Part shown: in pieces, positions 1 through 64,000 of the stretch
Numbering within the stretch: position 1 is the first letter of the stretch
How the letters are laid out: each line of letters opens with the position of its first letter
Sequence record: PZ386957.1
Source: a phage
Length of the DNA: 64,000 bases
Strand: one strand, 5' to 3'
Made by a program: the position numbers and the translations under genes
Notes under the pieces: generated by a model
Seen by the model: only the letters and a program-made list of their open reading frames with translations
Databases searched by the model: none
Told to the model about the DNA's origin: nothing

Positions 1-53
1 CGGAATATAGATTGATTAAGGTATACAATTCTAACTCCGGCTGCGTTACTCTG

Positions 54-1751
54 TCAAATGTTAACATTCATTTCAGTGAATCGCCCACGTTTAACCATCT
101 TGAGATGACGGCTAAAATCATCAGGGTTATGGTCACGATGGCTGATAATATACACGTTATCATCTAACTTGTCAATGATGGAATCAAGTGCTTTTACGCC
201 TTGAACGTCCGTAGCCCCATCATAAATTTCGTCGAGTACCAACAAAGAAATATTAGTACCAGATACTTTACCAGCAACATCACGCCACGTAAAGAGCATC
301 GCAAGATCAATACGTGCTTTTTCGCCTTGACTGAATGATGTATACGAAAACGATTCACGCCCCCGTGATTTAATTGTTTCGTTAAACTCTTCATCTAACG
401 TAAAGATATAATCCGCTTCCATGATATCAAGATAATACGCAATCCGATCATTGAAATATGGAATATATTTCTTGACGATAGACGCCTTAACACCGGAATC
501 CTTCAACATTTCTGTCACAAATCCACGATGATATTTTTCAAGAACTAGCTTTGATTTTTCATTAGTGATCTCTACCAGTTCGTGTTCCAGTTTAGCAAGT
601 TCTTCGGAATTGTCAACCCTTTCTTTTTGCAATTCCTGCATTGCTTTCTGAATCTGTTTAGCACGACCTACAGATGCCGTTAAATTCGCTCTCTGCGACT
701 CTATAGCGCGTTTAATTTCCAAGACCTTAGTTTGTGCTGTCTGGAAAGAATTGGCTTTCTCTGCGTATTCTACGCGTTTCTCGTCAATCAGAGACAGTTT
801 ATGTTCCGCTTGTGCTTTTTGTTCGCGTACAGCTTGATCATTACCTTGAATGATCGGTTGTGTGCACGTAGGACAGACCCCGCCTTTCTCATGCATATGA
901 ATAACACGGTCAAAGTTCTGGATCTGCGCACCAATCTGTGCGATAGCCGTATTAATTTTAGCCAATGCCGCGCTAGGATCTTCCGGCATAACAACAGCCA
1001 ATAGCTCATCGGTCAAGCGAGTTTCTTCGGCTTTAAATGCTTTAGCCGATTCTACCTCTTTATCATACATATTCTGTAAACGCTGGAGATTCTCGGCACT
1101 CGCCTTGCCAGCGTCTTCTATGTACTTTTTATGAGTGTTGATTTGTTGCTGAACGTGATTAGCTTTCATTTCCTGCATTTGGATATTCTGGGTTATCTCG
1201 CGCACATACGCTTTATTCAGTTTATCCATTTCGCCTAGCGTAGCAATATCAAGCAAATCCTCGACCAGTTTACGGCGACCCGCTGCCGGAAGACTCATAA
1301 ACGGAACATAACCAGCAGTGCCTAAAACAACGATCTGTTTAAAGCTGGCTAGGTTCATGCCTATGATACCTTCAAAATATTCCTGAAAGTCTTTGGTGCT
1401 TGCGCTCTCGTCGATCTTTTGACCGTCGCGATGCACTTCGAATACTTCCGGTTTTTGACCACGTTTGATGTAAAACTCTTTCCCGTCCAGTTCAAACCAG
1501 ACTTCGACTAACAGTTTCTTTTTGTTGACGCTGTTAATCAATTGGCCTTTCTTGATACTACGAAACGGTTTACCGAACAACACAAAGCAAAGCGCCTCGA
1601 TCATTGTTGATTTACCAGCACCGTTAACACCAGTGATTAGTGTCTTTTTGAATCCGTCTAGCTGAATCTCAACAGGTTCAGCACCCACGCTCATTATATT
1701 TTGATAGCGCAAGGTTTTAAAATTTAACTTTGCCATTAATCCACTCCGCAA
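54..1751 (-). CDS. 46: Recombination endonuclease subunit gp46 (SbcC/Rad50-like ATPase)
   Basis: 565 aa; N-terminal Walker A GVNGAGKST; long coiled-coil middle with CPTC zinc hook-like motif; adjacent to gp47 as in T4. Confidence 0.9.
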   Translation of the reverse strand: MRSGLMAKLNFKTLRYQNIMSVGAEPVEIQLDGFKKTLITGVNGAGKSTMIEALCFVLFGKPFRSIKKGQLINSVNKKKLLVEVWFELDGKEFYIKRGQKPEVFEVHRDGQKIDESASTKDFQEYFEGIIGMNLASFKQIVVLGTAGYVPFMSLPAAGRRKLVEDLLDIATLGEMDKLNKAYVREITQNIQMQEMKANHVQQQINTHKKYIEDAGKASAENLQRLQNMYDKEVESAKAFKAEETRLTDELLAVVMPEDPSAALAKINTAIAQIGAQIQNFDRVIHMHEKGGVCPTCTQPIIQGNDQAVREQKAQAEHKLSLIDEKRVEYAEKANSFQTAQTKVLEIKRAIESQRANLTASVGRAKQIQKAMQELQKERVDNSEELAKLEHELVEITNEKSKLVLEKYHRGFVTEMLKDSGVKASIVKKYIPYFNDRIAYYLDIMEADYIFTLDEEFNETIKSRGRESFSYTSFSQGEKARIDLAMLFTWRDVAGKVSGTNISLLVLDEIYDGATDVQGVKALDSIIDKLDDNVYIISHRDHNPDDFSRHLKMVKRGRFTEMNVNI

Positions 1752-1980
1752 TCACACATTCCATAATATTAAATGCTAACACATCTTCATCAATGTTGTA
1801 AACACTTGCCGCCTTCACTTTAACTAATGTGTCTCTGCGATCTGGCAGCATGATCACATAATCCAGTGTCGCAGGGTCATATGTCATAAAGGGATCAATG
1901 TAAATCCCTTTATTCAATGCCAGATATTCGCGAAGACCTTCTATAACCCTGTGTCTAAGGTAGGTCATCGATAGAATCAT
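1717..1980 (-). CDS. Hypothetical protein
   Basis: 87-aa minus-strand ORF tiling between flanking genes; no recognisable motif. Confidence 0.45.
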   Translation of the reverse strand: MILSMTYLRHRVIEGLREYLALNKGIYIDPFMTYDPATLDYVIMLPDRRDTLVKVKAASVYNIDEDVLAFNIMECVIAEWINGKVKF

Positions 1981-2561
1981 TTTAGTTTATGTTCCTCTAA
2001 AAATTCTTCAATTTCACCTTGCAGGTCTTCCGCTTGCTGTTCCAGAATATCGCGAAACTCACCTACACTCAAGCGGTAATCACATTTCACCAGTCGATGC
2101 GGGAGAATATACCCTTTATACATCGTCTCTGACGCTTCCAGGAATACCCCGCTATGCATAACAGAGATCCACCCTGTTAACGTCAAAGGTGTATTCGGAA
2201 AATAATATTTGCTGGATTGTTTCCACTGGACGAAAGCACCATATACAATCGGATTATATTCACCGACAACACTCTTAATAATGGATTCTACCCTGTCTTT
2301 TACAAAGTCGCCAATGTCCATAGTCACCATCAACTCTTGTGGGTGAATCACTTTAAGGTAACGACGATAATCATCATCATAGTACAGCTTAACCACTGGT
2401 CCACCCCACATAGACGAAATATTCGCTTTCAGATATCCATAAATCGGATTCTTATCATAGGATTGTTTTAGCGTGTAGTTATGCAACAGCGTAATAAAAT
2501 GTTGCATCACCTCAACCGCGCCCGTAATCGTATTCATAATATGTCCCCCTTTCAATTTCAT
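1977..2561 (-). CDS. Hypothetical protein
   Basis: 194-aa ORF, start overlaps stop of upstream gene (coupled); no motif recognised. Confidence 0.55.
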   Translation of the reverse strand: MKLKGGHIMNTITGAVEVMQHFITLLHNYTLKQSYDKNPIYGYLKANISSMWGGPVVKLYYDDDYRRYLKVIHPQELMVTMDIGDFVKDRVESIIKSVVGEYNPIVYGAFVQWKQSSKYYFPNTPLTLTGWISVMHSGVFLEASETMYKGYILPHRLVKCDYRLSVGEFRDILEQQAEDLQGEIEEFLEEHKLK

Positions 2562-2856
2562 ATTGTTTCAGGTCTTCTAAAAGCTCATCCATTGCTTGTT
2601 TCAGCACATGACGCAGAGTAAAGTAATAGCTTTCATCAAATTCTATTTCCGCGCGAGGGATAGAGCGAATCTTACACTTAACGGTAGTATCAGTGAGTCG
2701 CTTTTCGACCATCATCCGAACTTCTTCATGCTCTTTGGAATACCATACATCAACGGAGATCCCCTTACGTCGAGCAAACATAGGCAAAGCTGCATTAAAT
2801 TCTACTACTTTTTGTGCAAGTGTTTTCATTTTACATACTCCACGATTCACGGGCAA
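2512..2856 (-). CDS. Hypothetical protein
   Basis: 114-aa ORF; true start probably the internal Met (MKTLAQ) near 2832. Confidence 0.5.
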   Translation of the reverse strand: MPVNRGVCKMKTLAQKVVEFNAALPMFARRKGISVDVWYSKEHEEVRMMVEKRLTDTTVKCKIRSIPRAEIEFDESYYFTLRHVLKQAMDELLEDLKQYEIERGTYYEYDYGRG

Positions 2857-3094
2857 TCACATTCTGGGTAATATCAGCAATCTTACGGGATACGATGTTT
2901 GTTAGCCCCTCTTTGGTGATATTTTCACGATCAAATGGGATTTCGTCATGAGTCCATAACCCAGAGTTAGACCGAAATGATAGCATATACTGACCATCTC
3001 GTACAACCTCAAATACATGGATCTTAGTGAACTTCGCTAAACCTTCGTTGATTTTGTTCAGTGCATCAGTAATCATAATATAACCTCCAATCAA
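2831..3094 (-). CDS. Hypothetical protein
   Basis: 87-aa ORF directly downstream of a promoter/stem-loop module at 3104-3132. Confidence 0.5.
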   Translation of the reverse strand: MIGGYIMITDALNKINEGLAKFTKIHVFEVVRDGQYMLSFRSNSGLWTHDEIPFDRENITKEGLTNIVSRKIADITQNVIARESWSM

Positions 3095-3103
3095 TTTTTA
3101 GAG

Positions 3104-3132
3104 AGTATAACGGGGATTTCTCCCCGCGTCAA
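3104..3132 (-). promoter_or_regulatory. Sigma70-like promoter, TTGACG-17-TATACT, spacer is inverted repeat CGGGGAGAAATCCCCG
   Basis: Read on minus strand directly after the gp47 stop; followed by RBS GGAGG and ATG of 2831-3094. Confidence 0.6.
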
Positions 3133-4158
3133 CTAATTTTTTGCGCTATTTACTTCGGCTAAAAGTTCATCAGAAATACGCTTGACCGCCGCAAGTTCTT
3201 CCGGTTCTAGGTTTTGTTCTTCCAGATATTCATAGACCATCTGAATAGTGCTTTTAACCTCAATAACACCAGTTTCCTGTGATGCGCTACTCTCCAGCTT
3301 ATGGACCACTTTTAGCTTGTGTACAACGGCCTCTAACGCGCTTTCTAACTTAGTTAACCCATTATCAGCGACCGTTGCGATAAGACGCACACTAAGCCCC
3401 TTATAGCGTTCTACATCGATTTTATCATCTGACGGGTAAGTGATACGCACATGATAAGTTTTGTCGTTCTGGATAAACTCTTTTTTGTGTGTATCGGTAT
3501 CAAATACCCAAAAACCACGCGGATCATTTTCGTCACCAGCCGTTAGTGTGTATGGTGTACCGATATACGTTACGTTACCGCCATCACTGATAGTATGAAA
3601 GTGACCAGAAAACACTTCACGGTATTTCTTGAGGAAGTCCGCGCTATAACCTTCGGATTTTAACCCTTTATAGAAATAGTAACCGGACAATTCCCAATGA
3701 CCTACACAATATTCGCTAAATGAATTTTGAATAAACTCTAAAACCTCGGATTTATTGTCATCACAAAACCACGGGAACAGGTCGAATGATACCCCGTCAA
3801 AGCTAACGGTTTCCGGCTTATCAATGACCTTAATGCAATCATACTGGCTTAACACTTCACGCGGTGCGTTAGGCTGGATCTTGTTTCGTTTAAACATATC
3901 ATGATTGCCTACCGTGATATAACAGGTGATTCCTGCCTCTTCCAGTAATGGGATGACCTTAGTACGGTTAAATTTCATGGTTTCATGAGTTATCGCCTTG
4001 CGGCAATCAAACCAATCCCCTGTCTGAATCCATGTCTTAATATCATGTTCTTTTGAGTATTCAACCGCTTTCTTGATGGTATCAAGAATATAATCATGTA
4101 CCCACGGATCATCGCCACCGATACCAGTATGCAGATCACCCAAAAGCAAAATTTTCAT
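3133..4158 (-). CDS. 47: Recombination endonuclease subunit gp47 (SbcD/Mre11-like phosphoesterase)
   Basis: 341 aa; calcineurin-like motifs LGDLHTG, TGDWFD, GNHDMF; T4 gp47 is about 339 aa. Confidence 0.9.
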   Translation of the reverse strand: MKILLLGDLHTGIGGDDPWVHDYILDTIKKAVEYSKEHDIKTWIQTGDWFDCRKAITHETMKFNRTKVIPLLEEAGITCYITVGNHDMFKRNKIQPNAPREVLSQYDCIKVIDKPETVSFDGVSFDLFPWFCDDNKSEVLEFIQNSFSEYCVGHWELSGYYFYKGLKSEGYSADFLKKYREVFSGHFHTISDGGNVTYIGTPYTLTAGDENDPRGFWVFDTDTHKKEFIQNDKTYHVRITYPSDDKIDVERYKGLSVRLIATVADNGLTKLESALEAVVHKLKVVHKLESSASQETGVIEVKSTIQMVYEYLEEQNLEPEELAAVKRISDELLAEVNSAKN

Positions 4159-4197
4159 AGTCTCTTCCTCTCTTCGTTTTCGATGCTCTCACTATAT

Positions 4198-4226
4198 CAT
4201 AGAAAAATAAAAAGGGAAACCCCTTT
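4198..4226 (-). terminator. Putative intrinsic terminator (weak stem)
   Basis: Hairpin AAAGGG-GTTT-CCCTTT followed by TTATTTTT on minus strand. Confidence 0.4.
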
Positions 4227-4248
4227 CAGAGTCTCCCTTATAAAGCCA

Positions 4249-4536
4249 TTACAGCATACTTAATACCGTTTGACGTGTACTAACCCACATAGCGGAAAGC
4301 AGTTCTGGAGTGTGTGGCTGTTTGTAGATATCACGTAATTTTCCGATAGCGTAGATATACGCATCACGGTTATCATCGATGATAGCTTGTTCAGCCCACC
4401 GCTTAAGGCGTGCAATCTCTCGCGAGTTCTTACGCAAGATCTTTTCCGCTTTCTTAGCGGCTTTCGCCTCTAGTTCTGCTTGTACTTTGTCTACTTCATT
4501 CACTACAATCTGGTCATGTTGTTCATCGTAAGTCAT
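4249..4536 (-). CDS. Hypothetical protein
   Basis: 95-aa ORF in the slot where T4 carries a-gt; charged/helical composition. Confidence 0.5.
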   Translation of the reverse strand: MTYDEQHDQIVVNEVDKVQAELEAKAAKKAEKILRKNSREIARLKRWAEQAIIDDNRDAYIYAIGKLRDIYKQPHTPELLSAMWVSTRQTVLSML

Positions 4537-4537
4537 A

Positions 4538-4771
4538 TTATTTTCCTTCTGGGATATAGTCGATGATTAAAGAAAATTCATCTTCTGATACATTATAGCT
4601 ATGTGAGATTGTACCCGTCAAGACCTCAAGATCCGGTGACTTGATATTACACGGATCGATAATCACCGGAACGCCGCAATCTCTCAAAAATAATTTGGCG
4701 AAATACGGCACAAGGTCAGTTTCAAACTCTGCTTCTTCCAGCAAACGGGAAATATTAATTTTCAATCTCAT
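4538..4771 (-). CDS. Hypothetical protein
   Basis: 77-aa ORF between previous ORF and gene 55. Confidence 0.45.
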
Positions 4772-5288
4772 AGAATTGGTCCAGGCTAGGCAATTCCTCG
4801 GTCAATACATCTTCAACCTTCGGCGCTTTCGGCTTATTGACCGATTCCTCGTAATTGTTGATCTTATCGTAAATGTCCTGAATGAATGCCTCATCAGCAA
4901 TCTGGCACATATCAGCGTCGCGTTCGTCATATACATGATGCACAAAATACTTATATTTTGCGGCTGTCGCTGTTCTTTCTTTTTTAATGCGCTGTACAAA
5001 GGCATTAAAGCACGCTTGCGTAATGTAAGCATGAGGATTTTTATACTTTGTCTCGTCAAAATTAATCAAACCTTTGACCGCCGCTTCGATTCCATCGTCG
5101 ATCATTTCTTCGCGCCATGTTTGACTATAACCAGAAAAGTTAAAACGCCGTGATAGATTTTTAGAGATTTGCATAATTGCTAGACCGATTTGATCGCTCA
5201 TTGGAACTTGTCGACCTTCGGCTGCAATTCGCTGTTTCCAACGACAAATTTCTTCGTAAAGTTCTTTATTGTTTACATAATCAGACAC
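4755..5288 (-). CDS. 55: Late-transcription sigma factor gp55
   Basis: 177 aa; size, position after 47 and sequence character match T4 gp55 (185 aa). Confidence 0.8.
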
Positions 5289-5328
5289 TTCGCACCCTCG
5301 CTATTATTTAGGAAATAACCCTTTCGGG

Positions 5329-6801
5329 CTATCTCCATTCTCGTTTATATTTGCGGTCTTTATCAATCCACTGTTGCACCATCTCTATTGATTCAGGATC
5401 ATTTTCATCAAGGGTAAACCCTTTCTTCTTCATGCGGTATTTGAAACCATCAAATCTTTTAGCCTCATCACTGGTCATATTATGTTTCTTTTTAAATGAT
5501 TGCTTACTCTTACGTTGACCACAATCAAGCTGAATCATTTTATCAGTGATAATTTTTGCATTAGGGAAAAATTCTTTGATGTATTCAGCCAAAGGCCAAT
5601 CAGGAACATAGAGATTTACTTCCTGTGTTGATTCGTTATCACGCAAATTGCTACGGAGACACAACTGAAAAGCCGAATCAAGATAATCGGTTAAATGACG
5701 CGCATCAACAAAATCATTGACAGGAAGATCACAACTACGTGCTAATCCGCGAAGAATATCAATTTCCCACGGACGAGCGTTATAGCTATACAATACCGCA
5801 ACATTAGTATGATGTATATAATAGTTAAGACCATGTGGACCATATGATAAGCGAACACCTTTACCGCGTGTTGCGTATTCACGGTCTTTGTTTACTGTAT
5901 AGATGAAATTATCACCACATTCATTTATAACCAGGTCAATCATCTTTTCAAATGTACCATTAACCTTAGATTGATTTCGTGACCATCTCTCGGAATCGGT
6001 CATCAAAATGATGTTAACCCGGTGAGTATTCTTATACTCAGTAAAATACAATCTAGATCTTAACTCACTTTCGACAAATTCGCAACCAACATAATGTTTA
6101 AGATACTTCCCGCTATATGTTCGTTCCAGTTCAGCACTTGCTATAGTGACTTTCTTGAAATTTTCCCATACATGATGCTTTGTGTCGTTCAGGAAAATAA
6201 CCCGTGATCCATTTTCTCGATGGCCATCATTATGCTTCACCATAACGCGAATCTTACTATTCAATAACGCTCCATAAAGCGATGTAAGCGCACTATCGAT
6301 ATAATCTAACCCTTTCTTACCCTCATCTAGTTTTTGCTTGATATAGGGCGTTTCAGAAGGTTTTAGAATTAATTCCTGCATATCTTCCGATTTATCGGCT
6401 ATTGGTTCGCAATATTTCAGAATCATACCCAAATTAGATTTAAGTGCGCATTCTTCAAACTCAACCAATTTAGGAACTTCGTCAATATAAAGGCTATAAT
6501 CATTGAATAGCTTAGAAGGTTCCAGCGAGGCAAGCGCGTTATGTGTAATAAACAACACATCAATATCATCTCTAAGAGATTGAATAATAGACGCTTGCAC
6601 TGTCATGTAACTTTTTAGTTTGCTGTCACTATCAATCAAGACAGCACGACCGCCTAACTTCATAAACTTATTGTAAGATTGTTCACTTAAAACACGCGTT
6701 GGTGAAGCAATAACCGCTTTTTCTTTTGTCTCTAGGACGTGGGAAAGAATTGCGTCAGTCTTCCCCGCTGCTGGTAATGCGATTAATGTTTCAATTTTCA
6801 T
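5329..6801 (-). CDS. P-loop NTPase of unknown function (helicase-like N-terminus, basic C-terminal tail)
   Basis: 490 aa; N-terminal Walker A-like LPAAGKTDA, Walker B-like LYIDE; Lys/Arg-rich C-terminus. Confidence 0.6.
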   Translation of the reverse strand: MKIETLIALPAAGKTDAILSHVLETKEKAVIASPTRVLSEQSYNKFMKLGGRAVLIDSDSKLKSYMTVQASIIQSLRDDIDVLFITHNALASLEPSKLFNDYSLYIDEVPKLVEFEECALKSNLGMILKYCEPIADKSEDMQELILKPSETPYIKQKLDEGKKGLDYIDSALTSLYGALLNSKIRVMVKHNDGHRENGSRVIFLNDTKHHVWENFKKVTIASAELERTYSGKYLKHYVGCEFVESELRSRLYFTEYKNTHRVNIILMTDSERWSRNQSKVNGTFEKMIDLVINECGDNFIYTVNKDREYATRGKGVRLSYGPHGLNYYIHHTNVAVLYSYNARPWEIDILRGLARSCDLPVNDFVDARHLTDYLDSAFQLCLRSNLRDNESTQEVNLYVPDWPLAEYIKEFFPNAKIITDKMIQLDCGQRKSKQSFKKKHNMTSDEAKRFDGFKYRMKKKGFTLDENDPESIEMVQQWIDKDRKYKREWR

Positions 6802-7106
6802 TAGAAACCCTTACGTCGTGCTTTCTGGCATTTCTTGATCGCCTTATCCGAAATTTCACGTTTCGGGGCGATCTCTTTAACGCCAAATGCTTTCACTCCA
6901 AATTCAGAAAGAATATATTCTACCATCAATTCACGCACACGCGCTTTACCGATATTCACACCATTATTTTTCAGATATTGCTGGCCTTCTACTTGCATAA
7001 GGTCCAGATCTGCATCAGTGATATTAATCTCTTCCATGCGTCCAAATCGAGAGTAAACCATGTGTGCGATTGCATTGTGTACTAACATAATATATTCCTC
7101 ACTCAA
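6801..7106 (-). CDS. Hypothetical protein
   Basis: 101-aa ORF with basic C-terminal tail. Confidence 0.5.
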   Translation of the reverse strand: MSEEYIMLVHNAIAHMVYSRFGRMEEINITDADLDLMQVEGQQYLKNNGVNIGKARVRELMVEYILSEFGVKAFGVKEIAPKREISDKAIKKCQKARRKGF

Positions 7107-7109
7107 GAA

Positions 7110-7217
7110 TTACTTAATGATACTTACTTTACCAGATCCGTGACAATGAGCGCAACACCCATCACCACGCAATCCTGTTCCGTTACAGTGTTTACACTTC
7201 TTCAAAGGTAAAGCCAT
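7110..7217 (-). CDS. Small zinc-ribbon protein (35 aa)
   Basis: Hand-translated MALPLKKCKHCNGTGLRGDGCCAHCHGSGKVSIIK; CxxC...CxxC pattern; below the 60-aa track cutoff. Confidence 0.45.
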   Translation of the reverse strand: MALPLKKCKHCNGTGLRGDGCCAHCHGSGKVSIIK

Positions 7218-7257
7218 TATGGCAAATAAAGCAATAATGAACACCGAAACTAAATTC

Positions 7258-7527
7258 TCAATAATCATAAATCGCCCTCAGTTCTTTATAGCCTCCAATG
7301 TGCTCGTTGTCAATGAATATCTGGGGGTATACAAATCGGAGGCTGTCTTTACCCAACCTCCCCGCCAGTTCTTCAATCATATCACGGTCGGGAATAATGT
7401 CAACCCCGACCTGCTTGAATACTGGTTTAAGTGTATACGGAATACCCAGATCATCCAGTAGCTTCATTGCACTAATACAACCATAACAATGATAAGCCTC
7501 TTTCGGTATACCGTATATCTCGATCAT
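7258..7527 (-). CDS. nrdH: Glutaredoxin-like protein (NrdH-like)
   Basis: 89 aa; CYGC redox motif near N-terminus; YPQIF...HIGGY glutaredoxin fold signature; T4 nrdH position. Confidence 0.75.
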   Translation of the reverse strand: MIEIYGIPKEAYHCYGCISAMKLLDDLGIPYTLKPVFKQVGVDIIPDRDMIEELAGRLGKDSLRFVYPQIFIDNEHIGGYKELRAIYDY

Positions 7528-8024
7528 TTCTCAGCCTTTAATCTTTCCAGTTCTTCTTCCAGTTCCTTGATGCGTTGTTCTCGTTCAAAATCACGCTGTA
7601 ACTTAGTGGCGAATACTCGTTTAAACTGATTGTAATCATCGATTTTAAACACTTCTTCTTCGCCATAGCGACGTACAGAAACTTCGTAGTTATTGAAGAA
7701 TTGTTGCATCATTGCTTCGGATGATAGTTCTGCTGATACTACTTTAAAATATTGATCTTCTGTAGGCGAAAACCAATTGCAAGCATAAAGATAAACCTTT
7801 TCATTGTCTGGACACTGGTAAGCCTTACCATCGATTTCAATCACAGAAACATATTCAGGTATAGTAGATGAATCAATAGCTAAGACTTTAAACTGACGGT
7901 CCCCGATAAACTCGGAGATCGCACGATTCGCATCACTGATCGCAAATGCTTTACGCGCTTGTTCGTTTTTCCACTGATAGGTCATGCCAACAACAAACAT
8001 ATTACCAACCTCGCTCTTTACCAA
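7524..8024 (-). CDS. Paralog-family protein (GKTY-WK module + C-terminal coiled coil)
   Basis: 166 aa; MTYQWKNEQARKAF module; C-terminal KELEEELERLKAEK. Confidence 0.6.
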   Translation of the reverse strand: MVKSEVGNMFVVGMTYQWKNEQARKAFAISDANRAISEFIGDRQFKVLAIDSSTIPEYVSVIEIDGKAYQCPDNEKVYLYACNWFSPTEDQYFKVVSAELSSEAMMQQFFNNYEVSVRRYGEEEVFKIDDYNQFKRVFATKLQRDFEREQRIKELEEELERLKAEK

Positions 8025-8835
8025 TCAAAAATTCAACTTCACGACGTTTAATGTCTTCTTGAAGGTCTTTAATCTTCTGGCGATCTTGCATGATTTCGTC
8101 CATTTTGTCAAGTGCTGCGATGAAATCATCGAAACGTTCAAAGGTTTTACCTTCATTTGCTTCGCCAAATTTAACCATTGTCAGGCCGTAACGACTACTA
8201 AACAGACGTTTCAACTGTCCAACGACCTTAGAATCATCGTTCACCTTTTCTTCTGGTTCTTTCACTGTTTCAACTTCACGAAAATATTTTCGTTCAAGCC
8301 CAACAAACCACACAGCATCAACATCATCATCAACACCCGCCGAATGAGGATTAAATGTTCCACAAGCATTATCATTATTGACGTCGATCATAGTAACGAA
8401 ACCAACAGAATCAACGGAAGATACCGTAAAAGTCTCATCTCCTATCCAATCAGCAATTTTACGGTTGATATTAGAACAGTGAGAAAACGTCACTTTTGCG
8501 TTTACATCTTTCCAAGTATAAGTTTTACCAACTTCCCATTTAGGAGGAACTTCTTCAACTTCACGAAAGAATTTTCTATCGAATGGACTAAAGAAATATG
8601 TTGATGTCCAAATGTCTTTTCCTGTAGCAGTTTTCGCCGTATGATAAACACCGTCTAGCTCTATTGCATCAATCCAACCGTTACCCTCGATCTCGATGAT
8701 GGTAAATGGCTTGTCACCAATAGCTACACTAATATCGCTGTTAAGTGGAGAAAGACAACCGTCTACGTTAGTAATAAACTCAGTTTTAGCGTTTTCGTCT
8801 TTCCAAGTGTAAGTTTTACCAATTTCCCATTTCAT
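8002..8835 (-). CDS. Paralog-family protein with two tandem GKTYTWKD modules
   Basis: 277 aa; WEIGKTYTWKDENAKTEF and WEVGKTYTWKDVNAKVTF, each followed by ERKFFREVE-type motif; coiled-coil tail. Confidence 0.6.
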   Translation of the reverse strand: MKWEIGKTYTWKDENAKTEFITNVDGCLSPLNSDISVAIGDKPFTIIEIEGNGWIDAIELDGVYHTAKTATGKDIWTSTYFFSPFDRKFFREVEEVPPKWEVGKTYTWKDVNAKVTFSHCSNINRKIADWIGDETFTVSSVDSVGFVTMIDVNNDNACGTFNPHSAGVDDDVDAVWFVGLERKYFREVETVKEPEEKVNDDSKVVGQLKRLFSSRYGLTMVKFGEANEGKTFERFDDFIAALDKMDEIMQDRQKIKDLQEDIKRREVEFLIGKERGW

Positions 8836-8847
8836 AATATAATCCTC

Positions 8848-9327
8848 TTAACCGATTTTATCAAGTTCGTTTAATGCTTTCTCTGCTTCCTGTATAGCTT
8901 GCACCCTTTCCGGCATTTTGTCAAGAAAATCTTTCAACTCTTCAAAACTGGAGATATGACGCAAGGCGTTAGCACCGATAGCCGCATGTGATTTGCATTC
9001 AAAGCGAATTTTATAATTATCCATCGCCAACTTGAGAAGATCAATTAGTTTAGATTCTTCTGGAATAATAATTTCTTCAAATCTGCTACGGTCATGATCC
9101 AGAAACCAACAAGATAGACCTACATCGGTTGAACTCATATAAGTTCCATCATGAAGATATACAGACCGCACGTATCCTTTTTTCGCATCAACCGACGCAA
9201 CTTTAAACGGTAATCTCAGATATTTCAAATAATCAACATCATACCATTTAAAAAATTGGTTTGCATCTTTTACATCTTTCCACGCATAGGTCTTACCAGC
9301 TTCCCATTTCATAATATCATCTCTCAT
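8848..9327 (-). CDS. Paralog-family protein (GKTY-WKD module)
   Basis: 159 aa; KWEAGKTYAWKDVKDANQF; coiled-coil tail. Confidence 0.6.
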   Translation of the reverse strand: MRDDIMKWEAGKTYAWKDVKDANQFFKWYDVDYLKYLRLPFKVASVDAKKGYVRSVYLHDGTYMSSTDVGLSCWFLDHDRSRFEEIIIPEESKLIDLLKLAMDNYKIRFECKSHAAIGANALRHISSFEELKDFLDKMPERVQAIQEAEKALNELDKIG

Positions 9328-9856
9328 TTTTGATACGTGATTCTAATTGGATCATACGGTCGCGCGTTTGCTTGTATTCACGGATAGCACCGATCCGGCT
9401 AGGCATACCATCTAGGACGCTCTTAATCCCTTCTAGGGTAGTGATTTTAGCAATGCTATTATGTAACCCCATCTTATCGATCAACTGAATGTCGTAGGCT
9501 TCCATAAGCAGTCCCAGACGTTCTAAGGTTAAATCTTGTTCTTTATCTTCTTCCGATTCTGGAATCTTAGGTTCAATAGTAACTTCGGTAAAGAAACGAC
9601 GCTCACCACCCCAAAACCACACACCGGAACAGTCAATAGGGGATTCTTTTAAAGTCATGGAGTCGAAATCACTACCAATAATAGTAATTTCTCTAACATC
9701 ACCATCGTCGTCAATGTCTTCTACCTTAAACGGGCGACCAGCCAACAGGTCCATAATACATCTGTTAATACCAGACGAAAATTTAGTCAGTTCGGCTTTC
9801 GACGCTTCGCATTCAATCTTGTAAGTTTTACCAACTTCCCATTCCATAATAATCAC
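9317..9856 (-). CDS. Paralog-family protein (GKTY module)
   Basis: 179 aa; EWEVGKTYKIECEASKAEL; ERRFFTEV motif; coiled-coil tail. Confidence 0.6.
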   Translation of the reverse strand: MIIMEWEVGKTYKIECEASKAELTKFSSGINRCIMDLLAGRPFKVEDIDDDGDVREITIIGSDFDSMTLKESPIDCSGVWFWGGERRFFTEVTIEPKIPESEEDKEQDLTLERLGLLMEAYDIQLIDKMGLHNSIAKITTLEGIKSVLDGMPSRIGAIREYKQTRDRMIQLESRIKNER

Positions 9857-9857
9857 C

Positions 9858-10367
9858 TCAAATAATTTTCACTGGAATACTATTAACAATCTTGTATTGT
9901 ACTTGATTGTCAGACCCCCGCCACGGCTTCTTCGTTGGCATATCTTTAATATAACGCCCATCGATGAACATGTCAACTGATTCTACAATTTTTCTTTGCT
10001 CATCATTCAATTGGTCAAGGGTATAACCGGACCATAGCCAAATATCTTTATTTGGCATCCATGATTTTACTTCATCGATGATCCGCTGTACACCCTTTAA
10101 ATTGCGTTTATACAGTGGATCACCACCTAAGAATGTTAGCCCCTGAATAAAATCAGGTCTAAGCAGATCCAGAATCAATCCCATTGTATCATCGGTGAAT
10201 GGTTCCCCGTTCTTAGGATTGAGTAGGCTAGCATTAAAGCAACCATCACATGCGTGTGAACATCCGGTAACGTAAAGGGAGACTCTCACTCCCTCACCGT
10301 TAACCATATCACAATCTTTAATATCGGCATAGCGTAGTTTGCCGTATGTATCAGAACTCATATTCAA
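9858..10367 (-). CDS. nrdG: Anaerobic ribonucleotide reductase activating protein NrdG (radical SAM)
   Basis: 169 aa; CSHACDGC (CxxxCxxC) radical-SAM cluster motif; adjacent to nrdD. Confidence 0.9.
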   Translation of the reverse strand: MNMSSDTYGKLRYADIKDCDMVNGEGVRVSLYVTGCSHACDGCFNASLLNPKNGEPFTDDTMGLILDLLRPDFIQGLTFLGGDPLYKRNLKGVQRIIDEVKSWMPNKDIWLWSGYTLDQLNDEQRKIVESVDMFIDGRYIKDMPTKKPWRGSDNQVQYKIVNSIPVKII

Positions 10368-10503
10368 TTACCCCGAACTCGTTTACAATCTGCGCTTTAT
10401 AGTAACCACCGCGAGATGCTAATAGATAAGCTGGGCTTAGGTATTCGTATTCACGGATTTCTACTTGTGCGTTTTCAGTTTCCCAAATCAGTAAAGTCCA
10501 CAT
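10351..10503 (-). CDS. Small hypothetical protein (about 50 aa)
   Basis: The track ORF 10351-10578 runs through the promoter at 10546-10574; the ATG at 10503 follows RBS GGAGAA. Confidence 0.35.
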   Translation of the reverse strand: MWTLLIWETENAQVEIREYEYLSPAYLLASRGGYYKAQIVNEFGVIEYEF

Positions 10504-10545
10504 ATTTGATTCTCCTGTAAAGTTGTATCTCGTCTTGATGAATAT

Positions 10546-10574
10546 AGTATAGGGGATCTCGCGATCCCCGTCAA
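10546..10574 (-). promoter_or_regulatory. Promoter TTGACG-17-TATACT, spacer palindrome GGGGATCGCGAGATCCCC
   Basis: Minus-strand read; leader ends in AGGAGAATCAAAT-ATG. Confidence 0.6.
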
Positions 10575-10578
10575 GCAT

Positions 10579-11127
10579 TTATTTTAAATTTTTTCGAATG
10601 TATTCAGACCATTCCTTCCCTGTCAGTTCGGTCCCATTCTGGAAACTGAAATATTCATACGGCATCGAGTCAAGATAAAACAGGATCATACATCGCGCCA
10701 TATAATACCAATCACGATTAAAGTAAACTACGTTATCACCAGTACCATCAACCCCTTTATCATAACCATCGCTGGTACGGGCGACCCATTGAATAGTATC
10801 ATTTTTCTCACGGATAGTCACAGGTTCCCAATATCCAGCACATCCAGCATGACCACACGAACAAGTAAGGAAATATTGCCCTTTTGCTTTGTTGTCATCC
10901 CATTCACGATGGATTGGTTCGATCTCGTGAAACAGTGCCAAACAATCATGATTATGCAACACTGGCTTACCATCAATCAATGCATGGAATGTATACAAAC
11001 GACCCGTAGACAAATAGCTATCCTCACGCTCAACCAGTTCAATAGCAATCTTTTTAGCTCGTTCTTTGTGTCGTTGTGCTTTACGCTTACGGTTTAATGA
11101 TTTCATATTCACCTCACACATTATCAA
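10579..11127 (-). CDS. Hypothetical protein (Cys/His-rich)
   Basis: 182 aa; basic N-terminus; CSCGHAGCAGY cluster. Confidence 0.55.
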   Translation of the reverse strand: MIMCEVNMKSLNRKRKAQRHKERAKKIAIELVEREDSYLSTGRLYTFHALIDGKPVLHNHDCLALFHEIEPIHREWDDNKAKGQYFLTCSCGHAGCAGYWEPVTIREKNDTIQWVARTSDGYDKGVDGTGDNVVYFNRDWYYMARCMILFYLDSMPYEYFSFQNGTELTGKEWSEYIRKNLK

Positions 11128-11665
11128 AGGTCGCGATATAGTACATTATGAAAATGAGAACTTGCATTACCAATATTGTAGATAACAAATTCTTCATCCG
11201 GCGCTTGCGCTACAAATTGAGTATGAGCAACCGCTACGACTTTAAAAATACGATCCGTGATCTTGTGCTTAATTTCTGCCCCTACTTCCATAGGAACATA
11301 TTCATTTGTTTCTGTTTCAGTCGCAAAACAGCCATCTTCTTCATAAGCACGAACAAATCGGTCGCAATCAGTACGCTTAACAAATTCAAGAGTATATAAT
11401 TCTCGTGAATTGTCGGTATAGACCAATACAGAATTATTATGATAGCGAATCACATACAGGTTATTATCATCGTCAATTACGCAAAAGCTACGGATTCCTT
11501 CGCCTTGACTCCAGCAGATATTAACCACCGTTCCTCTAATAAAAAAACTTTCCTTTAAATTAAAACTAGTCAATGTGCTAGCGTGCATTTTAACAACAAC
11601 ACCATCACCAATTTCCAGTTTACGAAGTTTAACTTCTTTGCTCAGTACACAAAACATCATCATAT
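11124..11665 (-). CDS. Hypothetical protein
   Basis: Start reassigned to MMMFCV after the promoter/leader at 11692-11719; about 180 aa. Confidence 0.55.
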
Positions 11666-11691
11666 TGTCCTCTCTTTGTTTCGATGTGAGC

Positions 11692-11719
11692 ATTATACAT
11701 GAGCTAATCATGTTGTCAA
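11692..11719 (-). promoter_or_regulatory. Promoter TTGACA-16-TATAAT with CATCGAAAC leader
   Basis: Minus-strand read; preceded by nrdD terminator. Confidence 0.65.
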
Positions 11720-11725
11720 CACCCC

Positions 11726-11757
11726 AAAACGAAAAAGCCGACCCTTTCGGATCGGCT
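11726..11757 (-). terminator. Intrinsic terminator after nrdD
   Basis: GCCGATCC-GAAA-GGGTCGGC hairpin then TTTTTCGTTTT. Confidence 0.75.
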
Positions 11758-11762
11758 AAAAA

Positions 11763-13625
11763 TTACATGTGCTTAACGCGGTTTACCATCTCGGAGTGTT
11801 TCCCGTGGTTAAATGGACGCAGATCAACAGATCCAAGATATCCACTAACGCGGCGGATAACATTCATCTTTTCCAGATTGTCATTGCCGCAATCAGGGCA
11901 AACAAAACCAGACTCGGTCGCTCTCATTTCCTTATTAGATCCGCATACATGACATACATCAGAAGGAGTATTAACACCGAAGTAGTGCAATTTATCCATT
12001 GCATAGTCTACTACAGTTTCAAGACCTTTCAGGTTGTTTTTCATGTCTGGGAACTCAACATAAGAGATCATGCCACCGGACGCCAGACAGTGATAATCTT
12101 TCTCAAAGTCGATTTTCTCAAACGGTGTAACCTTCCGGTCTACGTCAAGGTGGAATGAGTTGGTGTACCAGTCTTTATCGGTAGCACCCTTAACAATACC
12201 AAATTGCTCTCGGTCCAGTCGATTAAATCGATAGCAAAGGCTCTCGGCTGGCGTACCGTAAAGACTAAAACCAAGTCCGGTTTCGTCCTTCCATTTTTCA
12301 GTATAATGACGCAAGATCTTAAGAATATGTTTACCGTATCGCTGCGCATCTTCCGAATCAAACGGATGAACACCAAACAGGACGCTCAATACCTCATGTA
12401 AACCAATATACCCAAGAGAGATACTAGCGCGACCATCTTTCAGCACTTCCAAAATTTCATCGTTTTGATGAATACGGAAAAATGCACCTTCGGTATACAG
12501 TACAGGGGCAACATTGGCTTTAGCACCTTTTAAAGCGTCTACGCGACTCATGAGAGCATCAAAACAAATAGGCATACGATTAGCTAGCTCTTGTTCGAAT
12601 AGCTCAATTCTGCGCATTACAGACGCTTTACCAGCACGACGCGCGGCAATAAGGGCAATACGCGGAAGATTCAGAGTCACAACACCCAAGTTATTACGTC
12701 CGTCTAATACTTCTTCGCCTTTCTCATTATGCCACACACCCAGGAAGCTACGACAACCCATCGGGCTAACCGGAACACTAGATCCGGTGATACTACGGTT
12801 ATTCTTCGCAGAGATATAATCAGGGTAAAGACGCTTACTAGAACATTCCAATGCAAGTTGCTTAATGTCGTAGTTCGGATCTTCCGGTTTAAGGTTTAAT
12901 CCTTCTTCTAAGAACATCACCAGCTTAGGAAACACCGGAGTTATACCATCTTTACCTAAACCTTTAGTTCGAACTTTCAGGATCGCTTTCTGAATCAGTT
13001 TTTCTTCCCAGCTAGTACCCATACCAAAGGTTAAAGTCACAAAAGGCGTTTGACCGTTGGTGGAGAACAAAGTGTTGATTTCATATTCCAACGCTTGATA
13101 CCCGTCTAAAGTTTCTTTTTCTGTCTTCTCTTGTGCATAGAGAGTATCAGCTTTGATTCCGTAGGTTTCGGCATCAGCAAGGTGTTTATGATATGTTTTC
13201 TCAACATACGGTGCTAACACCTGATCGATGTTTGCAATTGTGGTCCCGCCATATTGATGACTTGCCACCTGTGCGATAATTTGAGCGGTTACAGCACAAG
13301 CAACGCCGATTGATCTCGGACTTTCGATTTGTGCACTACCCAATTTAAAACCATTCTCTAACATGTCCTTGAGATTAACAAGACAGCAGTTAGTAAACGG
13401 CATAGCGGGTGCATAATCCATATCATGATAATGAATATCACCGTCTACATGCGCTTTATAGATGTGCTCAGGTAACACGGTTTTAGCAATCTGTTTAGAC
13501 ACAGCGCCAGCAATCAGATCTCGACGTGTCGGGAATGTTCGCGCGTCTTTGTTCGCGTTCTCTTTGCTTACTTCGTTTTCTTTACCCGTTGCAATCTCTG
13601 TAATGTCTTTGATTAGTTTTTCCAT
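11763..13625 (-). CDS. nrdD: Anaerobic ribonucleoside-triphosphate reductase NrdD (class III, glycyl radical)
   Basis: 620 aa; C-terminal CPDCG zinc motif and glycyl-radical motif RRVSGYLG; uninterrupted ORF. Confidence 0.92.
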   Translation of the reverse strand: MEKLIKDITEIATGKENEVSKENANKDARTFPTRRDLIAGAVSKQIAKTVLPEHIYKAHVDGDIHYHDMDYAPAMPFTNCCLVNLKDMLENGFKLGSAQIESPRSIGVACAVTAQIIAQVASHQYGGTTIANIDQVLAPYVEKTYHKHLADAETYGIKADTLYAQEKTEKETLDGYQALEYEINTLFSTNGQTPFVTLTFGMGTSWEEKLIQKAILKVRTKGLGKDGITPVFPKLVMFLEEGLNLKPEDPNYDIKQLALECSSKRLYPDYISAKNNRSITGSSVPVSPMGCRSFLGVWHNEKGEEVLDGRNNLGVVTLNLPRIALIAARRAGKASVMRRIELFEQELANRMPICFDALMSRVDALKGAKANVAPVLYTEGAFFRIHQNDEILEVLKDGRASISLGYIGLHEVLSVLFGVHPFDSEDAQRYGKHILKILRHYTEKWKDETGLGFSLYGTPAESLCYRFNRLDREQFGIVKGATDKDWYTNSFHLDVDRKVTPFEKIDFEKDYHCLASGGMISYVEFPDMKNNLKGLETVVDYAMDKLHYFGVNTPSDVCHVCGSNKEMRATESGFVCPDCGNDNLEKMNVIRRVSGYLGSVDLRPFNHGKHSEMVNRVKHM

Positions 13626-13635
13626 TGTATCACCT

Positions 13636-13660
13636 ATGAAAAAGCGGGATTTCTCCCGCT
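13636..13660 (-). terminator. Hairpin plus U-tract between 13670-14164 and nrdD (possible attenuating terminator)
   Basis: GCGGGA-GAAA-TCCCGC then TTTTT, 15 nt before the nrdD ATG. Confidence 0.5.
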
Positions 13661-13669
13661 CGTTGATAG

Positions 13670-14164
13670 TTATTTTACCAGTTCTGCTAATTCTTTTTCC
13701 GCCGCTTCCAGTTCAGCTTTCAGTTGTTTGATCTCTTGTCGCTTCTTATTAGCGGCTTCCTGCTTACTATTTCGGATAACCTGATCTAGATACAACTCCC
13801 AATCCTGAATATTTTTGATAATGTAGCCGTCAACATTAATTGGTCGGAGATTCAGTACAGCTTCCAGTTTAGTTGCAAAAACTTTAATTGCTGGGGTGAA
13901 GTATTCATATTCGTTATCTTCAAACCAATAACCTAGACTTGCATTCTCAATACGAAGATGAAGTTTAAGATCAAGGTCTTTATCATCGGTATATAGGTCT
14001 TTTACACACCCCATAGAATTAACAACAACTTTAAAACGAATTTTATCTACACCACCAAAAACATCTTCAAGAATATCAGCAATTGAGCTATTAGCGCAAG
14101 ATTGGTCGCTGAATGCGTCAAGGTTTTCTTTAGTTACAGTATACCAAACATCTTGTACCCACAT
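13670..14164 (-). CDS. Paralog-family protein (related module + coiled-coil tail)
   Basis: 164 aa; ASLGYWFEDNEYEYF motif; C-terminal KQLKAELEAAEKELAELVK. Confidence 0.55.
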   Translation of the reverse strand: MWVQDVWYTVTKENLDAFSDQSCANSSIADILEDVFGGVDKIRFKVVVNSMGCVKDLYTDDKDLDLKLHLRIENASLGYWFEDNEYEYFTPAIKVFATKLEAVLNLRPINVDGYIIKNIQDWELYLDQVIRNSKQEAANKKRQEIKQLKAELEAAEKELAELVK

Positions 14165-14193
14165 AATATAATCCTCTCGTTGTTAAGTGGGAG

Positions 14194-14221
14194 TATTATA
14201 GCATACTCCCTTCGCATGTCA
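14194..14221 (-). promoter_or_regulatory. Promoter TTGACA-16-TATAAT, -10 inside inverted repeat GGGAGTAT...ATACTCCC
   Basis: Minus-strand read upstream of 13670-14164. Confidence 0.65.
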
Positions 14222-15397
14222 AGCACTAACTTTTTTCTTTACTGCTTTCACCTTCTGGCGAATTGCTCGAATCTCTTCGATCTCTTTTTCAGTCTCTTTA
14301 ACAATTTCTTTGCGATTCTGAATATCTGTATCGAGATTATCATCAAGTTTAGGCAGCATGTCAATCAAGAACTTTTTAAAGTCTTTCAGGTTTCGAATAA
14401 CAGCACCTTCGCCCATTACCGCAACACCCACACCATCCGGCAGATCACCAAACAGCTTAACCAGTTCAGACAGATGATCATGATCTTCTAGTGCTTCTTC
14501 CGGTTCAGATGGCAGTTCAACAAAGTTATAACGTTCATCATTGCTGATCAAGTGATACCAGCAAAGCCCGAAAGATTTCGGTGTATATTCTACACCATCA
14601 ATTTCAACCGCGTCAACACTTCCATAATCATCTACTTTAGTTACCTTAAATCCTTGTCCCAGCTTTTGAACAATTTCAACAACATGACTTGATACAGTTT
14701 CAGCGGTAAACCAATATGGCAAATTATGCTGATTTGGCTTGTAGCGTTCACCTACTTTAAATCTCTGACCATCCGCTTGCATAGAATGAAATTGTTGTTT
14801 CGTGATTTCCGCGAAGTATTCAAATTCGCCACCATCAAACACACAAGCCCATTGATCACAAAAACGATCTGCCTTAACAGTTTCACCTTTCGCGGTGATC
14901 ATGGTAGCTGATCCGTGCAATTCTTCTTCAACTAAAAAGCCATATTCGACAAAATCAACAAGTTTCATAGCTTCTTTGTGATCTGGATCATGCTCTCCCC
15001 AGAATCGCTTAAATTCTTGCAAACCTTCTGGGGTAAACGAATAACATTTACCTTTTTCAAAGTAAGTCGGCATTGCATCCTCTTTCTTGTTCATCGCTTC
15101 GTATGCCTCTTTTGAGATGCGTTTAAAGTATTTACGCTCATTGTGCATAATCATAGTAGCCCAATAATCAACAATATCATTAGCGGAATAAACTACATCT
15201 CCAGCTTCAATAGTAATAACATGACCGTGGTCATCTTTTTCTAATACTTTAAAGCCCTTTTCTACGATTTCAGCAACCCGAATATGACCACGGCGCGAAG
15301 CATCGGTCAGAATAATTGAATAGCGAGAAAAGTCTAGAAACTCATCTTTACCGCCTTCACGGAATGCATAGTAATGACCTTCAAAGAATTTAGCCAT
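14219..15397 (-). CDS. Paralog-family protein with multiple tandem modules
   Basis: 392 aa; repeated GFKV..D..G.V..IE.DG..Y units; NERKYFKRISK motif; coiled-coil tail. Confidence 0.6.
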   Translation of the reverse strand: MAKFFEGHYYAFREGGKDEFLDFSRYSIILTDASRRGHIRVAEIVEKGFKVLEKDDHGHVITIEAGDVVYSANDIVDYWATMIMHNERKYFKRISKEAYEAMNKKEDAMPTYFEKGKCYSFTPEGLQEFKRFWGEHDPDHKEAMKLVDFVEYGFLVEEELHGSATMITAKGETVKADRFCDQWACVFDGGEFEYFAEITKQQFHSMQADGQRFKVGERYKPNQHNLPYWFTAETVSSHVVEIVQKLGQGFKVTKVDDYGSVDAVEIDGVEYTPKSFGLCWYHLISNDERYNFVELPSEPEEALEDHDHLSELVKLFGDLPDGVGVAVMGEGAVIRNLKDFKKFLIDMLPKLDDNLDTDIQNRKEIVKETEKEIEEIRAIRQKVKAVKKKVSA

Positions 15398-15428
15398 AAT
15401 ATAATCCTCTCGTTGTTTAGATGGGAGT

Positions 15429-15457
15429 ATCTTACTACTCCCGTTTCATCATGTCAA
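15429..15457 (-). promoter_or_regulatory. Promoter TTGACA-17-TAAGAT, -10 inside inverted repeat GGGAGTAG...TACTCCC
   Basis: Minus-strand read upstream of 14219-15397. Confidence 0.6.
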
Positions 15458-16038
15458 GCGTTAAATGACTTTTGGATCTCTTTCAGTTCAGCTACTTTAT
15501 CGGCGCTATATTTTGCTTGATGTTCCATGCGCTTAAGCTCACCTTTGATATAGGTTTCTAGCTTAGGTTTATTCTCAATCAGAAAATCTTTCAAGTCATC
15601 GGCATTTTTAAAGTATAGCTGATTATCAAAGCTAAAATCTTCCAGCGTCAAGGATACCAAAGAAGATTTCGCAAACAAGTTAATCAGATCTTCCAGAGAT
15701 TCTTCTTTCTTAACTGGTTTCATTTCTTCAAACTGCTTTTTAGTGATGCGTTTAAAGTATTTGCGCTCGTTTGCAGCAATCAGAACAGATGCACCTTCAT
15801 ACCCATGAGTTTCTACCAGATACACACGCCCCATCGCATCAACAGTGAGAACTTTAAAGCCGTTACAAAGCACGTCATACAAGAACTTATTATGTTGCGG
15901 ACATCGTTTGATAAATTCTGCGGCTGTTTCTGCACTACGGAAAGTGTAATAACGACCTCGTTCAAAAGCAGCATCATTTGAAGACTTAGCCGGATACAAT
16001 TTATACGTTTTCTGTACCATAATATAATCCTCTATCAT
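15454..16038 (-). CDS. Paralog-family protein
   Basis: 194 aa; NERKYFKRITK motif shared with 14219-15397; coiled-coil tail. Confidence 0.6.
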   Translation of the reverse strand: MIEDYIMVQKTYKLYPAKSSNDAAFERGRYYTFRSAETAAEFIKRCPQHNKFLYDVLCNGFKVLTVDAMGRVYLVETHGYEGASVLIAANERKYFKRITKKQFEEMKPVKKEESLEDLINLFAKSSLVSLTLEDFSFDNQLYFKNADDLKDFLIENKPKLETYIKGELKRMEHQAKYSADKVAELKEIQKSFNA

Positions 16039-16307
16039 TTCACTAATTGAACAGCACGAAACAGAATGCGGTCACACGGAAGAAGCATAAATTCCCAACG
16101 CGGATCAAAGTCTTTAGCGGTATATGTTTTCCCATCAACCGAGATTTCACTTACATAACCAATAGGTGACACTTTAAGAACAGTAAACCCATTCTTGATG
16201 ACTTCGTAGGTATCTTTCAAACCTTCGTAGTCATCCTCTAGGAAGTCTTTACGTGCTTGCTCAGATTTAAAAACATAGGCCACACCGGATTTAAACATCT
16301 TACGCAT
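16035..16307 (-). CDS. Paralog-family protein (single module)
   Basis: Start reassigned to MRKMFKSGVAYVFKSEQARKDF after promoter at 16339-16368; about 90 aa. Confidence 0.5.
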   Translation of the reverse strand: MRKMFKSGVAYVFKSEQARKDFLEDDYEGLKDTYEVIKNGFTVLKVSPIGYVSEISVDGKTYTAKDFDPRWEFMLLPCDRILFRAVQLVK

Positions 16308-16338
16308 TGTTGATTCTCCTTCTTGATTAGATGGGAGT

Positions 16339-16368
16339 ATTTTACTACTCCCATTTCTTATTGTCAAC
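16339..16368 (-). promoter_or_regulatory. Promoter TTGACA-17-TAAAAT, -10 inside inverted repeat GGGAGTAG...TACTCCC
   Basis: Minus-strand read upstream of 16035-16307. Confidence 0.6.
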
Positions 16369-16370
16369 TA

Positions 16371-16859
16371 CTATCTTAATCTTTGTATAAATTGTTTCTT
16401 ATACTTCTTCGTGATCTCTTCTCTTGTATCAGCGTCACAGTAATCGAAACCTTCTGCGTCCATAATAGCAACCATCTCCGCGCGTGTCAAGCGTGAAAAT
16501 CGTTTTACTTTATCAACAGCATATTGAGGATGTAAATGATTGTTGGTGTAGTCTCCTTTGATGTAATTAACATAGTTTGTAGCCCAAACAACGAAATCAG
16601 CACCTAAAGCACCAACACCAAACCGTTTAAAGTCTCCGGTCAACGATCCTTCTAGGCGGTTGCAACACGAATGAAGCAATCCCCTTACGCGGCCTTGCCC
16701 TTTACCATCTAGATCGTGGTCGTGGTCAAGATGGTTTTTGCTCATATCCTCAAAAAGTGGCAATTGACAAAGGGGGCAAATGCCCCCCTGTTTTTCGAAT
16801 AGTTCTTGTTTGTACTCTTTAGCACTCTTAGCAGTCAGTAACATAAATTCACCCTCCAA
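16371..16859 (-). CDS. 49: Endonuclease VII (Holliday junction resolvase) gp49
   Basis: MLLTAK..CPLC..HLDHDH..VRGLLHSCCN..DYTNNHLHP..RFSRL match T4 endo VII; likely start at internal MLLT (about 16844). Confidence 0.88.
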   Translation of the reverse strand: MEGEFMLLTAKSAKEYKQELFEKQGGICPLCQLPLFEDMSKNHLDHDHDLDGKGQGRVRGLLHSCCNRLEGSLTGDFKRFGVGALGADFVVWATNYVNYIKGDYTNNHLHPQYAVDKVKRFSRLTRAEMVAIMDAEGFDYCDADTREEITKKYKKQFIQRLR

Positions 16860-16868
16860 AGAAGGTAT

Positions 16869-17162
16869 TTAACCATGAATCTTGTTTTTGACTACAAAGG
16901 ATCGGAACTCATCAAAGCCACCAATATAATCACCATCATAGAAAATCTGCGGCATGGTGGCAATAACTTCTACCCCTGCGCGATCCTGAATATCGGCAAT
17001 GATAGAATCAATCTTTACAGGGCGACCGTTTTCGTCCACACCATCATTAACCGGAATGTAGATGTAAGGGATCTTACGCGCTTCACAAAGGCGCTTTGCA
17101 TTCTGGCAATACTTACAGTTGTAACCTTCAAAACCAAAAATTTCTACCATGTTATACCTCAA
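16869..17162 (-). CDS. nrdC: Thioredoxin/glutaredoxin NrdC
   Basis: CKYCQNAKRL active site and MPQIF..IGGFD, matching T4 NrdC pattern. Confidence 0.85.
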   Translation of the reverse strand: MRYNMVEIFGFEGYNCKYCQNAKRLCEARKIPYIYIPVNDGVDENGRPVKIDSIIADIQDRAGVEVIATMPQIFYDGDYIGGFDEFRSFVVKNKIHG

Positions 17163-17971
17163 TCTACGTTAGTTACATAAACTTCTTGCGTATCAGAAGA
17201 CTTGCCACCTGAACGATCTAGGCAATAGGTCTTATTCAACAGGACGCAGTTTAAATCATTCCGCTTGATAAAATCAAGCAAATGGTTGTTAACTTTCCCT
17301 TTGTGGTGAGTAACATTGCTTAATCCAAACTTAGTACCGCTAGACATTAATGATTCTATCCACATGTAGAATTTAATCTCTTCTTCTTCACTCCAGAACT
17401 TATTATATTCTGCCGACGTGATCCAATATGGCGGGTCCAAATAAACGAAATCACCGGGCAAGATCTCGATCTCGTCATAACGACCAGACGTAAAATTGAT
17501 TCGACCGTCTTTGTTTTCTTCTTTAAAATTCAGGACACGCTCTACCGCGTTTTCGTTAAAAGTCCGGCGACCAAAATTAGCATTAAATTCGCCCTTTCGG
17601 TTATGGCGGTTAATGTTGCTAAAACTATGCTGAATCAGAACAAACAGAGATAGCGGATCTGGATTCTCGTTATACTTCTTGCGGAATGCCATATAAGAAT
17701 CTTTATCATCACGAGACAAACCATTCTCGGCAATAATCCGCTTGATCGTAGAAACCGGATCAGGGCACTCGTCAATCGCTTTGTAAGCATCAATTAAGCG
17801 GTGATCATAGTCATTAGCCAGAACATCCCCTTCGACGTACAGAGACACGCTCAAACCGCCACAAAAGGCATCGACAAAGCGGTTATAGTGCTTAGGGAAA
17901 TACTTACTAACACCTGGCAATAACTTTTCCTTATTGCCAGTATAGGGAATTAAACCTAATGCTTTCTTCAT
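17159..17971 (-). CDS. dam: DNA adenine methyltransferase Dam (alpha-class N6-adenine MTase)
   Basis: 270 aa; N-terminal FCGGLSV SAM motif, C-terminal DPPY catalytic motif, YNKFWSEEEE; closely matches T4 Dam. Confidence 0.9.
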   Translation of the reverse strand: MKKALGLIPYTGNKEKLLPGVSKYFPKHYNRFVDAFCGGLSVSLYVEGDVLANDYDHRLIDAYKAIDECPDPVSTIKRIIAENGLSRDDKDSYMAFRKKYNENPDPLSLFVLIQHSFSNINRHNRKGEFNANFGRRTFNENAVERVLNFKEENKDGRINFTSGRYDEIEILPGDFVYLDPPYWITSAEYNKFWSEEEEIKFYMWIESLMSSGTKFGLSNVTHHKGKVNNHLLDFIKRNDLNCVLLNKTYCLDRSGGKSSDTQEVYVTNVD

Positions 17972-18402
17972 TATCCCTTCCTCAAATAAGTTCTTTCAAT
18001 TTCTACCAGTTCGAAAAATTCATCCCAATCACACGGAAAATTGCAGTTTCCGAAATGATCCTCTTTGTAAAGTTCTTTACCGGATGGCAGCTTAATATCT
18101 GTTACGCTGTAGTATCCGCAACAATCGCAATCACCATCTGTATATTCTGTTTTGGTAGGAATATCCATCATTGCCAGATACAAAGGTACATCGTCTTGCT
18201 CAAAGTTCATGTAACCTTCATGGTCGAATGAAACAAAGTTATCATCGCCACCGAAAGGGATATAGTGGTCATAATCGGTTACAGGTTGACCGTGCAATTC
18301 CCATTCTACAATTTTAACATTACCGCTAAACTTGATACCCATAATTTCAACAAGAAAATGAGTATCGTCAATGTAAATCTTACTAGGAGTTGGATAAACC
18401 AT
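17971..18402 (-). CDS. Hypothetical protein (Cys-rich, acidic)
   Basis: 143 aa; DGDCDCCGYY and CNFPCDWDEF clusters. Confidence 0.5.
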   Translation of the reverse strand: MVYPTPSKIYIDDTHFLVEIMGIKFSGNVKIVEWELHGQPVTDYDHYIPFGGDDNFVSFDHEGYMNFEQDDVPLYLAMMDIPTKTEYTDGDCDCCGYYSVTDIKLPSGKELYKEDHFGNCNFPCDWDEFFELVEIERTYLRKG

Positions 18403-18412
18403 TATATAATCC

Positions 18413-18709
18413 TCATATCTCAGAGAATAGAATCTCTGTTAGCTTCACTGACTGCTCTCTGAATGTTAGCGTATACTCGAAAGGAAAGTCAACACCCAAT
18501 TTCAGAAGAGAATAGCCTACCGCCTCTTTATGCTTGTCGGTTAGGGCGATCCTAACCAATTCCCGTTGAATCTCTTTAGGCGGTGAATGGATAGTAACAC
18601 GGGTATCATGCAATGTCCAGTCACCATTACGAATCAAGATTAACGGTTTATCGTCATTGAAGATCACCGACCCCTTTCCGGTCGGTGAGTGTTTTATACT
18701 AATCATCAA
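18413..18709 (-). CDS. Hypothetical protein
   Basis: 98-aa ORF. Confidence 0.5.
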   Translation of the reverse strand: MMISIKHSPTGKGSVIFNDDKPLILIRNGDWTLHDTRVTIHSPPKEIQRELVRIALTDKHKEAVGYSLLKLGVDFPFEYTLTFREQSVKLTEILFSEI

Positions 18710-18920
18710 ATTCTAAGAAATATTCTGGAACGATATAACCGTTAAAGTCATTACACTTATAAAAATGTGGTGCATTTAATGCTGGATGAGCATTAGTAAA
18801 GAGTGTACCCTCTAGAAACAGAATGTAATTAACAGGTCTGATACCGACAGAATCTGGATCTAATCCTTTTTCTCTCAGTTCAGCCAGCGTTAAAACTCGT
18901 CCAGATCGTCCCTTAGTCAT
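18699..18920 (-). CDS. Hypothetical protein
   Basis: 73-aa ORF. Confidence 0.45.
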   Translation of the reverse strand: MTKGRSGRVLTLAELREKGLDPDSVGIRPVNYILFLEGTLFTNAHPALNAPHFYKCNDFNGYIVPEYFLEFDD

Positions 18921-19206
18921 GATTTACCCCAAATTCATCAAGATTATGTCGCAGCATTTCAGAGTATTTTTCTACTTCTTTAATCTTAGTGTGGATCTCC
19001 ACGATCTCATCTCCAATATCAGAAAGTTTAATGGCAATTGCGAGCGTGCTTTTACCAGCTTTCGCAATCTCTTTCAGTTCAACCAATAGATCCGCGTATT
19101 TCAGTAGCAGTTCTTCACGTCGAACATAAGCGACGGTCAAAGCCTCATCAGCGATTTCTAAAGCATTTTCAGCGACACCAACAACCATTTTACGAGTAGA
19201 CAGCAT
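18913..19206 (-). CDS. Hypothetical protein (helical)
   Basis: 97-aa ORF. Confidence 0.5.
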   Translation of the reverse strand: MLSTRKMVVGVAENALEIADEALTVAYVRREELLLKYADLLVELKEIAKAGKSTLAIAIKLSDIGDEIVEIHTKIKEVEKYSEMLRHNLDEFGVNHD

Positions 19207-19220
19207 AAATTCACCTCACA

Positions 19221-19529
19221 TTATTTCACGTTAACGCCGTCATCAATCCAGCCGACGCTATTTGGTTTAACAGTTTTACCATAGGATGCATACTTAATCA
19301 AGCATGGTTTAACATCATTATCAAATCTTCCTAAACGTACTCCCAAATCAGGAATATCCATGTATGCGGCTTTATATCCCCATGTACAATATTCAGCATC
19401 AATCTCAACCGGACGGCCTTTAAAAGCATACACTACACCGTGACGGTCAACGATAACATAGCGATAGCCAGCCGGAAGATACACAGTTTCGCCGTAAACT
19501 TTAACTGGAGTAGCAGAAGAGATAAACAT
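19221..19529 (-). CDS. Hypothetical protein
   Basis: 102-aa ORF preceded by RBS GAGGAT. Confidence 0.5.
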   Translation of the reverse strand: MFISSATPVKVYGETVYLPAGYRYVIVDRHGVVYAFKGRPVEIDAEYCTWGYKAAYMDIPDLGVRLGRFDNDVKPCLIKYASYGKTVKPNSVGWIDDGVNVK

Positions 19530-19564
19530 AATATAATCCTCACATCGTTCATTTGATGCGGTTA

Positions 19565-19592
19565 TTATAGGATAACCGCATTTTCATATCAA
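19565..19592 (-). promoter_or_regulatory. Promoter TTGATA-16-TATAAT, -10 inside inverted repeat GCGGTTAT...ATAACCGC
   Basis: Minus-strand read upstream of 19221-19529. Confidence 0.6.
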
Positions 19593-19599
19593 CAGTTTT

Positions 19600-19974
19600 T
19601 TAAAAATCTTCTTCCGGTTTATATCGACCGTCATCGACTGGTTTTGGACTGAATCCTTTATGCGTGCGCGGCTTCGCTTCCGGTTTACCAGCAATCATCA
19701 AACCAAAACATTTCAGCCCCTTATAACACATAACAATATCAACCACGGTCCACGTTATAGGCCATACGATTGCAGCAATACAAAATGCTCCTGTATCGAC
19801 CTCTTTGGTGTCCTTGTCGAATCTGGCATACAAGCAGAATACTAGATACGAGATCATTGCACCAGTAGTCCAGATATAAAGTACATTAACAATATCTTGT
19901 GTTGTCACATTGTCCTCCTTACATGTCTTGCAGTGCGTAAAAGCATTTTTCTTCGTAGTCATAGAAAATGTCAA
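19600..19974 (-). CDS. Membrane protein (2 TM predicted)
   Basis: 124 aa; hydrophobic segments MISYLVFCLYARF and FCIAAIVWPITWTVVDIVMCY. Confidence 0.5.
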   Translation of the reverse strand: MTFSMTTKKNAFTHCKTCKEDNVTTQDIVNVLYIWTTGAMISYLVFCLYARFDKDTKEVDTGAFCIAAIVWPITWTVVDIVMCYKGLKCFGLMIAGKPEAKPRTHKGFSPKPVDDGRYKPEEDF

Positions 19975-20197
19975 AGTATGCTTTTTCTACATACTCGCCA
20001 TTGATCCAAGAGGCAGTAACAATCATAGTTGTCCAGTTAGATCCACTCTCAACAGCAAAGGTTTTGATGCCCAGCTTCGCTGCTAAGTCGAAAGCAAACC
20101 GGACGCAACCACGGCAGGAAGTGATATTGGAAGTTTTGATTTTGATGCCACCGCGAGTTTTGGAAATTTCTACTTTAGCGAAAGACAAGTTGCTCAT
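19919..20197 (-). CDS. Hypothetical protein
   Basis: 92-aa ORF after promoter/leader at 20240-20268. Confidence 0.5.
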   Translation of the reverse strand: MSNLSFAKVEISKTRGGIKIKTSNITSCRGCVRFAFDLAAKLGIKTFAVESGSNWTTMIVTASWINGEYVEKAYFDIFYDYEEKCFYALQDM

Positions 20198-20239
20198 TTT
20201 GATTCTCCTTAAGAAAGTGTGTTTCGTTTTGATGTGTGT

Positions 20240-20268
20240 AGTATAGGGGATACGTGATCCCCTGTCAA
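20240..20268 (-). promoter_or_regulatory. Promoter TTGACA-17-TATACT, spacer palindrome GGGGAT-CACGT-ATCCCC, CATCAAAACGAAACAC leader
   Basis: Minus-strand read upstream of 19919-20197. Confidence 0.6.
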
Positions 20269-20276
20269 CAACTTTT

Positions 20277-20606
20277 TTATGATTTTAGTGAATTAACCAC
20301 TACATCAAAATGATGTACAGAGCACACCTTACGAAACACATATTCATCATGTTTAGGAATCGCCCCTAACCGCTCTATTTCGCTTGCTGACACGATAAAC
20401 TGTTTATCTGGTGCATATGCCTTGCGTGCTTCAACAACGCACGGGAAACGCGTTTCAGAGAGTTCTGGATAGTTTTCTGAATCCATCAGGACAATGAATA
20501 CCCTGTTACATTGATTGTAGAATCCTGTTTTTGATTTCATCAAGTTTTCTTCTCTGTACAATTCGTGCAATCTTCCTTTCATGATTTCGTTGGTTCTTGT
20601 CTTCAC
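20277..20606 (-). CDS. Hypothetical protein
   Basis: 109-aa ORF; start may be an internal Met. Confidence 0.45.
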   Translation of the reverse strand: MKTRTNEIMKGRLHELYREENLMKSKTGFYNQCNRVFIVLMDSENYPELSETRFPCVVEARKAYAPDKQFIVSASEIERLGAIPKHDEYVFRKVCSVHHFDVVVNSLKS

Positions 20607-20862
20607 AGTTTACCCATTCAACAAGATCTTTACCTAACTCGAAAGCCCATTCTCGGTCTTGCTTTACGTTTTGTAGGTATGGACTTTCTGACACTCTACG
20701 AAGTGATGTTGTCGTAACAAGAATGATCCCAGGAATGGTCGGATGTTCCTTTCCATATACAATAGGACGAGAGTCACGCTCGACACCTTCCAAGAAGGTG
20801 TATCCTGAATCATTTAGAATCATATACATTTTCGGTTCGTTCATCACAGATTCCTCAGCCAA
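20506..20862 (-). CDS. Hypothetical protein
   Basis: 118-aa ORF overlapping the next. Confidence 0.45.
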   Translation of the reverse strand: MAEESVMNEPKMYMILNDSGYTFLEGVERDSRPIVYGKEHPTIPGIILVTTTSLRRVSESPYLQNVKQDREWAFELGKDLVEWVNCEDKNQRNHERKIARIVQRRKLDEIKNRILQSM

Positions 20863-21098
20863 TTGTTAAAACGAGCAAACAATGATGCTTTTCGTGCTTC
20901 TTTTACTCTACTCGCAGATAAGCCACTGAAACACCACTCATAATTATCGTGAAACTCAGGATCAACGGGAACGCCAGCTTTGCGTAATTCTCCGGTTGTT
21001 ACTAAGAATCCCTCATAGTATGGCGTACCTTCAACAATAATTGGAAGGTTAACTTCATCCAAGAATGAATAACGTCGGCAGAAAATTTCAATTTTCAT
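20844..21098 (-). CDS. Hypothetical protein
   Basis: 84-aa ORF. Confidence 0.45.
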   Translation of the reverse strand: MKIEIFCRRYSFLDEVNLPIIVEGTPYYEGFLVTTGELRKAGVPVDPEFHDNYEWCFSGLSASRVKEARKASLFARFNNWLRNL

Positions 21099-21343
21099 TT
21101 TACATTGTCTCCATAGATCTTGCCATCAATATCAATCTCACCAGCACGAACATCTAAGATAAGATGCGGTAGGTGTATGCAGTTTTCCCAACCTACGCGC
21201 TTCATTTCGGCTACAGCAACGTAAGCCCATCCGTTCGCTGTAATAAAGTCTACTTCAACTTTCAGGGGAAAGCAAGACTTTTCTATGTCTTCGAATCCGA
21301 CAATGTGTTTTGTTGTTGAATATGGAATGTATCCGGTAATCAT
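21095..21343 (-). CDS. Hypothetical protein
   Basis: 82-aa ORF, coupled starts and stops. Confidence 0.45.
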   Translation of the reverse strand: MITGYIPYSTTKHIVGFEDIEKSCFPLKVEVDFITANGWAYVAVAEMKRVGWENCIHLPHLILDVRAGEIDIDGKIYGDNVK

Positions 21344-21588
21344 TTTGTGATCTCCTTGTACTCAACACACCATAAGCGAGTAGCCCATGATAAACGCTCG
21401 TAACGCTGGCAGAAATCAGACCATAGGTATTGTGTACCGTCGTCCTGCATGGTTGAAATATGCGTCTTCTCTCCTACTTTCACGAATGAAGTATTCGATT
21501 TTGTGATCTCGACCGGAGTATAGCCAACTAGCGCCGCATGTACTTTAGTCTCGATTTCATCCATATCAGCCAATGTTTTAACCTTCAT
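21340..21588 (-). CDS. Hypothetical protein
   Basis: 82-aa ORF. Confidence 0.45.
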   Translation of the reverse strand: MKVKTLADMDEIETKVHAALVGYTPVEITKSNTSFVKVGEKTHISTMQDDGTQYLWSDFCQRYERLSWATRLWCVEYKEITK

Positions 21589-21598
21589 AATTTAATCC

Positions 21599-21889
21599 TC
21601 AAATGGTAGTTTTGCGAAGATGGTCATTACATGCTTTTAATGCATCAGTCGCGGTGTCATAGCGAGTATTATCATAGCACCAATCACCATCCGTCAACTG
21701 ATAAATTAATCCATCCTTTTTAGCTTCGATGAAAGATAACTCTTTGAAAGTTTCTACTTTCTTTGCTGACACTCCACGGTCACGGCGTTTGTAAAGTTTC
21801 TTTAAAACTCTTTCCGCTTGTTCTTCTTTCTCGCCAGACAGATCCCAGATAATGCTACGGATATGTTTGATCATTTGTTCGGTGTTCAT
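21599..21889 (-). CDS. Hypothetical protein
   Basis: 96-aa ORF after promoter/leader 21919-21946. Confidence 0.5.
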   Translation of the reverse strand: MNTEQMIKHIRSIIWDLSGEKEEQAERVLKKLYKRRDRGVSAKKVETFKELSFIEAKKDGLIYQLTDGDWCYDNTRYDTATDALKACNDHLRKTTI

Positions 21890-21918
21890 CTTTGATTCTC
21901 CTTAGTTGGTATGTGCGC

Positions 21919-21946
21919 ATTATAACATTGGGATTTTCATTGTCAA
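21919..21946 (-). promoter_or_regulatory. Promoter TTGACA-16-TATAAT
   Basis: Minus-strand read; immediately downstream of terminator 21958-21988; RBS AAGGAG. Confidence 0.7.
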
Positions 21947-21957
21947 CACCTAAAAAC

Positions 21958-21988
21958 AAAAAGGCTATCCCGAAGGACAGCCCATAAA
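21958..21988 (-). terminator. Intrinsic terminator after the glycine-rich protein gene
   Basis: GGGCTGTCC-TTCG-GGATAGCC hairpin then TTTTTGTTTTT. Confidence 0.7.
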
Positions 21989-21990
21989 AA

Positions 21991-22809
21991 TTACACGCGA
22001 GCACCGTAGATCGTGCCAACTTTAGTCCATGTTGGGGCATTACCAGTAACAGCTTTACCAGCAGCACCACCAGGCCACGGAACACCAGCGCGACCAGTAC
22101 CATCATACCATGAGTCGTTAGCCTTAGCACCTGCTTGACCAGCGTCACCACCGTTACCAGCATAATATATATTACCGTTATACGATCCTCTACCCGGCGC
22201 GGTATATGTAGCAGCGGTTGACCCTATTTCCATGTTGGAATATGCACCAGCCGCACCATAAGGACGACCACCACCACCACCCATTGACAACCCAATGATC
22301 GGATAATATGAGTAATAAGCACCGCCACCGCCACCGCCACCGCCAGCGATGACACCATTATTTGTGATGCGTAGACGTGTACCGATACCATTATTGATAG
22401 CAGTCCCGCCAGCTTGTCCAGGACCAGTGCTGGAATTAGTACCGCCATCACCACCCTTACCACCACGACCCCAAACATGGACACCTGGGTTAATGTTTAA
22501 TGTAATATACTCATTAGCAAGATCGCTAGGAAAATCGAGACACGGAACACTAGCAGAATGAGAAACAATATCCCCGGTAATGGTAATTACTACCGGAGTA
22601 GACCCGTGTGATCTTAGATAACTAATCAAAGTATCTTTATTGTAACTATGGTTAGACCCAATACTATAATAAACCTCTTTAGAACGTCCCACCATCGCAC
22701 TCATCCAAGCCGGACGACCTAAGCGTACAGCTTCCATTGCGGCACTCATCCACCGTTGGCCTGTTTCATTAACGGCAGATGATCCTACCCATCCAGAAGA
22801 TATTGCCAT
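21991..22809 (-). CDS. Glycine-rich protein (N-terminal globular region + Gly/Tyr-rich low-complexity region)
   Basis: 272 aa; runs GGGGGGGG, GGKGGDGG, MGGGGGRPYGAAG; correct strand and terminator; alt-frame ORFs over it are GC artefacts. Confidence 0.6.
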   Translation of the reverse strand: MAISSGWVGSSAVNETGQRWMSAAMEAVRLGRPAWMSAMVGRSKEVYYSIGSNHSYNKDTLISYLRSHGSTPVVITITGDIVSHSASVPCLDFPSDLANEYITLNINPGVHVWGRGGKGGDGGTNSSTGPGQAGGTAINNGIGTRLRITNNGVIAGGGGGGGGAYYSYYPIIGLSMGGGGGRPYGAAGAYSNMEIGSTAATYTAPGRGSYNGNIYYAGNGGDAGQAGAKANDSWYDGTGRAGVPWPGGAAGKAVTGNAPTWTKVGTIYGARV

Positions 22810-22825
22810 AAAATTTCCTCACAAG

Positions 22826-22850
22826 AAAAGCCCCAATTAAGGGGCATTGA
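22826..22850 (-). terminator. Intrinsic terminator
   Basis: GCCCCTTAATTGGGGC hairpin then TTTTCTTG. Confidence 0.55.
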
Positions 22851-22863
22851 TTAATAATATTAC

Positions 22864-23085
22864 TTAGATGATCTCTGCTTCAACATTCAGGAAGAAAGAC
22901 CATGTTTTGTTTGGGTAACGAAGCGCCCAAGATTCGGCAGTTTTAACACCAACTTCGAACAATTGACGGCTGGTTACTTTAGCCATACCATCTTCGATGA
23001 TAACGTTTTCAATAATCATCGGGTACTTAGCTCCACGCATGAAACCAAAGCCAGCAGATGATTTGATGATTTTAACAGTTGCCAT
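22864..23085 (-). CDS. Hypothetical protein
   Basis: 73-aa ORF after promoter/leader 23125-23152. Confidence 0.5.
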   Translation of the reverse strand: MATVKIIKSSAGFGFMRGAKYPMIIENVIIEDGMAKVTSRQLFEVGVKTAESWALRYPNKTWSFFLNVEAEII

Positions 23086-23124
23086 TTTGATTCTCCTAGA
23101 AAGTGTCGTGTTTCGATGTGTGCA

Positions 23125-23152
23125 TTATGATATATCCAGATCCGGCTGTCAA
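23125..23152 (-). promoter_or_regulatory. Promoter TTGACA-17-CATAAT with GCACACATCGAAACACGAC leader
   Basis: Minus-strand read upstream of 22864-23085. Confidence 0.6.
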
Positions 23153-23171
23153 CACTTTCTAAGAAAAATTT

Positions 23172-23456
23172 TTAAATTAATCGAATGTAGCCCAAAATTT
23201 CAGCACTTTTAGCCAGACCTAAAACTTCCCATTCAAGGTCGCCGTAGTCATAATTTGCAACCATCAGTTCACCGTTTTTCATACAGCAATCATGAGAGAA
23301 AATTTGCCCCGCATAAACCACGATAGTGATAAACTTTCCTGATTCTGGCGGTGTGGAAGACAAAGCGACCATATGACCATTCAGTTTAGTCACAAGTGAT
23401 GGAACAATAAAATTCGGGTTTACCTGAATCCCTTTCAATTCGTTAGTATCTTTCAT
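23172..23456 (-). CDS. Hypothetical protein
   Basis: 94-aa ORF. Confidence 0.5.
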   Translation of the reverse strand: MKDTNELKGIQVNPNFIVPSLVTKLNGHMVALSSTPPESGKFITIVVYAGQIFSHDCCMKNGELMVANYDYGDLEWEVLGLAKSAEILGYIRLI

Positions 23457-23833
23457 GCCATACCTCTTAAAACACTAATAGCATAATCATGCTGGTTATT
23501 CATAATATCGATTGCATTGTGGTAACGAGCTAAACCATCGAGGATAAATTCTTGTTTATCCTGTTTCAGCTTAGTATCACGCGCAGCCATCAGAGCATCA
23601 AGGACAGGTCCAAAGTGATTGTCTAATTCATATTCGGTCGCAATGTTTCCTATGGCCTCATCGATCCGTGATTCCAATGCTTGTTTTTCGTTGATCACTT
23701 GCTGGGTATATTCCAACACATCAAGAATATCGCGGGTAACATCGCCGTGATAAGGTATTCCCGCGTGAAGGTGATCAATTAGTCTTTGAATATCAATGTT
23801 CAATTGTAGCCCTCCTCTGAAAGTACATCCCAA
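23453..23833 (-). CDS. Hypothetical protein
   Basis: 126-aa ORF. Confidence 0.5.
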   Translation of the reverse strand: MGCTFRGGLQLNIDIQRLIDHLHAGIPYHGDVTRDILDVLEYTQQVINEKQALESRIDEAIGNIATEYELDNHFGPVLDALMAARDTKLKQDKQEFILDGLARYHNAIDIMNNQHDYAISVLRGMA

Positions 23834-24138
23834 ATCGTTGCGTCAAGATGCATTAAGTTCCACATAATAGAGTCATAACTACCGAAGCCAGAAGTAAAAA
23901 TTACATCACACTGTCGATAGGTCTTATGAAAATCGGTGGCTGTCTCTGCATCAATCGGCATATCGTCACCGGAAAGCACCAGACATTTAAGAATCATAAC
24001 TCTGTTAGCCGTCGGCGCTTGCTTAGTCTTTTCAGCATATTTTTCGATGATCCGTTTTGCCTTTTCTTCTTTGATACGTCCAGACATAATCCGGTTTTGG
24101 TATTGATTCATAATAACTTCAATTACATCATTTTGCAT
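23800..24138 (-). CDS. Hypothetical protein
   Basis: 112-aa ORF. Confidence 0.5.
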   Translation of the reverse strand: MQNDVIEVIMNQYQNRIMSGRIKEEKAKRIIEKYAEKTKQAPTANRVMILKCLVLSGDDMPIDAETATDFHKTYRQCDVIFTSGFGSYDSIMWNLMHLDATIWDVLSEEGYN

Positions 24139-24337
24139 TCTTCACGGTCTCCATAATTGTTTTGTAAGCCAGTTTAAGATGATCACCGAAAAACTTTGCG
24201 GTATTACCTTTCGGATCGCGAAGCATTGTTTCTACGATCTCGTCAGCAGTAACAATTTCTCCTTTCTTTGCGGCATGTTCTACCATATACTTCAAAGTTT
24301 CTTCGGAAGCAAGTGCTGCGGCTACTGGATTAATCAT
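24128..24337 (-). CDS. Hypothetical protein
   Basis: 69-aa ORF after promoter/leader 24367-24395. Confidence 0.5.
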   Translation of the reverse strand: MINPVAAALASEETLKYMVEHAAKKGEIVTADEIVETMLRDPKGNTAKFFGDHLKLAYKTIMETVKNAK

Positions 24338-24366
24338 TTTGGTTCTCCTTTGTTGTCGATGTGTGC

Positions 24367-24395
24367 ATTATGCTATACCTTATTCTTGTTGTCAA
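24367..24395 (-). promoter_or_regulatory. Promoter TTGACA-17-CATAAT with GCACACATCGACAAC leader
   Basis: Minus-strand read; downstream of terminator 24401-24431. Confidence 0.65.
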
Positions 24396-24400
24396 CACCT

Positions 24401-24431
24401 AAAAACGAAAAAGCCACCCTTTCGGATGGCT
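24401..24431 (-). terminator. Intrinsic terminator after the 715-aa gene
   Basis: AGCCATCC-GAAA-GGGTGGCT then TTTTTCGTTTTT. Confidence 0.75.
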
Positions 24432-24443
24432 TTTGATTACATT

Positions 24444-26591
24444 TTATTCTCGTCCATTTGTATAGTAGTGTTTGAATCGCCCATAGCCAGTTTCAATAGA
24501 CATATCTTTCTGTCGGACAATCGCCCAATAGCCATTGCATGAATCTTGCAAATACAGATCCTTACCTTTTAGGAACTCGTTAAAGATCGTAATCTGCCAA
24601 TCATAATAGACGGCATCAGCGAGACTATCCATCCAACCATGTGGATCATCCATCAGTTCGACAAGCTCATCGATAACCCAATATGGACACGGGCTAAATT
24701 TACCTTTACTAAAATCATTGAACAAGGTAACAAGTTTAACTTCCGGTCGCGGTTCATCCGGCTGCACAGGTCGTTTATTAACCACAACCTGTACATATTT
24801 CGTATACCCGATGATTTCGCCGGAGTCAAGAGTATCGTTATTGTTCTTATCTGCATAAGCCACAAAACGATAAACACCGGAATCATTTATTGTTGCATTA
24901 GCTTTACGGTAAATCGGCACGCGAGAATCAGCAATAGGTAATTTAACACCAGCTTTGCTAAACTCATAGGTAGGTACATAATCAGCCGGAGGCTTCAACA
25001 TGGTAGCCTCAAGAACAAGCGGTTCACCTTCCGTAATCTGTACCGGATGCGGACCATCAAATTCCATATTAGGCACTACCTCAACATGGTAGGTAGCGCG
25101 TGCTGCAATATCGTAATCGGTATGCGCACTATATGGATCTTTACTCGGACTATCGCGGTATTCATGCGACCAGATACCGTTATGGTCTCGGTCTGCGGAA
25201 TCAGTGATCTTATACTCTTTCGCTTCAATAGGCAAATCTGCGACTTTAACATCATTTTTCAGAATTACTAATGAACGCGTTTGAGTCGGATCACCGCTTG
25301 CTGGCGGTTCTGGATCGACGATCTTAATTACAATCGGTTCACCAATCTCAATATTACGATAATCATATTCTTTATCGTAAATGTCAAGCATACGGCGGTC
25401 ATAGAACAAAGGACGTCCGGTCGGTGTTCTCTGCGGATCATCATCACGCGCGGGAGCCACCAACAGTTGAAGTGCTACGCTATCGTCATATTGCAATTCA
25501 TTAAGCGTAATGCGGTCATATCCCGGATCACCGTATTTCTTGCTTTGGAGTTGCTTACCGCCTAGCATCCACGTAAAGTAAACATTATTTGCAAGCATAC
25601 CATAATGGCGGTTCCATGAGTTATCCGCTGGTAATACTGGCATATCAAAGTTTACTTCCGATCCAGAAGGATAACGAAATTCGATTGCTGCAAAGTCATT
25701 ACGGAAAAATTCGTTTTCCTTAACTTTGACAGTAAATCGGTGTCGCTGCCCTTCAATGAATGATTCACCAGCACCAGGTCCATTAACCACTTTATAGGAG
25801 CGAACGCAAGCTACATATTCACCTGCATCATTTTCGGTAGCATGTTTGGTTGCATAGAGTGTTTTGTTGGTAGACTCATAAACAAGAGTACCGTCGCCAC
25901 GCTCTAAGCGATACCTTACAATGGTATGCTCTGCGTCATTAGGCGCATCATCTTCTACCGTGAAATAAGCTGGTGCATATTTCTGGACATTGAATACTGC
26001 GGGATTTTCCTTAATATCGGCAACAAACGGATAAACAAATTTAACGTCGCCGTGTTCGTCGCTCAATTCCATTCGGTAATTACCGGAAAATTCAGGCCAT
26101 GCAAATTTTGCAATTTTAAATTCACGATGGTCTAATCCCAGATCACCATCAATGGAATCAACGAGGCCATTATTATAATACAGGTCAACCGAAATATTAG
26201 CCGGAATATTACTACGGAAAACAATTTTTGCTTTAATTTCATCACCAATATCAAAAGACGTTGGAGGATGAACATATTCGACAAAGACATTATCGAATAA
26301 ACTAAAGGTAAAGTTTTCCGTGCCGATATCTACGGATTCGCCAGAAAAATTTTCATCATCTTGCGCATAACCACGAAGGTTAACAGACCATCCGGTTTTA
26401 TCCTCTTCTTTCACTGAATCCAATACATAGGAAGGAGTTGCAGTAGTCGCAATGACCTTATTGTCTTTCTTCCACGTAAAACCCTTTTTAGGTTTAGTTG
26501 GTTCAGGGGATTCCCCAGCAAGGGAACAAGCGAAAGTATGAGGAAGCCAAATGGTAGTATTAACGCTAGTATCTTTATTTTCTACTGGCAT
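24444..26591 (-). CDS. Large protein with Ig-like repeat signatures
   Basis: 715 aa; repeated D.G.Y.C motifs (DAGEYVACV, DSGVYRFVA) typical of Ig-like beta-sandwich domains. Confidence 0.6.
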   Translation of the reverse strand: MPVENKDTSVNTTIWLPHTFACSLAGESPEPTKPKKGFTWKKDNKVIATTATPSYVLDSVKEEDKTGWSVNLRGYAQDDENFSGESVDIGTENFTFSLFDNVFVEYVHPPTSFDIGDEIKAKIVFRSNIPANISVDLYYNNGLVDSIDGDLGLDHREFKIAKFAWPEFSGNYRMELSDEHGDVKFVYPFVADIKENPAVFNVQKYAPAYFTVEDDAPNDAEHTIVRYRLERGDGTLVYESTNKTLYATKHATENDAGEYVACVRSYKVVNGPGAGESFIEGQRHRFTVKVKENEFFRNDFAAIEFRYPSGSEVNFDMPVLPADNSWNRHYGMLANNVYFTWMLGGKQLQSKKYGDPGYDRITLNELQYDDSVALQLLVAPARDDDPQRTPTGRPLFYDRRMLDIYDKEYDYRNIEIGEPIVIKIVDPEPPASGDPTQTRSLVILKNDVKVADLPIEAKEYKITDSADRDHNGIWSHEYRDSPSKDPYSAHTDYDIAARATYHVEVVPNMEFDGPHPVQITEGEPLVLEATMLKPPADYVPTYEFSKAGVKLPIADSRVPIYRKANATINDSGVYRFVAYADKNNNDTLDSGEIIGYTKYVQVVVNKRPVQPDEPRPEVKLVTLFNDFSKGKFSPCPYWVIDELVELMDDPHGWMDSLADAVYYDWQITIFNEFLKGKDLYLQDSCNGYWAIVRQKDMSIETGYGRFKHYYTNGRE

Positions 26592-26612
26592 ATTATCCCC
26601 TTATTGCTGACA

Positions 26613-27011
26613 CTAAGCCAGCTTAGTGAGTTTATAGATGGTTTTAAAGCATAGAACTTTAATATCGTCTAAAACGCTCTGTAGAGAGCTATCAACATCA
26701 TTATAAATCTCACTTGCCATTTGCGCTAATTCCTGCAAATAGGCAACTTCGCTAATCTCCTTTCGGACGACCAACGTCGGTTGATATCTTCCGGTAATAC
26801 CGATATTAGTTTCCGTGAAAGTATCAACCAATTCTTGCATTTCAAGATAGAACTCTTCTAGCGCCTTATGTTTTGCGTAAGACCCCGGACCAGTTACCCC
26901 AAAATGCGCAGAATGCATATAAGTAACGCTCATTAGGCATTCACCAATAAAGCGGTCCACATTATTAGCCTTTCCTTCATCGGAAGTTTTTCTAAATTCG
27001 CTGAATTTCAA
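26613..27011 (-). CDS. Hypothetical protein
   Basis: 132-aa ORF. Confidence 0.5.
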   Translation of the reverse strand: MKFSEFRKTSDEGKANNVDRFIGECLMSVTYMHSAHFGVTGPGSYAKHKALEEFYLEMQELVDTFTETNIGITGRYQPTLVVRKEISEVAYLQELAQMASEIYNDVDSSLQSVLDDIKVLCFKTIYKLTKLA

Positions 27012-27301
27012 TTTCGTCGATTCTCCACATTATAAGCAACTACAAATTGCTTCGCAGCATATTCGCCCATCATAAAACATTGTCTTGCATCCATACACCT
27101 ACTACGTGCATATGTTTTCATTAAATGCTCATGAAATTTTTGGCTAGTTTCAACGGATGGTTGGATCTTGCTTATATAGACAATCATCGCACCATCAAAA
27201 TAATCGGTAAAATCACCGACTGGATTATTTTGGTCGGCACTTACACTACCGACTGCCATTAGACAAAATGCTGCGGTTAAAGTTTTACGAATAAATGACA
27301 T
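27008..27301 (-). CDS. Secreted/periplasmic protein with N-terminal signal sequence (rI-like position)
   Basis: 97 aa; N-terminal hydrophobic LTAAFCLMAVGSVSA; sits next to tk where T4 carries rI (97 aa); TATAAATA late-type promoter upstream. Confidence 0.5.
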   Translation of the reverse strand: MSFIRKTLTAAFCLMAVGSVSADQNNPVGDFTDYFDGAMIVYISKIQPSVETSQKFHEHLMKTYARSRCMDARQCFMMGEYAAKQFVVAYNVENRRN

Positions 27302-27334
27302 AAGTCATTCCCCCAGATTAAAAAAGTTCAAGTA

Positions 27335-27342
27335 TATTTATA
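27335..27342 (-). promoter_or_regulatory. T4 late-type promoter TATAAATA
   Basis: Exact TATAAATA on minus strand about 34 nt upstream of the 27301 start. Confidence 0.45.
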
Positions 27343-27363
27343 ATCTAGGGTATATTTTAACCC

Positions 27364-27960
27364 TTATTGGGTAGTACCATCAGTAAAATGTTTACGACAA
27401 ACAGAAACATATTTATCCTCGGCACCGACTTCTATTTGAGCACCATCACGGATAACGTTTCCATCTTTATCAACACGAAGGACCATTGTCGCTTTCTTGC
27501 CACAATGACAGATACCCTTCATTTCGACCAGTTTATCAGCCAATGCCATTAATGCCGCAGATCCTTCAAATAAATTTCCCTGAAAGTCGGTGCGAAGTCC
27601 ATAGCACAAAACAGGGATATTGGCATCATCAACCAGTGCACATAAGCCTAAAACATGTTCTTTAGTCATAAATTGGGCTTCATCCACAAATACAGCATCA
27701 GGACGCCAGCGTTCCGGTCTACGCTTACCTAGTGATTCACGGTACACAAGGTCGAAAAGATCATCAGATTTAGTGAATGTGATCGCTGGAGCACTTAGAC
27801 CAATCCGTGAAACAACTTCACTTTCTGAATCTCGATTATCAATCGCTGGTTTAAGAATTAATACTCGCATATCACGTTCTGTATAGTTATAAGCACTTTG
27901 TAACAGGGAAGTAGACTTACCAGCGTTCATAGATGCATAGTAGAAATATAGTTGCGCCAT
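27364..27960 (-). CDS. tk: Thymidine kinase
   Basis: 198 aa; Walker A MNAGKST; FVDEAQF; CHCGKKA zinc motif; matches T4 Tk throughout. Confidence 0.92.
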   Translation of the reverse strand: MAQLYFYYASMNAGKSTSLLQSAYNYTERDMRVLILKPAIDNRDSESEVVSRIGLSAPAITFTKSDDLFDLVYRESLGKRRPERWRPDAVFVDEAQFMTKEHVLGLCALVDDANIPVLCYGLRTDFQGNLFEGSAALMALADKLVEMKGICHCGKKATMVLRVDKDGNVIRDGAQIEVGAEDKYVSVCRKHFTDGTTQ

Positions 27961-28253
27961 TAATTAATCTCCAAAAATCCAGCAAGACCTAAACCGATAT
28001 AAGTCCAGATACCAATGAAAAAGATGTTAATACTCATGGCAAGGATAAACCCTTTTAGCGTTTTAGGATACCCAACCCAATATTCCCGACCATCTTCTAA
28101 CCGGATCAGTTTATTGCCTTGCGAGTCCATATCAACTACAACATGTTTATTTCGAGATTGCAATAGATATTGGTTTACAATCTCTACACCAGCCATAATA
28201 CAAATAACGAAAAGAAAAGTCCACACAACAAGATTAATGATAGTCTCAAGCAT
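27960..28253 (-). CDS. Membrane protein (2 TM)
   Basis: 97 aa; N- and C-terminal hydrophobic helices. Confidence 0.5.
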   Translation of the reverse strand: MLETIINLVVWTFLFVICIMAGVEIVNQYLLQSRNKHVVVDMDSQGNKLIRLEDGREYWVGYPKTLKGFILAMSINIFFIGIWTYIGLGLAGFLEIN

Positions 28254-28500
28254 TTTCTATCACCTCAACCCAATCCGGTAGTTCTTGAAAGACTCCATCG
28301 CCTTCATGATGTTTACAGCCTTTATTGGTGCAATACATCCACCAATCCCACATTCCCCACGGTAAACGCTGCATATCGTCGTTGCAGCAAGTGAAGATAA
28401 TAGGCCAACCACATCTAACACATCGGCAGTTTTCCTTCATGTGAGCGCTATTAGGCTTCATATTCCACCACCACAATATTGATATCCGGCGTAAAATCAT
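28246..28500 (-). CDS. Cys-rich small protein (putative Zn-binding)
   Basis: 84 aa; CRCVRCGWP..FTCCNDD..YCTNKGCKHH. Confidence 0.45.
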   Translation of the reverse strand: MILRRISILWWWNMKPNSAHMKENCRCVRCGWPIIFTCCNDDMQRLPWGMWDWWMYCTNKGCKHHEGDGVFQELPDWVEVIENA

Positions 28501-28906
28501 TAATGATTTCTTCTACGCATTCCCATTCTAGGCCGCCAATCCCACAACCAATTTTAGGAATATAGAACGGCTTAACAGTACCTTCAAATGCGAAGTTAAG
28601 TTGTTCGAATCCACGGATGATAGCGGAATATTCAGCATTTGGTCCTGGACGGAATTGCGTATAAAGATTAATACCCATCCAGTTATAACCATTAACGGTA
28701 TGATGCCAAACATTAAACTCGCCTAGCTTACTAGCCGTTCCTCTCGGTGTCTTTTTGTCAGTAGCCAATGCTTGTGGGAACTCTTTTGCGATCTTTGCAG
28801 CAATACCAGCGCCCATAGTATGAAAACAATTACAACCATGAATCAAATGACCGTTTCCTTGTTTAAACAGGGCGATGAGATCGCCCTTTACAGTATCAAT
28901 AATCAT
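28451..28906 (-). CDS. Macro-domain protein (TARG1/OARD1-like ADP-ribose hydrolase fold)
   Basis: 151 aa; GDLIALFKQGNGHLIHGCNCFHTMGAGIAAKIAKEF fits the TARG1-type macro core (H-C-x-x-x-MGAGIA). Confidence 0.6.
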   Translation of the reverse strand: MIIDTVKGDLIALFKQGNGHLIHGCNCFHTMGAGIAAKIAKEFPQALATDKKTPRGTASKLGEFNVWHHTVNGYNWMGINLYTQFRPGPNAEYSAIIRGFEQLNFAFEGTVKPFYIPKIGCGIGGLEWECVEEIINDFTPDINIVVVEYEA

Positions 28907-28921
28907 AATATAAACCTCTCA

Positions 28922-29281
28922 TTAGTCACGGGAAGACAACCCAGCCATAAAACGGCTTAAAAGCGTGTCACGATAAGCAAAGCATAATTGCTTATCAGGG
29001 GCAGTATCACACAGGTTGCGTTTTGTTTTAGCAAAGCTGGCAATACTCAGATCCCATGCTCGATTTTTTCGTTTTTCGTCTCGGCCTTGTTTGTAGGCTT
29101 CGTCGAGTTCAAGTGCGATAAAATCGCTACACATGTTATCATCATCACAGAAGGTTTTAATGATCTTTTTGTTGATCTCAAATCCTTTGTATTCGAATTT
29201 TGGATAAGGTCGCTCATTACTAGCAAGCGCACCAGCAGAGAACATCATAGCAATCATAGCAATTATTGTCAACTTTTTCAT
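28922..29281 (-). CDS. Secreted protein with signal peptide
   Basis: 119 aa; MKKLTIIAMIAMMFSAGALA signal peptide. Confidence 0.5.
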   Translation of the reverse strand: MKKLTIIAMIAMMFSAGALASNERPYPKFEYKGFEINKKIIKTFCDDDNMCSDFIALELDEAYKQGRDEKRKNRAWDLSIASFAKTKRNLCDTAPDKQLCFAYRDTLLSRFMAGLSSRD

Positions 29282-29288
29282 ATATTCC

Positions 29289-29879
29289 TCAATAGCGTTT
29301 AGTTTTAAGGATGCCTTTACTCTTTAAATGGTTAGCCTTTTTTAGTACATCATCAGCATAACCCAATCCGGCTTTATAGTTCCATCCAGCATTGTAAGAA
29401 GCTAGCGCGAGTCGGATATTACCGTTTCGAACATCCAGCCAGTATGCTAACTCATCCATCGCGTAGAATGCAGAAACCTCGCGATTCATGATAAAGTTAA
29501 TTGTCTGGCGATCACTCATTTTAACACCGCGCTTTGCATTTTTCGCTTTCACCGTTTTAAGGTAATTTTGAAATAATCCATAAGCATGATGATTTTTCTT
29601 TGGTGCTAAGTTTGCACCCGCGCTTGATTCTTGCCATGCGATACCCGCCAGGATGTGACCTAAACCCTTTCCGTTATAGCGAATATTCGGATGGTCATTT
29701 TTCAACTTACCGCTTTTCTCGAATTGTTCGCCGTATTGATAGGCGAAATGTAAATTATCTAGTTGGTGTGCTGTAAAGTTGTCTATCGGCGCTTTTTTGA
29801 TCGGTGCGCTAGTCGATGCGTGTGCAGCACCAACGGCTAGTGACAGACTCAATACTATCGCTTTTAGAACTTTTAACAT
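29289..29879 (-). CDS. Secreted lytic transglycosylase (SLT domain) with signal peptide
   Basis: 196 aa; signal peptide LSLAVGAAHAS; SLT motifs WQESS, GLFQ, SYNAG. Confidence 0.7.
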   Translation of the reverse strand: MLKVLKAIVLSLSLAVGAAHASTSAPIKKAPIDNFTAHQLDNLHFAYQYGEQFEKSGKLKNDHPNIRYNGKGLGHILAGIAWQESSAGANLAPKKNHHAYGLFQNYLKTVKAKNAKRGVKMSDRQTINFIMNREVSAFYAMDELAYWLDVRNGNIRLALASYNAGWNYKAGLGYADDVLKKANHLKSKGILKTKRY

Positions 29880-29913
29880 TAATTTCTCCTGTTTGGCTTA
29901 ACTTTCTGATTCC

Positions 29914-29942
29914 ATAATATAGCCCTATCACCAGAAAGTCAA
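29914..29942 (-). promoter_or_regulatory. Promoter TTGACT-17-TATTAT
   Basis: Minus-strand read upstream of the SLT gene; RBS CAGGAG. Confidence 0.55.
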
Positions 29943-29964
29943 GCATTAATTTAACCAATTTCCA

Positions 29965-30429
29965 TTATTGGTCCACTTTCAAAACAACCGCCGACATTTT
30001 ACCAGCCAGTCGTTTTGGATTCTCTATAATCATTCGGCAGCATAGACCGTGATACGGTTTACCCTCTTCGATTAGATCTACTGTCATCCCGATCCACATG
30101 TTATTGTCAGTGATTTCTAATCGATTAGGTCGGTCTTCCATTTTCAGGAAGTCGAAGATCTCTGGCAAACGAGTTTCAATCTTATTGAATAGTTCCATCG
30201 TTTTATGTTCATCAATATGACGATCTGTTAGTCGATCAATCATGTGTGGACTAAAACGAATGAAAATATATTCACCGTAACCATCATTCAAGCATTTTTC
30301 TTTAATCTGCGCGTTAGTCTTACGCATTTCGGTTTCGAAGAATCTGCGCAGCTTGCTACGGCGAACGTGTACGTTAATTGTTTCCATTTTATTCTCCTTT
30401 CTTAAACAAATTGTGAAGCCAGTATACAA
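29965..30429 (-). CDS. Hypothetical protein
   Basis: 154-aa ORF; likely start at internal METINVHV. Confidence 0.5.
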   Translation of the reverse strand: MYTGFTICLRKENKMETINVHVRRSKLRRFFETEMRKTNAQIKEKCLNDGYGEYIFIRFSPHMIDRLTDRHIDEHKTMELFNKIETRLPEIFDFLKMEDRPNRLEITDNNMWIGMTVDLIEEGKPYHGLCCRMIIENPKRLAGKMSAVVLKVDQ

Positions 30430-30700
30430 ACGGGATTTCTTTAAACTTGAACTTACCCATATTGAGCATATTCACGCCGACACTTAAATCCCATAATTCT
30501 TTTGGGGTGATAATATGCCATTGATGGTCATGAAGATAAACACAACCGTGGCCTTTTGCAATAATAACATCAACCCAAATGCCTTGTTTTGTTCTAACTT
30601 TTGCGGTAATGCCATCCCCATTATCAATGGCAGCATAAGGTTTAAACGCTTCGAAATATCGGCTTCCGTCGTAATTTGTATAAATCAAAATTTCTTTCAT
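30389..30700 (-). CDS. Hypothetical protein
   Basis: 103-aa ORF after promoter/stem-loop 30728-30757. Confidence 0.5.
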   Translation of the reverse strand: MKEILIYTNYDGSRYFEAFKPYAAIDNGDGITAKVRTKQGIWVDVIIAKGHGCVYLHDHQWHIITPKELWDLSVGVNMLNMGKFKFKEIPFVYWLHNLFKKGE

Positions 30701-30727
30701 TTGGTTCTCCCTTGTTTCGATGGGGGT

Positions 30728-30757
30728 ATATTACTACCCCCCGTTTCATGTTGTCAA
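30728..30757 (-). promoter_or_regulatory. Promoter TTGACA-18-TAATAT, -10 inside inverted repeat GGGGGTAG...TACCCCC
   Basis: Minus-strand read upstream of 30389-30700. Confidence 0.55.
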
Positions 30758-31018
30758 CTACTTTTTCAAGAATTTTTTAATTGCGTTCCAAAGACCTTTA
30801 TTCTCAGGTTGTTTTGGTTCTTCGATCAGTGTCCATGTTCGACCGTCTAAGTGTGCACAATTTTTAAGGCAAATAAAAATCTGGTGTCCCTTATCATCAC
30901 GGATATAACCACTATTCGCAAATCTTTCATGTGGTGTATATTCATACAGTGTATTTGGTGTAATATACTTGCGGTTACTATAAGGTGTCATCACATACAT
31001 CATGGTATTAACTCCCAT
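30758..31018 (-). CDS. Small protein, paralog A
   Basis: 86 aa; shares Y.FTP...GYI.DD.G..I.I.L..C.HL.G..W.LI pattern with 31000-31194. Confidence 0.5.
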   Translation of the reverse strand: MGVNTMMYVMTPYSNRKYITPNTLYEYTPHERFANSGYIRDDKGHQIFICLKNCAHLDGRTWTLIEEPKQPENKGLWNAIKKFLKK

Positions 31019-31194
31019 TTATCACCGCGAAGATGAGAACATCCACCATCAAGAAGTATCGTAATACGATAACCTATATCATCTTTGATGTAACCGATTG
31101 TCGGTGGATTTTCGTCGTCTCGTGTCGGGGTAAAATCATACATCTTTCCGGGCGTAATATCTTGTCCTTTATTGCTATTGGTATAAACTTGCAT
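31000..31194 (-). CDS. Small protein, paralog B
   Basis: 64 aa; same pattern as 30758-31018. Confidence 0.5.
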   Translation of the reverse strand: MQVYTNSNKGQDITPGKMYDFTPTRDDENPPTIGYIKDDIGYRITILLDGGCSHLRGDKWELIP

Positions 31195-31215
31195 TTTCTT
31201 AATCTCCTATATTAA

Positions 31216-31914
31216 CTAACCACGTGTATAGTGTTCCAGAACAACGGTCAGATGAATATCTTCTAATAAATCTTTCCAAAAGTCAACATATGGTTCTTCC
31301 GGCATACCGTTTTTCTTTGCCTCTTCACGCGCGAGTTTAACACGCTCGTAGAGATCTTTCAATTCTTCCCGCACATCATCAAAGGTTCTTTCGCCCATCT
31401 TACATGCTAAGATAGAATCACGTTGAGATAGCGGGAATTGTAGATCACCTGTCTGATAGATTTCAAGTAGCTGATAACCAACACGCAGAGCATGAGAAAG
31501 ATCTTTCCAGTTACTGAAATACTTTTCAGATTTGGCTACCTGTTTCTTGAGATAACCAGACAAACCCCACATCCCAACATGATAGAATTTATCGCGATGT
31601 GTTCGGATGTATTCCCATTCTCTGGAGGATTCAATCAACATGTTACTAGGCGCGTGCACCATGTCAATAGCGCCAATATCACCTTTACATGCCAGATTGA
31701 TAAACCGTTTTAGACTGAACATATTAACGTCAATATCGTCTTTGGTGTTCTTGATACCTTGACCGCTAGTGCTTTGGTCATAGTGTTCTTTCATCGATCC
31801 TAAGATAATTTCTTTAGCAGTCGGAACAAAGATACCACGATAATCTTTATCGGAATTTTCAGTATTAAGGCCGTATAAGTGAGATCCGAAGACCATTTTA
31901 ACCATTGTATGCAT
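31216..31914 (-). CDS. Pol-beta superfamily nucleotidyltransferase
   Basis: 232 aa; N-terminal GSHLYGLNTENSDKDYRGIFV (GS-x9-D-x-D nucleotidyltransferase signature). Confidence 0.6.
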   Translation of the reverse strand: MHTMVKMVFGSHLYGLNTENSDKDYRGIFVPTAKEIILGSMKEHYDQSTSGQGIKNTKDDIDVNMFSLKRFINLACKGDIGAIDMVHAPSNMLIESSREWEYIRTHRDKFYHVGMWGLSGYLKKQVAKSEKYFSNWKDLSHALRVGYQLLEIYQTGDLQFPLSQRDSILACKMGERTFDDVREELKDLYERVKLAREEAKKNGMPEEPYVDFWKDLLEDIHLTVVLEHYTRG

Positions 31915-31956
31915 AATTAAACCCTCAGTTGATTAAGAGATTGCATCATATCATCA

Positions 31957-31989
31957 TAAAAAGAAAAAGCCAACCCTTTCGGATTGGCT
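31957..31989 (-). terminator. Intrinsic terminator after the GrcA-like gene
   Basis: AGCCAATCC-GAAA-GGGTTGGCT then TTTTTCTTTTT. Confidence 0.75.
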
Positions 31990-31995
31990 TAGAGT

Positions 31996-32412
31996 TTACA
32001 TTGATTCCGTAAAGGTTCGAGTAATAATATCTAATTGTTGCTCACGAGTTAAGCTATTGAAGCGGCAAGCATAGCCCGAAATTCGTACAGTTAGCGACGG
32101 GTATTTTTCAGGATTTTCCAGCGCATCCAGAAGAAGATCGCGATTCATTACGTTGACATTGATATGTTGAGCACCGCGATTAGTTCCGATCTCACCGTCA
32201 ACCATCACCGAACGGAAGCTAGTTGTGTGCAGTGCCAGCGAATCTACGTCTTCGGCAGTGATCACATGGTCTTCTGCGAAAGTCTTACTAACAATTACTT
32301 TAGCACCGATCAGTGCTTTCGGTTCTGATACCAGAATCATAGGCGCGAAGTGTCCACCAATAACAGTACCTTTATGCTCACCTTTCATGATTTGAATTGC
32401 TTTAAATTCCAT
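31996..32412 (-). CDS. Autonomous glycyl radical cofactor (GrcA/YfiD-like)
   Basis: 138 aa; C-terminal GAQHINVNV..PEKYPSLTVRISGYACRFNSLTREQQLDIITRTFTESM closely parallels E. coli GrcA glycyl-radical motif. Confidence 0.8.
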   Translation of the reverse strand: MEFKAIQIMKGEHKGTVIGGHFAPMILVSEPKALIGAKVIVSKTFAEDHVITAEDVDSLALHTTSFRSVMVDGEIGTNRGAQHINVNVMNRDLLLDALENPEKYPSLTVRISGYACRFNSLTREQQLDIITRTFTESM

Positions 32413-32547
32413 AATTCACCTCTTATAGATCAGGACGTTCGTCATTAATTTTACCAACCAAAACCCCATAGAGTTTATCAGGTTGGACTTTACGATTCTT
32501 TTTAATTGTAGCACGAAATCGACGAGCTACGCTATCTTTATTTTTCA

Positions 32548-33039
32548 TCAGTTGATACCTAAGCCAATGAAAATAGGTTGGTCTTCTACATTACCCATCC
32601 CAACACTAAGTCGATTTACTTCTAAAAACTGCAATACGCTGTCAGTAAATCCGCGCATGGTAGTATCTAGGATAAAAATTGTTTTGTCAAGCCGACGACC
32701 TCGCCATGTAATCGGATTCAGGAAAGTTCGGATAGACGTGCAATCTATATTTGAAATGTTGATATTTTCACCACGACCGCGATCTCGGATCGTTTTGGCA
32801 TGTTCCCGCGTCGTTGAAACGATAAAGACACTATAGCCTTTTCGCGTATAATGGTCATATAACTTGATTGTAGCGTCTGTATGCCCTGTTTGACGTCCTA
32901 AATTGATTGAGACGATGGAATCTAGGTCATCAGCAAAATTGCGCTTCTTACGGCGTTCTATGATGCCATTTACGGAAGAAACACACATAGCATAAATCAA
33001 ATCTTTACTTTCTAATTCTAAATCAATGTCAATATTCAT
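32548..33039 (-). CDS. Hypothetical protein
   Basis: 163-aa ORF. Confidence 0.5.
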   Translation of the reverse strand: MNIDIDLELESKDLIYAMCVSSVNGIIERRKKRNFADDLDSIVSINLGRQTGHTDATIKLYDHYTRKGYSVFIVSTTREHAKTIRDRGRGENINISNIDCTSIRTFLNPITWRGRRLDKTIFILDTTMRGFTDSVLQFLEVNRLSVGMGNVEDQPIFIGLGIN

Positions 33040-33099
33040 AATAAGTCTCCAGTAAACGGGGAGAGATCCTTAGATTGTCTCCCCATTGATGGTTAATAA

Positions 33100-33489
33100 T
33101 TATTTTGGATCTGGGTAAGCAGAACTCAGCAATTCAAAATGCACACCGTCTTTGAATGCCAAAAAATCCCCGCCCCATTTAATCGGAATATTCAATTCCT
33201 TACTAGCTTGTTTAAATGCATCAGCGATCATTCGGTAATATTTCATGTTCCATGTATCCTTATCTTTCGGATACGCTACAACATCAACCGCGAAGCCATG
33301 AAGATGGCGAGATTTCATAGTCTTAGACTTACCTTCCGCAAAATATTTCTTCTGCGTTTCCAGACTGCGCACACCTTCCGTAATGCCAAAATCTACAGGA
33401 GTTAATTCAAGTGCGCGAGTCGCCACCTTAACCAGATCTGGATGCACACCAACAAGTCGGTCTTTACTTCTTTGAGATAATTTAAACAT
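33100..33489 (-). CDS. Peptidase M15-type cell-wall hydrolase (putative endolysin, L-Ala-D-Glu peptidase-like)
   Basis: 129 aa; zinc-peptidase motifs SRHLHGFAVD and DGVHFE. Confidence 0.7.
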   Translation of the reverse strand: MFKLSQRSKDRLVGVHPDLVKVATRALELTPVDFGITEGVRSLETQKKYFAEGKSKTMKSRHLHGFAVDVVAYPKDKDTWNMKYYRMIADAFKQASKELNIPIKWGGDFLAFKDGVHFELLSSAYPDPK

Positions 33490-33517
33490 TATTCACCCCC
33501 TTTGTGAGTGATAATAT

Positions 33518-33709
33518 TTAGATTCCGGTGATCCTGCATAGAGTTCTTGTATTAGCACCAATCAGGATAGCATTAACGACAACCATTCCCCAATCAACCC
33601 ACGGATTATTATAAATGCTGAATCCGTTTGCAAGGCCAAATACAAGCATTCCGGTACACATACTCAGAGCAATAATCAACATCACGGTAAAACCAAATGC
33701 AAATTTCAT
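33518..33709 (-). CDS. Small membrane protein (2 TM)
   Basis: 63 aa, almost entirely hydrophobic. Confidence 0.5.
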   Translation of the reverse strand: MKFAFGFTVMLIIALSMCTGMLVFGLANGFSIYNNPWVDWGMVVVNAILIGANTRTLCRITGI

Positions 33710-33710
33710 A

Positions 33711-33941
33711 TTATTTTCCTTTTCTCTGTTTACGTTTATAAAAGTAATACATTACCTCATCGCGTCCGGTGATCCAACATGCTAGGGCAGTAAACAAGTT
33801 TACAATTCCCAACACACCTACGGATGCGGCGCTATCAACGGACATAGGAACAGTAAAGGCCATAGCTAGCATCGCAACGCCACAAATGATATTAAGCACC
33901 ATTATAATAAGACCGAAGAAAACCATTGTCAATCCTCCCAA
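33711..33941 (-). CDS. Small membrane protein (2 TM)
   Basis: 76 aa hydrophobic with basic C-terminus. Confidence 0.5.
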   Translation of the reverse strand: MGGLTMVFFGLIIMVLNIICGVAMLAMAFTVPMSVDSAASVGVLGIVNLFTALACWITGRDEVMYYFYKRKQRKGK

Positions 33942-34120
33942 ATAAGAAAACCAACAATCACACCCATAATAAGAGAGGATGCACCACTAATCAAGCAACC
34001 CGCGCCAAGTGATTCCCACCAGATCAGGGAAGCGACAATAACGCAAAATCCCCAGACTACCGCAATTATAACATAGACAAACATAATCCAAAATAGATAC
34101 TTGTTCATAATAAATCCCAT
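33929..34120 (-). CDS. Small membrane protein (2 TM)
   Basis: 63 aa hydrophobic. Confidence 0.5.
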   Translation of the reverse strand: MGFIMNKYLFWIMFVYVIIAVVWGFCVIVASLIWWESLGAGCLISGASSLIMGVIVGFLIWED

Positions 34121-34293
34121 TCACCAATCAAATATGAAAATAGCCAAATAAACAGAAACGAGACAATTGATCCAGCAAGCAAAATAATATTAGAGAATCC
34201 GCCGTTTATCCAGTCGATCAAACAGAATATTCCAGTATAGAAACACAACCCAATTACAAAACAGACGATAAGCAACCATAGGTAAAACGCCAT
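34105..34293 (-). CDS. Small membrane protein (2 TM)
   Basis: 62 aa hydrophobic. Confidence 0.5.
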   Translation of the reverse strand: MAFYLWLLIVCFVIGLCFYTGIFCLIDWINGGFSNIILLAGSIVSFLFIWLFSYLIGEWDLL

Positions 34294-34515
34294 AGAAAGC
34301 CCTCCAGTGAGCTAAATTAGTGCGGGTAGTACATTCTCCTACCCGCGTTGTTAATCATCGTATAGCGTGTTCTATGGCGACTCCTACAAGGCCACTAACA
34401 ACACCAGTACAGAAAGCAACTAGAGCATTCATTCGGTCTTTAGGGATCATTGCAAACAGTACAACACCCACACAGAAAGCCATCACCATTGAAGTTAACA
34501 TTTGTTCCATCATTA

Positions 34516-34854
34516 TTACACCTTTAAAGTCATAGACGCATAAACATTAATACCAGGCCAATTGGGATCACAATTATACTCAACATCCCACAAATAAAGC
34601 GGTTTGGATGTATCAGCCAAGTTTTTAAAATCTTCTACCCACATTTCAAGGCTATAGGATGGATAAACTAGGCTATCATATCCACCGTAACGTTGGCCTA
34701 CTGGTCTGTCAGTAAAAACTACCTCAAGATCCGGTAATTCTTTTTCTAGGATAACCGCCAGCGCATAAATCAGGCGGTCTTCCTTGTTACGCTGCCGTAG
34801 GACCGTTGTCAGTTGGTTCTTCTGGTTCACTAGCAAGTACCTCCACATTTTCAC
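34516..34854 (-). CDS. Hypothetical protein
   Basis: 112-aa soluble ORF. Confidence 0.45.
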   Translation of the reverse strand: MKMWRYLLVNQKNQLTTVLRQRNKEDRLIYALAVILEKELPDLEVVFTDRPVGQRYGGYDSLVYPSYSLEMWVEDFKNLADTSKPLYLWDVEYNCDPNWPGINVYASMTLKV

Positions 34855-35125
34855 AGAATGAAATTTTCACGGACACAATTTTACCATAAGTGAAGAATGA
34901 ATATACATTATCGAGATATTCAACATCACCTACAATCACATCAAACTGCGGGTCAGCCACTGCCGCAACATATTCTACCAGTTCATCAAGAGAATGCAAC
35001 TTAATTTCATCAATTCGGCTATATTTGGTTGCATCTTTAATTTTAAAACCACGTTCTTTCAGCTTATCAATCAGAATTTCACGCGGAGTTTCAAACAGTT
35101 TGCTCATAATATAATCCTCACACAA
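34787..35125 (-). CDS. Hypothetical protein
   Basis: 112-aa ORF; start likely the internal MSKLFETP. Confidence 0.45.
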   Translation of the reverse strand: MCEDYIMSKLFETPREILIDKLKERGFKIKDATKYSRIDEIKLHSLDELVEYVAAVADPQFDVIVGDVEYLDNVYSFFTYGKIVSVKISFCENVEVLASEPEEPTDNGPTAA

Positions 35126-35129
35126 TTAA

Positions 35130-35324
35130 TCAATGGTCAATAATCTTACACATTACAATTGAAAGAACAAAGACAGCAACCCACATATAGATCCCAGCAA
35201 TCAGGGCAATTTCAATCTCACAGTATCCAAGAAGTACAACAGGAATAAAAACAAACATACAGACCAGCGCAAAGAAACTAGCAAAGGCGCTCGAAAATCC
35301 GATGGCAGTATTAGTAATCTTCAT
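35130..35324 (-). CDS. Small membrane protein (2 TM)
   Basis: 64 aa hydrophobic. Confidence 0.5.
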   Translation of the reverse strand: MKITNTAIGFSSAFASFFALVCMFVFIPVVLLGYCEIEIALIAGIYMWVAVFVLSIVMCKIIDH

Positions 35325-35330
35325 ATTAAG

Positions 35331-35528
35331 TCATCTCACAGTTTTATAAATGAAAACAATAAAATCCCAGACAAAAAAGACAGTGAAAATAATCATCGTC
35401 AAGACAGTAAACACTGTCAGATTTTCATCGTTAGTTAATTCATAGTCGCCCATCCATACAATCACAAGATATAGCATTGAAAGAACGGAAGCACCTACGA
35501 AGTTGAAAAACATATTCTTGAGCGTCAT
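35331..35528 (-). CDS. Small membrane protein (2 TM)
   Basis: 65 aa hydrophobic. Confidence 0.5.
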   Translation of the reverse strand: MTLKNMFFNFVGASVLSMLYLVIVWMGDYELTNDENLTVFTVLTMIIFTVFFVWDFIVFIYKTVR

Positions 35529-35529
35529 A

Positions 35530-35712
35530 TTAACAATCCTCGCGGCTTAAGTCAACTGCAATTGCATACAGCATAATGAATATGCTAGCAGATCCTAGAA
35601 TCAATGCACCTTCACATGTTGTAACCCGCTCGTCAAAGTATAGCATCAGCCATCCGAGGATGTTAAAGGCGCATACAGCGCCTATGTTGGCTAACCAATT
35701 AATCTTTTTCAT
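35530..35712 (-). CDS. Small membrane protein
   Basis: 60 aa hydrophobic. Confidence 0.5.
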   Translation of the reverse strand: MKKINWLANIGAVCAFNILGWLMLYFDERVTTCEGALILGSASIFIMLYAIAVDLSREDC

Positions 35713-35720
35713 ATTGTACC

Positions 35721-36048
35721 TTAGAAAGAAACTGTTTTCAAGAAATCCAGATTTTCAGTGCCGAAAGTAGAAAAGTAGTGTTTTCCTTTTTCGGTTTTAG
35801 AGAAAGCGATTGTCTTCTCTACATGGTGACGGAAGCCAGACAGACGATCACCCAGATCAAGGCGGCAAGCGTAAGTAGTGCCGTTTTCGAAAGTAACCTC
35901 GATTTGAGTTTTGTCATATTCGCCTTCATAGGCTTTTGCTGCGGCGTCCTGTGCTTTACGCTCGAAGTCTTCGAAGTGGAATACTTCGTTTGCGTTAGCG
36001 AATACGGAAGATTCAGAGAAGATAACTTTAACAGATACTGGTTTCATT
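35721..36048 (-). CDS. Hypothetical protein
   Basis: Start reassigned to MKPVSVKV after promoter/leader 36085-36113; about 109 aa. Confidence 0.5.
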
Positions 36049-36084
36049 TTGATACTCCTTTGTGTGTTTCGTTTCGATGGGTGT

Positions 36085-36113
36085 ATTATGCTATACACCC
36101 TATCGTATGTCAA
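36085..36113 (-). promoter_or_regulatory. Promoter TTGACA-17-CATAAT, -10 inside inverted repeat GGGTGTAT...ATACACCC, CATCGAAACGAAACAC leader
   Basis: Minus-strand read upstream of 35721-36048. Confidence 0.65.
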
Positions 36114-36120
36114 CAACTTT

Positions 36121-36309
36121 TTAGTCTTTTTTCATAATTTCTAGGGCAGCTTCTACCGCACCTTTCCAACCTTCCCACATGATGGACATGGTAAGGAAGT
36201 TAAAGCACCCGCAGGAATCGGCCTTTTTAGAAATAAACCATTCTACAAACTCTGTGCTAATGCCATTCTCTTTAGCAGATTCGCGCAGTTGTTCAATCTG
36301 GTCTTCCAT
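36121..36309 (-). CDS. Hypothetical protein
   Basis: 62-aa ORF. Confidence 0.45.
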   Translation of the reverse strand: MEDQIEQLRESAKENGISTEFVEWFISKKADSCGCFNFLTMSIMWEGWKGAVEAALEIMKKD

Positions 36310-36318
36310 AGTATCACC

Positions 36319-36507
36319 TCAACACTTAACGTTATTCAAACGGTTTTGAAAATAAACATAACATGCATAATTCTGTTTTGGCTGTACCGTATCAGATAAG
36401 CACGCTTTTACCGCTTCGCGATCCGATGGATCTACACCCTCAGCTTTAAGTAGTGCTAAGATCTGGTAGTAGCGTTCTCTCAGTTGCGCTAATGGTTTCT
36501 CTCCCAT
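36319..36507 (-). CDS. Hypothetical protein
   Basis: 62-aa ORF. Confidence 0.45.
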   Translation of the reverse strand: MGEKPLAQLRERYYQILALLKAEGVDPSDREAVKACLSDTVQPKQNYACYVYFQNRLNNVKC

Positions 36508-36516
36508 AATACCCCC

Positions 36517-36738
36517 TTACAGTTGATCAGCAATGTAAGCATGACAAGCTCGAAGTTTCATTAATGCACTACCTTTCACTTCGCCTACGATGTTCATAAC
36601 TTCTAAGCGGTCAGATGGATTCATTTTAGAGCACCAGATCTGGTTAGCCAGTTCCAGCTTGCTCATATTAGGTTCCATCTCAAACAGTTCACGCTCAAAG
36701 TCGATAATTTCTTTTGCTGCTTCTTTAAAGTTGATCAT
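36517..36738 (-). CDS. Hypothetical protein
   Basis: 73-aa ORF after promoter 36768-36796. Confidence 0.5.
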   Translation of the reverse strand: MINFKEAAKEIIDFERELFEMEPNMSKLELANQIWCSKMNPSDRLEVMNIVGEVKGSALMKLRACHAYIADQL

Positions 36739-36767
36739 TTTGATTCTCCCGTTCAGTTGATGGGTGT

Positions 36768-36796
36768 ATTGTAGGGGAGTTGTCCTCCCCTGTCAA
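36768..36796 (-). promoter_or_regulatory. Promoter TTGACA-17-TACAAT, spacer palindrome GGGGAG-GACAA-CTCCCC
   Basis: Minus-strand read upstream of 36517-36738. Confidence 0.6.
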
Positions 36797-36806
36797 CACT
36801 TTTTTA

Positions 36807-36992
36807 TTAGAAATATGCAATATAGTTTGCCAGTCCTACAGAGTCATCATTCGGCATTGCTTTTACTGCCAGTTCAAATCCTGCTTCAACTTTCTGTTTA
36901 GCGGATTCTTCGTTATAACCCCAGATCACCAGAATAGCTACTACGTTTTCTTTGCTTACTGCTTTCAGTGCTTTAGTGATGCGACGTGCCAT
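36807..36992 (-). CDS. Hypothetical protein
   Basis: 61-aa ORF after promoter/leader 37039-37068. Confidence 0.45.
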   Translation of the reverse strand: MARRITKALKAVSKENVVAILVIWGYNEESAKQKVEAGFELAVKAMPNDDSVGLANYIAYF

Positions 36993-37038
36993 AATTTGAT
37001 TCTCCTAGTTAGAAAGTGTATCTCGTTTCGATGGGTGT

Positions 37039-37068
37039 ATTATGCTATAGACCGGATCTGGTGTCAAC
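37039..37068 (-). promoter_or_regulatory. Promoter TTGACA-18-CATAAT with CATCGAAACGAGA leader
   Basis: Minus-strand read upstream of 36807-36992. Confidence 0.55.
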
Positions 37069-37091
37069 AACTTTTTTAAAAAAATTTAGGT

Positions 37092-37120
37092 AATAAAAAA
37101 GCCACTCCGAAGAGTGGCTT
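37092..37120 (-). terminator. Intrinsic terminator capping the ORF-free region
   Basis: AAGCCACTC-TTCG-GAGTGGCTT then TTTTTTATT. Confidence 0.7.
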
Positions 37121-37269
37121 ATAGGGAAGGTAGCGAATCTTCCTTGTCTCCAACCTGCTAGCGGCCTAGCAAGTGAATGCTTTAGCGTACCGGATTACCC
37201 CCATACGCTGTAATAAATGCGGCTAGGTGACGTCCAAATCATTCTAACCGCGCTGTTTTTAGTTCACTA
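37121..37269 (-). ncRNA. Putative structured small RNA (ORF-free, terminator-capped)
   Basis: About 150 nt with no ORF on the coding strand; several local hairpins; ends in intrinsic terminator 37092-37120; T4 carries stable RNAs in the analogous region. Confidence 0.25.
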
Positions 37270-37488
37270 TTATTTATATAGCTTTCTATCGCTACGTTTC
37301 CGGTCTTCTTCCTTGATACAATTAAATGCATCAAACAGACACATACCGCTGATAGTGAACATGATCAGGTTTTCGACGATATCCCACGTTTTAGCCCCTG
37401 TGCAGATATTCCAAACAGTCATAAAAGCAAATAGTGCAGAAGAGATCACAAGCATGATACTTGCTAAGATATAAAAAGTCATTTTCAT
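37270..37488 (-). CDS. Small membrane protein (2 TM)
   Basis: 72 aa hydrophobic. Confidence 0.5.
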   Translation of the reverse strand: MKMTFYILASIMLVISSALFAFMTVWNICTGAKTWDIVENLIMFTISGMCLFDAFNCIKEEDRKRSDRKLYK

Positions 37489-37679
37489 GGTTTTACCTCA
37501 ATTCTTCGATATTCATCACACATCCACGCAGTAAGCAAGAATCCCATCACATAAGCAACAAAATACGTTAATGCTTCTTCTGGTTCGGTGCTATGCGCCA
37601 TCATCAGACCAGCGAGAAAGGTCTTAACAATTACATTTAAAATAATTAGCCACGCAAATAATTTCATCGTTTGCCCCAT
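37485..37679 (-). CDS. Small membrane protein (2 TM)
   Basis: 64 aa hydrophobic. Confidence 0.5.
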   Translation of the reverse strand: MGQTMKLFAWLIILNVIVKTFLAGLMMAHSTEPEEALTYFVAYVMGFLLTAWMCDEYRRIEVKP

Positions 37680-37906
37680 TTCGGACGAGATTTTTCAAAT
37701 TTATACATTCCGTAACAATCTCGGATCATCCACGTAACAAGAGCACCAGTCAATACAGAAAGTACACAGAAAAAGTAAAACGGTCCAGTTGCATTGTCAA
37801 CATGAGCAAGCCAGGTAAAGAAAGCACATGCTAAGAACGTAAAGAACATCATAAAACACAGGAAAGCGAAATATTTTATGCTACTCATAGCGCCACCATA
37901 CAACAA
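37664..37906 (-). CDS. Small membrane protein (2 TM)
   Basis: 80 aa hydrophobic. Confidence 0.5.
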   Translation of the reverse strand: MLYGGAMSSIKYFAFLCFMMFFTFLACAFFTWLAHVDNATGPFYFFCVLSVLTGALVTWMIRDCYGMYKFEKSRPKWGKR

Positions 37907-37991
37907 ATCATAAGAAAGCCCAACGCAATAAGAATTGCATCAAATTTAGTGAACTCCGGTCCACCTATCAACATCATTCGTTCTATCTCGT

Positions 37992-38237
37992 TCATAGCGT
38001 ACATACCCATCTGAAAGCTCCACATAAAGCGATCAGTAGACTAGGTATAAACGAGACTAAAACAAGATAACAAAAATCATCTAAGGTAACACCGGAATAG
38101 CTACCAACTGTAATCACACCGATGATCAGACACAGAAAGAAAACAAATGCAATCAGAAACAAAGTATTGCTAAACAGTTTAGTGATCATTAGACACCCCA
38201 CGACGGTCAATTTCAAAAACTTTCTTATCACCAACAA
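37992..38237 (-). CDS. Small membrane protein
   Basis: 81 aa hydrophobic; start may be internal. Confidence 0.45.
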   Translation of the reverse strand: MLVIRKFLKLTVVGCLMITKLFSNTLFLIAFVFFLCLIIGVITVGSYSGVTLDDFCYLVLVSFIPSLLIALCGAFRWVCTL

Positions 38238-38388
38238 AGCAGGTCACTACCGCCTCGTTGACTTCCGCAAATTGTTGTGTTACCCACTTAAGGTCATTGC
38301 GCATCAATGTTTTATTAATAACAAATGTTGTGCCTTTCTTATCCTTACCCATAAATTTTGCTTTAACCACATCAAAATCATATTCCAT
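38179..38388 (-). CDS. Hypothetical protein
   Basis: 69-aa ORF. Confidence 0.45.
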   Translation of the reverse strand: MEYDFDVVKAKFMGKDKKGTTFVINKTLMRNDLKWVTQQFAEVNEAVVTCFVGDKKVFEIDRRGVSNDH

Positions 38389-38397
38389 ATTATCACC

Positions 38398-38568
38398 TTA
38401 TTTGCTAATCGCTAAACCCAATCCAAAGAGAGCACCCGATGCTACAGTATATCCGAAAGTTTCAAGGGCAGTAAAGATATCGAAGCCACCAGCTAACAGA
38501 GTTGCAGCAAACATAGAGCCACCTGCGAACATAAACACATTTCCAAAAGTTTTAGCAATAATTTTCAT
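38398..38568 (-). CDS. Small hydrophobic Gly-rich peptide (56 aa), unannotated in track
   Basis: Hand-translated MKIIAKTFGNVFMFAGGSMFAATLLAGGFDIFTALETFGYTVASGALFGLGLAISK; RBS AGGAGAA 6 nt upstream; promoter 38600-38628. Confidence 0.55.
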   Translation of the reverse strand: MKIIAKTFGNVFMFAGGSMFAATLLAGGFDIFTALETFGYTVASGALFGLGLAISK

Positions 38569-38599
38569 GTTGATTCTCCTCTCGTTTGTTTGTGGGGGT

Positions 38600-38628
38600 A
38601 TCTTACTACCCCCGTTTCATGTTGTCAA
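38600..38628 (-). promoter_or_regulatory. Promoter TTGACA-17-TAAGAT, -10 inside inverted repeat GGGGGTAG...TACCCCC
   Basis: Minus-strand read upstream of the 56-aa peptide gene. Confidence 0.6.
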
Positions 38629-38634
38629 TTGTTT

Positions 38635-39012
38635 TTAAGAAAATTTTACTTCGTCTACAATGTCTTTCATGACATTGATTTCCATTCCGGTCAGAACACG
38701 TTGGAACATGTGCTGCACATACGCTTTCAGGTATCCATTTGATGGCTTGCTATCAAAAGTCTTTTTAGTGTAGTAGTCATCACCGAAAGCTACTGTAATT
38801 ACATTTTCGTCGTCGTTCCAAGCGATATAAGCAAATTTGCCGTTATCCCAGAAGCGAGCACTAATTGCTACTTTTGTTGAATCGAATCCTACTTCGCTGT
38901 GAGATTCAAGAACTACTTGCGTGCCAGTTTCTTTATGAATGTAGTAGCGGGATACTAAGTCAAAGTTACGGGTGTAGTGACATTCGAAGTTATCTTTAAA
39001 CATCATCATCAT
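38635..39012 (-). CDS. Hypothetical protein
   Basis: 125-aa ORF starting MMMMFKD after promoter/leader 39051-39079. Confidence 0.55.
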   Translation of the reverse strand: MMMMFKDNFECHYTRNFDLVSRYYIHKETGTQVVLESHSEVGFDSTKVAISARFWDNGKFAYIAWNDDENVITVAFGDDYYTKKTFDSKPSNGYLKAYVQHMFQRVLTGMEINVMKDIVDEVKFS

Positions 39013-39050
39013 TTTTGATTCTCCTAAGTGTGTTTCGTTTCGATGTGTGC

Positions 39051-39079
39051 ATTATGCTATAGTCGTTTATGGTTGTCAA
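39051..39079 (-). promoter_or_regulatory. Promoter TTGACA-17-CATAAT with GCACACATCGAAACGAAACACAC leader
   Basis: Minus-strand read; downstream of terminator 39085-39115. Confidence 0.65.
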
Positions 39080-39084
39080 CACCT

Positions 39085-39115
39085 AAAAACAAAAAACCCC
39101 GAAAAAATTCGGGGT
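39085..39115 (-). terminator. Intrinsic terminator after 57B
   Basis: ACCCCGAA-TTTTTT-CGGGGT then TTTTTTGTTTTT. Confidence 0.7.
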
Positions 39116-39121
39116 ATAGAA

Positions 39122-39592
39122 TTACAGTTTGGTCGTCCACTCCAGATCTAGATCTTCGACATACTCATGAGATCGGACAATCTCTAAATCGAACTCTAGG
39201 TCAGTGCCAAATTTACGCGCACCAACATCATAAGAAAGCGTGATATGCGGTACATATTCAGGATAATCCCACGTCGCACCTAAAGCAGTTCCGATATCGT
39301 GTCTGAATTGCATGTAGTCGCTTTCAAATGCCAGCACAAGTGCATTAGTACCGGATTGAGTTTCAAACACTTTCAGATGGCATAGAGAGCCTAAGAACTT
39401 CTCCCCTTCTTCTGGGATAAACGGAACATAAACACGAGAATATAAGATAGTGCTATGCAGTTTATCACGAGGAACGGCATTAGGAAGATCGTAGAACTCT
39501 TGCAATTTTTCAATGCGGTCTAGTGTATCCTCAGTGAATTTAACCGCCGCATATGTACCTTTAACGGATTCTTTGAACGGGGTCATAATCAA
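39122..39592 (-). CDS. 57B: 2H phosphoesterase (gene 57B position; Acb1-like)
   Basis: 156 aa; two H-x-T/S-x motifs (LHSTIL, PHITLS) diagnostic of the 2H superfamily; located upstream of 57A/1 as in T4. Confidence 0.7.
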   Translation of the reverse strand: MIMTPFKESVKGTYAAVKFTEDTLDRIEKLQEFYDLPNAVPRDKLHSTILYSRVYVPFIPEEGEKFLGSLCHLKVFETQSGTNALVLAFESDYMQFRHDIGTALGATWDYPEYVPHITLSYDVGARKFGTDLEFDLEIVRSHEYVEDLDLEWTTKL

Positions 39593-39855
39593 GCCTCCGT
39601 GATCAGTTCTACTTCCTCTTTAGCGTCTTCCGCTGCTTCGTCTTTAGAGAGAAGTGCTTTTACTTCTTCAACAATTGCATCAAGGGAAACAGTGCCATTT
39701 TCATCTGGCTGAATACCCAGAATACGCACCAATTCCATCAAGACGCGCTCACGATCTTTCAGTTGGCCTTCTAAGAATGCGGCTTTTTCTTGAGTGTCAA
39801 ACAGACGTACTTTCAGGACATTAATCATTTGTTCATGCTGATTGGACATATTCAC
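39589..39855 (-). CDS. 57A: Tail-fiber assembly chaperone gp57A
   Basis: 88-aa coiled-coil acidic protein; KVRLFDTQEKAAFLEGQL resembles T4 gp57A; conserved position. Confidence 0.7.
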   Translation of the reverse strand: MNMSNQHEQMINVLKVRLFDTQEKAAFLEGQLKDRERVLMELVRILGIQPDENGTVSLDAIVEEVKALLSKDEAAEDAKEEVELITEA

Positions 39856-39881
39856 ATCTCCTACTTGTTGATAACTTTTTA

Positions 39882-40538
39882 TTAAATGTTCGCGAGAATC
39901 GCGCTTTCAAATTCTTCTAATGTACCATTATTTATGATAATGGTTTCACCGTCAATAGGCAAAATTCCTTTTTCGGTGGAGTGAGTCGATACAATACCAG
40001 TATCACGCTGAATATGCAACACCTTAGCACCCATAGCACGCATGAGAGCAATTTCAATAGGCTGACGAACATCAACCACTACAAAATACCCTTCTTCATT
40101 TTTGCGCTTCATAAACTCATTCACGAAGAGATTACACCAGTAAAGCGGATTAATCAAGTTAACCATTATATCAGTACCGAGAGTGGTTAACATGAGACGA
40201 ATAGACCAGACGTTATTATGTTTTTCGCCGATCTCATTAACGACCTTGTAAATCTCAACCAGACGGTCACACGTAAAGGAACTACCGCCACACTTCGAAT
40301 CTAGCATAAGAAGACACTGGATAAACCATTTATGCGCTGTGTAGGTATCAATACCTAGATCGGCTTCTCTGTCACGCCCTAGCCCATCAAAATCAAGATA
40401 CGTTAGACCTAAATCCGGTTGACATTCACATAAGACTTCTTTGATCGGTGCTGCTAGTTGATAACTATGACCATCAATGATTAACGCGGCAGTATCTTTC
40501 CCCACTCGTTTTTTACCACAAAGTGCAATCAATTTCAT
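39882..40538 (-). CDS. 1: Deoxynucleoside monophosphate kinase gp1
   Basis: 218 aa; MKLIALCGKKRVGKDT P-loop; LAAPIK, RLMLTTLGTD, LYWCNLF, MRAMGAKVLH match T4 gp1. Confidence 0.9.
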   Translation of the reverse strand: MKLIALCGKKRVGKDTAALIIDGHSYQLAAPIKEVLCECQPDLGLTYLDFDGLGRDREADLGIDTYTAHKWFIQCLLMLDSKCGGSSFTCDRLVEIYKVVNEIGEKHNNVWSIRLMLTTLGTDIMVNLINPLYWCNLFVNEFMKRKNEEGYFVVVDVRQPIEIALMRAMGAKVLHIQRDTGIVSTHSTEKGILPIDGETIIINNGTLEEFESAILANI

Positions 40539-40553
40539 AATATAATCCTCGTA

Positions 40554-41144
40554 TTACTTTCTAAAAGCTGGATGCATTGCTTTGATACCCTCAACCCTCT
40601 GGCGGTCAGCCGCCTGAATTGCCGGACGAGGAACGATCAATTGTCCATCCCGTTCAATGCTCATTGTTTTAAATGGAAGAATTGCAGTACATACCAGAGA
40701 TTCATGCATATCATCGGTGTATGTTAACTCAAGTTCTCCTAATTGGGAACACCAACAACCATAAAAGTTAAATGTGCATACAATGTTACGGCGTTCATTG
40801 TCCATCATGTGAACTTGAACGGCTTCCGGCATTGAATCCTTCCACGCAGTGGAGTTCCCGTTATTGTAGTCTACTATAGAAAGCATCCAGGTGTAAAGGT
40901 TTAGATAGCTTTCTAGATGTTCATCGACAATAAACCGGACTACCAACGGATCAAACTCTACATGACTAGAAGGATAGTCTGCCATAGCCAAACCATATTG
41001 ACCAGCAACTTGTTTAGTCGGTGGAATTGTTATAGCAGGAAGTGTAACACCTTGACAGTTTAAAGTAAAGCCTTTTGTTAGTTGACCATCTGGAATGGTT
41101 ATTTGCCAGTTACTAGGATTAGCATAGTTAAAGAGATTAGACAT
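40554..41144 (-). CDS. 3: Tail completion/sheath stabiliser gp3 (by position)
   Basis: 196 aa; occupies the T4 gene 3 slot between 1 and 2; no motif check possible. Confidence 0.55.
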   Translation of the reverse strand: MSNLFNYANPSNWQITIPDGQLTKGFTLNCQGVTLPAITIPPTKQVAGQYGLAMADYPSSHVEFDPLVVRFIVDEHLESYLNLYTWMLSIVDYNNGNSTAWKDSMPEAVQVHMMDNERRNIVCTFNFYGCWCSQLGELELTYTDDMHESLVCTAILPFKTMSIERDGQLIVPRPAIQAADRQRVEGIKAMHPAFRK

Positions 41145-41349
41145 GTTAATACCTTCTTAAATGAAAATATTTATCAAATAGTATCGCTTCGCGAGTGCCG
41201 GAGGCACTATTTTTGTTATTATTTTTGATGATTAATTATTAATCAAACGTGTATCTTTCAGGATAATAAAGATCACCGTTTTGGTGCTTTTTTAATCACT
41301 ACCTGTAAATTTATACAGTAATAAATAAAAGGGATAAACCGTTAGAGTA

Positions 41350-41610
41350 TTGCTTATGTCAGAAGATATTTTGTTAAAACTCTATGATCGATTAGATAAC
41401 GAGTTAGCAACATTACGTGGTGAAGTTCTCTATTTGTCTAAATGTAATCAGGATCTGCTTAAGCAGATTGCAGAAAGGGATGACCAAATAAAATCCCTTT
41501 CCGGTGCATTACGTGATCGTGACAAGGCATTAGAGATTTTACAGCGTGTAACCAATAAAGAAGAATTGAAAGATTTTCTACATGGTTATGCTCACGCCAT
41601 CGATCTATAA
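41350..41610 (+). CDS. Small coiled-coil protein (opposite strand to neighbours)
   Basis: 86 aa, heptad-rich; followed by hairpin terminator 41610-41636. Confidence 0.5.
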   Translation: MLMSEDILLKLYDRLDNELATLRGEVLYLSKCNQDLLKQIAERDDQIKSLSGALRDRDKALEILQRVTNKEELKDFLHGYAHAIDL

Positions 41611-41636
41611 TAAAAAAGCCCGTCAATGACGGGCTT
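41610..41636. terminator. Bidirectional hairpin terminator between the plus-strand small ORF and gp2
   Basis: AAGCCCGTCA-ATGACGGGCTT flanked by A-run upstream and T-run (minus read) downstream. Confidence 0.65.
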
Positions 41637-41649
41637 AATTGTATGTAGT

Positions 41650-42477
41650 TTAAAACAGTTTCCAGACTTTTCGAGCGTCGTAATTTTTTCCTTTGGACAA
41701 AAATTTATAGGTCGGAAGATATACTGCCCTAGCCCAATCTTTTGGCGATATCTCTATCAGTTTTGTCCTGATATGTCCTGGCAAATATGCTTTGATCATG
41801 TGATCACTTCCACGCATACCCTTTACGTCGCTCCATTTGATTTTTAAGCGAGTTTTATTGCTTAGACTAGGGGTAGATGCGTATTGCTTTAAAAGTGCTT
41901 CTAAGAACTGTTGACGCGCTTTAGGAGGCGCATAGTGCAAGTTCAAGCCTAACATGATCGTATTACCCGCTTTACTGGTTCCTTCACCTAGACAGATGAT
42001 CAACGGAAAAGCATCGTAAAATTCAAGAGTATTCTTATATTTTGGGTCATATGCATAAGTATAGATCCGGCCTACTTGTGGTTTTACTACCTGGTGACCT
42101 TTTACTCCTGCTTTGATAGTCTTCATAAACCATTCTTGCGACTTCTCTTTAGGTCGGGATACTTTAGCCATATCCCGGAGGGACGCACGAAAATCATTAA
42201 TAAGCATCATAGCACGTTGTTGCTTATTCAAACCTTTAGCACTTTTACCCTTTAATCGTGCAATCTCAATTGCTTGTTTAATCTCTCCTGAATAACGAGA
42301 CATACTCTTAGTGAATGTGGTATAGGGTATTCCTTTTTCTTGAGCAAATGCTTTAGCTGTAATGCCTTTTGCTTTCGCTTTAGCGAACTCTATACCCAGG
42401 TCAATCCACTGTTTAGCCTTTCTTTGTTGTGGCGTTTGCTTAACGTCTTCTTCTGTGATTATTTCAAATACGCTCAT
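41650..42477 (-). CDS. 2: DNA end-protector protein gp2
   Basis: 275 aa (T4 gp2 is 274 aa); conserved position between 3 and 4; basic DNA-binding character. Confidence 0.75.
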   Translation of the reverse strand: MSVFEIITEEDVKQTPQQRKAKQWIDLGIEFAKAKAKGITAKAFAQEKGIPYTTFTKSMSRYSGEIKQAIEIARLKGKSAKGLNKQQRAMMLINDFRASLRDMAKVSRPKEKSQEWFMKTIKAGVKGHQVVKPQVGRIYTYAYDPKYKNTLEFYDAFPLIICLGEGTSKAGNTIMLGLNLHYAPPKARQQFLEALLKQYASTPSLSNKTRLKIKWSDVKGMRGSDHMIKAYLPGHIRTKLIEISPKDWARAVYLPTYKFLSKGKNYDARKVWKLF

Positions 42478-42488
42478 AATATTATCCT

Positions 42489-42965
42489 CTATTTGTTAAG
42501 CCCTTTAAACCCGAATACTTTCTTTAATGCATGTTCGGTGATGATCTTAAACTCCATGTTATTTTTCTTACATAGTTCCACCGCCGCAGCCCATTTTTCT
42601 GTATTCACTGTGTATGTGTAACATTCTTGCATATATCTTTGCTTAGTCTTTGCCGTTATTCGTTTTGGTTTTTGTGGTGGCATTGTTTCTTTTGCTGGTT
42701 TTATTTCCCATAGATACTCCTTACCATCATCAAATTTAACTGCGATATCCATATAATAACGGCGTTTCTTGTTATCGGCGCTGGACCAGTATGGAATTAC
42801 TACCGTCTCAGATCCCCACCTAACCACATGTGGATTGCGGTCGAGCCAACGGAAAATGTGCAGCTCCCAAGATGACCGATACGTGATTTTATGAATGTTG
42901 GGACCGCGATACTTCTCAGGATTTTCTGGCTTAAATTTGCCCTTGTAAGTGTTAGATCCTCCCAT
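42489..42965 (-). CDS. 4: Head completion protein gp4
   Basis: 158 aa (T4 gp4 is 150 aa); divergent from gene 53 as in T4. Confidence 0.75.
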   Translation of the reverse strand: MGGSNTYKGKFKPENPEKYRGPNIHKITYRSSWELHIFRWLDRNPHVVRWGSETVVIPYWSSADNKKRRYYMDIAVKFDDGKEYLWEIKPAKETMPPQKPKRITAKTKQRYMQECYTYTVNTEKWAAAVELCKKNNMEFKIITEHALKKVFGFKGLNK

Positions 42966-42980
42966 TTTAGCACCCTTTCT

Positions 42981-42988
42981 TATAAATA
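42981..42988 (+). promoter_or_regulatory. T4 late-type promoter TATAAATA (gene 53)
   Basis: Exact TATAAATA about 24 nt upstream of the gene 53 ATG. Confidence 0.6.
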
Positions 42989-43011
42989 CATAATACTATT
43001 TATTAATTGGA

Positions 43012-43575
43012 GTGCGAAAAATGCTCTTTTCTTTCTTCCCAGCCGTAGAATACAATGGCAAGATGATTACTGACATTGTGCGAAATTATCGCGCCTACTT
43101 TAATTCTATCATCTCAGATTATAATATTCAAACTTATTACATTCAGGGTAGCCCACGACCGGAACAAGTTGCATATGAAGTATACGGAAATCAGCAATTA
43201 TATTGGATCTTGTTGATGTTAAATGACGTATATGATCCGTTCCATGACTGGATCACCGATCAGGAGACTGCCTATGAATCAGCCGAACAGCGTTACTCCC
43301 GCGTAGGAGGAAATCAGGTATTATATCACGTTGACATTGACGGAAACAAGTATTGGAACTTAACAGAATATCCGAAGGGATCAGAGAACTGGTATGATAA
43401 AGGCGATATTCATCACCGTCATTTGCAGTTTCATGGTGCATTGTCGGCAGTCGATACACTAGAAGATGCAATTCTTCGTAATGAGGAACGACGCAAGATT
43501 AAAATTATCGATCCGACTCAAATTAAACAATTCATTAACGCGTTTATTCGTGAAATGGAAAAGGCTGATGTGTAA
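43012..43575 (+). CDS. 53: Baseplate wedge protein gp53
   Basis: 187 aa; TATAAATA late promoter at 42981-42988; position before gene 5. Confidence 0.7.
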   Translation: MRKMLFSFFPAVEYNGKMITDIVRNYRAYFNSIISDYNIQTYYIQGSPRPEQVAYEVYGNQQLYWILLMLNDVYDPFHDWITDQETAYESAEQRYSRVGGNQVLYHVDIDGNKYWNLTEYPKGSENWYDKGDIHHRHLQFHGALSAVDTLEDAILRNEERRKIKIIDPTQIKQFINAFIREMEKADV

Positions 43576-43584
43576 GGTGATAAC

Positions 43585-45384
43585 ATGTTAATGATTAATA
43601 ACTCCGTTAAATGGTTTACCGGGATTGTGGAAAACAGGGAAGATCCATTGATGTTAGGACGGTTACAGGTCCGTATTCATGGTGTACACCCTTCATTATC
43701 CGCTCACGGTGATATACAAGGTTTACCGACCGAAGACCTGATATGGATTACTCCAGTACAAGATATTACAAGCGCGGCGATCTCCGGTATAGGCCAAAGT
43801 CCTACTGGTATTGTTGAAGGTTCAATGGTATTTGGTTTAGCCTTAGATGAACGTTATTTGAATTGCCTTATTCTGGGGACAATTGCAGGACAATATACAG
43901 AGCAACCATTAACAACCGAGGGATTTTGTGATCCGTCCGGTGCATATCCTCGCTATATCGGCAACGATGTTAATATTCTTGCTCGCGGCGGGGTTAATCC
44001 ATCAACGGGACAAACAACAAAACCTGATAGTGTCTATATTCGAGATGAAAACACTGGAGTTGCCGTAAATCCAGACGACGAGCCATTAGACCAAATTCCG
44101 GTTGACGATAACCCAGAATACACAATAGAAAAAATGTTGCGGGGCGATGAGGGATATCGCGAGAAATGGTATCTTGATTCAGAAGGATATCCGACAATAG
44201 GCATCGGGCATTTGATCATTTATAAGAAAACCAGTGATCTGGGTATTATCAATAATGAACTTTCTAAGCTGGTAGGGCGTGAAGTTACAAACGGAAGACT
44301 TACCGCCGAAGAAGTTAGTAAAGTATTTGCTGACGATATAGAAAAGACTCGTCGTGATATGCGCAAACATCCACGAATTGCACCTGTCTATAATAAATGT
44401 AATGCCTCACGTCGTATGGCATTAGAAAATATGGCGTTTCAAATGGGTGTTGGTGGATTGGGTAAATTTAAGAATAGTCTTGCTGCAATGCTGGCGGAAG
44501 AATGGAAACAAGCCTATGATGGATTACGTCAATCTGTATGGGCTAATCAAACTCCAGGACGCTCCAGCCGTGTTTCTAAAATTATTTTAACTGGTAACTT
44601 AGAATCATATGGCGTAATTGCTCCAAAGAAAGAGGAATCAATTTCGGATGATCCGCGAGCACGTTTAAGAAATGCCCGTATTGCTGCCTATAAGACACAG
44701 AGAGCAGAAGAAGACCCAGAAGCACCGTTTACCCCACAAGACACACGAATCATGTTTAAAGAGCCTAAGAGTTCGTATTCTGCAAGGTATCCTTATAACC
44801 ATGTGTACGAGTCAGAGAGCGGTCATATTATCGAGATTGATGATACTCCTTCTCATGAGCGATATCATCGTAAACATCCTTCTGGTACATTTGAAGAAAC
44901 CAGACCGGACGGAACGAGGGTAGAAAAGATTGAAGGCGATGACTATTTGATCGTTAAACAAGGCCGGAAAGTAAACGTTAAGGGTAATTTGCAAGTTGTT
45001 GTTGAAGGTGACGCGCAAGTTTATTATATGGGTAATGTTATGCAAACCGTTGATGGTAACGTCACTGAATTTATTCGTGGCAATGTTAATCAGACCGTTG
45101 AAGGCACTGCTAACATGCATGTTGTCGGTGATGTTATCGCACAGCTTGACGCTAATTTGACGGCTAATGTCAAGGGTAATGCTGAATTAATGATCGAGGG
45201 TAACACTACAGAGACAATTAAAGGTAACTATGATTTAACCGTTGAGGGTAATTTTAATATGACCGTCAATGGCACTAAATCAGATCAGGTTAATGGTGAC
45301 TGGTCCCGTAATTGTGGTGCAAGCGTTAAAGATATTGCATCTGGTACAGTTAAAATTGATGGTAGCCGTATTGATCTTGGGTGA
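43585..45384 (+). CDS. 5: Baseplate hub/cell-puncturing protein gp5 with lysozyme domain
   Basis: 599 aa; lysozyme motif GYPTIGIGHL; C-terminal beta-helix VxGxxxxx octapeptide repeats. Confidence 0.9.
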   Translation: MLMINNSVKWFTGIVENREDPLMLGRLQVRIHGVHPSLSAHGDIQGLPTEDLIWITPVQDITSAAISGIGQSPTGIVEGSMVFGLALDERYLNCLILGTIAGQYTEQPLTTEGFCDPSGAYPRYIGNDVNILARGGVNPSTGQTTKPDSVYIRDENTGVAVNPDDEPLDQIPVDDNPEYTIEKMLRGDEGYREKWYLDSEGYPTIGIGHLIIYKKTSDLGIINNELSKLVGREVTNGRLTAEEVSKVFADDIEKTRRDMRKHPRIAPVYNKCNASRRMALENMAFQMGVGGLGKFKNSLAAMLAEEWKQAYDGLRQSVWANQTPGRSSRVSKIILTGNLESYGVIAPKKEESISDDPRARLRNARIAAYKTQRAEEDPEAPFTPQDTRIMFKEPKSSYSARYPYNHVYESESGHIIEIDDTPSHERYHRKHPSGTFEETRPDGTRVEKIEGDDYLIVKQGRKVNVKGNLQVVVEGDAQVYYMGNVMQTVDGNVTEFIRGNVNQTVEGTANMHVVGDVIAQLDANLTANVKGNAELMIEGNTTETIKGNYDLTVEGNFNMTVNGTKSDQVNGDWSRNCGASVKDIASGTVKIDGSRIDLG

Positions 45385-45392
45385 GGTAACTA

Positions 45393-45959
45393 ATGGTTGA
45401 AATTCTTCCGATGAGTTCAAAATTGGAGGATATCAGCGAGCGAGAACTCTTTGAGGTGGTGTTCTCTTATAAAGCAACGCCACCGGATGCAAATACCACA
45501 TACACGATTAAAGAGTTTAAGATCAGCGAGTATCGCCCTAATAAGGGCGTTACCGTTGAAGAAACTAAAATATCTGGTGAGTATCTGGATAGTTTTTCGC
45601 TTGGCGCGGATTCTCTTAAATATATAACGAAAGATCGAATTAAAAAATCTGCCGGAAGTTTTGATGATTTACCAGATCCAACTACCGCAGATCTATATTA
45701 TTTTAACGCTCCTACACGTCTACAGGAGGTTTATACTTATAAAGTAACCCTAACCTATATCCAATCTGTTTCAGAGTCTTCTGGGGGTTCTGGTGAAGGA
45801 AATAGTGGTGGTTCCAATAGCCGAGAGGGTGCTGGTGAAACTAATCCGCCTCCGGTAGTAACAGAGCACACAATAGAGAAAGTTTATACTCAAACCGTTT
45901 TTGGAAATTGGGATGTGTGGGCGCAACAACTAAGAGACTATGTACATAGGGGTGTTTAA
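45393..45959 (+). CDS. Hypothetical protein (5.1 position), Ser/Gly-rich C-terminal region
   Basis: 188-aa ORF between gp5 and the PAAR protein. Confidence 0.45.
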
Positions 45960-46252
45960 TGGCTGGATTATCATATGACAAAGCACGAACAACCGGACAT
46001 GAACAATTTCCACCCACGATAATTAATGCATCACAATCTAAGGTATTCGTTGAAGGTATTCCGGTATTAGTGGAAGGTGATTCTATAATTCCACATACAC
46101 GAACAGTTAAGCCCTATGATACACACGGAGGAACTACCGTAGCCAGTACCCCGAAAGTATTTGTTACCGGAAAGAAAGCAATTCAAATGGCAGATCGTAT
46201 TAGCTGTGGCGATACCGTCGCTATGGCATCTTCTAAGGTTTATATAAGGTAG
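45959..46252 (+). CDS. 5.4: PAAR-repeat spike tip protein gp5.4
   Basis: 97 aa (same as T4 gp5.4); PAAR-like repeats [15 protein letters not shown] and [19 protein letters not shown]. Confidence 0.8.
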
Positions 46253-46256
46253 TAAC

Positions 46257-46811
46257 ATGAAAGAAAACGTCATTCATTACACAGAAGAAGACCGTAATTT
46301 TTATAACGAACTTCATAATGCTTTCGTCTATGATGATGGTATTCTTTATTGGAAACATACAAGATCGAATCGTATAAAACCCGGCGACATTGCAGGTGTG
46401 TTATGGACAAACAATAAAACCGGATATTCTAGTTGGAAGATCGGATTTAATGGCAAGAAATATCATCGGTCATTACTGGTTTATGTTATGCACTATGGAC
46501 ATATACCAACGGCTTCTCAAGTTATCGACCATATAAACAACACATCAACGAATGACAGAATAGAAAATTTGCGGGTCACAACCCAGCATCAAAATACTCA
46601 GAATAAGTCGAAGGCGAGAAATAAAACCAATGGAAAATACAAGGGTGTGTTTTTAACCAAAAACGGAAGATGGAAAACCCAGATTGTCGTGAATGGTCGA
46701 TGTGTTTACTTAGGAACATTTGACTGTGAAGAAACCGCCGCAAAAGAATACAACAAAGCTGCAACTCATTATTTTGGTGAGTATGCGAAATTGAACGAAT
46801 TAAGGGTATAA
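46257..46811 (+). CDS. HNH homing endonuclease with AP2 DNA-binding domain
   Basis: 184 aa; HNH motif IDHINNTSTNDRIENLRVTTQHQN; AP2-like YKGVF..GRWKTQIVVNGRCVYLGTFDCEETAAKEYNKAA; inserted between 5.4 and 6. Confidence 0.8.
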   Translation: MKENVIHYTEEDRNFYNELHNAFVYDDGILYWKHTRSNRIKPGDIAGVLWTNNKTGYSSWKIGFNGKKYHRSLLVYVMHYGHIPTASQVIDHINNTSTNDRIENLRVTTQHQNTQNKSKARNKTNGKYKGVFLTKNGRWKTQIVVNGRCVYLGTFDCEETAAKEYNKAATHYFGEYAKLNELRV

Positions 46812-46812
46812 A

Positions 46813-48717
46813 ATGACAAAGCAAAAGATTACACAAATTCCTGATATTTTTAATGCTGCTACATTCGATGAAATTAAAAGCGCATTAACAGACTGGATGA
46901 GAAACCAGGAAGAATTTAAAGATTTTGATTTTAATGGTGCTGGTATTAACGTATTGATGGACTTGCTTGCATATAACACTCTGTATATTCAGCAATTCGC
47001 TAACGCCGCTCTATATGAATCTTTTATCAGAACGGCAATTAAGCGTAGTTCAGTTGTTCAAGCCGCGCAAGATTTAGGATATTTGCCAGCGAGTAAAACT
47101 AGTGCATCAACTACTATTATGTTGCACGTATCACATCCGCGAAATCCGGCAAGTATTCGAATCCCACGAGGAACTAAATTTATTGCAAGTGTGGATCGCC
47201 AGACTTCTTACCCATTTGTTACTACAGAAGACGTTGTGAGCGTTTTAGGTTCAAATGGTTTATATACGCCTATGCTTAAAGTCGCACAAGGTCGTATCGT
47301 TAGAACAGAAATGTTATTCGATCCTAAAAAGCAAATTCTGATCCGCGATCCAGATATTGACCGCGCTCAGGTTAAATTGTGGGTGGATGGTGCTGAATGG
47401 AAAGACTGGACACGAGAAAGTATTGTTAATGCAACTGGCGCTAGTAATATTTTCTATATGCGCGAAACCGTAGACGGACATACAGAAATTTTCTTTGGTG
47501 AAGGTGAATCAACTTTATCTGCTGCTGGCGGTGCACTGGAAGCAAATTATATTGGTGGACTTAAGCCGTCAACTGGTGCTAATATTGTTATCGAATATAT
47601 CAGCACTAAAGGCGCGGAAGCTAACGGATCTGTCAATTTCACATACGCGGATACATTGTCATCTATCTCTATTGTTAAAATTATTGAGAATCCGACAAAT
47701 GATCGTGATTATGTCGGTGCTGATGGTGGCGGTGATCCTGAATCAATCGAACGTATTCGTGAACTTGCTCCGGTAATGCGTGAATCTCAGCGTCGTTGTG
47801 TAACTGCTTCCGACTATGAGGCTTTTGTTTCAAGCCGATTTGGTAGTATTGTTCAGGCGGTACAATGTTTCACCGATCGAGAAAAACCTGGTTATGCTTT
47901 TGTTGCTGTTAAGCCTAAATCTGGTTTGCGCTTGACAACTGTTCAAAAAGAAGATATGCGGGATTATCTGGCAAAATATAATCTTGCTCCTATCACGCCG
48001 AGCATCATTGACCCTAACTATCTGTATATTAAACAGAATATTAAAGTTTCCTATTCAATCAATGACTTGTCAGAATCAGAGCAGTGGTTGCGCGGTGCGG
48101 TTATTGATCAGATTGATGCATACTATACCGATGAAGTGGAAATTTTTAACCAGACCTTTAGTAAGTCTAAAATGCTTGCGCGTATTGACAAAGCCGATGT
48201 TTCTGTGATAGGTTCTAGTGCAGAGATTGAAATGGTGCGTGAAATTGACAATTTCTATAAAGCGCCTATGGCTGGCATCAAATTTTTAAACCAGTATAAG
48301 AGCGGTGTTAAATCAAGTTCGTTTAACTTTGAGAAAGACGGGAAGCAATATCCGATCCACTATGTGAGCACCGAAATGGACACCGAAAGCGGATTGGCTA
48401 AAATGCTGGTTGGACCATTCCCTGTAGGGGCAACAATAGCATTACCTCATTATGACGGCACTGATTTTGATAAAGAGACTATCGAAGGTGCGGATCTTTA
48501 CTTTGTGGTAGGTGAAGTTGACCATTACAATGATTTAATCTCATGGGATCTGGGTAGACTTAACATTCATTCCGATTTCTTCACTGGTTCTTATATTGAG
48601 TTGACAGCGAAGCCAATCGCTGATAACATCTTTACAAGAGACGGGTCATTGATTGTATTCGAAAATGATCTTCGTCCGCAGTATACAACTATTAGTCTGG
48701 AGGCAATTGCTCAATGA
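46813..48717 (+). CDS. 6: Baseplate wedge protein gp6
   Basis: 634 aa (T4 gp6 is 660 aa); conserved order. Confidence 0.85.
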   Translation: MTKQKITQIPDIFNAATFDEIKSALTDWMRNQEEFKDFDFNGAGINVLMDLLAYNTLYIQQFANAALYESFIRTAIKRSSVVQAAQDLGYLPASKTSASTTIMLHVSHPRNPASIRIPRGTKFIASVDRQTSYPFVTTEDVVSVLGSNGLYTPMLKVAQGRIVRTEMLFDPKKQILIRDPDIDRAQVKLWVDGAEWKDWTRESIVNATGASNIFYMRETVDGHTEIFFGEGESTLSAAGGALEANYIGGLKPSTGANIVIEYISTKGAEANGSVNFTYADTLSSISIVKIIENPTNDRDYVGADGGGDPESIERIRELAPVMRESQRRCVTASDYEAFVSSRFGSIVQAVQCFTDREKPGYAFVAVKPKSGLRLTTVQKEDMRDYLAKYNLAPITPSIIDPNYLYIKQNIKVSYSINDLSESEQWLRGAVIDQIDAYYTDEVEIFNQTFSKSKMLARIDKADVSVIGSSAEIEMVREIDNFYKAPMAGIKFLNQYKSGVKSSSFNFEKDGKQYPIHYVSTEMDTESGLAKMLVGPFPVGATIALPHYDGTDFDKETIEGADLYFVVGEVDHYNDLISWDLGRLNIHSDFFTGSYIELTAKPIADNIFTRDGSLIVFENDLRPQYTTISLEAIAQ

Positions 48718-51700
48718 TTAAAGCGCCTAGTGTTACCAGCTTGACAATTGAAAAATTGTCTGCAAATCAGGCGTATATCACATGGGATGACGTAGGCGAA
48801 AACTTCTTTTATTTTGTGGAGTTAGCCGAAACCAGAACTCAAGACGGGGAGGAAATCCCCGTCGAGGAATTGACATGGGTCAATCTGGGATATACAGCCG
48901 ATAATAACTGGTTTGAAGATAAAAACTTATTCCCTGAATATTTTTACAAGTTCAGGGTAGCTGTTGCCGCAGAAGGGTTTGAACAAAGCAAATGGATCGA
49001 AACAGAAGAATTTCAGACATTTGCGACCAATGCTTATAACTTCTCTATGATGCGTGAATTTAATCTCGCGAATGAGTTTGTTAAACAAAAATTTACTTTG
49101 GATAATCGGGATTATATCAAGTTTAATACTGACTTGATTCAAGCGTCATTGATGAAAGAAGATTTTATCTTTAGTCCAGAATATGCGAATATTACAAATA
49201 TCGCCGATAAAATCATTGTAGATGAGAACTTTCATGAGATCCAAGATCACATAGAAAAAGTCTGTACAGACATTAACCGCACTATGTTAGCGGAAATGAA
49301 CGGCGTGCTATATCTCTTCGAACGTTTTCAGCCGATTGTCAAAGTATCCAATGACAAAGGTCAGACATGGAAAGCATATAAGGCATTCAATGACCGTGTA
49401 GGCAATCCAGTTTCCAGAACATGCGTTTATCAGTCTAAGACGACTACTTACGTGCTAGGGTATGACCGTATATTTTATGGACGACAAGCAAGCGATACTC
49501 GCTGGAGTGCCGACGATGTGCGGTTTAGTGATGATACTATCACATTTGCTAAAATTGGCGATGAGAATGACTTAGGCTTTGATGTTGAAGTCTTTGGTGT
49601 GTTTGCTCGATTGACTGGCGATACCACGAAATACGCCGAAGCAATGGCGTGTAATGACGCTTATTTGTGGGTTGGTGCTAAAGACATTATCCGTCGTATT
49701 CGTCTTACTAATACCCCGGTCGATACCGTGCAAGGATCACCGACTTTCGGGGAGAAGATATTCGATCCTGATGTTATTCGTGTTACTGGTAATGATAAAG
49801 CAGTAATTCAGAAAATGGATGTGGTAGACGGGCAATTATTGGTCTTTGTTACTGGTGAAGTAAAACAGAGATATCAAGATCCGACTAAACCGGAAAACGT
49901 GATTCCGTCCGAGGATGCTGGTGTATATCTTATGGTTGAAGATGGTCTGTCTTTTATTCGTGTATTCGGGAATACCCCAGAAGAACGTGAATACATTCAG
50001 CACGGATTTAGTAACATGTCAACCAATGGTGATGAGGCGTTTATTAGCCATTATAATCATCATTTCGGGGCAATATTACCTGATCCAGAAACTGCCGCAA
50101 AATATGACGGGTTAAGTGCTGCTGTAAAATATTCTCAGGAGCCAACTTATCTAACTGATAAGAAAATTCATCAAACGACATTCCGCGCAAGCTACGATGA
50201 CCTGCGTATGTGGCAATTAGGACCGCAATCCTATTACAATGAGGCCGATTATACATGGATGCGTCGAAATGGTGTGCGAGTATGGATCACTAATGATAAT
50301 AGACCACTGGTTGTTTATCCAGAGGTAGTGTACACTCAGGAAGTAGATCCAACTGGTATTGCTGATGAAAACAGAATTAATAAAGAAGTTTACGATAAAG
50401 GAACAGTCACCTGCTACCTGAATAATGTTAAATTTGAAGGATTCAAACAATATGCATCCGGTGTAATGTTCCATAAGAACACAGGGGAGATCATAGGATT
50501 CTATCAATTTAACTATCGTGTTCGCGACCAAGTTGGTGTATACTGGAAGCCTACTAATGTTGCATTCATCGCAGAATTGCAAAATCAGGTTCGTGAAGTT
50601 CCGTGGGTTCCCGTTCACTATGAGCGTGAATTAGATCCAGATTTACGACCTTTATTGAATAAAATGTCACCGGATAGTTTCTTGCTGGATAATGACGGAT
50701 TCAGAAAATTCTCTGAATATTATCTGCAATTCTTAAGTGATGGTTCCGGCACATATTATAATAAATTAAAAAATCTGATTAAGAACAAATACCCGCGCGA
50801 GCAAGATGCATATGAGTATCTTTGGTCAGAGATGAATAAACGAAATATCTATGCAGATAAAAACAAGCGAGATGCGGTAGTAAGATTCTTTGAATCCCGT
50901 AAATCAGATTTTTATTCCACTAAAGGTGTGGAGGCTTCTTATAAGTTCCTGTTTAAGCTACTTTATAACGAAGATGTAGAAATTGAGGTTGAATCTCAAG
51001 CCGGATTAGAATATGATATTGTGGTTAGTTCGACAAACATTGATGAGGATATTGTAGGCCGCACGATCTATACCCCAACCGGACGGGCTAATGTCACTTA
51101 TCTTGAAAGGGAATATGAAGGAGGTCGCTTGCGTTGGCGAATTACTATTCATAACCTGATTGGACGATTCGAAGAAGGACAGGAGATCAAGTCAGAAAAG
51201 ACTGGTTTTGAGGGTATGATCCTTGTTGGTGTACGTGGTAAAGAGTTGTTGAGTAGTTCAATTGACTATATCAACCGTTCACGCAGCCAATACACCATGA
51301 AGATTAAAAGTGCATTACCAGTTTCGCGCTATGCGAATGATGTAATGCGATTCGTTCATCCGGTAGGTTTTGGATTCATCGGTGTTACCCTGCTTACGAT
51401 GTTCATTAACAGCGGGTTAAGTTTGAAACATACAGAGACGATTATTAATACTCTGAAAAACTATAAATTTGACAGCGGATTGCCTAGCGTGTATCCTGAT
51501 CGAGTTGCTGATCTTGATGTTGATGGAAATATCAAGAAAGATCCTTTGACTGGTAAATCGCTGTATCTTGACGCACCAAATGCAGGACAAGATTTTCCGG
51601 TTCCGGCAAGTTATGATAAAGAGAATAGCGAATTGTTCTATGGACGAAAAGCAAGCGAACGACGATTTGCAATGAGTCCTCTTTTTGATCAATCTGCTGT

Positions 51701-51803
51701 ATCGTTCTCTATGTTCCGTGAACTGGTAGATAAGCGACTAAAAGATAATGTAGGGAATCCGCGAGATCCGAAGAATCCGACACAGAGGAAAGTTAATGGC
51801 TAA
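48714..51803 (+). CDS. 7: Baseplate wedge protein gp7
   Basis: 1029 aa (T4 gp7 is 1032 aa); conserved order. Confidence 0.85.
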   Translation: MIKAPSVTSLTIEKLSANQAYITWDDVGENFFYFVELAETRTQDGEEIPVEELTWVNLGYTADNNWFEDKNLFPEYFYKFRVAVAAEGFEQSKWIETEEFQTFATNAYNFSMMREFNLANEFVKQKFTLDNRDYIKFNTDLIQASLMKEDFIFSPEYANITNIADKIIVDENFHEIQDHIEKVCTDINRTMLAEMNGVLYLFERFQPIVKVSNDKGQTWKAYKAFNDRVGNPVSRTCVYQSKTTTYVLGYDRIFYGRQASDTRWSADDVRFSDDTITFAKIGDENDLGFDVEVFGVFARLTGDTTKYAEAMACNDAYLWVGAKDIIRRIRLTNTPVDTVQGSPTFGEKIFDPDVIRVTGNDKAVIQKMDVVDGQLLVFVTGEVKQRYQDPTKPENVIPSEDAGVYLMVEDGLSFIRVFGNTPEEREYIQHGFSNMSTNGDEAFISHYNHHFGAILPDPETAAKYDGLSAAVKYSQEPTYLTDKKIHQTTFRASYDDLRMWQLGPQSYYNEADYTWMRRNGVRVWITNDNRPLVVYPEVVYTQEVDPTGIADENRINKEVYDKGTVTCYLNNVKFEGFKQYASGVMFHKNTGEIIGFYQFNYRVRDQVGVYWKPTNVAFIAELQNQVREVPWVPVHYERELDPDLRPLLNKMSPDSFLLDNDGFRKFSEYYLQFLSDGSGTYYNKLKNLIKNKYPREQDAYEYLWSEMNKRNIYADKNKRDAVVRFFESRKSDFYSTKGVEASYKFLFKLLYNEDVEIEVESQAGLEYDIVVSSTNIDEDIVGRTIYTPTGRANVTYLEREYEGGRLRWRITIHNLIGRFEEGQEIKSEKTGFEGMILVGVRGKELLSSSIDYINRSRSQYTMKIKSALPVSRYANDVMRFVHPVGFGFIGVTLLTMFINSGLSLKHTETIINTLKNYKFDSGLPSVYPDRVADLDVDGNIKKDPLTGKSLYLDAPNAGQDFPVPASYDKENSELFYGRKASERRFAMSPLFDQSAVSFSMFRELVDKRLKDNVGNPRDPKNPTQRKVNG

Positions 51804-52791
51804 TGAAAATAGTGTGATCTATCGCTCAATCATTACTAGCAAATTCAGGACAGAAAAACTTCTGAATTTCTATAATTCAGTGGGTGATGCATCCAATCAA
51901 ATTACAATCTATGGAACGTTCGGACGTTCTACGCCGTGGTCGGAAAACGAAAAAGAGGTGGGCTTCGCGCCCCCTTTCCCAACTGATTCAACGGCTGGTG
52001 TTGTTGACATGTGGTCACATATGATGGGTGTGGTTAAAATTAATAAATCTCTTCTTGATGCGGTTATCCCTCGTAAAGATTGGGGAGATACCGGACAAGA
52101 TAACCCGCGCACATTCTTTATCAATGATATTGTGGTAGTAAACTCAGCGCCATATAACCGTACAGATGTTGGTAGCGGTTGGATGGTTTATCGTGTGACC
52201 GATGTTCCTGATCGCGGTTACTGCTCGATTTCAAGCATTGACGCTAAAGTAGAGTGTTTGAAGCTGGGCGGAAAGTGGACACCTACCCATGAATCAATTG
52301 CGCCACCTGTAGGAAAGGGAGATTCTATTGATATGGGTGATGGATATCGTTGGGAATATCTGTACACAATTCCGCCTGATGCGGCGATCAACCGTTGCAC
52401 CAATGAGCATATTGTTGTACCGTTCCCTGATGAACTGCGACAAGATCCGGCGCGTTGGGGCTATGACAATGTGATCACCTGGTATAATGACTATAATCTG
52501 CTTTATCGGCTGAAAGTAGTAACTTTGCGTTTTCAGGCTTATATGGACTCTGCGCAATTCCCAACTTCCGCGTTAGTTGGTAACACTGGTTTCCGTCAGT
52601 TAAGCATTATCCTTAACCCATTGGAAAAGAAAGCGCGACCTAGTGATCCAGATGTTAAAGCTGTTAAAGATAAGTACCGTCCGCAAGACTTAGAGCCACA
52701 CTCAGGCGAAATGATCTACATGGAAAACCGACAACCTATCGTTCGTTCACTCGATCAAACAGAACTTGTTTCTGTATTGTTTGAGTTCTAA
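51796..52791 (+). CDS. 8: Baseplate wedge protein gp8
   Basis: 331 aa (T4 gp8 is 334 aa); conserved order. Confidence 0.85.
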   Translation: MANENSVIYRSIITSKFRTEKLLNFYNSVGDASNQITIYGTFGRSTPWSENEKEVGFAPPFPTDSTAGVVDMWSHMMGVVKINKSLLDAVIPRKDWGDTGQDNPRTFFINDIVVVNSAPYNRTDVGSGWMVYRVTDVPDRGYCSISSIDAKVECLKLGGKWTPTHESIAPPVGKGDSIDMGDGYRWEYLYTIPPDAAINRCTNEHIVVPFPDELRQDPARWGYDNVITWYNDYNLLYRLKVVTLRFQAYMDSAQFPTSALVGNTGFRQLSIILNPLEKKARPSDPDVKAVKDKYRPQDLEPHSGEMIYMENRQPIVRSLDQTELVSVLFEF

Positions 52792-52803
52792 GTATATGAT
52801 TTT

Positions 52804-52838
52804 AAAAGCCAATTCGTAAGAGTTGGCTTTTTCTATTT
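52804..52838 (+). terminator. Intrinsic terminator after gene 8
   Basis: GCCAA...TTGGC hairpin then TTTTTCTATTTTG. Confidence 0.6.
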
Positions 52839-52844
52839 TGGGTG

Positions 52845-52872
52845 TTGACAATCTTATCTGGCAAGGTATAAT
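52845..52872 (+). promoter_or_regulatory. Consensus sigma70 promoter TTGACA-16-TATAAT driving the methyltransferase cassette
   Basis: Perfect hexamers between the gp8 terminator and the 52902 ATG; RBS GGAGG. Confidence 0.7.
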
Positions 52873-52901
52873 GCTAGCATCTAAACAACGGAGGATAAAT
52901 T

Positions 52902-53159
52902 ATGGCACGTCGTAAATTTACAGATAATTGTGAAGCAATTCAGGTATCCCCTTGTGGTTGGGAGGTGATCGCGAACGGTGAAAAGATCGGAGAGATCATC
53001 GATCATACTCATTCATCACTAGCCGATTACACCGATGAACTATGGGAGGGTATTAATTGCGCTAACGTAACCAAACGATTCAAGACTATTGATGAAGCTA
53101 TACATTTTGTGTATAATCCAACTTTCGGTATGTGGAGTGATAGAAAATGGCACGCGTAA
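52902..53159 (+). CDS. Hypothetical protein (cassette gene 1, MAR start)
   Basis: 85 aa; first gene after promoter 52845-52872; overlaps next gene. Confidence 0.55.
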   Translation: MARRKFTDNCEAIQVSPCGWEVIANGEKIGEIIDHTHSSLADYTDELWEGINCANVTKRFKTIDEAIHFVYNPTFGMWSDRKWHA

Positions 53160-53476
53160 ATATTAAACTGCATTACACAATGAGTAAACCAAAACATCCA
53201 ATGCATAAAGTGTTTTGGGGCTTGCATCTTCAAGAAAAATGGCATGATAACTATTGGTTTTGTGACCATGATAAGAAGTGGCATTCTCAAGATGAAGTTA
53301 ATGCGATGATGGAACAGGGTATCAAATTTAATTACTCTAATTATGACCATAACATTACTTGTATTCGAAAATTGAAACGGTTTATTCGAAAGAATCCGCA
53401 ATTTAAAAACTTTGTGTTCTTTATGTCTCATGTTTATTTGGGGCATAGCGTTACCATCACTGCAAAGGTTAAATAA
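53147..53476 (+). CDS. Hypothetical protein (cassette gene 2, His/Trp-rich)
   Basis: 109 aa; coupled to flanking genes. Confidence 0.55.
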   Translation: MARVNIKLHYTMSKPKHPMHKVFWGLHLQEKWHDNYWFCDHDKKWHSQDEVNAMMEQGIKFNYSNYDHNITCIRKLKRFIRKNPQFKNFVFFMSHVYLGHSVTITAKVK

Positions 53477-54315
53477 TGGCACGACTTTCTAAACAAGAAC
53501 AAAAATTACACGACCGAGCAATGGAGTTGATCAATTCAGATCGTCAATTGACATATGAAGAAAAAGAATTTTGCTATAACAACTATCAGGGCGATGGTCT
53601 AGGCGGTTCAGGTGCATTCTTTACACCAGAAGGGCTTGCCTGGGATTTTACCATTGATGCACATTGTACAGGAAAGGTATTAGATCTTTGTGCTGGGATC
53701 GGTCGATTGTCTTTCTGTATGTTACATCGTTGCAAACCAGAAAAGATCGTATGCGTCGAACTCAATCCAGAATTTGCGCGGATCGGTAAACGACTATTAC
53801 CGGAAGCAGAATGGATCACAAGCGATGTATTCGAATTCGAATCAAGTGAAAAGTTTGATGTTGTGATCAGCAATCCACCTTTCGGAAAAATCAATACAAC
53901 CGACACAAAGGATGTATTCGAATACACTGGCGGTGAGTTTGAATTTAAGGTTATGACATTAGGCCAGAAGTTTGCCGATGTAGGTTATTTTATTGTTCCT
54001 GCTGGTTCCGCTGGTTTTGCCTATTCCGGTCGGCCTTATTATGATGGTACAGTAAAATCTAATAAATACCTAAAGTGGAGTAAGCAAACTGGTTTAGTGA
54101 CTTATGCCGGATGTGGGATTGATACTTCAATATATCGTGACGAATGGCATAGCACAAATGTACTAACGGAAGTCGTCGAAGTCAGATATTACGAAAAAGA
54201 AGCCGTAGAAGCAACTAAATCACAACCTAACGAACAAATAGAAGAAAGTAAGGCAATCACCTTACCTGATACAGAGAACGCGTCAGTGACGCTCTCAGAC
54301 TTGTTTGACATTTAA
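53476..54315 (+). CDS. Gamma-class SAM-dependent methyltransferase (probable N6-adenine DNA MTase)
   Basis: 279 aa; motif X GAFFTPEGLA, motif I VLDLCAGIGRLS, motif IV ISNPPFG in gamma order; terminator at 54322-54347. Confidence 0.75.
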   Translation: MARLSKQEQKLHDRAMELINSDRQLTYEEKEFCYNNYQGDGLGGSGAFFTPEGLAWDFTIDAHCTGKVLDLCAGIGRLSFCMLHRCKPEKIVCVELNPEFARIGKRLLPEAEWITSDVFEFESSEKFDVVISNPPFGKINTTDTKDVFEYTGGEFEFKVMTLGQKFADVGYFIVPAGSAGFAYSGRPYYDGTVKSNKYLKWSKQTGLVTYAGCGIDTSIYRDEWHSTNVLTEVVEVRYYEKEAVEATKSQPNEQIEESKAITLPDTENASVTLSDLFDI

Positions 54316-54321
54316 TATTGA

Positions 54322-54347
54322 TAGCCGTCCTTGTGGGCGGCTTTTTT
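54322..54347 (+). terminator. Intrinsic terminator after the methyltransferase gene
   Basis: AGCCGTCC-TTGT-GGGCGGCT then TTTTTTG. Confidence 0.6.
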
Positions 54348-54355
54348 GTATGTAT
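54348..54355 (+). promoter_or_regulatory. T4 late-type promoter TATAAATA (gene 9)
   Basis: Exact TATAAATA about 37 nt upstream of the gene 9 ATG. Confidence 0.6.
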
Positions 54356-54391
54356 TTTATAAATAACATATCATAACAAGAGGATTTAATA

Positions 54392-55246
54392 ATGGCACAG
54401 ATTCCAAAGAAAAGAATATCGACCGGTATTATCGGAAATCCATCAACGGGTGATATTCTGTACGATGGCGGTATTAAAATAAATGATAACTTTGATTCAA
54501 TTTATGATGCATTTGCCGATCAACGTTTTAATGATATCGACAACGGCGTAGGTAGAATGGTTATTCACGCTACAGGATATTATCAGAAACATACACGACA
54601 AAGTTATGCAGGGTCGGCAGTAGAGATTGGTAGTTTACATGATATTGATACTACTCAAGGCGCATTAGTAGTTATTCTCCCGAAAGCTAAGGTTGGCGAA
54701 GGTGTTGTTTTCATAAATAGTAACGGTAGCTTTTCTACAACCACACCACTAAACATTCGAGCACAAGCAGGTGATGCTATTGTTGGTTATTCTGGCGATG
54801 CAGCTATTACCCAACCTTACAGCAAAGTTACGGTATGGTGTACGGCAGTTGAAGGTAACAGAATGACGTGGCGCGTTGGTATTGAAAGTATGTTCACCGA
54901 CACAACTACACCAGTAGATAAAACGGTTAACGTAACTGGCGTGGCTACCAACGTAGCAATTGCTTCAAAGACAGAATACAACACAATTAAACTTTTGACA
55001 ACCGCTACAAATACGTCTGGCACTAAAATGCGGTCCAGCGAAACGCTGTTACTAATTGACGCGAAAGCAGGACAAGTTTATGCCACAGAATATGGCGTAC
55101 TACAGAAAACCGAAGATGAACTATACACGGTTCGTTATTTTATCGGTTCCGGTGATAAGGTATATGCAGAATATAAAGCCGTAGGTGAAAACATTCGATT
55201 AGCAATTAAGGCTACGGACACAGTTAAAATCGGGGTTGCTACATGA
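54392..55246 (+). CDS. 9: Baseplate wedge/tail-fibre socket protein gp9
   Basis: 284 aa (T4 gp9 is 288 aa); TATAAATA late promoter at 54348-54355. Confidence 0.8.
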   Translation: MAQIPKKRISTGIIGNPSTGDILYDGGIKINDNFDSIYDAFADQRFNDIDNGVGRMVIHATGYYQKHTRQSYAGSAVEIGSLHDIDTTQGALVVILPKAKVGEGVVFINSNGSFSTTTPLNIRAQAGDAIVGYSGDAAITQPYSKVTVWCTAVEGNRMTWRVGIESMFTDTTTPVDKTVNVTGVATNVAIASKTEYNTIKLLTTATNTSGTKMRSSETLLLIDAKAGQVYATEYGVLQKTEDELYTVRYFIGSGDKVYAEYKAVGENIRLAIKATDTVKIGVAT

Positions 55247-57045
55247 AACAATTAATTAATATCGGGAATGTCGTCGACGATGGCACTGGCGATTATCTAA
55301 GAAAAGGTGGGGAAAAGATCAACTCCAACTTTTCTGAAATTTATACTAAGCTGGGGGATGGTAGTATCCCTCATGCGTCCGGTGCATGGAAAACACACAC
55401 AAAAACACTTTTAAAACCTGCGTTTGGTGACGCGTGGGCTATCAATACTACGAATAATGCTGTAACGGTGGAACTACCTAAAGGTAAAACTGCCGATTAC
55501 AACAAAACAATTAAACTTCGCGATGTTTGGCGTTCATGGGCTGCACATAACGTAACGTTGAAACCAGCGCAAGGTGATACTATTAAGGGTTCACCGAACG
55601 ATCGTGAATTGTATAAAGACTTCATGGATGTTGAATTGGTATATTGTGCACCTGGACGCTGGGAATTTGTCGAAAACAAACGCATCGATACTATCACAAC
55701 TTCCGATTTAAGTACAGTAGCAAAAGAAGTTTATCTAGCTACGGAAGGACAAACTGACTTCCCTAATGTTTTTGGTTCAAATACCTATAATATCAACAAC
55801 GTAGAAGTTTATTATCGAGGAAACTTGCTGTACTATGGTAAAGATTTAACCGCAGATTCTAACTATGGTTCGATCGGCGAGAATGGGACTATTGTACCAC
55901 TTGACGGAAAGAGTATCAAATTACGTTTTCCGTGTTCCGCTGGTGATACTGTCCAGATTATTACCTATATGGACGGTATTGCTTCTTTCCGTTCCAGTTA
56001 CACTACCCACACGATCCGAGTTTATGAAACCGGAATGACTGCTCTTGAATCAATTCCCGGTGAAGTTTGGGTCGGTGAACTTGCTAATAAGAAAGAATTT
56101 ACTAATGCTGAATTAGGTGTGAGTAAACGAGATCTTATTAACCCAAATTCATTTGAATTGCTGATAAACGGCACACAAATGATTAAAGCGGGTGATGCGG
56201 ATTTACCTTCCTTTATTTGTGAAGGTGCTGACGGCGAAACAGAAGAAACGTGCGCACTTGCTGGTGGTCAATGGGTTCAATCTGGTGAAGATTATTCCTT
56301 GCTATTTGATGAAAACAGTGTTGTTACTGGCGTTAAATTGGCTAAACCACTGGATAACCGCGATACTCTTACTATTCGCTGGTTTAATAATGATATTGGT
56401 ACTTTGCTTGATTGGGATGGTGTTGGCGGTATTAAGGAAAAAGCAGATTTAATTTATCTGAATAACGAAGATGAAGTTAATCTGACTAATCAGATCGAAT
56501 ATACCGATTTTCAGAATCCTAGCCAGAAAAACACACGTCCAGTGGAAGAATATTCCGGTCGAATTATGGATATCTATTCCATGTTCGATATTTTCCATCC
56601 GGTAGGAACAATTTACGAAAACGCACATAACCCAGCTAACCCAGCAACATATATGGGATTCGGTATGTGGGTTAGGTATGGTGAAGGTGAATTTTTGGCT
56701 GGGTGGTCTTCCGATGCGGGTAATAAAAATTTTGCATTAAACAACAATGATCTTGATTCACAGGGACAACCGACACACACCGCTGGTGGTAATGGTGGTG
56801 AAATTGCATATCAAATCAAGAAAGATATGATTCCTGAATTACAGACCACTGATAAAGTTTTAGTGAAGGATGAAAACGGGACAGTTATTATCGGTGGTTG
56901 TCAGGTTGATCCTGATGCAACGGGTCCGGCATTTACAAAATACCGTGAGGATATTGTAAAAGTTAATGCAGGGAACACCGATCCATCAATGATGGGTATT
57001 CTTCCTCCATACAGAACTGTTTATCGCTGGTTAAGGGTGGCTTAA
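55243..57045 (+). CDS. 10: Baseplate wedge protein gp10
   Basis: 600 aa (T4 gp10 is 602 aa). Confidence 0.85.
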   Translation: MKQLINIGNVVDDGTGDYLRKGGEKINSNFSEIYTKLGDGSIPHASGAWKTHTKTLLKPAFGDAWAINTTNNAVTVELPKGKTADYNKTIKLRDVWRSWAAHNVTLKPAQGDTIKGSPNDRELYKDFMDVELVYCAPGRWEFVENKRIDTITTSDLSTVAKEVYLATEGQTDFPNVFGSNTYNINNVEVYYRGNLLYYGKDLTADSNYGSIGENGTIVPLDGKSIKLRFPCSAGDTVQIITYMDGIASFRSSYTTHTIRVYETGMTALESIPGEVWVGELANKKEFTNAELGVSKRDLINPNSFELLINGTQMIKAGDADLPSFICEGADGETEETCALAGGQWVQSGEDYSLLFDENSVVTGVKLAKPLDNRDTLTIRWFNNDIGTLLDWDGVGGIKEKADLIYLNNEDEVNLTNQIEYTDFQNPSQKNTRPVEEYSGRIMDIYSMFDIFHPVGTIYENAHNPANPATYMGFGMWVRYGEGEFLAGWSSDAGNKNFALNNNDLDSQGQPTHTAGGNGGEIAYQIKKDMIPELQTTDKVLVKDENGTVIIGGCQVDPDATGPAFTKYREDIVKVNAGNTDPSMMGILPPYRTVYRWLRVA

Positions 57046-57046
57046 T

Positions 57047-57691
57047 ATGATTTCTAAAACACGGTCTAAAGCTAGTGCATTTTCTAATGACGCAGCATTT
57101 ATTTCATATGATCCGGGATCGAAAGATCCCGTTATCGGCAACTCTCGTCCGATTGGTGGTGTGAGTGTTGACCAATCCCGCAAGGGTTCTTATATCAATA
57201 ACGTACAATCGGCTATTGATGACCTGTATTCTTTATCCATGATCCGAATCGGTGATGTGCTGGTAACAACCAATTCAACTCCACCGCAAGCAGCCGGACA
57301 GATTGAAACATTATCTTTTACGGGTACAGTTAATAACCAACATGATCCAGAAGCAAAGAAAGTTCAAATTGATGTATTGGGATATCCGTTTATTGTTGAT
57401 GTTGGTACATCCGGCGTTGCTCTATGTGAGAAAGTTACGGCTAAATTTACTGAATTGATGGGTCAAAATACTATATTTAAAACAGTAAAACGTAAAGGTT
57501 CCGGTAACGACCAGATTGAAATCCATTATATTGATTCAATGGATCATCCAGCGACTAATATTAACAAATATGGAATTTCTATCACCGGGGAAATTAATTC
57601 CCCAGCCAGAACTGGCTATGGTTCATGGTCGCGTATGGGAACAGAAGAAAAGTTTAATACGACGCTTTATTATTTTAAACGCATTGCATAA
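57047..57691 (+). CDS. 11: Baseplate wedge protein gp11
   Basis: 214 aa (T4 gp11 is 219 aa). Confidence 0.8.
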   Translation: MISKTRSKASAFSNDAAFISYDPGSKDPVIGNSRPIGGVSVDQSRKGSYINNVQSAIDDLYSLSMIRIGDVLVTTNSTPPQAAGQIETLSFTGTVNNQHDPEAKKVQIDVLGYPFIVDVGTSGVALCEKVTAKFTELMGQNTIFKTVKRKGSGNDQIEIHYIDSMDHPATNINKYGISITGEINSPARTGYGSWSRMGTEEKFNTTLYYFKRIA

Positions 57692-57698
57692 GGTGTGA

Positions 57699-59105
57699 AT
57701 GATGGCAAACAATACTATTAACCACGTAAAAGACGATGCTCAATATGTCAAATTTAATCCTACAGGGTCATGGCCTACAAATATTAAAAACGTGCAAGCG
57801 GCATTAGCCGCTATTCAGGGCTTTGCTGTAGCTGGTTTACCCGCCGCAACCGAATCTGTTGCTGGCATCGCTGAAATTGCAACTCAGGAAGAAGTTAACG
57901 CAGGGACAGTAGATAATAAAATTGTAACGCCAAAAACGCTGGCAGTTAAAATGTCTCGTCCTGATGCGACTAAACTCGTTAAGGGTATTACCCGTTTTGC
58001 AAATAATCAGGAAGCATTATCGAAAGCCGAAAACATCGCAATTGGTCCTGATACCCTAGACCATTATTTTAATTCTAAAAAATCGACCGAAACCGTTCAG
58101 GGTACTATTAAACTATGTACTATGGAAGCTGCGAAAATCGGTAGCGATGATACGATGGCTGTTACTCCGAAGAAAATGCACGCGGCTATTTCTCAGATCG
58201 TGCCAGGTTTAATTCCAGACCAGAATACTGCATCTGAAAGCACTCAGGGTTTAGTACAATTAGCAACAAACGCGCAAGTATTACAAGGAACAATCCGAGA
58301 AGGATTTGCAATTAGCCCGTATTCGTTCGCTAATGCCCGTGCTAATGAAAATCAGGCTGGTACTGTCAAGATCGCATCCCAATCTCAGATGAACGCAGGG
58401 ACAGATGATACAGTCGCGGTATCAGCTAAAAAATTTGCTAACACAAGAGCAACGACAAGTCAATATGGTATAGTTAAATTGCGCGATACTTTAGGTAGTG
58501 AGGCTAACGCAGCATTATCCTCAAATGCTCGCGTATTATCTTCCGATGGTGGTGTAGTTAACGGTGACGTTTATCGGCATGGACGATCAGACGGAAACCA
58601 GTTTACAACTAAAAACGAGATGGATGCATGGTCTATGCCTATTGGTGCAATTATCTTAACTGCATTCAATAGCAACGACCACGGTGCATTTAAAATCTGT
58701 AATGGACAATGGTTAGAAAAAGATCGTTACCCAACGCTATTTGCTCGTATCGGGTATACTTACGGTGGTAACGGTGGTAGTCATTTTGCGGTTCCAGATA
58801 TGCGCGGCCTTGTTGCTCGTGGATGTGACTGGGGTCGTGGTTTAGATCCAGGCCGTGGATTTGGCACGTATCAAGATGACACTATGCAGCAGATGACAGG
58901 ACATTTCCCGTCTGCTAACAGATGGCGTGGTTGGACAGGTGGTGCATTTACCATTTCAGGTGGTCAATGGAGCACGAACTATAAAAGCGGGGGCGGTGAC
59001 GATTGGGGTAGTACAGTATATTTTGATAGCGCACGTCAAGTCAGAACATCGGGTGAGACACGAGTTAAAAGCCTTGCATTAAACTACGTTATAAGGGTAC
59101 AATAA
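57699..59105 (+). CDS. 12: Short tail fibre protein gp12
   Basis: 468 aa; repetitive N-terminal region and Gly-rich C-terminal receptor-binding region; conserved order. Confidence 0.75.
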   Translation: MMANNTINHVKDDAQYVKFNPTGSWPTNIKNVQAALAAIQGFAVAGLPAATESVAGIAEIATQEEVNAGTVDNKIVTPKTLAVKMSRPDATKLVKGITRFANNQEALSKAENIAIGPDTLDHYFNSKKSTETVQGTIKLCTMEAAKIGSDDTMAVTPKKMHAAISQIVPGLIPDQNTASESTQGLVQLATNAQVLQGTIREGFAISPYSFANARANENQAGTVKIASQSQMNAGTDDTVAVSAKKFANTRATTSQYGIVKLRDTLGSEANAALSSNARVLSSDGGVVNGDVYRHGRSDGNQFTTKNEMDAWSMPIGAIILTAFNSNDHGAFKICNGQWLEKDRYPTLFARIGYTYGGNGGSHFAVPDMRGLVARGCDWGRGLDPGRGFGTYQDDTMQQMTGHFPSANRWRGWTGGAFTISGGQWSTNYKSGGGDDWGSTVYFDSARQVRTSGETRVKSLALNYVIRVQ

Positions 59106-60874
59106 TGATTGAACAGCTAAACATTCGTAACATTCCTAACGTTGATGGTGTTCCGGGCGAAGGTCAACACACTATCATGTGGATGAAAAATGGCGAATGT
59201 TTAAGCGCAGCAACTACCCAGACTGGTCATGATGGTACGCTTAACCGCGTACCTTATGCTATTCAGGAAAACGTTGTTCGCTTAGACGAAAACGCCAAAA
59301 CAACCAAGACAAAAGTTAACGAGATTGTAACGGCAGTAAATGACATTAAAGCAACGCTGGGTGCAGTCGGTGACGGTAGCGTTATTGACATTGTAAACCA
59401 GACTATCGAGCATGTAAAGGTCGTAGAAAATAATGTCGGGGAAACTGCACGGACAGTGCAAACTGCCGTTGATGAACTCGCTCAGGTTAAAATCAAGATC
59501 GGTGAACGTCCGGCGGCAGATCCGAGCACCCGCTCGATCTATGATGACATTTCTTTCATCAAACAGGAAATGGGTGCTTTCCCTAGCTTTAATATCAATG
59601 GCGCACCTGATGCGGGTAGTTCCGGTTCCGGTCTGAAATATCGTGTAATGCAGAATACCGCAGCACTCAATGATCACGGGCAGCGAATCGTCCAGCTTGA
59701 AAGCGATTGGCAGGATTCAGACGTAGGCGAACTGACTACACAGGTTAACAAACTTCGTCTAGAATTAGGTGATTCTGGTCTGGCAACACAGGATAATGTG
59801 TATCTCCGTTTGCGCACCAATACCCGCAATATTGCTAACTTATCAAATGAGATTGTAGAAGTCAAGAAAGCAATTTTGTTTGATGCGGTTCCTGATCTGG
59901 GAACTAAAGTTACTACCCTGCAATCTGATTATGAACGTCTGAATAATGAGGTTAACGGGGTAAGTTCCGGTATTCGTCCACGATTAACTACACTGGAAAC
60001 TAAGATCGGCAATGCTCAAGCCGCAGGAAGTATTGATTATCGTTTAACCAACCAAGAACGTGAATTTGCCACGCTGCAAACTACTGTCGGTGTTAGTGGT
60101 GCTGATGGCCTACGTGGTGAAGTTGCACGCCTTGCTAATCAGATCGGGACCGATGTTGATCGTCATACTCTCGCGGGTCGTATCAAGATTGTAGAGAACA
60201 CACAAGGCCGATTAGAAGCAAGTATTCAGGATATTGAGGATATCATGGGAAACCATGAAGCTGGTATGGTCGCGGGGATGATGAAAATTTCTACCGACTT
60301 ATACGGCGATCCACAAGGTACTGATCAATTTGCACAAGATGGTATTGTGAAAACTGTCAAGGCGATCCAGAAATCTGATGCGGGTAAAGTATCCGATGTT
60401 CCTGATGACGGATTCCATTATCTCCGTAAACACGGCGAATGGGTGCAAGTGGCATATGCGGCAGGGGCATTCAAAAATACCGCTGACATTACAGTAGAAC
60501 TTGATGCACAAGATGCTTATAAGGGCATTCCTTTGACTGATATGACCGCAGAAGTTCCGGTGCGCCAGATGGTTAAAAGTGAATCTCTTGTTACGGTTCA
60601 GGACAAAGGTTTATTCCGTTGTGTATTCCGTACATCAATTCACGCGCAACATAACGCAACCTTCATTGTTGGTATTTTCAAAAACGGACAATTGGCACAC
60701 GAGGTCAAAAATGGTCACTATGGCACTGATGAATTAATTAGCTATTCTACCAGTGCGTTTCTAAATATTGAAAAAGGTGACAATATTGATATTCGTATTA
60801 AGGGTGTTTCTGCCGAGGCAGTAGCCCAGCCAGTACAAATTAAAGAGTTCCTCTTTGGGATTTCTCCGGTTTAA
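59105..60874 (+). CDS. wac: Fibritin (whisker) Wac
   Basis: 589-aa largely coiled-coil protein between 12 and 13. Confidence 0.75.
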
Positions 60875-60883
60875 GAAATATTA

Positions 60884-60908
60884 AAGGGGCGAAAGCCCCT
60901 TTTTCGTT
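60884..60908 (+). terminator. Intrinsic terminator after wac
   Basis: AGGGGC-GAAA-GCCCCT then TTTTTCGTTT. Confidence 0.7.
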
Positions 60909-60921
60909 TATAGGTGATAAT

Positions 60922-61854
60922 ATGTCAGGATATGTAACAAATAATCCGCGTGAATTAAAAGATGCTATTCTCCGTCGATTGGGTGCACCTGTAATTAATA
61001 TCGAGGTGACAGAAGACCAGATTTATGATTGTATTCAACGGGCATTAGAACTCTATGGAGAATATCATTTTGATGGTGTGAATAAAGGTTATAAGGTATT
61101 TCATGTTAGCGCAGAACAAGCACAACACGGGGTATTTGATTTAAGCGATTCCGGTGTGTATGCAGTGACTAAAATCATTCGAACTAACGTAGGCAGCGCG
61201 GCGACGATGGATGGTACTGCCGTTTATCCGTGGTTTACTGACTTCCTGTTAGGTTTAGCGGGTGTAAACGGTGGATTGGGATCTGGTTGCAGTAAATTCT
61301 ATGGTCCAAATGCAATGGGCGGTGATTTGGGTTACTTCGCCCAGCTTATGAGCTATCGCGCTACTATGCAAAATATGCTTAATCCACTTCCAGATTACTG
61401 GTATAATAGTGCAAACGGACAATTAAAAATTACTGGTAACTTCCGTGCGGGTGATCTGATTGTAGCGGAAGTATATGTGAAAAGCTATATTGATGTTCCT
61501 GATATGATGGGGTCGGTGGCTGGTTATGCTCGCGCTGGCGGGTGTGCTACTATCGGTGACATTGATGCAATATATGATAATCCTACCGCTGGATTAAATG
61601 GCATTGTTGCTGGCATGGGTTCTATGCGTGAAAATAATCAAGGTGCATATAATAACCGTTGGGTGAAAGATTGCGCAACGGCGTTTGTTAAGGAATGTTG
61701 GGGTAATATCATGGCTAAACATCAAGGGCTACAATTGCCAGGTGGTGTCACTGTTGATGGTATCAGAATCATAGAAGAAGCGAGAGTAGAAATAGAACGA
61801 CTGCGAGAAGAATTAATGGATCTCGATCCTCCATTTGGTATCCTCATGATTTGA
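60922..61854 (+). CDS. 13: Neck protein gp13
   Basis: 310 aa (T4 gp13 is 309 aa). Confidence 0.8.
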
Positions 61855-61889
61855 TTAATACGGGGAGAAATCCCCGTTTGGAGTAACAC

Positions 61890-62630
61890 ATGTTCAATAA
61901 TACTCTCTTTGCCCGTTTAGAATCCCAAAAGGACTACGAGCATACACGACAAACAGAGATTCTCAATCCCTACGTAAACTTCAATCGACATACTAATACC
62001 CAGACATTAGCCGATGTGATGGTCGCTGAATCTATTCAGATGCGCGGGGTAGAATTATATTATATTCCTCGTGAATTTGTCAAGCCCGATATGATCTTTG
62101 GTGAGGATGTTCAAAGCAAATTTACTAAAGCATGGAAATTTGCTGCATATATCAATTCATTTGATGGATATGAAGGGGCGGGTAATTTCTTCCAATCTTT
62201 CGGTTATACTGCAAACGACGAATTAACTTTTACGGTTAACCCCAACCTATTCAAACATCAAGTAGATGGTCAAGAGCCGAAAGCTGGTGACTTGATTTAT
62301 ATACCAATGAGCAATGATCTCTTTGAAATCAATTACTTAGAGCCGTTCCAGCCGTTTTTTCAGAACGGAAAGAACGCCATGCGTAAAATTATTGCAGAGA
62401 AATTTGTGTATAGCGGTGAAGAACTACGACCAGAATTACAGCGTAATGATGGAATTAATATCGACGAGTTCGCGGATCTGGACCTTGCACCAATCACTAA
62501 TCTGGATGGATTGACAGACATTAATCTTGACCAATATAAAGAAGATAAGCAATTCAGAAGCGAAGGACAGGATTTTATTCAACCGTTCGATCCGATTAAT
62601 GGTGTCGGTTCTCCTTTTGCTGATTTTTGA
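61890..62630 (+). CDS. 14: Neck protein gp14
   Basis: 246 aa (T4 gp14 is 256 aa). Confidence 0.8.
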
Positions 62631-62656
62631 TAAATACTCATAAAAGGAGGTATATT

Positions 62657-63490
62657 TTGTTCGCATGGTCATATAATTCGTCGATTCGACGATATATTGT
62701 ATTGCTAGGTAATTTATTCTCCGGCGTACAGATTAAAAGGGTGCGTAGTGATGGTGAGCGTTATATTAAAGTTCCTATCACCTATGCGAAGAAAGAAAAA
62801 TTCATGATGAGTCTGGACAAATACAACAATATTGCAAGCGAAGAAGATGTTGCAAAGGTAGAAACAATTCTACCGCGTATGTGTCTTTCTTTGATCGATA
62901 TGTCTTACGCTCAGAACTTTAAAACCAATATTGCTAATAAAACAACTCCACGTTATACAGAAAATGGAATAAAGAGCATAACTCAATATAATCCGGTTCC
63001 GTATAAGTTTACGTTTGAGTTAGGGATTTATACTAGACATGAAGATGATATGTTTCAGATAATTGAACAGATTCTTCCTTATTTCCAGCCTCATTTCAAC
63101 TGTAAGATTAAAGAACTACACGGTAATGATGTATGGATCGACCGAGATATTCAGGTCACTATTAGCTCTATTACTCCAGATGAACAGGTAGGCGAAGATA
63201 AGTTTTCTCGTCGCCGTCTTGAGTGGACCATTATGTTTGAGTTTATCGGGTTTATATATCCTCCTGCAACCGACGTTAAAGGAGAGATCAGGACGATTTA
63301 TCTTGATTTTCATGCTAATTCCCGTGAATTAAATCCTAGCGGTAATTTTGAATCGGTGGACCATGAGGTGGTGAGTCGAAATGTAGATCAGAGCAAATGG
63401 GATGGAAATAGCCGAGAATCATATTCTAGTGATATTCCTGTACCAGTTGCACCGACTCCACCGGGTCCACGTATTGTAAGAGAATTTTAA
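62657..63490 (+). CDS. 15: Tail sheath stabiliser/completion protein gp15
   Basis: FAWSYNSSIRRY..PITYAKKEKFMM..VAKVETILPRM..DDMFQIIEQILPYFQPHF match T4 gp15; probable TTG start at 62657 after RBS GGAGG. Confidence 0.85.
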   Translation: MFAWSYNSSIRRYIVLLGNLFSGVQIKRVRSDGERYIKVPITYAKKEKFMMSLDKYNNIASEEDVAKVETILPRMCLSLIDMSYAQNFKTNIANKTTPRYTENGIKSITQYNPVPYKFTFELGIYTRHEDDMFQIIEQILPYFQPHFNCKIKELHGNDVWIDRDIQVTISSITPDEQVGEDKFSRRRLEWTIMFEFIGFIYPPATDVKGEIRTIYLDFHANSRELNPSGNFESVDHEVVSRNVDQSKWDGNSRESYSSDIPVPVAPTPPGPRIVREF

Positions 63491-63503
63491 GAGGTAATTT
63501 ATT

Positions 63504-64000
63504 ATGTCAGATCTAGGCTTAGATATGAAGCAATTAATGAATTTCGAAAGTCTAGGTCTTCCGGGGTCATTCGACGCGGAAGAAGATCGAGTGAGTTATG
63601 ATCCGCTCGTCTTGACTCCGGTCGAAAGTCATCCAGAAGATCGCACAATTGACTTACAACGAGATTATAATGAGGCACGCCAGAACATTCATTTTCAGAA
63701 TCAGATGATGATGGACGCCGCAAAGATTTATCTTGAACTTGCTAAAAATAGCGAGTCTCCACGATTCTTACAAGCATTTAACGGTCTCATGCAGCAAATG
63801 AGCAACAACAATAAAGAATTGCTGAATATCCATAAGGATATGAAGAAAATCACCGAGGAAGCAGGTGCTAAGAAAAAAGATAATAATGTACCCGCCGCAC
63901 CAGTTAATATCCAGAATGCGACTGTCTTTATGGGTTCTCCTAGTGATTTAATGGATGAAATCGAAGACGAAGAAGCGCGAGTTATTGAAGGTGAGACAGT
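63504..64000 (+). CDS. 16: Terminase small subunit gp16 (3' end truncated by window)
   Basis: ATG at 63504; NIQNATVFMGSPSDLMDEI and HFQNQMMMDAAKIYLELAKN match T4 gp16. Confidence 0.85.
   Translation, partial: MSDLGLDMKQLMNFESLGLPGSFDAEEDRVSYDPLVLTPVESHPEDRTIDLQRDYNEARQNIHFQNQMMMDAAKIYLELAKNSESPRFLQAFNGLMQQMSNNNKELLNIHKDMKKITEEAGAKKKDNNVPAAPVNIQNATVFMGSPSDLMDEIEDEEARVIEGET

Follow-up and report, generated by a model that had tools for sequence, protein, structure and literature searches.

Five conserved genes for predicted small membrane proteins behind dmd in a putative immediate-early operon of a Krischvirus, with a possible role in early cell-envelope conflict

Few phage gene products have received as little study as small membrane proteins, and the few that have been characterised, such as T4 Imm, Sp and RI, govern cell entry or lysis. 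What, then, is encoded by a row of short hydrophobic open reading frames (ORFs) at 37270-38237 on the minus strand of the window, that is, of the whole 64-kb stretch of phage DNA analysed here (sequence record PZ386957.1)? The source phage is a Krischvirus, an RB49-type coliphage with ~92% nucleotide identity to 59 GenBank records. Therapeutic cocktails contain Krischviruses such as phi1 and JSE, and if it is true that the proteins encoded here exclude phages or disarm membrane defences, cocktail compatibility and host range would be affected. The genes have been catalogued as hypothetical proteins since 2006, which is ordinary and typical of the hyperplastic regions of T4-type phages. The literature search returned a 2006 TMHMM table and a 2010 paper on PeSLs only, and no functional study of the genes.

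The small hydrophobic ORFs with overlapping stop and start codons that a sequence-only reading of this DNA had reported were indeed present. That reading counted four genes. However, we found a chain of five contiguous genes (A to E) directly behind dmd; gene B (37885..37995) had been missed in an apparent gap at 37906-37992. The cluster forms the distal part of the dmd operon, whose order on the minus strand is U, dmd, A, B, C, D, E, with U sitting upstream of dmd. Gene U (38398..38568, minus strand), the first operon gene, has the SD motif GAGGAG and encodes a Gly/Ala-rich hydrophobic protein of 56 aa (orthologue RB49p124; phrog_16462 at 4e-25). The dmd gene (38179..38388, minus strand) encodes a soluble protein of 69 aa, the discriminator of mRNA degradation, an antitoxin against RnlA/LsoA-type toxins. 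Its product matched PF17587 with 57.8 bits (cut-off 27) and phrog_2102 and shared 46% identity with T4/T6 Dmd, and the relatives carry the same annotation.

All five genes behind dmd lie on the minus strand. Gene A (37992..38189) encodes 65 aa and likely starts at ATG 38189 (SD GGGGTG), overlapping the 3' end of dmd by 11 nt. Gene B encodes 36 aa from a conserved start; alternative starts at 38010 and at 37974/37977 would give 41 aa and 29-30 aa, respectively. Gene C (37664..37888; 74 aa) likely starts at ATG 37888, gene D (37485..37667; 60 aa) probably starts at 37667, and gene E (37270..37488) encodes 72 aa. ATGA stop/start overlaps were found at A/B, B/C, C/D and D/E. The 81-aa (TTG 38237) and 80-aa (TTG 37906) starts are over-extended, being those of the longest possible ORFs, and for D the alternative upstream ATG at 37679 (64 aa) is less probable than the start we assign. 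The starts given here for A, C and D agree with the annotations of RB49, GEC-3S and JSE and with the full-length PHROG profiles. The RB49 orthologues of A to E are RB49p122, RB49p121, RB49p120, RB49p119 and RB49p118, respectively.

The surroundings of the operon are crowded with similar genes. Fourteen predicted small hydrophobic TM proteins are encoded in the stretch from the endolysin gene to dmd, of which five belong to the dmd operon, and 13 of the 31 small hydrophobic ATG-ORFs of the window fall within 4.7 kb at 33518-38189 (Poisson P = 8e-7). In the published table of RB49, 13 of the 20 TM-predicted novel ORFs lie in ORF103c-124c (hypergeometric P = 5e-12). The soluble small ORFs and the ORF-free region that had been described between the two arrays were also seen. 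An M15 endolysin gene (L-Ala-D-Glu-type peptidase; 33100-33489) adjoins the first cluster, and acb1 (anti-CBASS) lies 0.5 kb upstream of the operon, with an Acb1 match to PF23474 of 174 bits. The locus is compact, with seven genes, one promoter, one terminator and genus-invariant content beside two validated counter-defence genes, and is thus an easy target for deletion or expression.

We compared the locus with 15 relatives, namely RB49, GEC-3S, Phi1, phiS, Skers, Brandy, JEP8, Makalu_003, SSG23, G2248, JSE and four metagenomic contigs. The gene order downstream of dmd was identical in all of them, and the ORFs of U and A to E were intact and of identical length, including those of divergent metagenomic contigs, with dS among relatives of up to 0.9; the sole exception was gene C of SSG23, which stops three nucleotides early. 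The SD motifs and ATGA overlaps were conserved among the relatives as well. The cassette was complete in 15 of 15 relatives and, judged by DNA coverage, occurred in each of the 59 records, and no presence/absence polymorphism was found in either set. For each of the five genes dN was significantly lower than dS (A, p = 5e-3; B, 5.5e-5; C, 6.8e-9; D, 4.7e-5; E, 4.5e-7). The dN/dS ratios were 0.33-0.5 for A, 0.09-0.17 for B, 0.05-0.16 for C, 0.16-0.24 for D against divergent relatives and 0.16-0.34 for E, with 0.14-0.6 for U. Gene C showed the strongest constraint among the members and at least 90% identity in every relative, and gene E was the richest in alleles, with 76-97% identity among relatives. 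The divergence formed a mosaic by gene: dS was ~0 for D against most relatives, ~0.64 for its neighbour E and ~0.4 for C. The U and E alleles of the window were closest to those of metagenomic contigs. A to E are real, conserved genes under purifying selection.

The operon is headed by an early sigma70-type promoter (38600..38628, minus strand) of the form TTGACA-17-TAAGAT; positions 38628-38600 read TTGACA...GGGGGTAgtaagaTACCCCC...TAAGAT, and the same promoter site is annotated in GEC-3S. A stem-loop GGGGGTA...TACCCCC (38592-38615, minus strand) makes this promoter a PeSL cassette. A PeSL comprises a consensus sigma70 promoter, an AT-rich upstream region, an adjacent or embedded G-rich/C-rich stem-loop and flanking ORFans (Arbiol et al. 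2010, PMC2839356), and promoter and terminator activity of the phi1/RB49 PeSLs has been shown experimentally (PMC2839356). We found these features at both ends of the operon, at 38628-38600 and at 37120-37039, the latter with a terminator stem, an A/T tract and TTGACA-17-CATAAT. The promoter consensus and the PeSL literature together suggest that the operon is transcribed early.

The intrinsic terminator that closes the operon (37099..37120, minus strand) has a 9-bp stem, a UUCG loop and a T-run. It is annotated in GEC-3S, Makalu_003 and G2248 and, by TransTerm, in RB49, and its loop is GAAA instead of UUCG in L012-14. The next early promoter (37039..37067, minus strand), which carries the TTGACA-17-CATAAT motif, marks the operon boundary and starts a downstream unit with a DUF7421 gene (36807-36992). 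Ahead of the terminator lies an ORF-free, structured 3' tail of ~150 nt (37121..37269, minus strand) with four predicted hairpins. Its MFE was -66.4 kcal/mol, compared with -45.4 kcal/mol for shuffles (z = -5.0), and it showed 97% column identity over 9 relatives, with one compensatory pair in this near-invariant alignment. Scanning the region for Rfam families and tRNAs gave nothing above threshold. The T4-type late-promoter consensus TATAAATA (37271..37278, minus strand) overlaps the end of E, in its final two codons and stop codon, and is kept in all relatives; the minus strand of the 64 kb has only two copies of it. No TATAAATA late promoter was found upstream of the operon.

The membrane-protein reading of these genes agreed with hydropathy, with the RB49 TMHMM calls and with AlphaFold2 hairpins for E and C. 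Every member contained a 19-residue window with a Kyte-Doolittle score of 2.1 or more, whereas the soluble ORFs nearby reached no more than 1.25. Hydropathy indicated two TM segments in A, C and D, one in B, predicted to be C-terminal, and one strong and one weaker segment in E. The RB49 TMHMM table (Nolan et al. 2006) gives two TM segments for ORF118c, 119c, 120c, 122c and 124c and one for ORF121c, with positions 5-27 and 42-64 in the orthologue of A and 13-35 on the 41-aa form of that of B. The AlphaFold2 models were helix-turn-helix for both E (H2-29 and H34-71, pLDDT 74.9) and C (H3-31 and H35-67, pLDDT 67.8). Furthermore, A, C, D and E hold 22 K/R at the termini and 1 in the loops, and the loops hold 8 D/E, a positive-inside pattern. 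The C-terminal tail is basic in C (7 K/R) and highly charged in E, and D has an acidic loop (STEPEE). A, C, D and E are thus predicted to be N-in/C-in helical hairpins in the inner membrane, and B to have one TM segment; the TM calls come from a simple hydropathy scale and orthologue TMHMM, and the AlphaFold2 confidence is moderate. A lipobox in A and C was rejected by eye, the residues preceding the Cys being non-canonical. When the E model was compared with the folds in the PDB, generic helical hairpins alone came up, none at E<=0.001; a two-helix query carries little information here.

We searched for homologues of the five proteins at several depths. Each matched a separate PHROG end to end, with E-values of 1.5e-28 to 1.4e-52: A phrog_17225 (residues 1-65 of 65), B phrog_15282 (36/36), C phrog_15290, D phrog_15717 (60/60) and E phrog_15168. 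When all members were scanned against Pfam, PHROGs, NCBIfam and PADLOC, these function-less PHROGs and sub-threshold noise were all that came up. A tblastn search of 50,697 phage records gave matches in the 59 Krischvirus genomes only, a word-indexed search of 5.8 billion proteins returned only relatives at 76% identity or more, and an exhaustive HMMER profile search with the E family against 1.84 billion representatives retrieved its own cluster only. Nothing was found by blastn in 5,426 E. coli genomes. Across all these searches the families were confined to Krischvirus, each of them an ORFan.

The homology that had been suggested for checking between the two clusters was not detected by any of three methods. 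Within and between clusters, the best blastp score was 19.6 bits, and the best pairs of shuffled sequences averaged 17.7 bits and reached 21.2 at most; hhalign on the family alignments gave a best probability of 19.9%; and Smith-Waterman alignment with block shuffling gave a maximum z of 2.5 over 91 pairs. A C-terminal motif likeness between C and c1_g was rejected (z = 1.1). The T-even dmd-operon proteins 61.4, Sp, 61.2 and 61.1 and T6 Imm showed no similarity to A to E.

The gene structure, conservation, selection, hydrophobic hairpin architecture, ORFan status, operon signals and neighbourhood of A to E are established. As to what the proteins do, we propose, with a probability of about 0.4, that they are hairpin microproteins of an immediate-early Krischvirus operon, most likely made for early conflict at the cell envelope. 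The PeSL promoter would be read by host sigma70, which would transcribe U, dmd and A to E into one message, and transcription would stop at the intrinsic terminator. The ATGA overlaps would couple the translation of A to E. The products, of ~30-75 aa and with no soluble domain, would insert into the E. coli inner membrane with a short acidic loop in the periplasm; since they have no catalytic domain, they would have to act on the bilayer or on other membrane proteins, by binding or disturbing them. They may exclude superinfecting phages in the fashion of T4 Imm and Sp, or they may neutralise membrane-acting host abortive-infection effectors alongside Dmd and acb1.

Context and analogy suggest this conflict function. 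The context consists of the predicted shared transcript with Dmd, the neighbour Acb1 and a genus that has neither imm nor sp, and the missing imm/sp homologues do not show that A to E replace Imm and Sp. T-even phages transcribe dmd together with the spackle gene sp, which serves superinfection exclusion, and random hydrophobic proteins of ~50 aa readily make E. coli T4-resistant (PMC12557735). The 76-97% identity among E alleles and the gene-by-gene mosaic divergence are expected of arms-race genes. However, A to E have no homology to any characterised protein, and association is weak evidence where T4-type hyperplastic regions pack unrelated ORFans.

A bolder form of the proposal, which we regard as doubtful, is that the 14 mutually unrelated hairpins are a phage-borne set of TM binders that arose de novo out of T-rich DNA, each with its own membrane target. 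Candidate targets would be the membrane-inserting tape measure of competitors or the TM effectors of host abortive-infection systems, among them CBASS/Pycsar, Zorya, Kiwa and RexB-like ones. If true, the repertoire would represent a new class of membrane-embedded exclusion or anti-defence proteins, invisible to homology-based finders.

Bacterial small membrane regulators have a single or double TM segment, fewer than 80 aa and no other domain. The architecture of A to E resembles theirs, and it is possible, though rather unlikely, that A to E are host-takeover modulators that bind inner-membrane machinery and inhibit or re-tune it in favour of phage production, or that act as mild membrane toxins, with inter-phage or anti-defence conflict playing no part. 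The targets would be transporters, FtsH-type proteases, or respiratory or division proteins, and in the toxin variant the proteins would aid host shut-off. The early expression from a host-sigma70 promoter that the motifs suggest is consistent with takeover. Moreover, the constraint on gene C (dN/dS ~0.06) is more in keeping with a housekeeping-type interaction than with an arms race and would be expected if its partner were a conserved host protein. However, a generally useful function would be expected more widely among coliphages than in one phage genus, E and A evolve fast with multiple alleles, and similarity to known inhibitors was not found.

The four consecutive ATGA overlaps kept in all relatives, and the constant co-occurrence of the five genes, with order and lengths unchanged, would also fit subunits of one hetero-oligomeric membrane complex, such as a small channel or a scaffold, whose stoichiometry the coupled genes would fix. 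This reading concerns organisation and is compatible with several functions. The mosaic of dS values indicates, however, that alleles recombine freely, which argues against tight co-adaptation of A to E, and ATGA coupling is common among unrelated genes of T4-type early operons. We consider a single complex improbable.

Class II holins such as S68 of phage 21 have ~60-75 aa, two TM segments, an N-in/C-in topology and a charged C-terminus. By positive-inside analysis of A, C, D and E and by AlphaFold2 models of E and C, the proteins appear to be hairpins of this type, and the M15 endolysin next to the first cluster would offer a partner for lysis-timing proteins, be they class II holins, pinholins or antiholin-like. 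Sub-threshold Pfam matches point the same way (C against Phage_holin_3_6, E=0.13; c1_g against Phage_holin_3_5, E=0.17), but they lie far under the gathering thresholds, the best among the holin family models having 12.7 bits against a cut-off of 28.4. Holins are late proteins whose genes adjoin the endolysin gene, whereas A to E have an early sigma70-type promoter and no late promoter upstream, and the endolysin is 3.8 kb off, with several transcription units (promoters and terminators) in between. RB49, by annotation, already has the T4-type holin t, the antiholin rI and spanins. A role in lysis timing is hence very unlikely. That A to E are chance hydrophobic frames in T-rich DNA or decaying remnants, as their coding-strand T content (0.33-0.44, and up to 0.53 at codon position 2) and their genus-bound homologues might suggest, is effectively refuted by the selection on every gene, the frames kept open across the 15 relatives bar SSG23 gene C, the conserved SD sites and overlaps, and a full-length PHROG family for each.

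Among other known systems, bacterial regulators of the AcrZ, MgrB and MgtS type consist mostly of a TM helix and act by binding larger membrane proteins, which is the manner of action proposed for A to E. They differ in being host-encoded, usually single-TM and individually regulated, and a sequence relationship to A to E was not found. T4/T6 Sp (spackle, gene 61.3) is early and envelope-targeted, and its gene follows dmd on a shared transcript, an operon logic that is repeated here. However, Sp has a cleavable signal peptide and a soluble domain and is secreted into the periplasm, whereas A to E have almost no extramembrane mass.

T4/T6 Imm is an early inner-membrane protein of 83 aa with two hydrophobic segments by the same Kyte-Doolittle criterion and no enzymatic domain, and it works by binding the tape measure, a membrane-inserting protein (preprint 10.64898/2026.03.06.709160). 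None of the 14 small TM proteins matched its family model PF14373 at E<=1, and blastp against T6 Imm gave chance hits only, at E>3. In T-even phages, imm lies between genes 42 and 43; both imm and sp were absent from RB49 by annotation and by tblastn. In size (60-74 aa), two-TM architecture and early promoter, A to E match Imm, with timing and localisation being predicted.

The closest counterparts are ORF118c-122c and ORF124c of RB49, which are direct orthologues with 76-97% amino acid identity and the same order, lengths and overlaps, although the DNA of the window alleles is ~8% diverged from all 59 GenBank records. The operon also resembles the PeSL-ORFan cassettes of RB49 and phi1 in having genus-restricted ORFans bounded by an early sigma70 promoter and stem-loops. 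The single-ORFan PeSL cassettes that have been described as mobile vary in presence (Arbiol et al. 2010), whereas the cassette described here comprises seven genes of invariant content.

Read on the minus strand and compared with the annotations of RB49, GEC-3S, Phi1, phiS, Skers, Brandy, JEP8, Makalu_003, SSG23, G2248 and JSE, the locus at 37270-38237 was shown to belong to a single transcription unit with early-type signals, which comprises U, dmd and five genes for tiny hydrophobic proteins (A to E). The unit starts at a sigma70-type promoter (TTGACA-17-TAAGAT, 38628-38600) with an embedded GGGGGTA...TACCCCC stem-loop, annotated as a promoter in GEC-3S. U (38568-38398) encodes a hydrophobic protein of 56 aa upstream of dmd (38388-38179; 69 aa; PF17587, 57.8 bits), and A (38189-37992; 65 aa) starts within dmd at an ATG, with an overlap of 11 nt. 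B (37995-37885; 36 aa), C (37888-37664; 74 aa), D (37667-37485; 60 aa) and E (37488-37270; 72 aa) follow. After E come an ORF-free tail of 150 nt (37269-37121), an intrinsic terminator (37120-37099) and the next early promoter (37067-37039), which begins the following unit; all of these features are on the minus strand.

The sequence-only reading had described four hydrophobic genes of 64-81 aa here. Its ORFs are present, but the genes are five and contiguous, with U as a sixth hydrophobic member. The apparent gap at 37906-37992 is occupied by B, and the ORFs of 81 and 80 aa are maximal TTG extensions; ATG starts with SD-like motifs give 65 aa for A and 74 aa for C, in agreement with the annotations and with full-length PHROG profiles. 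The overlapping start and stop codons were borne out as ATGA at the A/B, B/C, C/D and D/E junctions. The start of B is ambiguous: 14 of the 15 relatives keep the ATGA start, 41 aa would result from an upstream ATG preceded by a GGAG SD, and an ATG-ATG further downstream does not vary among the relatives; the TM segment is retained in every version. Dmd varies in length within the genus (64, 67 or 69 aa), and through this change the dmd/A overlap is 1 nt in JSE-type genomes versus 11 nt in the window. The U allele of the window has four extra N-terminal residues compared with the RB49-type allele (52 aa) and is closer to three metagenomic contigs (L012-L014, 94.6% identical) than to any GenBank phage.

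The proteins have the character of small membrane proteins, as first proposed, and hydropathy, published TMHMM results and AlphaFold2 models agree on this. In each of A to E, the Kyte-Doolittle score over 19 residues reaches 2.1 or more in one or several windows (maximum 3.17, in A), while flanking soluble ORFs peak at no more than 1.25. TMHMM predicted two helices in the RB49 orthologues ORF118c, 119c, 120c, 122c and 124c and one in ORF121c (Nolan et al. 2006, Additional File 2). E and C were modeled as helical hairpins (H2-29, turn and H34-71, pLDDT 74.9; H3-31 and H35-67, pLDDT 67.8, respectively). The termini of A, C, D and E carry 22 K/R in total, and the inter-helix loops carry 1 K/R and 8 D/E; an N-in/C-in topology with a short acidic periplasmic loop is therefore predicted by the positive-inside rule. 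We consider A to E to be real early inner-membrane microproteins, with a probability of about 0.9.

Small hydrophobic ATG-ORFs are concentrated in this part of the genome: 13 of the 31 in the 64-kb window fall inside 4.7 kb (33518-38189; Poisson P = 8e-7), and 13 of the 20 TM-predicted novel ORFs of RB49 lie within ORF103c-124c (hypergeometric P = 5e-12). The coding-strand T content of the cluster genes is 0.33-0.44 versus 0.23-0.30 in soluble neighbours. A to E are intact in 11 GenBank relatives and in 4 divergent metagenomic contigs, and each keeps its length; the sole exception is C of SSG23, which stops three nucleotides early. Pooled dN/dS values against the GenBank relatives were 0.40 (A), 0.14 (B), 0.06 (C), 0.41 (D), 0.16 (E) and 0.60 (U); against the divergent contigs, those of D and U fell to 0.16-0.24 and 0.14-0.22, respectively. 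Purifying selection acts significantly on every gene (best one-sided Fisher p for dN < dS: A 5e-3, B 5.5e-5, C 6.8e-9, D 4.7e-5, E 4.5e-7, U 6e-3). Across 37270-39012, dS against relatives L001-L011 changes gene by gene (D about 0, E about 0.64, C 0.4), and beyond the operon it is about 0.05 in the DUF7421 gene and 0.4 in the gene at 36517-36738. This mosaic points to frequent recombination whose breakpoints fall at the edges of genes or within them.

The tail at 37269-37121 folds into four hairpins at an MFE of -66.4 kcal/mol, whereas shuffles reach -45.4 (z = -5.0). Among relatives 97% of it does not vary, though the adjacent E has a dS of about 0.6, and its alignment contains one compensatory change (G-C to A-U); no Rfam family matched it. 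Directly upstream, TATAAATA, a T4-type late-promoter consensus (37271-37278, minus strand), covers the final two codons of E (Y, K) and its stop; all 15 relatives retain it, and the minus strand of the 64 kb has just one other copy. The tail may be a small RNA that is 3'-UTR-derived or late/independently transcribed. Recombinational mosaicism could also explain its conservation, since the neighbouring D and DUF7421 gene have barely diverged either. In L012-L014 (3380-3400), the terminator at 37099-37120 carries GAAA in place of the UUCG tetraloop, a four-base, structure-preserving swap that keeps the 9-bp stem.

Full-length matches to 1.8 kb around the locus were found in 59 phage records at 90-95% nucleotide identity, all of them Krischvirus (RB49, phi1, JSE, GEC-3S and others; Straboviridae). 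The closest is only about 92% identical, so the window comes from a somewhat divergent member of this genus. Each protein matched end to end its own small PHROG with no assigned function, and searches of A to E and U against Pfam, NCBIfam and PADLOC gave nothing above noise, Dmd aside. With A, C and E as tblastn queries, 50,697 phage records yielded exactly the 59 Krischvirus genomes. Among 5.8 billion proteins, the only hits to C were relatives at ≥96% identity, and those to E were all alleles at 76-97% identity; an exhaustive HMMER profile search with the E family in 1.84 billion cluster representatives recovered its own cluster only. No similar DNA was found in E. coli genomes.

The first cluster (33518-35712, minus strand) encodes eight one- or two-TM proteins (52-71 aa), interspersed with two soluble ORFs; their orthologues are RB49 ORF103c-107c and 110c-112c. 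They likewise had no Pfam match above noise, and no relatedness to each other or to A to E was detected. Homology between the two clusters, which the sequence-only reading had left to be checked, was undetected by three methods: blastp within and between clusters (best real 19.6 bits; shuffled best pair mean 17.7, maximum 21.2), hhalign on family alignments (best probability 19.9%, 17 columns) and local alignment with a hydropathy-preserving block shuffle (maximum z 2.5 over 91 pairs). Hence the 14 proteins are alike in architecture without detectably shared ancestry.

GC skew indicates minus-strand transcription across roughly the first 43 kb. The LPD25-domain protein between the two TM clusters (35721-36047, minus strand; PF18840, 54.9 bits) has a domain otherwise known from the large polyvalent proteins of mobile elements. 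The DUF7421 protein (36807-36992, minus strand; 136 bits), also between them, is nearly invariant (dN/dS 0.009). Further small minus-strand ORFs with 2-3 strong hydrophobic segments occur in the early region at 21855-22163, 22224-22478, 27960-28253 and 28528-28713; the third may be the counterpart of RB49ORF088c, given the same size and TM layout. The Acb1 gene (39592-39122, minus strand; PF23474, 174 bits), encoding an anti-CBASS phosphodiesterase, lies 0.5 kb upstream of the operon; RefSeq records including those of RB49 and Phi1 give it the outdated label '57B RNA ligase'. The gene-dense early region holding the locus is of the type termed hyperplastic by Arbiol et al. (PMC2839356).

Host RNA polymerase would transcribe the operon immediately after infection, and its microproteins would become embedded in the inner membrane. 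As A to E are without any other domain, they would act via helix-helix binding to membrane proteins or bilayer perturbation. We tentatively rank first a role in envelope conflict, either the exclusion of superinfecting phages or the countering of abortive-infection effectors that act on the membrane. This weak assignment draws on Dmd in the same operon and Acb1 next to it, on the pairing of dmd with sp in T-even phages, on the absence of both imm and sp from the genus, and on the allelic diversity of E and A together with the gene-by-gene divergence mosaic. Modulation of host takeover, with which the extreme constraint on C is consistent, seems less probable. The coupled translation signals would suit a single hetero-oligomeric complex of the A to E products, an unlikely arrangement given the mosaic recombination. 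A lysis-timing function is improbable in view of the early promoter, the distance to the endolysin and the t, rI and spanins already encoded (in RB49, the standard set of t, rI, rI.-1 and the pseT.2/pseT.3 spanins is present). That the ORFs are non-genes is refuted by selection and conservation.

The locus itself is an already known sequence feature, ordinary for such genomes: the orthologues have carried hypothetical-protein annotations since publication of the RB49 genome and have PHROG families, their TM helices were tabulated in 2006 (Nolan et al.), the region's cassette layout was set out in 2010 (Arbiol et al., PMC2839356), and similar clusters are listed for Aeh1 and RB43. Our analysis adds corrected gene models, the dmd operon assignment, quantitative selection evidence, strict genus restriction, the lack of detected paralogy among 14 look-alike proteins, the Acb1/Dmd context and the absence of imm and sp. 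The locus is a promising and inexpensive target for experiments, not a surprise.

In T6 and VR20, the gene order is dmd-61.4-sp (spackle). The Dmd antitoxin shields T4 from RnlA/LsoA, and Sp is a periplasmic superinfection-exclusion protein. Sp alone among the T6/VR20 dmd-region proteins has a hydrophobic N-terminal signal, and none of these proteins is similar to A to E. Neither imm nor sp appears in the whole-genome annotation of RB49, and tblastn with T6 Imm and Sp gave a best E of 0.11. T6 Imm (83 aa) nevertheless shares the two-segment hydropathy of A to E. Imm is reported to halt genome delivery through binding the membrane-inserting tape measure protein (2026 preprint 10.64898/2026.03.06.709160), and random hydrophobic 50-mers readily confer T4 resistance on E. 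coli (PMC12557735). Easy emergence of adaptive TM proteins from T-rich sequence is reported in a further study (PMC7005711). For two other T4-like phages, Aeh1 and RB43, groups of small ORFans with one or two TM helices are likewise listed (Nolan et al. 2006).

Follow-up and report, generated by a model that had tools for sequence, protein, structure and literature searches.

Does a short open reading frame in the AT-rich genome of a phage encode a protein and, if so, of what kind? This question is raised by a frame of 56 codons at 38398..38568 on the minus strand of a DNA stretch of 64,000 nucleotides, in the following referred to as the window, which a first-pass annotation had described as an unannotated gene for a glycine-zipper-like, membrane-active peptide equipped with a promoter and a ribosome binding site of its own. 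The frame starts with ATG, and the translation of 56 aa reported at that time is identical to the one given for these coordinates in the ORF list. As this list contains 51 ORFs of at least 30 aa per 5 kb of the AT-rich DNA, an open frame of 56 codons is by itself not beyond chance. What is beyond chance is the conservation of the frame, not its length.

A 1.2-kb piece around the ORF matched 59 full-length phage records with a nucleotide identity of ~93%, and all of these are Krischvirus records, e.g., RB49, phi1, JSE, GEC-3S and ECD7. The window stems from a Krischvirus, i.e., an RB49-like T-even phage. The peptide itself was detected by tblastn in 59 of the 59 Krischvirus records with 73-76% amino acid identity, and in such records the ORF is annotated as a CDS, nearly always for a "hypothetical protein" and once for a "putative membrane protein". 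The ortholog in RB49 is RB49p124 (RB49 ORF124, NP_891695.1), a protein of 52 aa encoded between a 125-aa ORF and dmd. RB49p124 has the same start, Shine-Dalgarno (SD) sequence, position and upstream regulatory cassette (termed PeSL, see below) and exhibits 73-75% amino acid identity to the window peptide over its entire length. The two proteins hardly differ in their C-terminal 30 residues, while the window allele is set apart by a 4-residue insertion and clustered substitutions in the first of two predicted helices (helix 1). An ORF between the 125-aa ORF and dmd is present not only in RB49 but also in TB34, JEP8, Makalu_001/003, MIZ4 and PHB13, and the order 125-aa ORF, peptide ORF, dmd likewise occurs in GEC-3S, W115, G37-3, ECD7 and four metagenome contigs.

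Outside this group of phages the family was not encountered. A word-index search covering 5.8 billion clusters matched three clusters, all of Krischvirus type, and a profile HMMER search against 1.84 billion representatives returned nothing except the family itself and two clearly spurious repeat proteins. No paralog is present in the window or anywhere in the genome of RB49. With PHROG 16462, a family of unknown function, the peptide aligns from residue 6 to residue 56 (profile positions 2-52 of 52, E 4.3e-25), and it thus belongs to a genus-restricted family of ORFans to which PHROGs assigns no function. The literature on expression or function of small Krischvirus genes yielded no transcript, peptide or phenotype for the family. 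The earlier description of the ORF as unannotated was correct for the track on which it was based and does not hold publicly, where homologs appear as annotated CDS in RB49 and its relatives. The gene is already known and has been publicly annotated since deposition of the RB49 genome, and the 56-aa allele of the window is new only as a sequence variant.

Conservation of the reading frame in related phages had been named beforehand as a test for the gene. The comparison comprised 16 sequences, i.e., the window, four metagenome contigs and eleven phages from GenBank. In every case the frame is intact, with equivalent start and stop codons, and the sole difference in length is an in-frame indel of 12 nt. 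Summed over 13 unique sequences, the Nei-Gojobori method yielded a dN/dS of 0.30 for the peptide ORF, as compared to 0.43 for dmd, 0.09 for the upstream 125-aa ORF and 0.04 for gene 57B. Constraint is distributed unevenly: pN is 0.029 and pS 0.140 in the C-terminal half (residues 25-56), corresponding to a dN/dS of ~0.2, whereas the N-terminal half, with pN 0.047, pS 0.069 and a pN/pS of ~0.68, is constrained much more weakly. On this small sample of 13 unique sequences, purifying selection on the peptide is best described as moderate. Neither an Rfam family nor a tRNA was found when the locus was scanned for them. Because the frame is intact in 16 of 16 sequences, the only indel is in-frame and dN/dS is about 0.3, we consider the ORF a genuine gene that is very probably protein-coding.

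The minus strand directly upstream of the peptide gene reads GAGAGGAGAATCAAC-ATG and contains the SD motif AGGAG (38576..38580, -) 7 nt before the start codon (38568..38566), as evident from direct reading. This motif is invariant in RB49 and TB34, and the Makalu records list it as a ribosome binding site. Further upstream, a promoter scan, RNA folding and a published definition together delimit a cassette at 38594..38650 (-) that comprises an AT-rich segment, -35 and -10 boxes and a stem-loop. The -35 box TTGACA (38628..38623, -) and the -10 box TAAGAT (38605..38600, -) can be read directly, are separated by a spacer of 17 nt and match the sigma-70 consensus at 10 of 12 positions in the promoter scan. 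The stem-loop GGGGGTA-GTAAGA-TACCCCC (38613..38594, -) has a stem of 7 bp with a G5/C5 run, and its position overlaps that of the -10 box. When folded as RNA, it represents the centroid structure with -14 kcal/mol, and the folded 86-nt segment attains a z of -2.76 against shuffled sequences. The TAA stop codon of the upstream gene (38637..38635, -) lies within the AT-rich segment AAAATTTTCTTAAAAACAA that directly precedes the promoter. The 35-nt pattern formed by promoter and stem is expected by chance 0.00 times in the window. Both the good ribosome binding site and the promoter claimed for the peptide gene, the latter a strong one by its sequence, are therefore present as AGGAG at 7 nt from ATG and TTGACA-17-TAAGAT, respectively. 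The element is nearly invariant among the relatives, and parts of it have been annotated before, as a promoter in the GEC-3S record and, in the case of the hairpin, as a terminator in the G37-3 record.

Cassettes of this kind have been described in RB49 and phi1 under the name PeSL, promoter-early stem-loop (Arbiol et al., 2010, PMC2839356; for a follow-up see Comeau et al., 2014, PMC4122927). According to the original description, a PeSL consists, in this order, of an upstream stop codon in AT-rich DNA, sigma-70 boxes, a polyG/polyC stem-loop, an SD sequence and the ATG of an ORFan, with the stem-loop commonly covering the -10 box or placed in the spacer between the two boxes; 51 PeSLs are listed for RB49 and the elements cluster in hyperplastic regions (Arbiol et al., 2010, PMC2839356). 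They proved to act as strong promoters as well as attenuators, and were proposed to mediate the shuffling of cassettes by recombination, with promoter or attenuator activity and the formation of mini-circles being demonstrated for PeSL206/205, 211/210, 192 and 210 (Arbiol et al., 2010, PMC2839356). All sequence-level features of this definition, i.e., boxes, AT-rich stop, stem-loop and SD/ATG, are found in the cassette upstream of the peptide gene, which falls into the subclass with a stem-loop overlapping the -10 box. Like the published elements it resides in a hyperplastic region, directly precedes an ORFan and is repeated in the genome. As judged from its sequence, this promoter/stem-loop is a PeSL cassette.

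The first-pass annotation had regarded the promoter and stem-loop as dedicated to the peptide. They do exist; dedicated they are not, being one copy of a repeated cassette. A strict pattern matched at least nine PeSLs in the window and 18 in the genome of RB49, without exception on the minus strand, and diverged copies of the intergenic segment in front of the peptide gene, with the same order of elements, are located at 30695-30782 and 15405-15457. The locus is part of a run of ~24 tiny ORFs between the RB49 endolysin gene and 57B, which we take to be the positional counterpart of the e-tRNA-IP region of T4. The predicted start of transcription, ~7 nt downstream of the -10 box, coincides with the 3' edge of the hairpin; transcripts initiated there would therefore be devoid of this structure and begin with an unstructured leader of only 24 nt, rich in A and C. 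The hairpin would be present only in read-through transcripts from the 125-aa ORF, where it may act as an attenuator.

The PeSL also marks a boundary in sequence divergence. The 56-aa allele of the window is distinguished from the common 52-aa allele by an in-frame insertion of 12 nt (38536..38547, -; codons 8-11, FGNV), which was localized by DNA and codon alignments and sits within a short cluster of substitutions in helix 1. The 52-aa allele was found on more than 300 contigs, and the 56-aa type is common to the window and the metagenome contigs L008 and L009. The exact sequence of the window peptide is absent from a collection of 15 billion proteins, in which the nearest sequences (95%) stem from metagenome contigs. 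When window and RB49 are compared, the 125-aa ORF shows hardly any divergence (pS 0.014), while pS amounts to 0.13 for the peptide gene and to 0.20 for dmd, the latter with a pN of 0.125. In 100-nt windows, the drop in identity starts at the PeSL/ATG, and in the alignment differences begin right after ATG-AAA, just downstream of the nearly invariant PeSL. An allele patch beginning at the edge of the PeSL fits an exchange mediated by this element, as a single observation read from alignments.

On the downstream side, the peptide stop codon is followed after 9 nt by the start of dmd (38179..38388, -), which was identified by a match to Pfam Dmd (PF17587, 1.4e-15) and PHROG 2102 and encodes the antitoxin against RnlA/LsoA. 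The SD sequence of dmd (AAGGTGA) overlaps the peptide stop, and the junction reads TAAGGTGATAATATG. Such an arrangement suggests that the two genes are co-transcribed and possibly also translationally coupled. Five further small ORFs of about 36-74 aa, all strongly hydrophobic according to the ORF list and hydropathy analysis, follow dmd (37270..38189, -). They belong to PHROGs 17225, 15282, 15290, 15717 and 15168, all of unknown function, and are CDS in the relatives. An intrinsic terminator with a 9-bp stem, a UUCG loop and a U-tract was located by a terminator scan at 37099..37120 (-); it is conserved in the relatives, with a swap of the UUCG for a GAAA tetraloop in contig L008, and is followed by another consensus promoter. 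The same scan revealed no terminator-like site on the minus strand between the peptide ORF and this terminator. Upstream of the peptide gene lie the 125-aa ORF, which has its own terminator and promoter at ~39050-39115, and 57B, which carries a Pfam Acb1 (anti-CBASS) domain in the relatives. From these elements, an early operon can be proposed that would be driven by host sigma-70 RNA polymerase from the PeSL cassette and would comprise the peptide gene as first cistron, dmd, the five small membrane ORFs and the terminator. Early timing and operon structure are inferred here from promoter and operon calls that represent consensus matches, not mapped RNA ends. One proven counter-defence gene, dmd, resides inside this operon and another one, the Acb1 gene 57B, adjoins it.

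The product of the gene is hydrophobic (GRAVY 1.08), with two hydrophobic segments at about residues 8-29 and 37-55. Its only charged residues are Lys2, Lys6, Asp30, Glu36 and Lys56, the lysines being located at the termini and the two acidic residues at the turn. An AlphaFold model of moderate confidence (pLDDT 69, based on an alignment of four sequences) contains helices at residues 2-26 and 31-54 with a break at Gly27-Asp30. These features agree with the earlier proposal of a membrane peptide, and on the basis of hydropathy and the model the product is very probably membrane-embedded. The two helices are only weakly hydrophobic, with 15-residue Kyte-Doolittle maxima of 1.81 and 1.65 as compared to 1.9-3.3 for the neighbouring small ORFs, so that stable membrane insertion is not certain. 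The two-helix hydrophobic architecture is kept in both the 52-aa and the 56-aa alleles. Most likely, the Gly/Ala/Phe-rich peptide of 52-56 residues would be inserted in the inner membrane of the host, forming a hairpin of two helices. According to the positive-inside rule, both termini, with Lys2, Lys6 and Lys56, should then be cytoplasmic, and the short acidic turn from Asp30 to Glu36 would be exposed at the periplasmic face. Helix 2 is nearly invariant; on it, the small residues Thr41, Gly45, Gly49 and Ala53 form an invariant face in register, which is the likely interaction surface, while helix 1, which tolerates a 4-residue indel and faster change, appears to behave as an anchor or signal-like segment. 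Taken as a whole, the reading that we favour and regard as reasonably probable is that of a genuine Krischvirus gene for a PeSL-driven, early, two-helix inner membrane protein with an accessory role at the envelope.

The signal-like behaviour of helix 1 can also be read literally. Residues 1-28 would then constitute a Sec signal peptide, whose removal would leave a mature peptide of 28 residues, FDIFTALETFGY...AISK, anchored by its C-terminal helix with the N-terminus in the periplasm. The layout of the N-terminal half resembles that of a signal peptide, as an n-region (MKIIAK) precedes a hydrophobic core, and positions -3 to -1 are occupied by A-G-G. Small residues precede the cleavage site of signal peptides (-3/-1 rule), and Ala26 and Gly28 fit this rule; in addition, the break between the helices of the AlphaFold model at residues 27-30 would coincide with the processing site. 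A fast-evolving, indel-tolerant hydrophobic core is typical of signal peptides, and the faster evolution of the N-terminal half (pN/pS ~0.68) with its 4-residue indel in the core, next to a strongly conserved C-terminal half, matches this pattern. On the other hand, this signal peptide was assigned by eye only, and the hydrophobic core comprises ~20 residues, a usual length for a transmembrane helix and a long one for a signal that is cleaved. Moreover, the helix left after processing would have the topology already assigned to it in the hairpin model, from which a processed peptide would differ by only one cleavage. We consider such processing rather unlikely.

Another alternative is a membrane-damaging peptide, the hairpins of which would oligomerize via their small faces into a depolarizing pore or pinhole and thus act as a toxin, a pinholin-like factor or a holin modulator. 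This is close to the first-pass annotation, which had stressed a glycine zipper and a resemblance to toxins, bacteriocin-like peptides and holin modulators. A small protein with two helices that are weakly hydrophobic and contain many Gly, Ala, Ser and Thr residues is in line with such an activity, since the composition recalls that of SAR domains and of the helices of pinholins, and so is the conserved, in-register small face on helix 2. Indeed, pinholin S21 68, class IIb bacteriocins and type I toxins share short length, Gly/Ala/Ser helices and a conserved small face with the peptide. The glycine zipper as such did not withstand closer analysis and is reduced to a composition rich in Gly, Ala and Ser. 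Eight [GAS]xxx[GAS] motifs are present compared to 7.2 expected from composition, and 43% of shuffled sequences contain eight or more (p 0.43); GxxxG occurs once versus 1.25 expected occurrences. The strict zipper patterns (G,A,S)xxxGxxxG and GxxxGxxx(G,S,T), which reportedly go back to Kim et al. in 2005, were both searched in the peptide and neither has a match. The motifs AGGS, AGGF and GLGL that had been quoted as small-xxx-small are in fact i,i+3 spacings. Unlike peptides with glycine zippers or small-xxx-small motifs, the protein thus exhibits no strict zipper, no enrichment beyond composition and no match to a corresponding family.

Comparisons at the family level point in the same direction. 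The proposed likeness to a toxin, bacteriocin or holin modulator found no counterpart in Pfam, NCBIfam, which holds models for type I toxins, or PADLOC at E <= 1, and among PHROGs no holin family but only PHROG 16462 was matched. A fold search against viral structures returned merely generic hairpins with a best E of 1.7, and a 56-residue query at pLDDT 69 cannot discriminate between them; a 2-TMS phage holin, which speaks in favour of a pore, is among these non-significant matches (E 5.4). Unlike class II bacteriocins, the peptide has neither a double-glycine leader nor a transporter or immunity context, its neighbours being early phage genes, and in contrast to type I toxins such as Hok, TisB, Ibs and Ldr there is no family match and no antisense RNA from Rfam at the locus. 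Holins, pinholins and antiholins differ from the peptide by late expression and linkage to endolysin or spanin genes, whereas the gene studied here is preceded by a sigma-70 promoter of the early type and situated beside the early gene dmd, away from endolysin and holin genes. In RB49, the t holin, rI, endolysin and spanins are encoded elsewhere in the genome, such that the phage already possesses t, rI and spanins, and depolarization early in infection would presumably be harmful to the infection itself. In view of the sigma-70 early promoter and of dmd at a distance of 9 nt, a function in lysis timing is disfavoured and an early depolarizing toxin is unlikely. Overall, we regard formation of a membrane-damaging pore as improbable, a step below processing by signal peptidase. 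A relation to the internal proteins of T4, which are targeted to the capsid by an MKTYQEFIAE-like N-terminal sequence with a site for cleavage by gp21, was also considered; the N-terminus of the peptide, MKIIAKTFGNVF, is dissimilar by eye and the protein is hydrophobic throughout.

The tight junction with dmd allows for yet another interpretation, namely that of a regulatory upstream ORF. The peptide would have no function of its own and its translation would serve only to deliver ribosomes to the dmd start or to open this start by coupling. The overlap of the peptide stop with the dmd SD and the 9-nt gap, an arrangement kept in all relatives, would suit such a mechanism. However, dmd has its own SD, and pure coupling does not need the purifying selection on amino acid sequence that is apparent above all for residues 25-56 (pN 0.029 vs. 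pS 0.140), nor the preservation of a hydrophobic two-helix architecture across both alleles, which renders a functionless peptide very improbable. Finally, the idea that the real feature is an antisense ORF of 126 aa starting with TTG (38258..38638, +; ORF list), of which the 56-aa frame would be the shadow, has practically nothing in its favour except a long open frame in the window and most relatives, and was rejected because this frame is itself broken in relatives (interrupted at 69 aa in L010 and L011, shortened in L003) and, crossing the PeSL, runs into the established dmd gene, with no SD noted for it and all flanking RB49 genes from ORF85 to gene 3 being annotated on the other strand.

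Returning to the early, two-helix inner membrane protein as the preferred reading, its possible function has to be approached via the genomic context. The peptide may act early in infection at the envelope of the host, as an accessory factor that is not essential. Candidate roles are superinfection exclusion and, with respect to host defences linked to the membrane, protection or evasion. A function in lysis or killing is less likely, and an envelope or host-interaction role is favoured over that of a lysis toxin because of the early timing and the neighbourhood of dmd and Acb1. Assignment to a functional class of accessory envelope proteins that contribute, e.g., to superinfection exclusion or the handling of membrane-linked host defences is tentative, as derived from timing and neighbourhood.

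Elsewhere in the Tevenvirinae, sp is found in the vicinity of dmd, joined in Mosigvirus by imm. A conserved linkage of dmd with a small transmembrane peptide was considered and rejected, since none of the immediate neighbours of dmd examined in Tequatrovirus, Gaprivervirus and Mosigvirus has a strong transmembrane segment. In these three genera, the genes closest to dmd with products targeted to the envelope are sp, imm and a lipoprotein-like ORF, located one or two genes away, and adjacency of the peptide gene and dmd is specific to Krischvirus among the T4-like genera compared. In RB49, homologs of Imm and Sp were found neither by annotation nor by tblastn; with Imm and Sp as queries against RB49 and the window, the best E was 0.019 and located elsewhere, with nothing at the peptide locus. 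The role of Imm and Sp thus appears to be vacant in RB49. T4 Imm (83 aa), which confers superinfection immunity, is a small, early inner membrane protein with two predicted helices, as is predicted for the peptide. On the other hand, the two proteins exhibit no sequence similarity, the peptide is shorter and much less hydrophobic, and the functional analogy is purely contextual. That the peptide represents a new, Krischvirus-specific early envelope factor, either a two-helix exclusion protein replacing Imm/Sp or a counter-defence protein acting together with Dmd and Acb1, is an unlikely proposition at present, with odds between those given above for processing and for pore formation. If it were true, the variable helix 1 would reflect an arms race.

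In summary, the peptide gene is real but ordinary, i.e., an annotated ORFan behind a regulatory cassette that has been described before. As a discovery it carries little weight, since the gene is publicly annotated and the class of its control element has been published. It does show that ORFs in the window that fell below the cutoff of the annotation track are real genes, and it adds one example of an allele replacement that begins exactly at a PeSL. Beyond that, the locus draws attention to an uncharacterized early operon that would encode six small predicted membrane proteins together with Dmd beside Acb1. For Krischvirus, members of which are used for therapy, this operon would be a sensible place to search for superinfection exclusion or counter-defence at the level of the cell envelope.

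At least nine cassettes of the promoter-early stem-loop (PeSL) type, a class known from RB49 and phi1, are present in the window, all on the minus strand, with -35 boxes at positions 38628, 36796, 36113, 30757, 20268, 19592, 16367, 15457 and 14222. Such a cassette was taken to consist of a TTGACA-like -35 box followed after 16-18 nt by a -10 box, together with a G/C stem-loop, a Shine-Dalgarno sequence and an ATG, and several of them have the translation start region GGAGAATCAA(A)ATG in common. In the putative operon headed by one of these copies, dmd (38179-38388, minus strand) is followed by five tiny consecutive ORFs (37270-38189, minus strand; about 36-74 aa in relatives) that are predicted to form one transcription unit with it. 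The encoded proteins are strongly hydrophobic with one- or two-helix profiles and fall into PHROGs 17225, 15282, 15290, 15717 and 15168, all of unknown function.

About 150 nt without genes (37099-37255, minus strand) separate the last small ORF from the operon terminator, and this stretch has a GC content that is high relative to the rest of the genome. Four or five hairpins are predicted in it (z = -3.43, with equally good folding in none of 200 shuffles), and the stretch is almost unchanged among RB49 and two related sequences (L008 and L010), its conservation exceeding that of the flanking genes. Neither a tRNA nor an Rfam match above threshold was detected in this stretch, which is a candidate for a small stable RNA or a structured 3' UTR. 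The loop of the operon terminator alternates between relatives, being either a UUCG or a GAAA tetraloop.

Within the genus, dmd evolves rapidly (dN/dS 0.43; pN 0.125 for the window vs. RB49) and is annotated at differing length in MIZ4 and Makalu_003, which is consistent with an antitoxin engaged in an arms race. In Gaprivervirus VR20 (L017:859-1176) and Mosigvirus a20 (L018:878-1195) the gene immediately upstream of dmd encodes a conserved soluble protein of 105 aa that begins MKTIDCKAE and has no kinship to the Krischvirus membrane peptide. Where helix 2 of the latter begins, Gly39 (window numbering) gives way to Trp in TB34 and to Val in ECD7 and is invariant elsewhere, so bulky residues are tolerated at this position.

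Upstream of the peptide gene, a 125-aa ORF (38635-39012, minus strand; PHROG 15253) is nearly identical to its RB49 counterpart (pS 0.014) and bears a faint, sub-threshold likeness to Pfam Phage_T4_Gp30_7 (E 0.004). For 57B (39122-39592, minus strand), the RefSeq RB49 product name 'RNA ligase' looks outdated because orthologs in related contigs contain the Pfam Acb1 (anti-CBASS phosphodiesterase) domain. When region 37900-39100 served as query, matches of 90-95% were found in 16 records of Cronobacter, Klebsiella and Enterobacter phages, none of which matched 38179-39012 or 37250-38178. By subtraction, the common piece would therefore be the terminator and promoter region in the gap between 57B and the 125-aa ORF (about 39013-39100, minus strand). 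If this holds true, that piece constitutes a regulatory segment occurring in more than one genus.

Follow-up and report, generated by a model that had tools for sequence, protein, structure and literature searches.

A close described relative of the protein considered here is the product of gene 57B of phage T4 (gp57B, NP_049750.1), which is Acb1, an enzyme that cleaves cyclic nucleotides 3′ of adenosine in two metal-independent steps via a cyclic phosphate [Hobbs et al. 2022, PMC9117128]. The first-pass annotation of the present locus had described T4 57B as Acb1, in agreement with that study. T4 Acb1 and all nine of the further homologues that were cloned cut both 3′3′-cGAMP and cAAA, and T4 from which acb1 has been deleted (Δacb1) suffers a more than 300-fold loss on CBASS hosts (PMC9117128). 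In addition, a CBASS host depletes transposon insertions in T4 57B/acb1 (bioRxiv 10.1101/2025.11.20.689424). The active site of T4 Acb1 is an HxT/HxT tetrad, i.e., H44, T46, H113 and T115, over which the scissile phosphate is placed; the bases are stacked by four aromatic residues, namely Y12, W74, F107 and W147; and the C-terminal residues 145-152 form a lid over the ligand (PMC9117128). N6 of adenine is contacted by E141 (PMC9117128), and it is because of this contact that Acb1 needs at least one adenosine in its substrate. The residue numbers given by Hobbs et al. are in T4 numbering, as was confirmed by counting.

Structures are available for Acb1 of the Erwinia phage FBB1, both in the apo form (7T26) and with the 3′3′-cGAMP product (7T27). 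A more distant relative is 2H PDE-9 of the Burkholderia phage BCSR5 (9Q2Y/9Q2G; Doherty et al. 2025 preprint), which is likewise a lidded viral 2H phosphodiesterase, but has its lid at the N-terminus rather than at the C-terminus and has another substrate preference (bioRxiv 10.1101/2025.08.21.671373). More distant again are E. coli LigT and other enzymes of the 2′-5′ RNA ligase type (5LDI; PF13563 and PF02834), which share the superfamily fold and the two HxT/S motifs, but are without the C-terminal lid and the stacking residues of Acb1.

The DNA analysed here, referred to below as the window, is a stretch of 64 kb from a Krischvirus (RB49-like) coliphage. In the ORF listing of the window, an uninterrupted minus-strand ORF spans 39122..39592, and its translation contains both LHSTIL and PHITLS, the two motifs by which the first-pass annotation had recognised a 2H phosphoesterase. 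The position of the start codon given there, 39592, has to be revised. A ribosome-binding site, GGAGG, can be read directly at 39594..39598 on the minus strand, within the last codons of the preceding gene, 57A. The TTG at 39592 begins only 1 nt past this site and overlaps the stop codon of 57A, and was rejected for these two reasons and because of the annotation in relatives; the ATG at 39586 begins 7 nt past the same site and is the annotated start of a 465-nt CDS in relatives. Thus, ribosome-binding site spacing and the annotation in relatives make the ATG the likely start, giving an acb1 (57B) CDS at 39122..39586 on the minus strand, which encodes 154 amino acids followed by a TAA stop codon; the product is an Acb1-family 2H phosphoesterase with a single domain. 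The T4 protein has 152 amino acids. Residue numbers of the window protein are counted from the ATG at 39586.

In T4, 57B is the last gene of the string 3-1-57A-57B, which is encoded on one strand, and the same order is found on the minus strand of the window, according to Pfam, PHROG and comparison with the T4 region. The first gene of the string, gene 3 (40554..41144), which encodes the tail completion protein/sheath stabiliser, was identified from Pfam Phage_T4_gp19 (1.9e-07), PHROG 45 and the annotation of relatives; it is followed by gene 1 (39882..40538), encoding the dNMP kinase (Pfam DNMK, 8.9e-68), and by 57A (39589..39855), encoding the tail-fibre chaperone (Pfam GP57, 2.2e-06; PHROG 1002, 2.5e-25; annotation of G5211 and MIZ2), which relatives start at the ATG at 39849. 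57A lies directly 5′ of acb1. Since the ribosome-binding site of acb1 is within the 3′ end of 57A, and 2 nt separate the stop codon of 57A from the acb1 ATG, acb1 is probably translationally coupled to 57A. The locus had been described beforehand as a conserved slot upstream of 57A and gene 1: the slot is indeed conserved, but acb1 is transcriptionally 3′ of both genes, because all three genes are read from the minus strand and acb1 is the lower only in plus-strand coordinates. A terminator scan revealed an intrinsic terminator at 39086..39115 on the minus strand, with an 8-bp G+C-rich stem and a 4-nt loop, in which the stem (39115..39096) begins 7 nt past the acb1 stop codon and is followed by a T-run; a terminator is annotated at the same site in G5211. 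This terminator appears to close the 3-1-57A-57B transcription unit, with acb1 as the predicted last cistron.

The T4 late promoter (TATAAATA) does not occur in exact form near acb1. Copies with one mismatch occur on the minus strand at 39929..39936 (CATAAATA), about 75 nt upstream of 57A, where the site overlaps a sigma-70-like match at 39955..39927, and at 41168..41175 (GATAAATA), about 25 nt upstream of gene 3. These one-mismatch late promoters may drive expression of 57A and acb1. As a basis for the timing of acb1 expression, a T4-type late promoter was considered and rejected as too weak, given that only one-mismatch copies are present. T4 acb1 is reported to be expressed at middle/late times; the timing in the window phage is inferred.

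The window protein belongs to the Acb1 family. It matches the Pfam model PF23474 (Acb1) over profile positions 1-143 of 144, with 174.3 bits compared with a cut-off of 27 (E 1.5e-51), and the sole sequence match in the PDB (phmmer) is FBB1 Acb1 (7T26/7T27; E 1.9e-43); judged by these two E values, the motif and family match is far beyond chance. The first-pass annotation had proposed alignment to T4 Acb1 as a check: in BLASTP, the two proteins are 47% identical from end to end (E 1e-47), with both HxT motifs aligned. All 64 homologues recovered from a large protein collection carry PF23474. An NCBIfam scan of the window protein gave no match, either to an Acb1 model or to a LigT-type model. 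The protein also matches PHROG 755 (6e-55), which is labelled “RNA ligase.” This label is an old name for the T4 57B family, arrived at by homology transfer, and is judged to be outdated because T4 57B, the founding member of the PHROG, has been shown to be Acb1 (PMC9117128).

An AlphaFold2 model of the window protein, built on an alignment of 63 homologues, has a mean pLDDT of 90.2 and a pTM of 0.83. In a Foldseek search of the PDB, the first match was 7T26 (E 7e-17, TM 0.97, rmsd 0.9 Å over 138 columns, 52% identity) and the second was 7T27. FBB1 Acb1 is thus the closest solved structure, with 76 of 142 aligned residues identical (about 53%), although it comes from a phage of another host genus. 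The next-best structure is BCSR5 2H PDE-9, at E ~1e-07, TM ~0.7 and 16-18% identity, and the window protein groups with T4 Acb1 rather than with this enzyme. At the C-terminus, the model has a short helix (148-153), with pLDDT falling below 50 over the final four residues, a low confidence that would perhaps fit a flexible lid.

The residues to which Hobbs et al. (2022) assigned a role in catalysis or ligand contact are all kept or conservatively replaced in the window protein. The first catalytic motif, H44-S45-T46 within LHSTIL, is encoded at 39449..39457, and the second, H114-I115-T116 within PHITLS, at 39239..39247 (both minus strand, codons checked); they are equivalent to H44/T46 and H113/T115 of T4, so that the HxT/HxT tetrad is identical, and the two His are separated by 70 residues, compared with 69 in T4 Acb1 (H44/H113). 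Neither catalytic His, the loss of which would have spoken against the assignment, is missing, and both are invariant in the 63 family members aligned, together with T46, S50, T116, L117 and Y119. At least 90% conserved in the same alignment are G10, T11, Y12, R95, Y111, P113, S118, D120, E141, Y142, E144 and L146. All four stacking positions are aromatic in the window protein: Y12 is retained, W74 and F107 of T4 correspond to F74 and Y108, and W147 of T4 corresponds to the lid residue W150. Thus, there are only two replacements, F74 and Y108, which are still aromatic and are identical to the residues of FBB1 Acb1 at those positions. The adenine-reading Glu, E141 in T4, is E144 in the window protein; it is part of the C-terminal segment E141-Y-V-E144-D-L-D-L-E-W150 (39137..39166, minus strand), which was aligned to T4 and FBB1. 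The lid sequence, L-D-L-E-W150-T-T-K-L, is likewise present and aligns with the lids of both, even though its last four residues are those modelled with pLDDT below 50. In structure, the window protein differs from T4 only by one extra residue after G79 and by two extra residues in the loop at 130-131, a pair that FBB1 Acb1 also lacks. Full-length PF23474, 47% identity to T4, a TM of 0.97 to 7T26, the tetrad and contacts, and synteny together support the original proposal that the protein in the 57B position is a 2H phosphoesterase of the Acb1 type.

From these observations, and by analogy with the enzymes of T4 and FBB1, the gene is held, with a probability of about 0.9, to encode an active orthologue of T4 Acb1 (gp57B), which would linearise the adenosine-containing cyclic di- and trinucleotide signals of CBASS. 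The enzyme would be a metal-independent 2H phosphodiesterase of 154 amino acids. In an infected E. coli cell carrying CBASS, the CD-NTase would produce cyclic di- or trinucleotides, e.g. 3′3′-cGAMP, cUA, cAAA or cAAG. The ring of such a signal would be clamped by the aromatic residues Y12, F74 and Y108 and by W150 of the lid, and N6 of the adenine would be read by E144. Within the tetrad formed by H44, T46, H114 and T116, the 2′-OH of the adenosine would then attack the 3′-5′ bond, and a 2′,3′-cyclic phosphate intermediate would be converted to a linear product. Because this linear product would be unable to activate the CBASS effector, abortive infection would not be triggered. Catalytic activity, substrate range and benefit against CBASS are all presumed here to follow those of the T4 and FBB1 enzymes. 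No published enzymatic or genetic assay of the window protein, or of a purified Krischvirus orthologue, was found; the phage table of the lysate screen by Hobbs et al. does include an RB49-type phage, G2494 (PMC9117128), the result for which is given in a figure only. MM02 gp156, which has been named Acb1 (PMC12657230), was considered as a tested Krischvirus protein and rejected: the MM02-like phages are Bas46/47 and evidently belong to Mosigvirus, because Bas47 is the closest listed relative of a phage assigned to that genus.

An enzyme of the Acb1 family need not have CBASS signals as its main substrate. Among viral 2H phosphodiesterases, enzymes whose active sites are intact may still act on sharply different substrates, and substrate range tracks variation in the core of the protein (bioRxiv 10.1101/2025.08.21.671373). 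T4 Acb1 also degrades 2′3′-c-di-AMP (PMC12657230), and the structural group to which it belongs acts on messengers from CD-NTases, housekeeping pathways and type III CRISPR (PMC12657230; bioRxiv 10.1101/2025.08.21.671373). The main substrate in Krischvirus could therefore have shifted, e.g. to cA3 of type III CRISPR, to 2′3′-c-di-AMP or to another nucleotide, leaving the enzyme with minor value against CBASS, and the 2-residue loop insertion and the 47% identity to T4 would fit such a shift. Against this, every residue named as a contact of 3′3′-cGAMP is kept; the window protein resembles FBB1 Acb1, the enzyme crystallised together with 3′3′-cGAMP, more closely than T4 Acb1 does, and F74 and Y108 are those of FBB1; and none of the nine additional homologues studied by Hobbs et al. 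failed to cut cGAMP and cAAA (PMC9117128). A shift of this kind is thus quite unlikely.

Very unlikely is a generic LigT-like 2H enzyme, i.e., a 2′-5′ RNA ligase or 2′,3′-cyclic phosphodiesterase, serving in RNA repair or end healing in the phage. Such an identity is suggested by the “RNA ligase” label, which is carried not only by PHROG 755 but also by many GenBank and RefSeq records, by weak Pfam matches to 2_5_RNA_ligase2 (PF13563; E 0.0012) and LigT_PEase (PF02834; E 0.058), and by the presence of LigT structures among the Foldseek matches. However, the label is the old transferred name of a family whose T4 member has been shown to be Acb1 (PMC9117128); the two generic models reach 19.4 bits and 14 bits, falling short of gathering thresholds set at 27 and 23.3, respectively, whereas the Acb1 model reaches 174 bits; and the LigT-type structures match with TM 0.45-0.63, rmsd 5-8 Å and 11-17% identity (typically TM ~0.5 at 11-13% identity, compared with TM 0.97 at 52% for Acb1). 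Moreover, the window protein has kept the Acb1-specific ligand contacts and the Trp of the C-terminal lid. An identity as “RNA ligase” or LigT was rejected on the sub-threshold Pfam matches and the poor structural similarity; in the model, the likeness of the window protein to LigT-type enzymes appears to be at the superfamily level only, and the reading as an active Acb1 orthologue is retained.

The locus is widespread among close relatives. The region 38600..41200 has about 95% DNA identity to about 70 Krischvirus members of the Straboviridae, including RB49, Phi1, JSE, KFS-EC and G5211, and acb1 is present in 59 of the 59 matching Krischvirus records, with 95.6-98.3% nucleotide identity. 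These records label it “hypothetical protein,” “gp57B” or “RNA ligase”; none of those listed calls it Acb1. The identical protein sequence is found on 43 public contigs. Comparison with two other Krischviruses gave 11.5-13.5 synonymous and 1.5 non-synonymous differences, i.e., a dN/dS of about 0.03, and the lone amino acid difference was K5 versus R5. Thus, acb1 is under purifying selection within the genus. Two records have frameshifted copies: in Cognac (MZ504877.1), one nucleotide of a T-run is missing, and the gene is annotated as ORFs of 64 and 82 amino acids, and in TB34 (OX001802.1) there are two 1-nt insertions, while the near-identical sister phage SAP has an intact gene. Either sequencing errors or natural loss could account for these frameshifts. 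That the window gene is an inactive relic, retained merely through its position in the 57A transcription unit, has next to no probability, for although acb1 is dispensable to T4 without CBASS (PMC9117128) and the acb1 homologue of phage Bas43 has a nonsense mutation (PMC12657230), as Cognac and TB34 have frameshifts, the window ORF is intact, with all of its catalytic residues, a dN/dS of about 0.03 and the same protein sequence on 43 contigs.

Immediately beyond the terminator, the window departs from T4. Where T4 has ipI 3′ of 57B, there is here an unrelated protein of 125 amino acids (38635..39012, minus strand; PHROG 15253), preceded by a strong sigma-70-like promoter of its own at 39079..39051 on the minus strand (11 of 12 positions) and with a terminator-like hairpin at about 38592..38615. 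Its match to Pfam Gp30.7 of T4 is sub-threshold (E 0.004), and no relatives were found in the PDB or NCBIfam; by its position, it is a candidate anti-defence gene. Further along, about 730 bp beyond acb1, a protein of 69 amino acids (38179..38388, minus strand) is a homologue of Dmd (Pfam Dmd, 1.4e-15; PHROG 2102, 3e-29). In T4, Dmd (discriminator of mRNA degradation) is an antitoxin against the host toxins RnlA and LsoA, and acb1 thus lies near another likely counter-defence gene. In contrast, dmd is not adjacent to 57B in T4, being absent from the T4 regions compared. Flanking Dmd in the window, at 37270..38568 on the minus strand, are five small ORFs of 56-81 amino acids, each in a PHROG of its own without assigned function; by translation, most of them are hydrophobic and resemble membrane proteins. 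T4 also has tRNAs and the small RNAs rnaC and rnaD just past ipI, whereas an Rfam scan of the whole 64-kb window gave no family at gathering score, and the window therefore has neither a cluster of tRNAs nor any small RNA of a known kind.

A “multi-pronged counter-defence repertoire” had been proposed in the first-pass annotation, with Acb1, a macro-domain protein and a nucleotidyltransferase as its members; this is only partly borne out. The latter two proteins exist, but a counter-defence role for either found no support here, and the nearby Dmd homologue bears more directly on such a repertoire. The T4 orthologue of the macro-domain protein (28451..28906, minus strand; 151 amino acids; Pfam Macro, 3.4e-06) is Tk.4 (43% identity, E 1.7e-39). 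In NCBIfam, the DarG antitoxin model is matched in its macro half, but far below threshold (52 bits, compared with a cut-off of 250 bits), and the window protein appears to be an ADP-ribosylglycohydrolase domain without the DarT-binding half. The nucleotidyltransferase (31216..31914, minus strand; 232 amino acids) is an RlaP-type protein, matching Pfam PF10127 (RNA repair pathway DNA polymerase beta family) at 3.2e-14. Within the 64-kb window, tblastn found no homologue of Acb2 (T4 vs.4) and none of ipI, and acb1 is the only recognisable anti-CBASS gene there. Two other minus-strand genes are accessory genes of an ordinary T4 type: one, in the position of T4 vs.1, encodes a protein with an SLT lytic-transglycosylase domain (29289..29879), and the other, placed much as vs.6 is in T4, encodes a glycyl-radical (GrcA-like) protein (31996..32412). 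More variable is an ORF of 715 amino acids (24444..26591, minus strand), which is missing from most Krischviruses and is full-length in only about six phage records (JK32 and SFHK24 at 80-83% amino acid identity), while RB49 and most others retain only about 36 codons of its N-terminal end (query residues 6-41). The N-terminus gives a weak Ig_2 match, and residues 503-688 are weakly similar to a “whisker protein” of a Klebsiella phage; possibly, the product of this variable accessory gene is a surface fibre.

The gene described here is of a kind already known, in a lineage already sequenced, with family, fold, mechanism and role all worked out in 2022. The public labels for the Krischvirus gene, “hypothetical protein” and “RNA ligase,” are outdated in all of the listed records, so that the practical value of the assignment is a correction of annotation. 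Almost certainly, this RB49-type coliphage carries the standard CBASS-signal-destroying enzyme of the T4 family, which is useful to know for the prediction of host range and for the choice of therapeutic phages.

Another defence, Panoptes, fires when a decoy cyclic nucleotide is degraded, and Acb1 has been reported to make T4 visible to it (PMC12657230). In this connection, it could be proposed that the substrate range of Krischvirus Acb1 is measurably unlike that of T4, in view of the loop insertion, the pocket with F74 and Y108 and the 47% identity, and that the frameshifts in Cognac and TB34 are real, selected losses; this is an unlikely though conceivable combination. If it were true, a range that spares or prefers 2′3′-c-di-AMP could alter whether Krischviruses trip this decoy-signal defence, and acb1 would be a liability, hence its selected loss in Cognac and TB34. 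For the family as it is known, carriage of Acb1 cuts both ways: it counters CBASS, yet Acb1 activity is itself reported to be a trigger of Panoptes (PMC12657230).

Follow-up and report, generated by a model that had tools for sequence, protein, structure and literature searches.

The stretch of DNA analysed here (the window, 64,000 nucleotides) carries two neighbouring features between genes 3 and 2, a plus-strand gene for an 84-residue coiled-coil protein (ORF84) and a spacer with several small hairpins. The explanation that we favour, with a probability of roughly 0.6, is that the two are separate: ORF84 would be a late transcription unit, and the hairpin-bearing spacer would be a repeated element that goes with the sense of gene 3. 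ORF84 itself is a real protein-coding gene under strong purifying selection and is universal in Krischvirus, where it is an already annotated but uncharacterised core gene, and the spacer is a repeated intergenic cassette of modest novelty.

A 2-kb query around the locus matched 59 phage records at 82-87% nucleotide identity, all of them Krischvirus (RB49, Phi1, JSE, GEC-3S, JK32 and others), and the window thus comes from an RB49-like, T4-type phage of this genus. The clade nearest to the window is formed by L011 and L018-L026. Nearly all genes over positions 1-42965 lie on the minus strand, and ORF84 is a plus-strand gene inside this run of about 43 kb, between the minus-strand genes 3 and 2; genes 53 and 5 are also on the plus strand in the window. 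Neighbouring genes were identified by PHROG matches and by the annotations of RB49, JSE, JK32 and GEC-3S, and these confirmed both the labels of genes 3 and 2 and the island of opposite-strand coding that the initial annotation had described. In T4 the spacer between genes 3 and 2 is 106 bp long and holds no gene. The genes of the region are:

39589-39855, minus strand: gene 57A
39882-40538, minus strand: gene 1 (dNMP kinase)
40554-41144, minus strand: gene 3, tail completion / tail-tube terminator (phrog_45, E=3.6e-44; RB49 annotation)
41356-41610 (stop codon included), plus strand: ORF84, 84-residue coiled-coil protein, orthologue of RB49p130 and member of phrog_17832 (profile match, conservation, synteny)
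41650-42477, minus strand: gene 2, DNA end protector (phrog_429, E=2.5e-69; RB49 annotation)
42489-42965, minus strand: gene 4

The plus-strand ORF had been described as encoding 86 residues; the gene is real, but its length has to be corrected. The TTG at 41350, which would give 86 residues, is not found in the relatives, where CTT CTT ATG is read instead, and the annotated start of RB49p130 is the ATG matching 41356, so the protein has 84 residues. All of them (1-84) align with positions 1-84 of the 84-position profile of phrog_17832 (E=7.6e-56). By tblastn, ORF84 was present in 59/59 Krischvirus records with 95-98% amino acid identity and in no other phage genus. RB49p130 is 97.6% identical, with two amino acid differences (S2 and Q32), and it is found on the same strand in the corresponding gap between genes 3 and 2, followed by the same terminator. 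The dN/dS values of ORF84 against RB49, JK32, L018 and L005 were 0.03-0.15, the same range as for gp3, gp2 and gp4.

More distant homologues were obtained from large protein collections, which added P0005 (68% identity) and P0004 (74%), and from an exhaustive profile search of 1.84 billion representatives, which added P0008 (44% identity; 3.2e-16 against phrog_17832); beyond the relatives and P0008, all matches in the latter search were long coiled-coil proteins. Scans of viral contigs and metagenomes with the ORF84 protein gave near-identical relatives only, and a 16-mer DNA scan for more diverse ORF84 loci was too unspecific. The uncultured relatives with P0005 and P0008 keep the homologue at the same locus, and in all readable contexts, L005, L015 and L018 included, it occupies the gap between genes 3 and 2, on the strand opposite to both, and is convergent with gene 2. 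In L015, the most distant phage, two extra plus-strand ORFs precede it. Conservation in relatives had been proposed as a check of this ORF, and it extends through the whole genus and to these distant relatives. ORF84 is among the few Krischvirus-universal genes that are absent from T4 and have no functional assignment, and it evolves as slowly as the neighbouring essential head and tail completion genes. Its slow evolution and universality make it a well-defined and cheap knockout target for a lineage-specific step in T4-type assembly. Phages of this genus are in wide use in E. coli phage-therapy cocktails.

The signals that flank ORF84, together with the promoter of gene 3, are the following:

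41160-41175, minus strand: candidate late-promoter box of gene 3, GATAAATA (41175 down to 41168), and start of the leader, 24 nt before the gene-3 ATG
41319-41327, plus strand: late-promoter-type box TAATAAATA (AATAAATA at 41320-41327), 29 nt upstream of the ORF84 ATG
41616-41636, both strands: convergent intrinsic terminator AAGCCCGTC-AAT-GACGGGCTT (terminator rules, folding, conservation)

When all NATAAATA boxes in the window were listed, 12 were found, and half of them (6/12) are intergenic and located 24-34 nt upstream of start codons. Boxes of this kind precede gene 53 (TATAAATA), gene 4 (AATAAATA), gene 3 (GATAAATA) and ORF84 (AATAAATA, at 29 nt), and genes 3, 4 and 53 of the window show the same late-promoter arrangement as ORF84. 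At the position of the ORF84 box a perfect TATAAATA is present in three lineages (the L011/L018 clade, L005 and L008). In T4 late promoters A at -13 is the commonest deviation, being found at 9/50 sites (PMC2988020). The near-late-promoter sequence pointed out upstream of the ORF is in other words the commonest T4 late variant, placed at a normal distance, and comparison between lineages supports well that the box is a candidate T4-type (gp55-type) late promoter. ORF84 shares with T4 late units a -10 box with A at -13, an AT-rich downstream stretch and a 29-nt leader, and like the T4 late promoters (TATAAATA, gp55/gp33/gp45-dependent) it has no -35 element. The ribosome-binding site of ORF84 is weak in the window (GAG) and good in RB49, L005 and L008 (GAGGA or AGGAG). 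We considered that an upstream arm might sequester this site and enclose the late promoter in the loop, as in the mechanism of T4 gene e and soc, and dropped the idea: RB49 (z = -1.9) and L018 give such a fold, the window and L005 do not, and elsewhere it is not seen consistently. A literature search for Krischvirus RNA-seq or virion proteomics naming the ORF84 protein gave nothing usable.

The stem-loop at 41616-41636 has a 9-bp stem with 6 GC pairs, and on either strand it folds far better than shuffled controls (z = -6.4 and -5.5). It is kept in RB49, JK32, L005 and L008, another hairpin takes its place in L015, and the GEC-3S annotation carries a terminator on both strands. The proposal of a bidirectional terminator downstream of the ORF thus stands in so far as the stem-loop fits the rules on both strands; it is canonical in the direction of gene 2, with a T6 tail TTTTTTATTAT (TTTTTTATTA, minus strand), and weaker in the direction of ORF84, where the tail is AATTGTATGT (plus strand). 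In the arrangement we propose, the late promoter AATAAATA would drive ORF84 as a self-contained late transcription unit, and the transcript would end at the stem-loop shared with the convergent gene 2.

The protein had been described as a coiled coil, and this was borne out by both sequence and model. A single unbroken heptad register runs from residue 6 to 62 (eight heptads) with 78% hydrophobic residues at the a/d positions vs 18% elsewhere, a contrast reached by 0/2000 shuffles, and the AF2 model, a single-chain prediction, shows a helix over residues 2-64 followed by a short helix at 68-83 (pLDDT 93.5). The heptads have Leu at d, Ile or Val at a, and one Asn (N31) at a, and the same heptad pattern is found in P0005 and P0008. 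Such a combination of a and d residues, with its lone Asn, is the signature of parallel-dimer coiled coils. ORF84 resembles in this respect the GCN4-type parallel dimeric leucine zippers, with their beta-branched a positions and single buried Asn, but it has no basic DNA-binding region and carries conserved arginines (R41 and R55) at d positions. The positions without any variation are concentrated in LRDRDKALEIL and in FLxGYAH, the motif of the invariant C-terminal helix. ORF84 may thus form a parallel dimeric leucine zipper in which the conserved LRDRDKALEIL and FLxGYAH surfaces bind a partner.

Searches for a function by homology (Pfam, NCBIfam and PADLOC) and with a PDB sequence profile gave only sub-threshold coiled-coil noise, and the sole real Foldseek match in BFVD and PDB was the ORF84 orthologue. 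T4 gp57A and T4 RIII were tried as relatives by hhalign and rejected (probabilities of 1.0% and 0.6%, respectively). As a likeness in kind and not in descent, gp57A, a small coiled-coil tail-fibre chaperone, is still a useful comparison, since it is like ORF84 an acidic coiled coil of about 80-90 residues from the same gene block, although 57A lies on the early-sense strand, unlike ORF84. Most likely ORF84 would assist virion morphogenesis as an accessory or assembly factor without enzymatic activity, in a gp57A-like manner. From its timing, neighbourhood, constraint and shape we tentatively suggest that ORF84 is a late, non-enzymatic, dimeric adaptor or assembly factor, a proposal with well under even odds of being right in these terms. 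The small size, the late and non-enzymatic character and the conserved C-terminal motif would also suit a late-acting regulator outside morphogenesis, of lysis timing or of replication/transcription, for instance through the sliding clamp via the C-terminal LKDFLHGY, which has a loose likeness to the clamp-binding tails of RB49 gp43 (SLTDLFDI) and gp55. We find such a role improbable, because the protein has no membrane segment, is encoded among head and tail completion genes and gives 0.6% probability against RIII. The clamp-binding idea was discarded: the likeness to the RB49 gp43 and gp55 C-termini is limited to L-x-D-F/L and is too loose to be significant, and the ORF84 segment concerned is not terminal and is predicted to be helical.

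The conserved spacer between gene 3 and ORF84 has several blocks. It contains two abutting GC-rich hairpins, A and B, with stems of 4-5 bp and loops of three bases, as well as an AT-rich palindromic block, the block AAAGATC..CGTTTTG and a further hairpin, C. Its elements in the window are:

41184-41194, unstranded: hairpin A, TCGC-TTC-GCGA (GCGAAGC on the minus strand), 3/5 pairs with two-sided compensatory changes
41195-41207 (41194-41208 with a sixth, A-T pair), unstranded: hairpin B, GTGCC-GGA-GGCAC, supported by covariation
41209-41227, plus strand: T-rich tract ATTTTTGTTATTATTTTTG after hairpin B, present in the window, not conserved
41229-41245, unstranded: 17-bp perfect palindrome TGATTAAT-T-ATTAATCA (self inverted match), in a block conserved in relatives and in RB49 paralogues
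41274-41296, unstranded: hairpin C, CACC-GTTTT-GGTG (41274-41286), then CTTTTTTAAT, replaced by a hairpin of different sequence in relatives

The initial annotation had noted a plus-oriented hairpin with a T-tract at 41194-41230. The sequence is there (AGTGCC-GGA-GGCACT at 41194-41208, then ATTTTTGTTATTATTTTT), and on the plus strand the 6-bp stem stands directly before a U-tract, ATTTTTGTTA; the T-tract, though, is specific to the window, and the abutting tandem partner, hairpin A, was overlooked, as was hairpin C. A hairpin of 6 bp is unremarkable by chance, with 20 plus-oriented terminator-like hits in the window, and the significance of hairpin B comes from its conservation and covariation and not from the T-tract. 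In the RB49 group the stem is followed by GGCAC-TGACTAATTTTT, without a T-run, and in 59/59 GenBank Krischvirus records the tail is TGACTA(A/C)TTTTT, which is not a proper U-tract. L011, L005 and L008 have likewise not kept a T-run; their tails are merely T-rich, about equally in both senses (6/10 in the plus and 5-6/10 in the opposite sense). The type of spacer that the window has upstream of ORF84, which differs from the RB49 type by an 18-nt insertion, the T-run after hairpin B and the perfect 17-bp palindrome, is found in 0/59 GenBank Krischvirus records.

What is conserved is the pairing. The minimum free energy fold of the minus strand is exactly the tandem of hairpins A and B. Among seven orthologous variants all cells are paired and four pairs show two-sided changes, and with the two RB49 paralogous copies added, 6/10 pairs are two-sided and 98.9% of the cells are paired. 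None of 500 shuffles was as good (0/500), and with slid partners the paired fraction falls to 19-45%. No G-U pair occurs in 87 cells (nine sequences, about five lineages). The stem of hairpin B varies to ATGCC/GGCAT in L005 and L008 and to ACTCC/GGAGT in the RB49 copy near p164, all Watson-Crick, and in this latter paralogue hairpin A is kept while stem B is wholly replaced (ACTCC-TAC-GGAGT); the loop of hairpin B varies only as GNA on one or the other strand. The base pairing of hairpins A and B is thus maintained by compensatory changes. The block TGAyTAAT..TTAAyC, which holds the palindrome, could be aligned across 8 sequences, orthologues and paralogues together, and at the position of hairpin C another hairpin is present in RB49 (TTGGTTA-TGTTT-TAACCAA), L011, L005 and L008. 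No Rfam family scored above threshold for the hairpin spacer.

The T5 run directly after stem B, which is the best tail among the plus-oriented hits in the window, could suggest that hairpins B and C with their T-runs are plus-strand terminators that insulate ORF84 from antisense transcription through gene 3. The T-rich tails of L011, L005 and L008 (6/10) and a T-run after hairpin C in 4/5 lineages agree with this, but opposite-sense tails are about as T-rich (5-6/10), the stems are of 5 bp only, and the tail found in all 59 GenBank records argues against it. A source of such antisense transcription is also hard to find, as there is no plus-strand NATAAATA box in 1-41190 and no sigma-70 site of at least 9/12 on the plus strand in the 5' half of gene 3. 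In T4 the early and middle transcripts are all of the other polarity (PMC2988020), which likewise speaks against insulation. As the RB49 copies of the element between genes 35 and 36 and between p165 and p164 have no gene to insulate, we regard this role as rather unlikely. The claim that the hairpin is a plus-oriented orphan terminator, or marks an antisense RNA, is therefore not supported, given the window-specific T-tract, the missing upstream plus-strand promoter, the covarying tandem pair and the fixed orientation of the repeat.

This orientation became visible when the spacer was found to be repeated. With the RB49 gene-3/ORF130 spacer as query, blastn gave about 3-4 places per record, four in most Krischvirus. 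RB49 was assembled from annotated pieces to map the copies, which lie at 62748-62936, 150000-150109 (93.6% over 110 nt) and 97555-97762. Copy 1 is the query spacer, at gene 3/ORF130. The 110-nt segment of 93.6% identity is copy 2 and is found, inverted, in the gap between genes 35 and 36, while copies 3 and 4, both partial, share the gap between RB49p165 and RB49p164. The segment that recurs between genes 35 and 36 comprises hairpins A and B, the AT-rich block and hairpin C, and in phage kvi the copy at this locus has TATAAATA and a ribosome-binding site on its downstream side, ahead of the gene 36 homologue. At 3/3 RB49 loci the order in the sense of the flanking genes is the same: upstream gene, terminator, hairpin C, AT-rich block, hairpin B, hairpin A, promoter, downstream gene. 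An opposite-strand gene, ORF84, is found at the gene-3 locus only; the 35/36 and p165/p164 copies have no gene on the plus side. The fixed orientation, together with an opposite-strand gene at one locus only, is our main reason to assign the element to the sense of gene 3 (minus) and not to ORF84. The 64-kb window has no second copy of the hairpins or of the repeat, and its regions homologous to 35/36 and p164 lie outside the 64 kb, so the repetition is a property shown in RB49-type genomes.

It had also been suggested that the hairpin may act in the gene-3 leader. The direction of gene 3 is indeed the better supported one, but hairpins A and B lie upstream of the gene-3 late-promoter box and would be part of the leader only in putative transcripts that start further upstream. 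No lineage has a change in the 16-mer ATAAATATTTTCATTT at the gene-3 promoter: the window, RB49, L011 and L005 share it exactly although their coding sequences have diverged by about 30%, and L009, with its HNH insertion, has retained it as well.

A transcript starting further upstream is what one further explanation provides, in which the hairpins form the 5' end of a minus-strand early sigma-70 transcript into gene 3, gene 1, 57A and 57B and protect the mRNA from 5'-end-dependent decay. The sequence TTGATT-17-AATAAT at 41246-41218 (minus strand) has its predicted start 2-3 nt before hairpin B, the orientation fits the fixed polarity of the repeat, and gene 1, an early function preceded by a late gene and by the strong gene-2 terminator, needs a promoter hereabouts; in RB49, TAACCA-17-TAGAAT overlaps hairpin C. 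These candidate promoters, however, match at 8-9 of 12 positions in AT-rich DNA, which is chance level (23 found vs 15.4 expected), none is position-conserved across lineages, and we found no conserved sigma-70 promoter on either strand of the spacer. Since gene 36 and its neighbours are purely late and yet carry the same element, an early-transcript function appears doubtful.

Under the reading we prefer, the element would work in the minus (gene-3) sense. Hairpins A and B are short, each with about -4 to -7 kcal/mol, and have no U-tract in the gene-3 sense, which would make them poor intrinsic terminators, and in this sense the strong gene-2 terminator is already found upstream of them. The element may serve as a secondary attenuator or insulator before the downstream promoter, as a recombination substrate between copies, or as both.

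The role in recombination could also be the whole function, if the element acts as DNA, either as a substrate for recombination or gene conversion or as a site for a homing endonuclease or a DNA-binding protein, which would explain the build-up of mobile genes around it. Several observations are in line with this. The copies within one genome are more alike (93.6%) than RB49 and the window are in the central spacer of their orthologous copies, where the alignment is poor though the flanking coding DNA is 91% identical. In L009 an HNH-AP2 endonuclease gene with its own TTGACA promoter is inserted exactly between the gene-3 promoter and hairpin A, and AV108 and phiS have an HNH-AP2 insertion between the same two elements; in JSE and Phi1 another endonuclease adjoins the terminator, and a mosaic breakpoint coincides with the terminator at 41616-41636. 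The covariation is from Watson-Crick to Watson-Crick pairs throughout, and the loops are GNA closed by C-G on one or the other strand, which we take to be the stable DNA mini-hairpin motif d(GCGAAGC). A 17-bp palindrome is present as well. PeSL cassettes of RB49/phi1 are moreover reported to recombine (PMC2839356). On the other hand, nine sequences from about five lineages are too few for the absence of G-U pairs to be decisive, and endonuclease genes insert in many T4-type intergenic spacers. An action as DNA alone is thus possible, with the odds clearly against it.

The closest known system is the PeSL (promoter-early stem-loop) cassette of RB49/phi1 (Arbiol et al. 2010, PMC2839356), which the element would resemble in role and not in sequence. 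Both are repeated intergenic stem-loop cassettes of RB49-type genomes, placed between a gene end and the next promoter, and both are associated with insertions of extra genes. PeSL stems are generally GGGG...CCCC (PMC2839356), whereas the stems of the spacer are TCGC/GCGA and GTGCC/GGCAC, and the PeSL has an early promoter of sigma-70 consensus while the best sites in the spacer reach 8-9 of 12 and vary in position. The spacer is further distinguished by late-type downstream promoters at 2/3 loci, by its 3-4 copies and by its location in core late regions, as PeSLs are found in hyperplastic regions. True PeSL-like cassettes are present elsewhere in the window, for example at 39115-39051. A more far-reaching idea, which we consider a long shot, is that the spacer plays the part of the PeSL in the late regions and is as such undescribed: it would be a module for both regulation and recombination, repeated before the late promoters of genes 3 and 36, homogenised by gene conversion and serving as a landing pad for ORF84 and homing-endonuclease genes. 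If the spacer were such an analogue, cassette-driven modular shuffling would not be confined to the hyperplastic early regions but would reach the conserved structural core as well.

The repeated spacer also has a practical side, as it breaks metagenome assemblies and marks an insertion site of mobile endonuclease genes. Many metagenome contigs end 100-120 nt upstream of ORF84, which is explained by the repeat, and three GenBank records start 36 nt upstream of ORF84, probably for the same reason.

Nucleotide comparison of the window with RB49 gave 91-95% identity for gp1, gp3 and ORF84 vs. about 75% for gp2 and gp4, and a nearer match for the window's gp2 was found in JK32 (86%). On this sequence comparison, the terminator shared by ORF84 and gene 2 marks a mosaic breakpoint, with the boundary placed at 41611-41650.

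Sequence ends cluster on the other side of ORF84. Many metagenome contigs, including L022-L026, end 98-120 nt upstream of the gene, and three GenBank genomes (Skers, kvi and pEJ01) start 36 nt upstream of it. Breaks in assembly at the dispersed repeat of the gene-3/ORF84 spacer could account for both patterns. Features found in this spacer and elsewhere in the window were:

39051-39115, minus strand: PeSL-type (promoter-early stem-loop) cassette, stem-loop ACCCCGAATTTTTTCGGGGT with a T-run, then TTGACA-17-CATAAT
41229-41245, gene-3/ORF84 spacer: perfect 17-bp palindrome TGATTAAT-T-ATTAATCA
41082-41228, plus strand: 48-aa ORF with a TTG start, antisense to the beginning of gene 3 and crossing the hairpins

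The cassette lies downstream of 57B and its promoter-like sequence is an 11/12 match; two further intergenic copies of GGGGGTA..TACCCCC stems are present at 38594-38613 and 30722-30741. Upstream of RB49p164 (RB49 97430-97860, corresponding to 32430-32860 of the RB49 piece L150) we observed an additional hairpin motif, TCCGC-GTA-GCGGA followed by AGCGAGCACAGCGAGCA, which resembles the start of contig L008 (1-40; ATCGC-GTA-GCGAT AAGCGAACGCAGTGAGCA), and this similarity suggests that the hairpin cassette may have had a longer ancestral form. Since relatives and the paralogous copies of RB49 keep the block that holds the palindrome, the palindrome may be a protein-binding site. The 48-aa ORF was judged spurious as a gene, because relatives show indels in this region.

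The gene-3 spacer of the most distant relative, L015 (2540-3010 region), spans 560 nt and contains several GC-rich hairpins with three-base loops, as well as an array of iteron-like AGCGATTAC repeats upstream of a TTGACA...TATAAT promoter. This promoter is followed by two additional plus-strand ORFs (64 and 204 aa), neither with a PHROG match.

Some relatives (L009, L002 (JSE), AV108 and phiS) carry homing-endonuclease insertions at the gene 3/ORF84/gene 2 locus, two of which were located as follows:

L009 1750-2340: HNH-AP2 gene, between the late promoter of gene 3 and hairpin A (41184-41194 in the window)
L002 (JSE) 2620-3762: 380-aa endonuclease, flanked by the ORF84 terminator and gene 2

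The inserted HNH-AP2 gene has its own predicted promoter, TTGACA-17-TAGATT.
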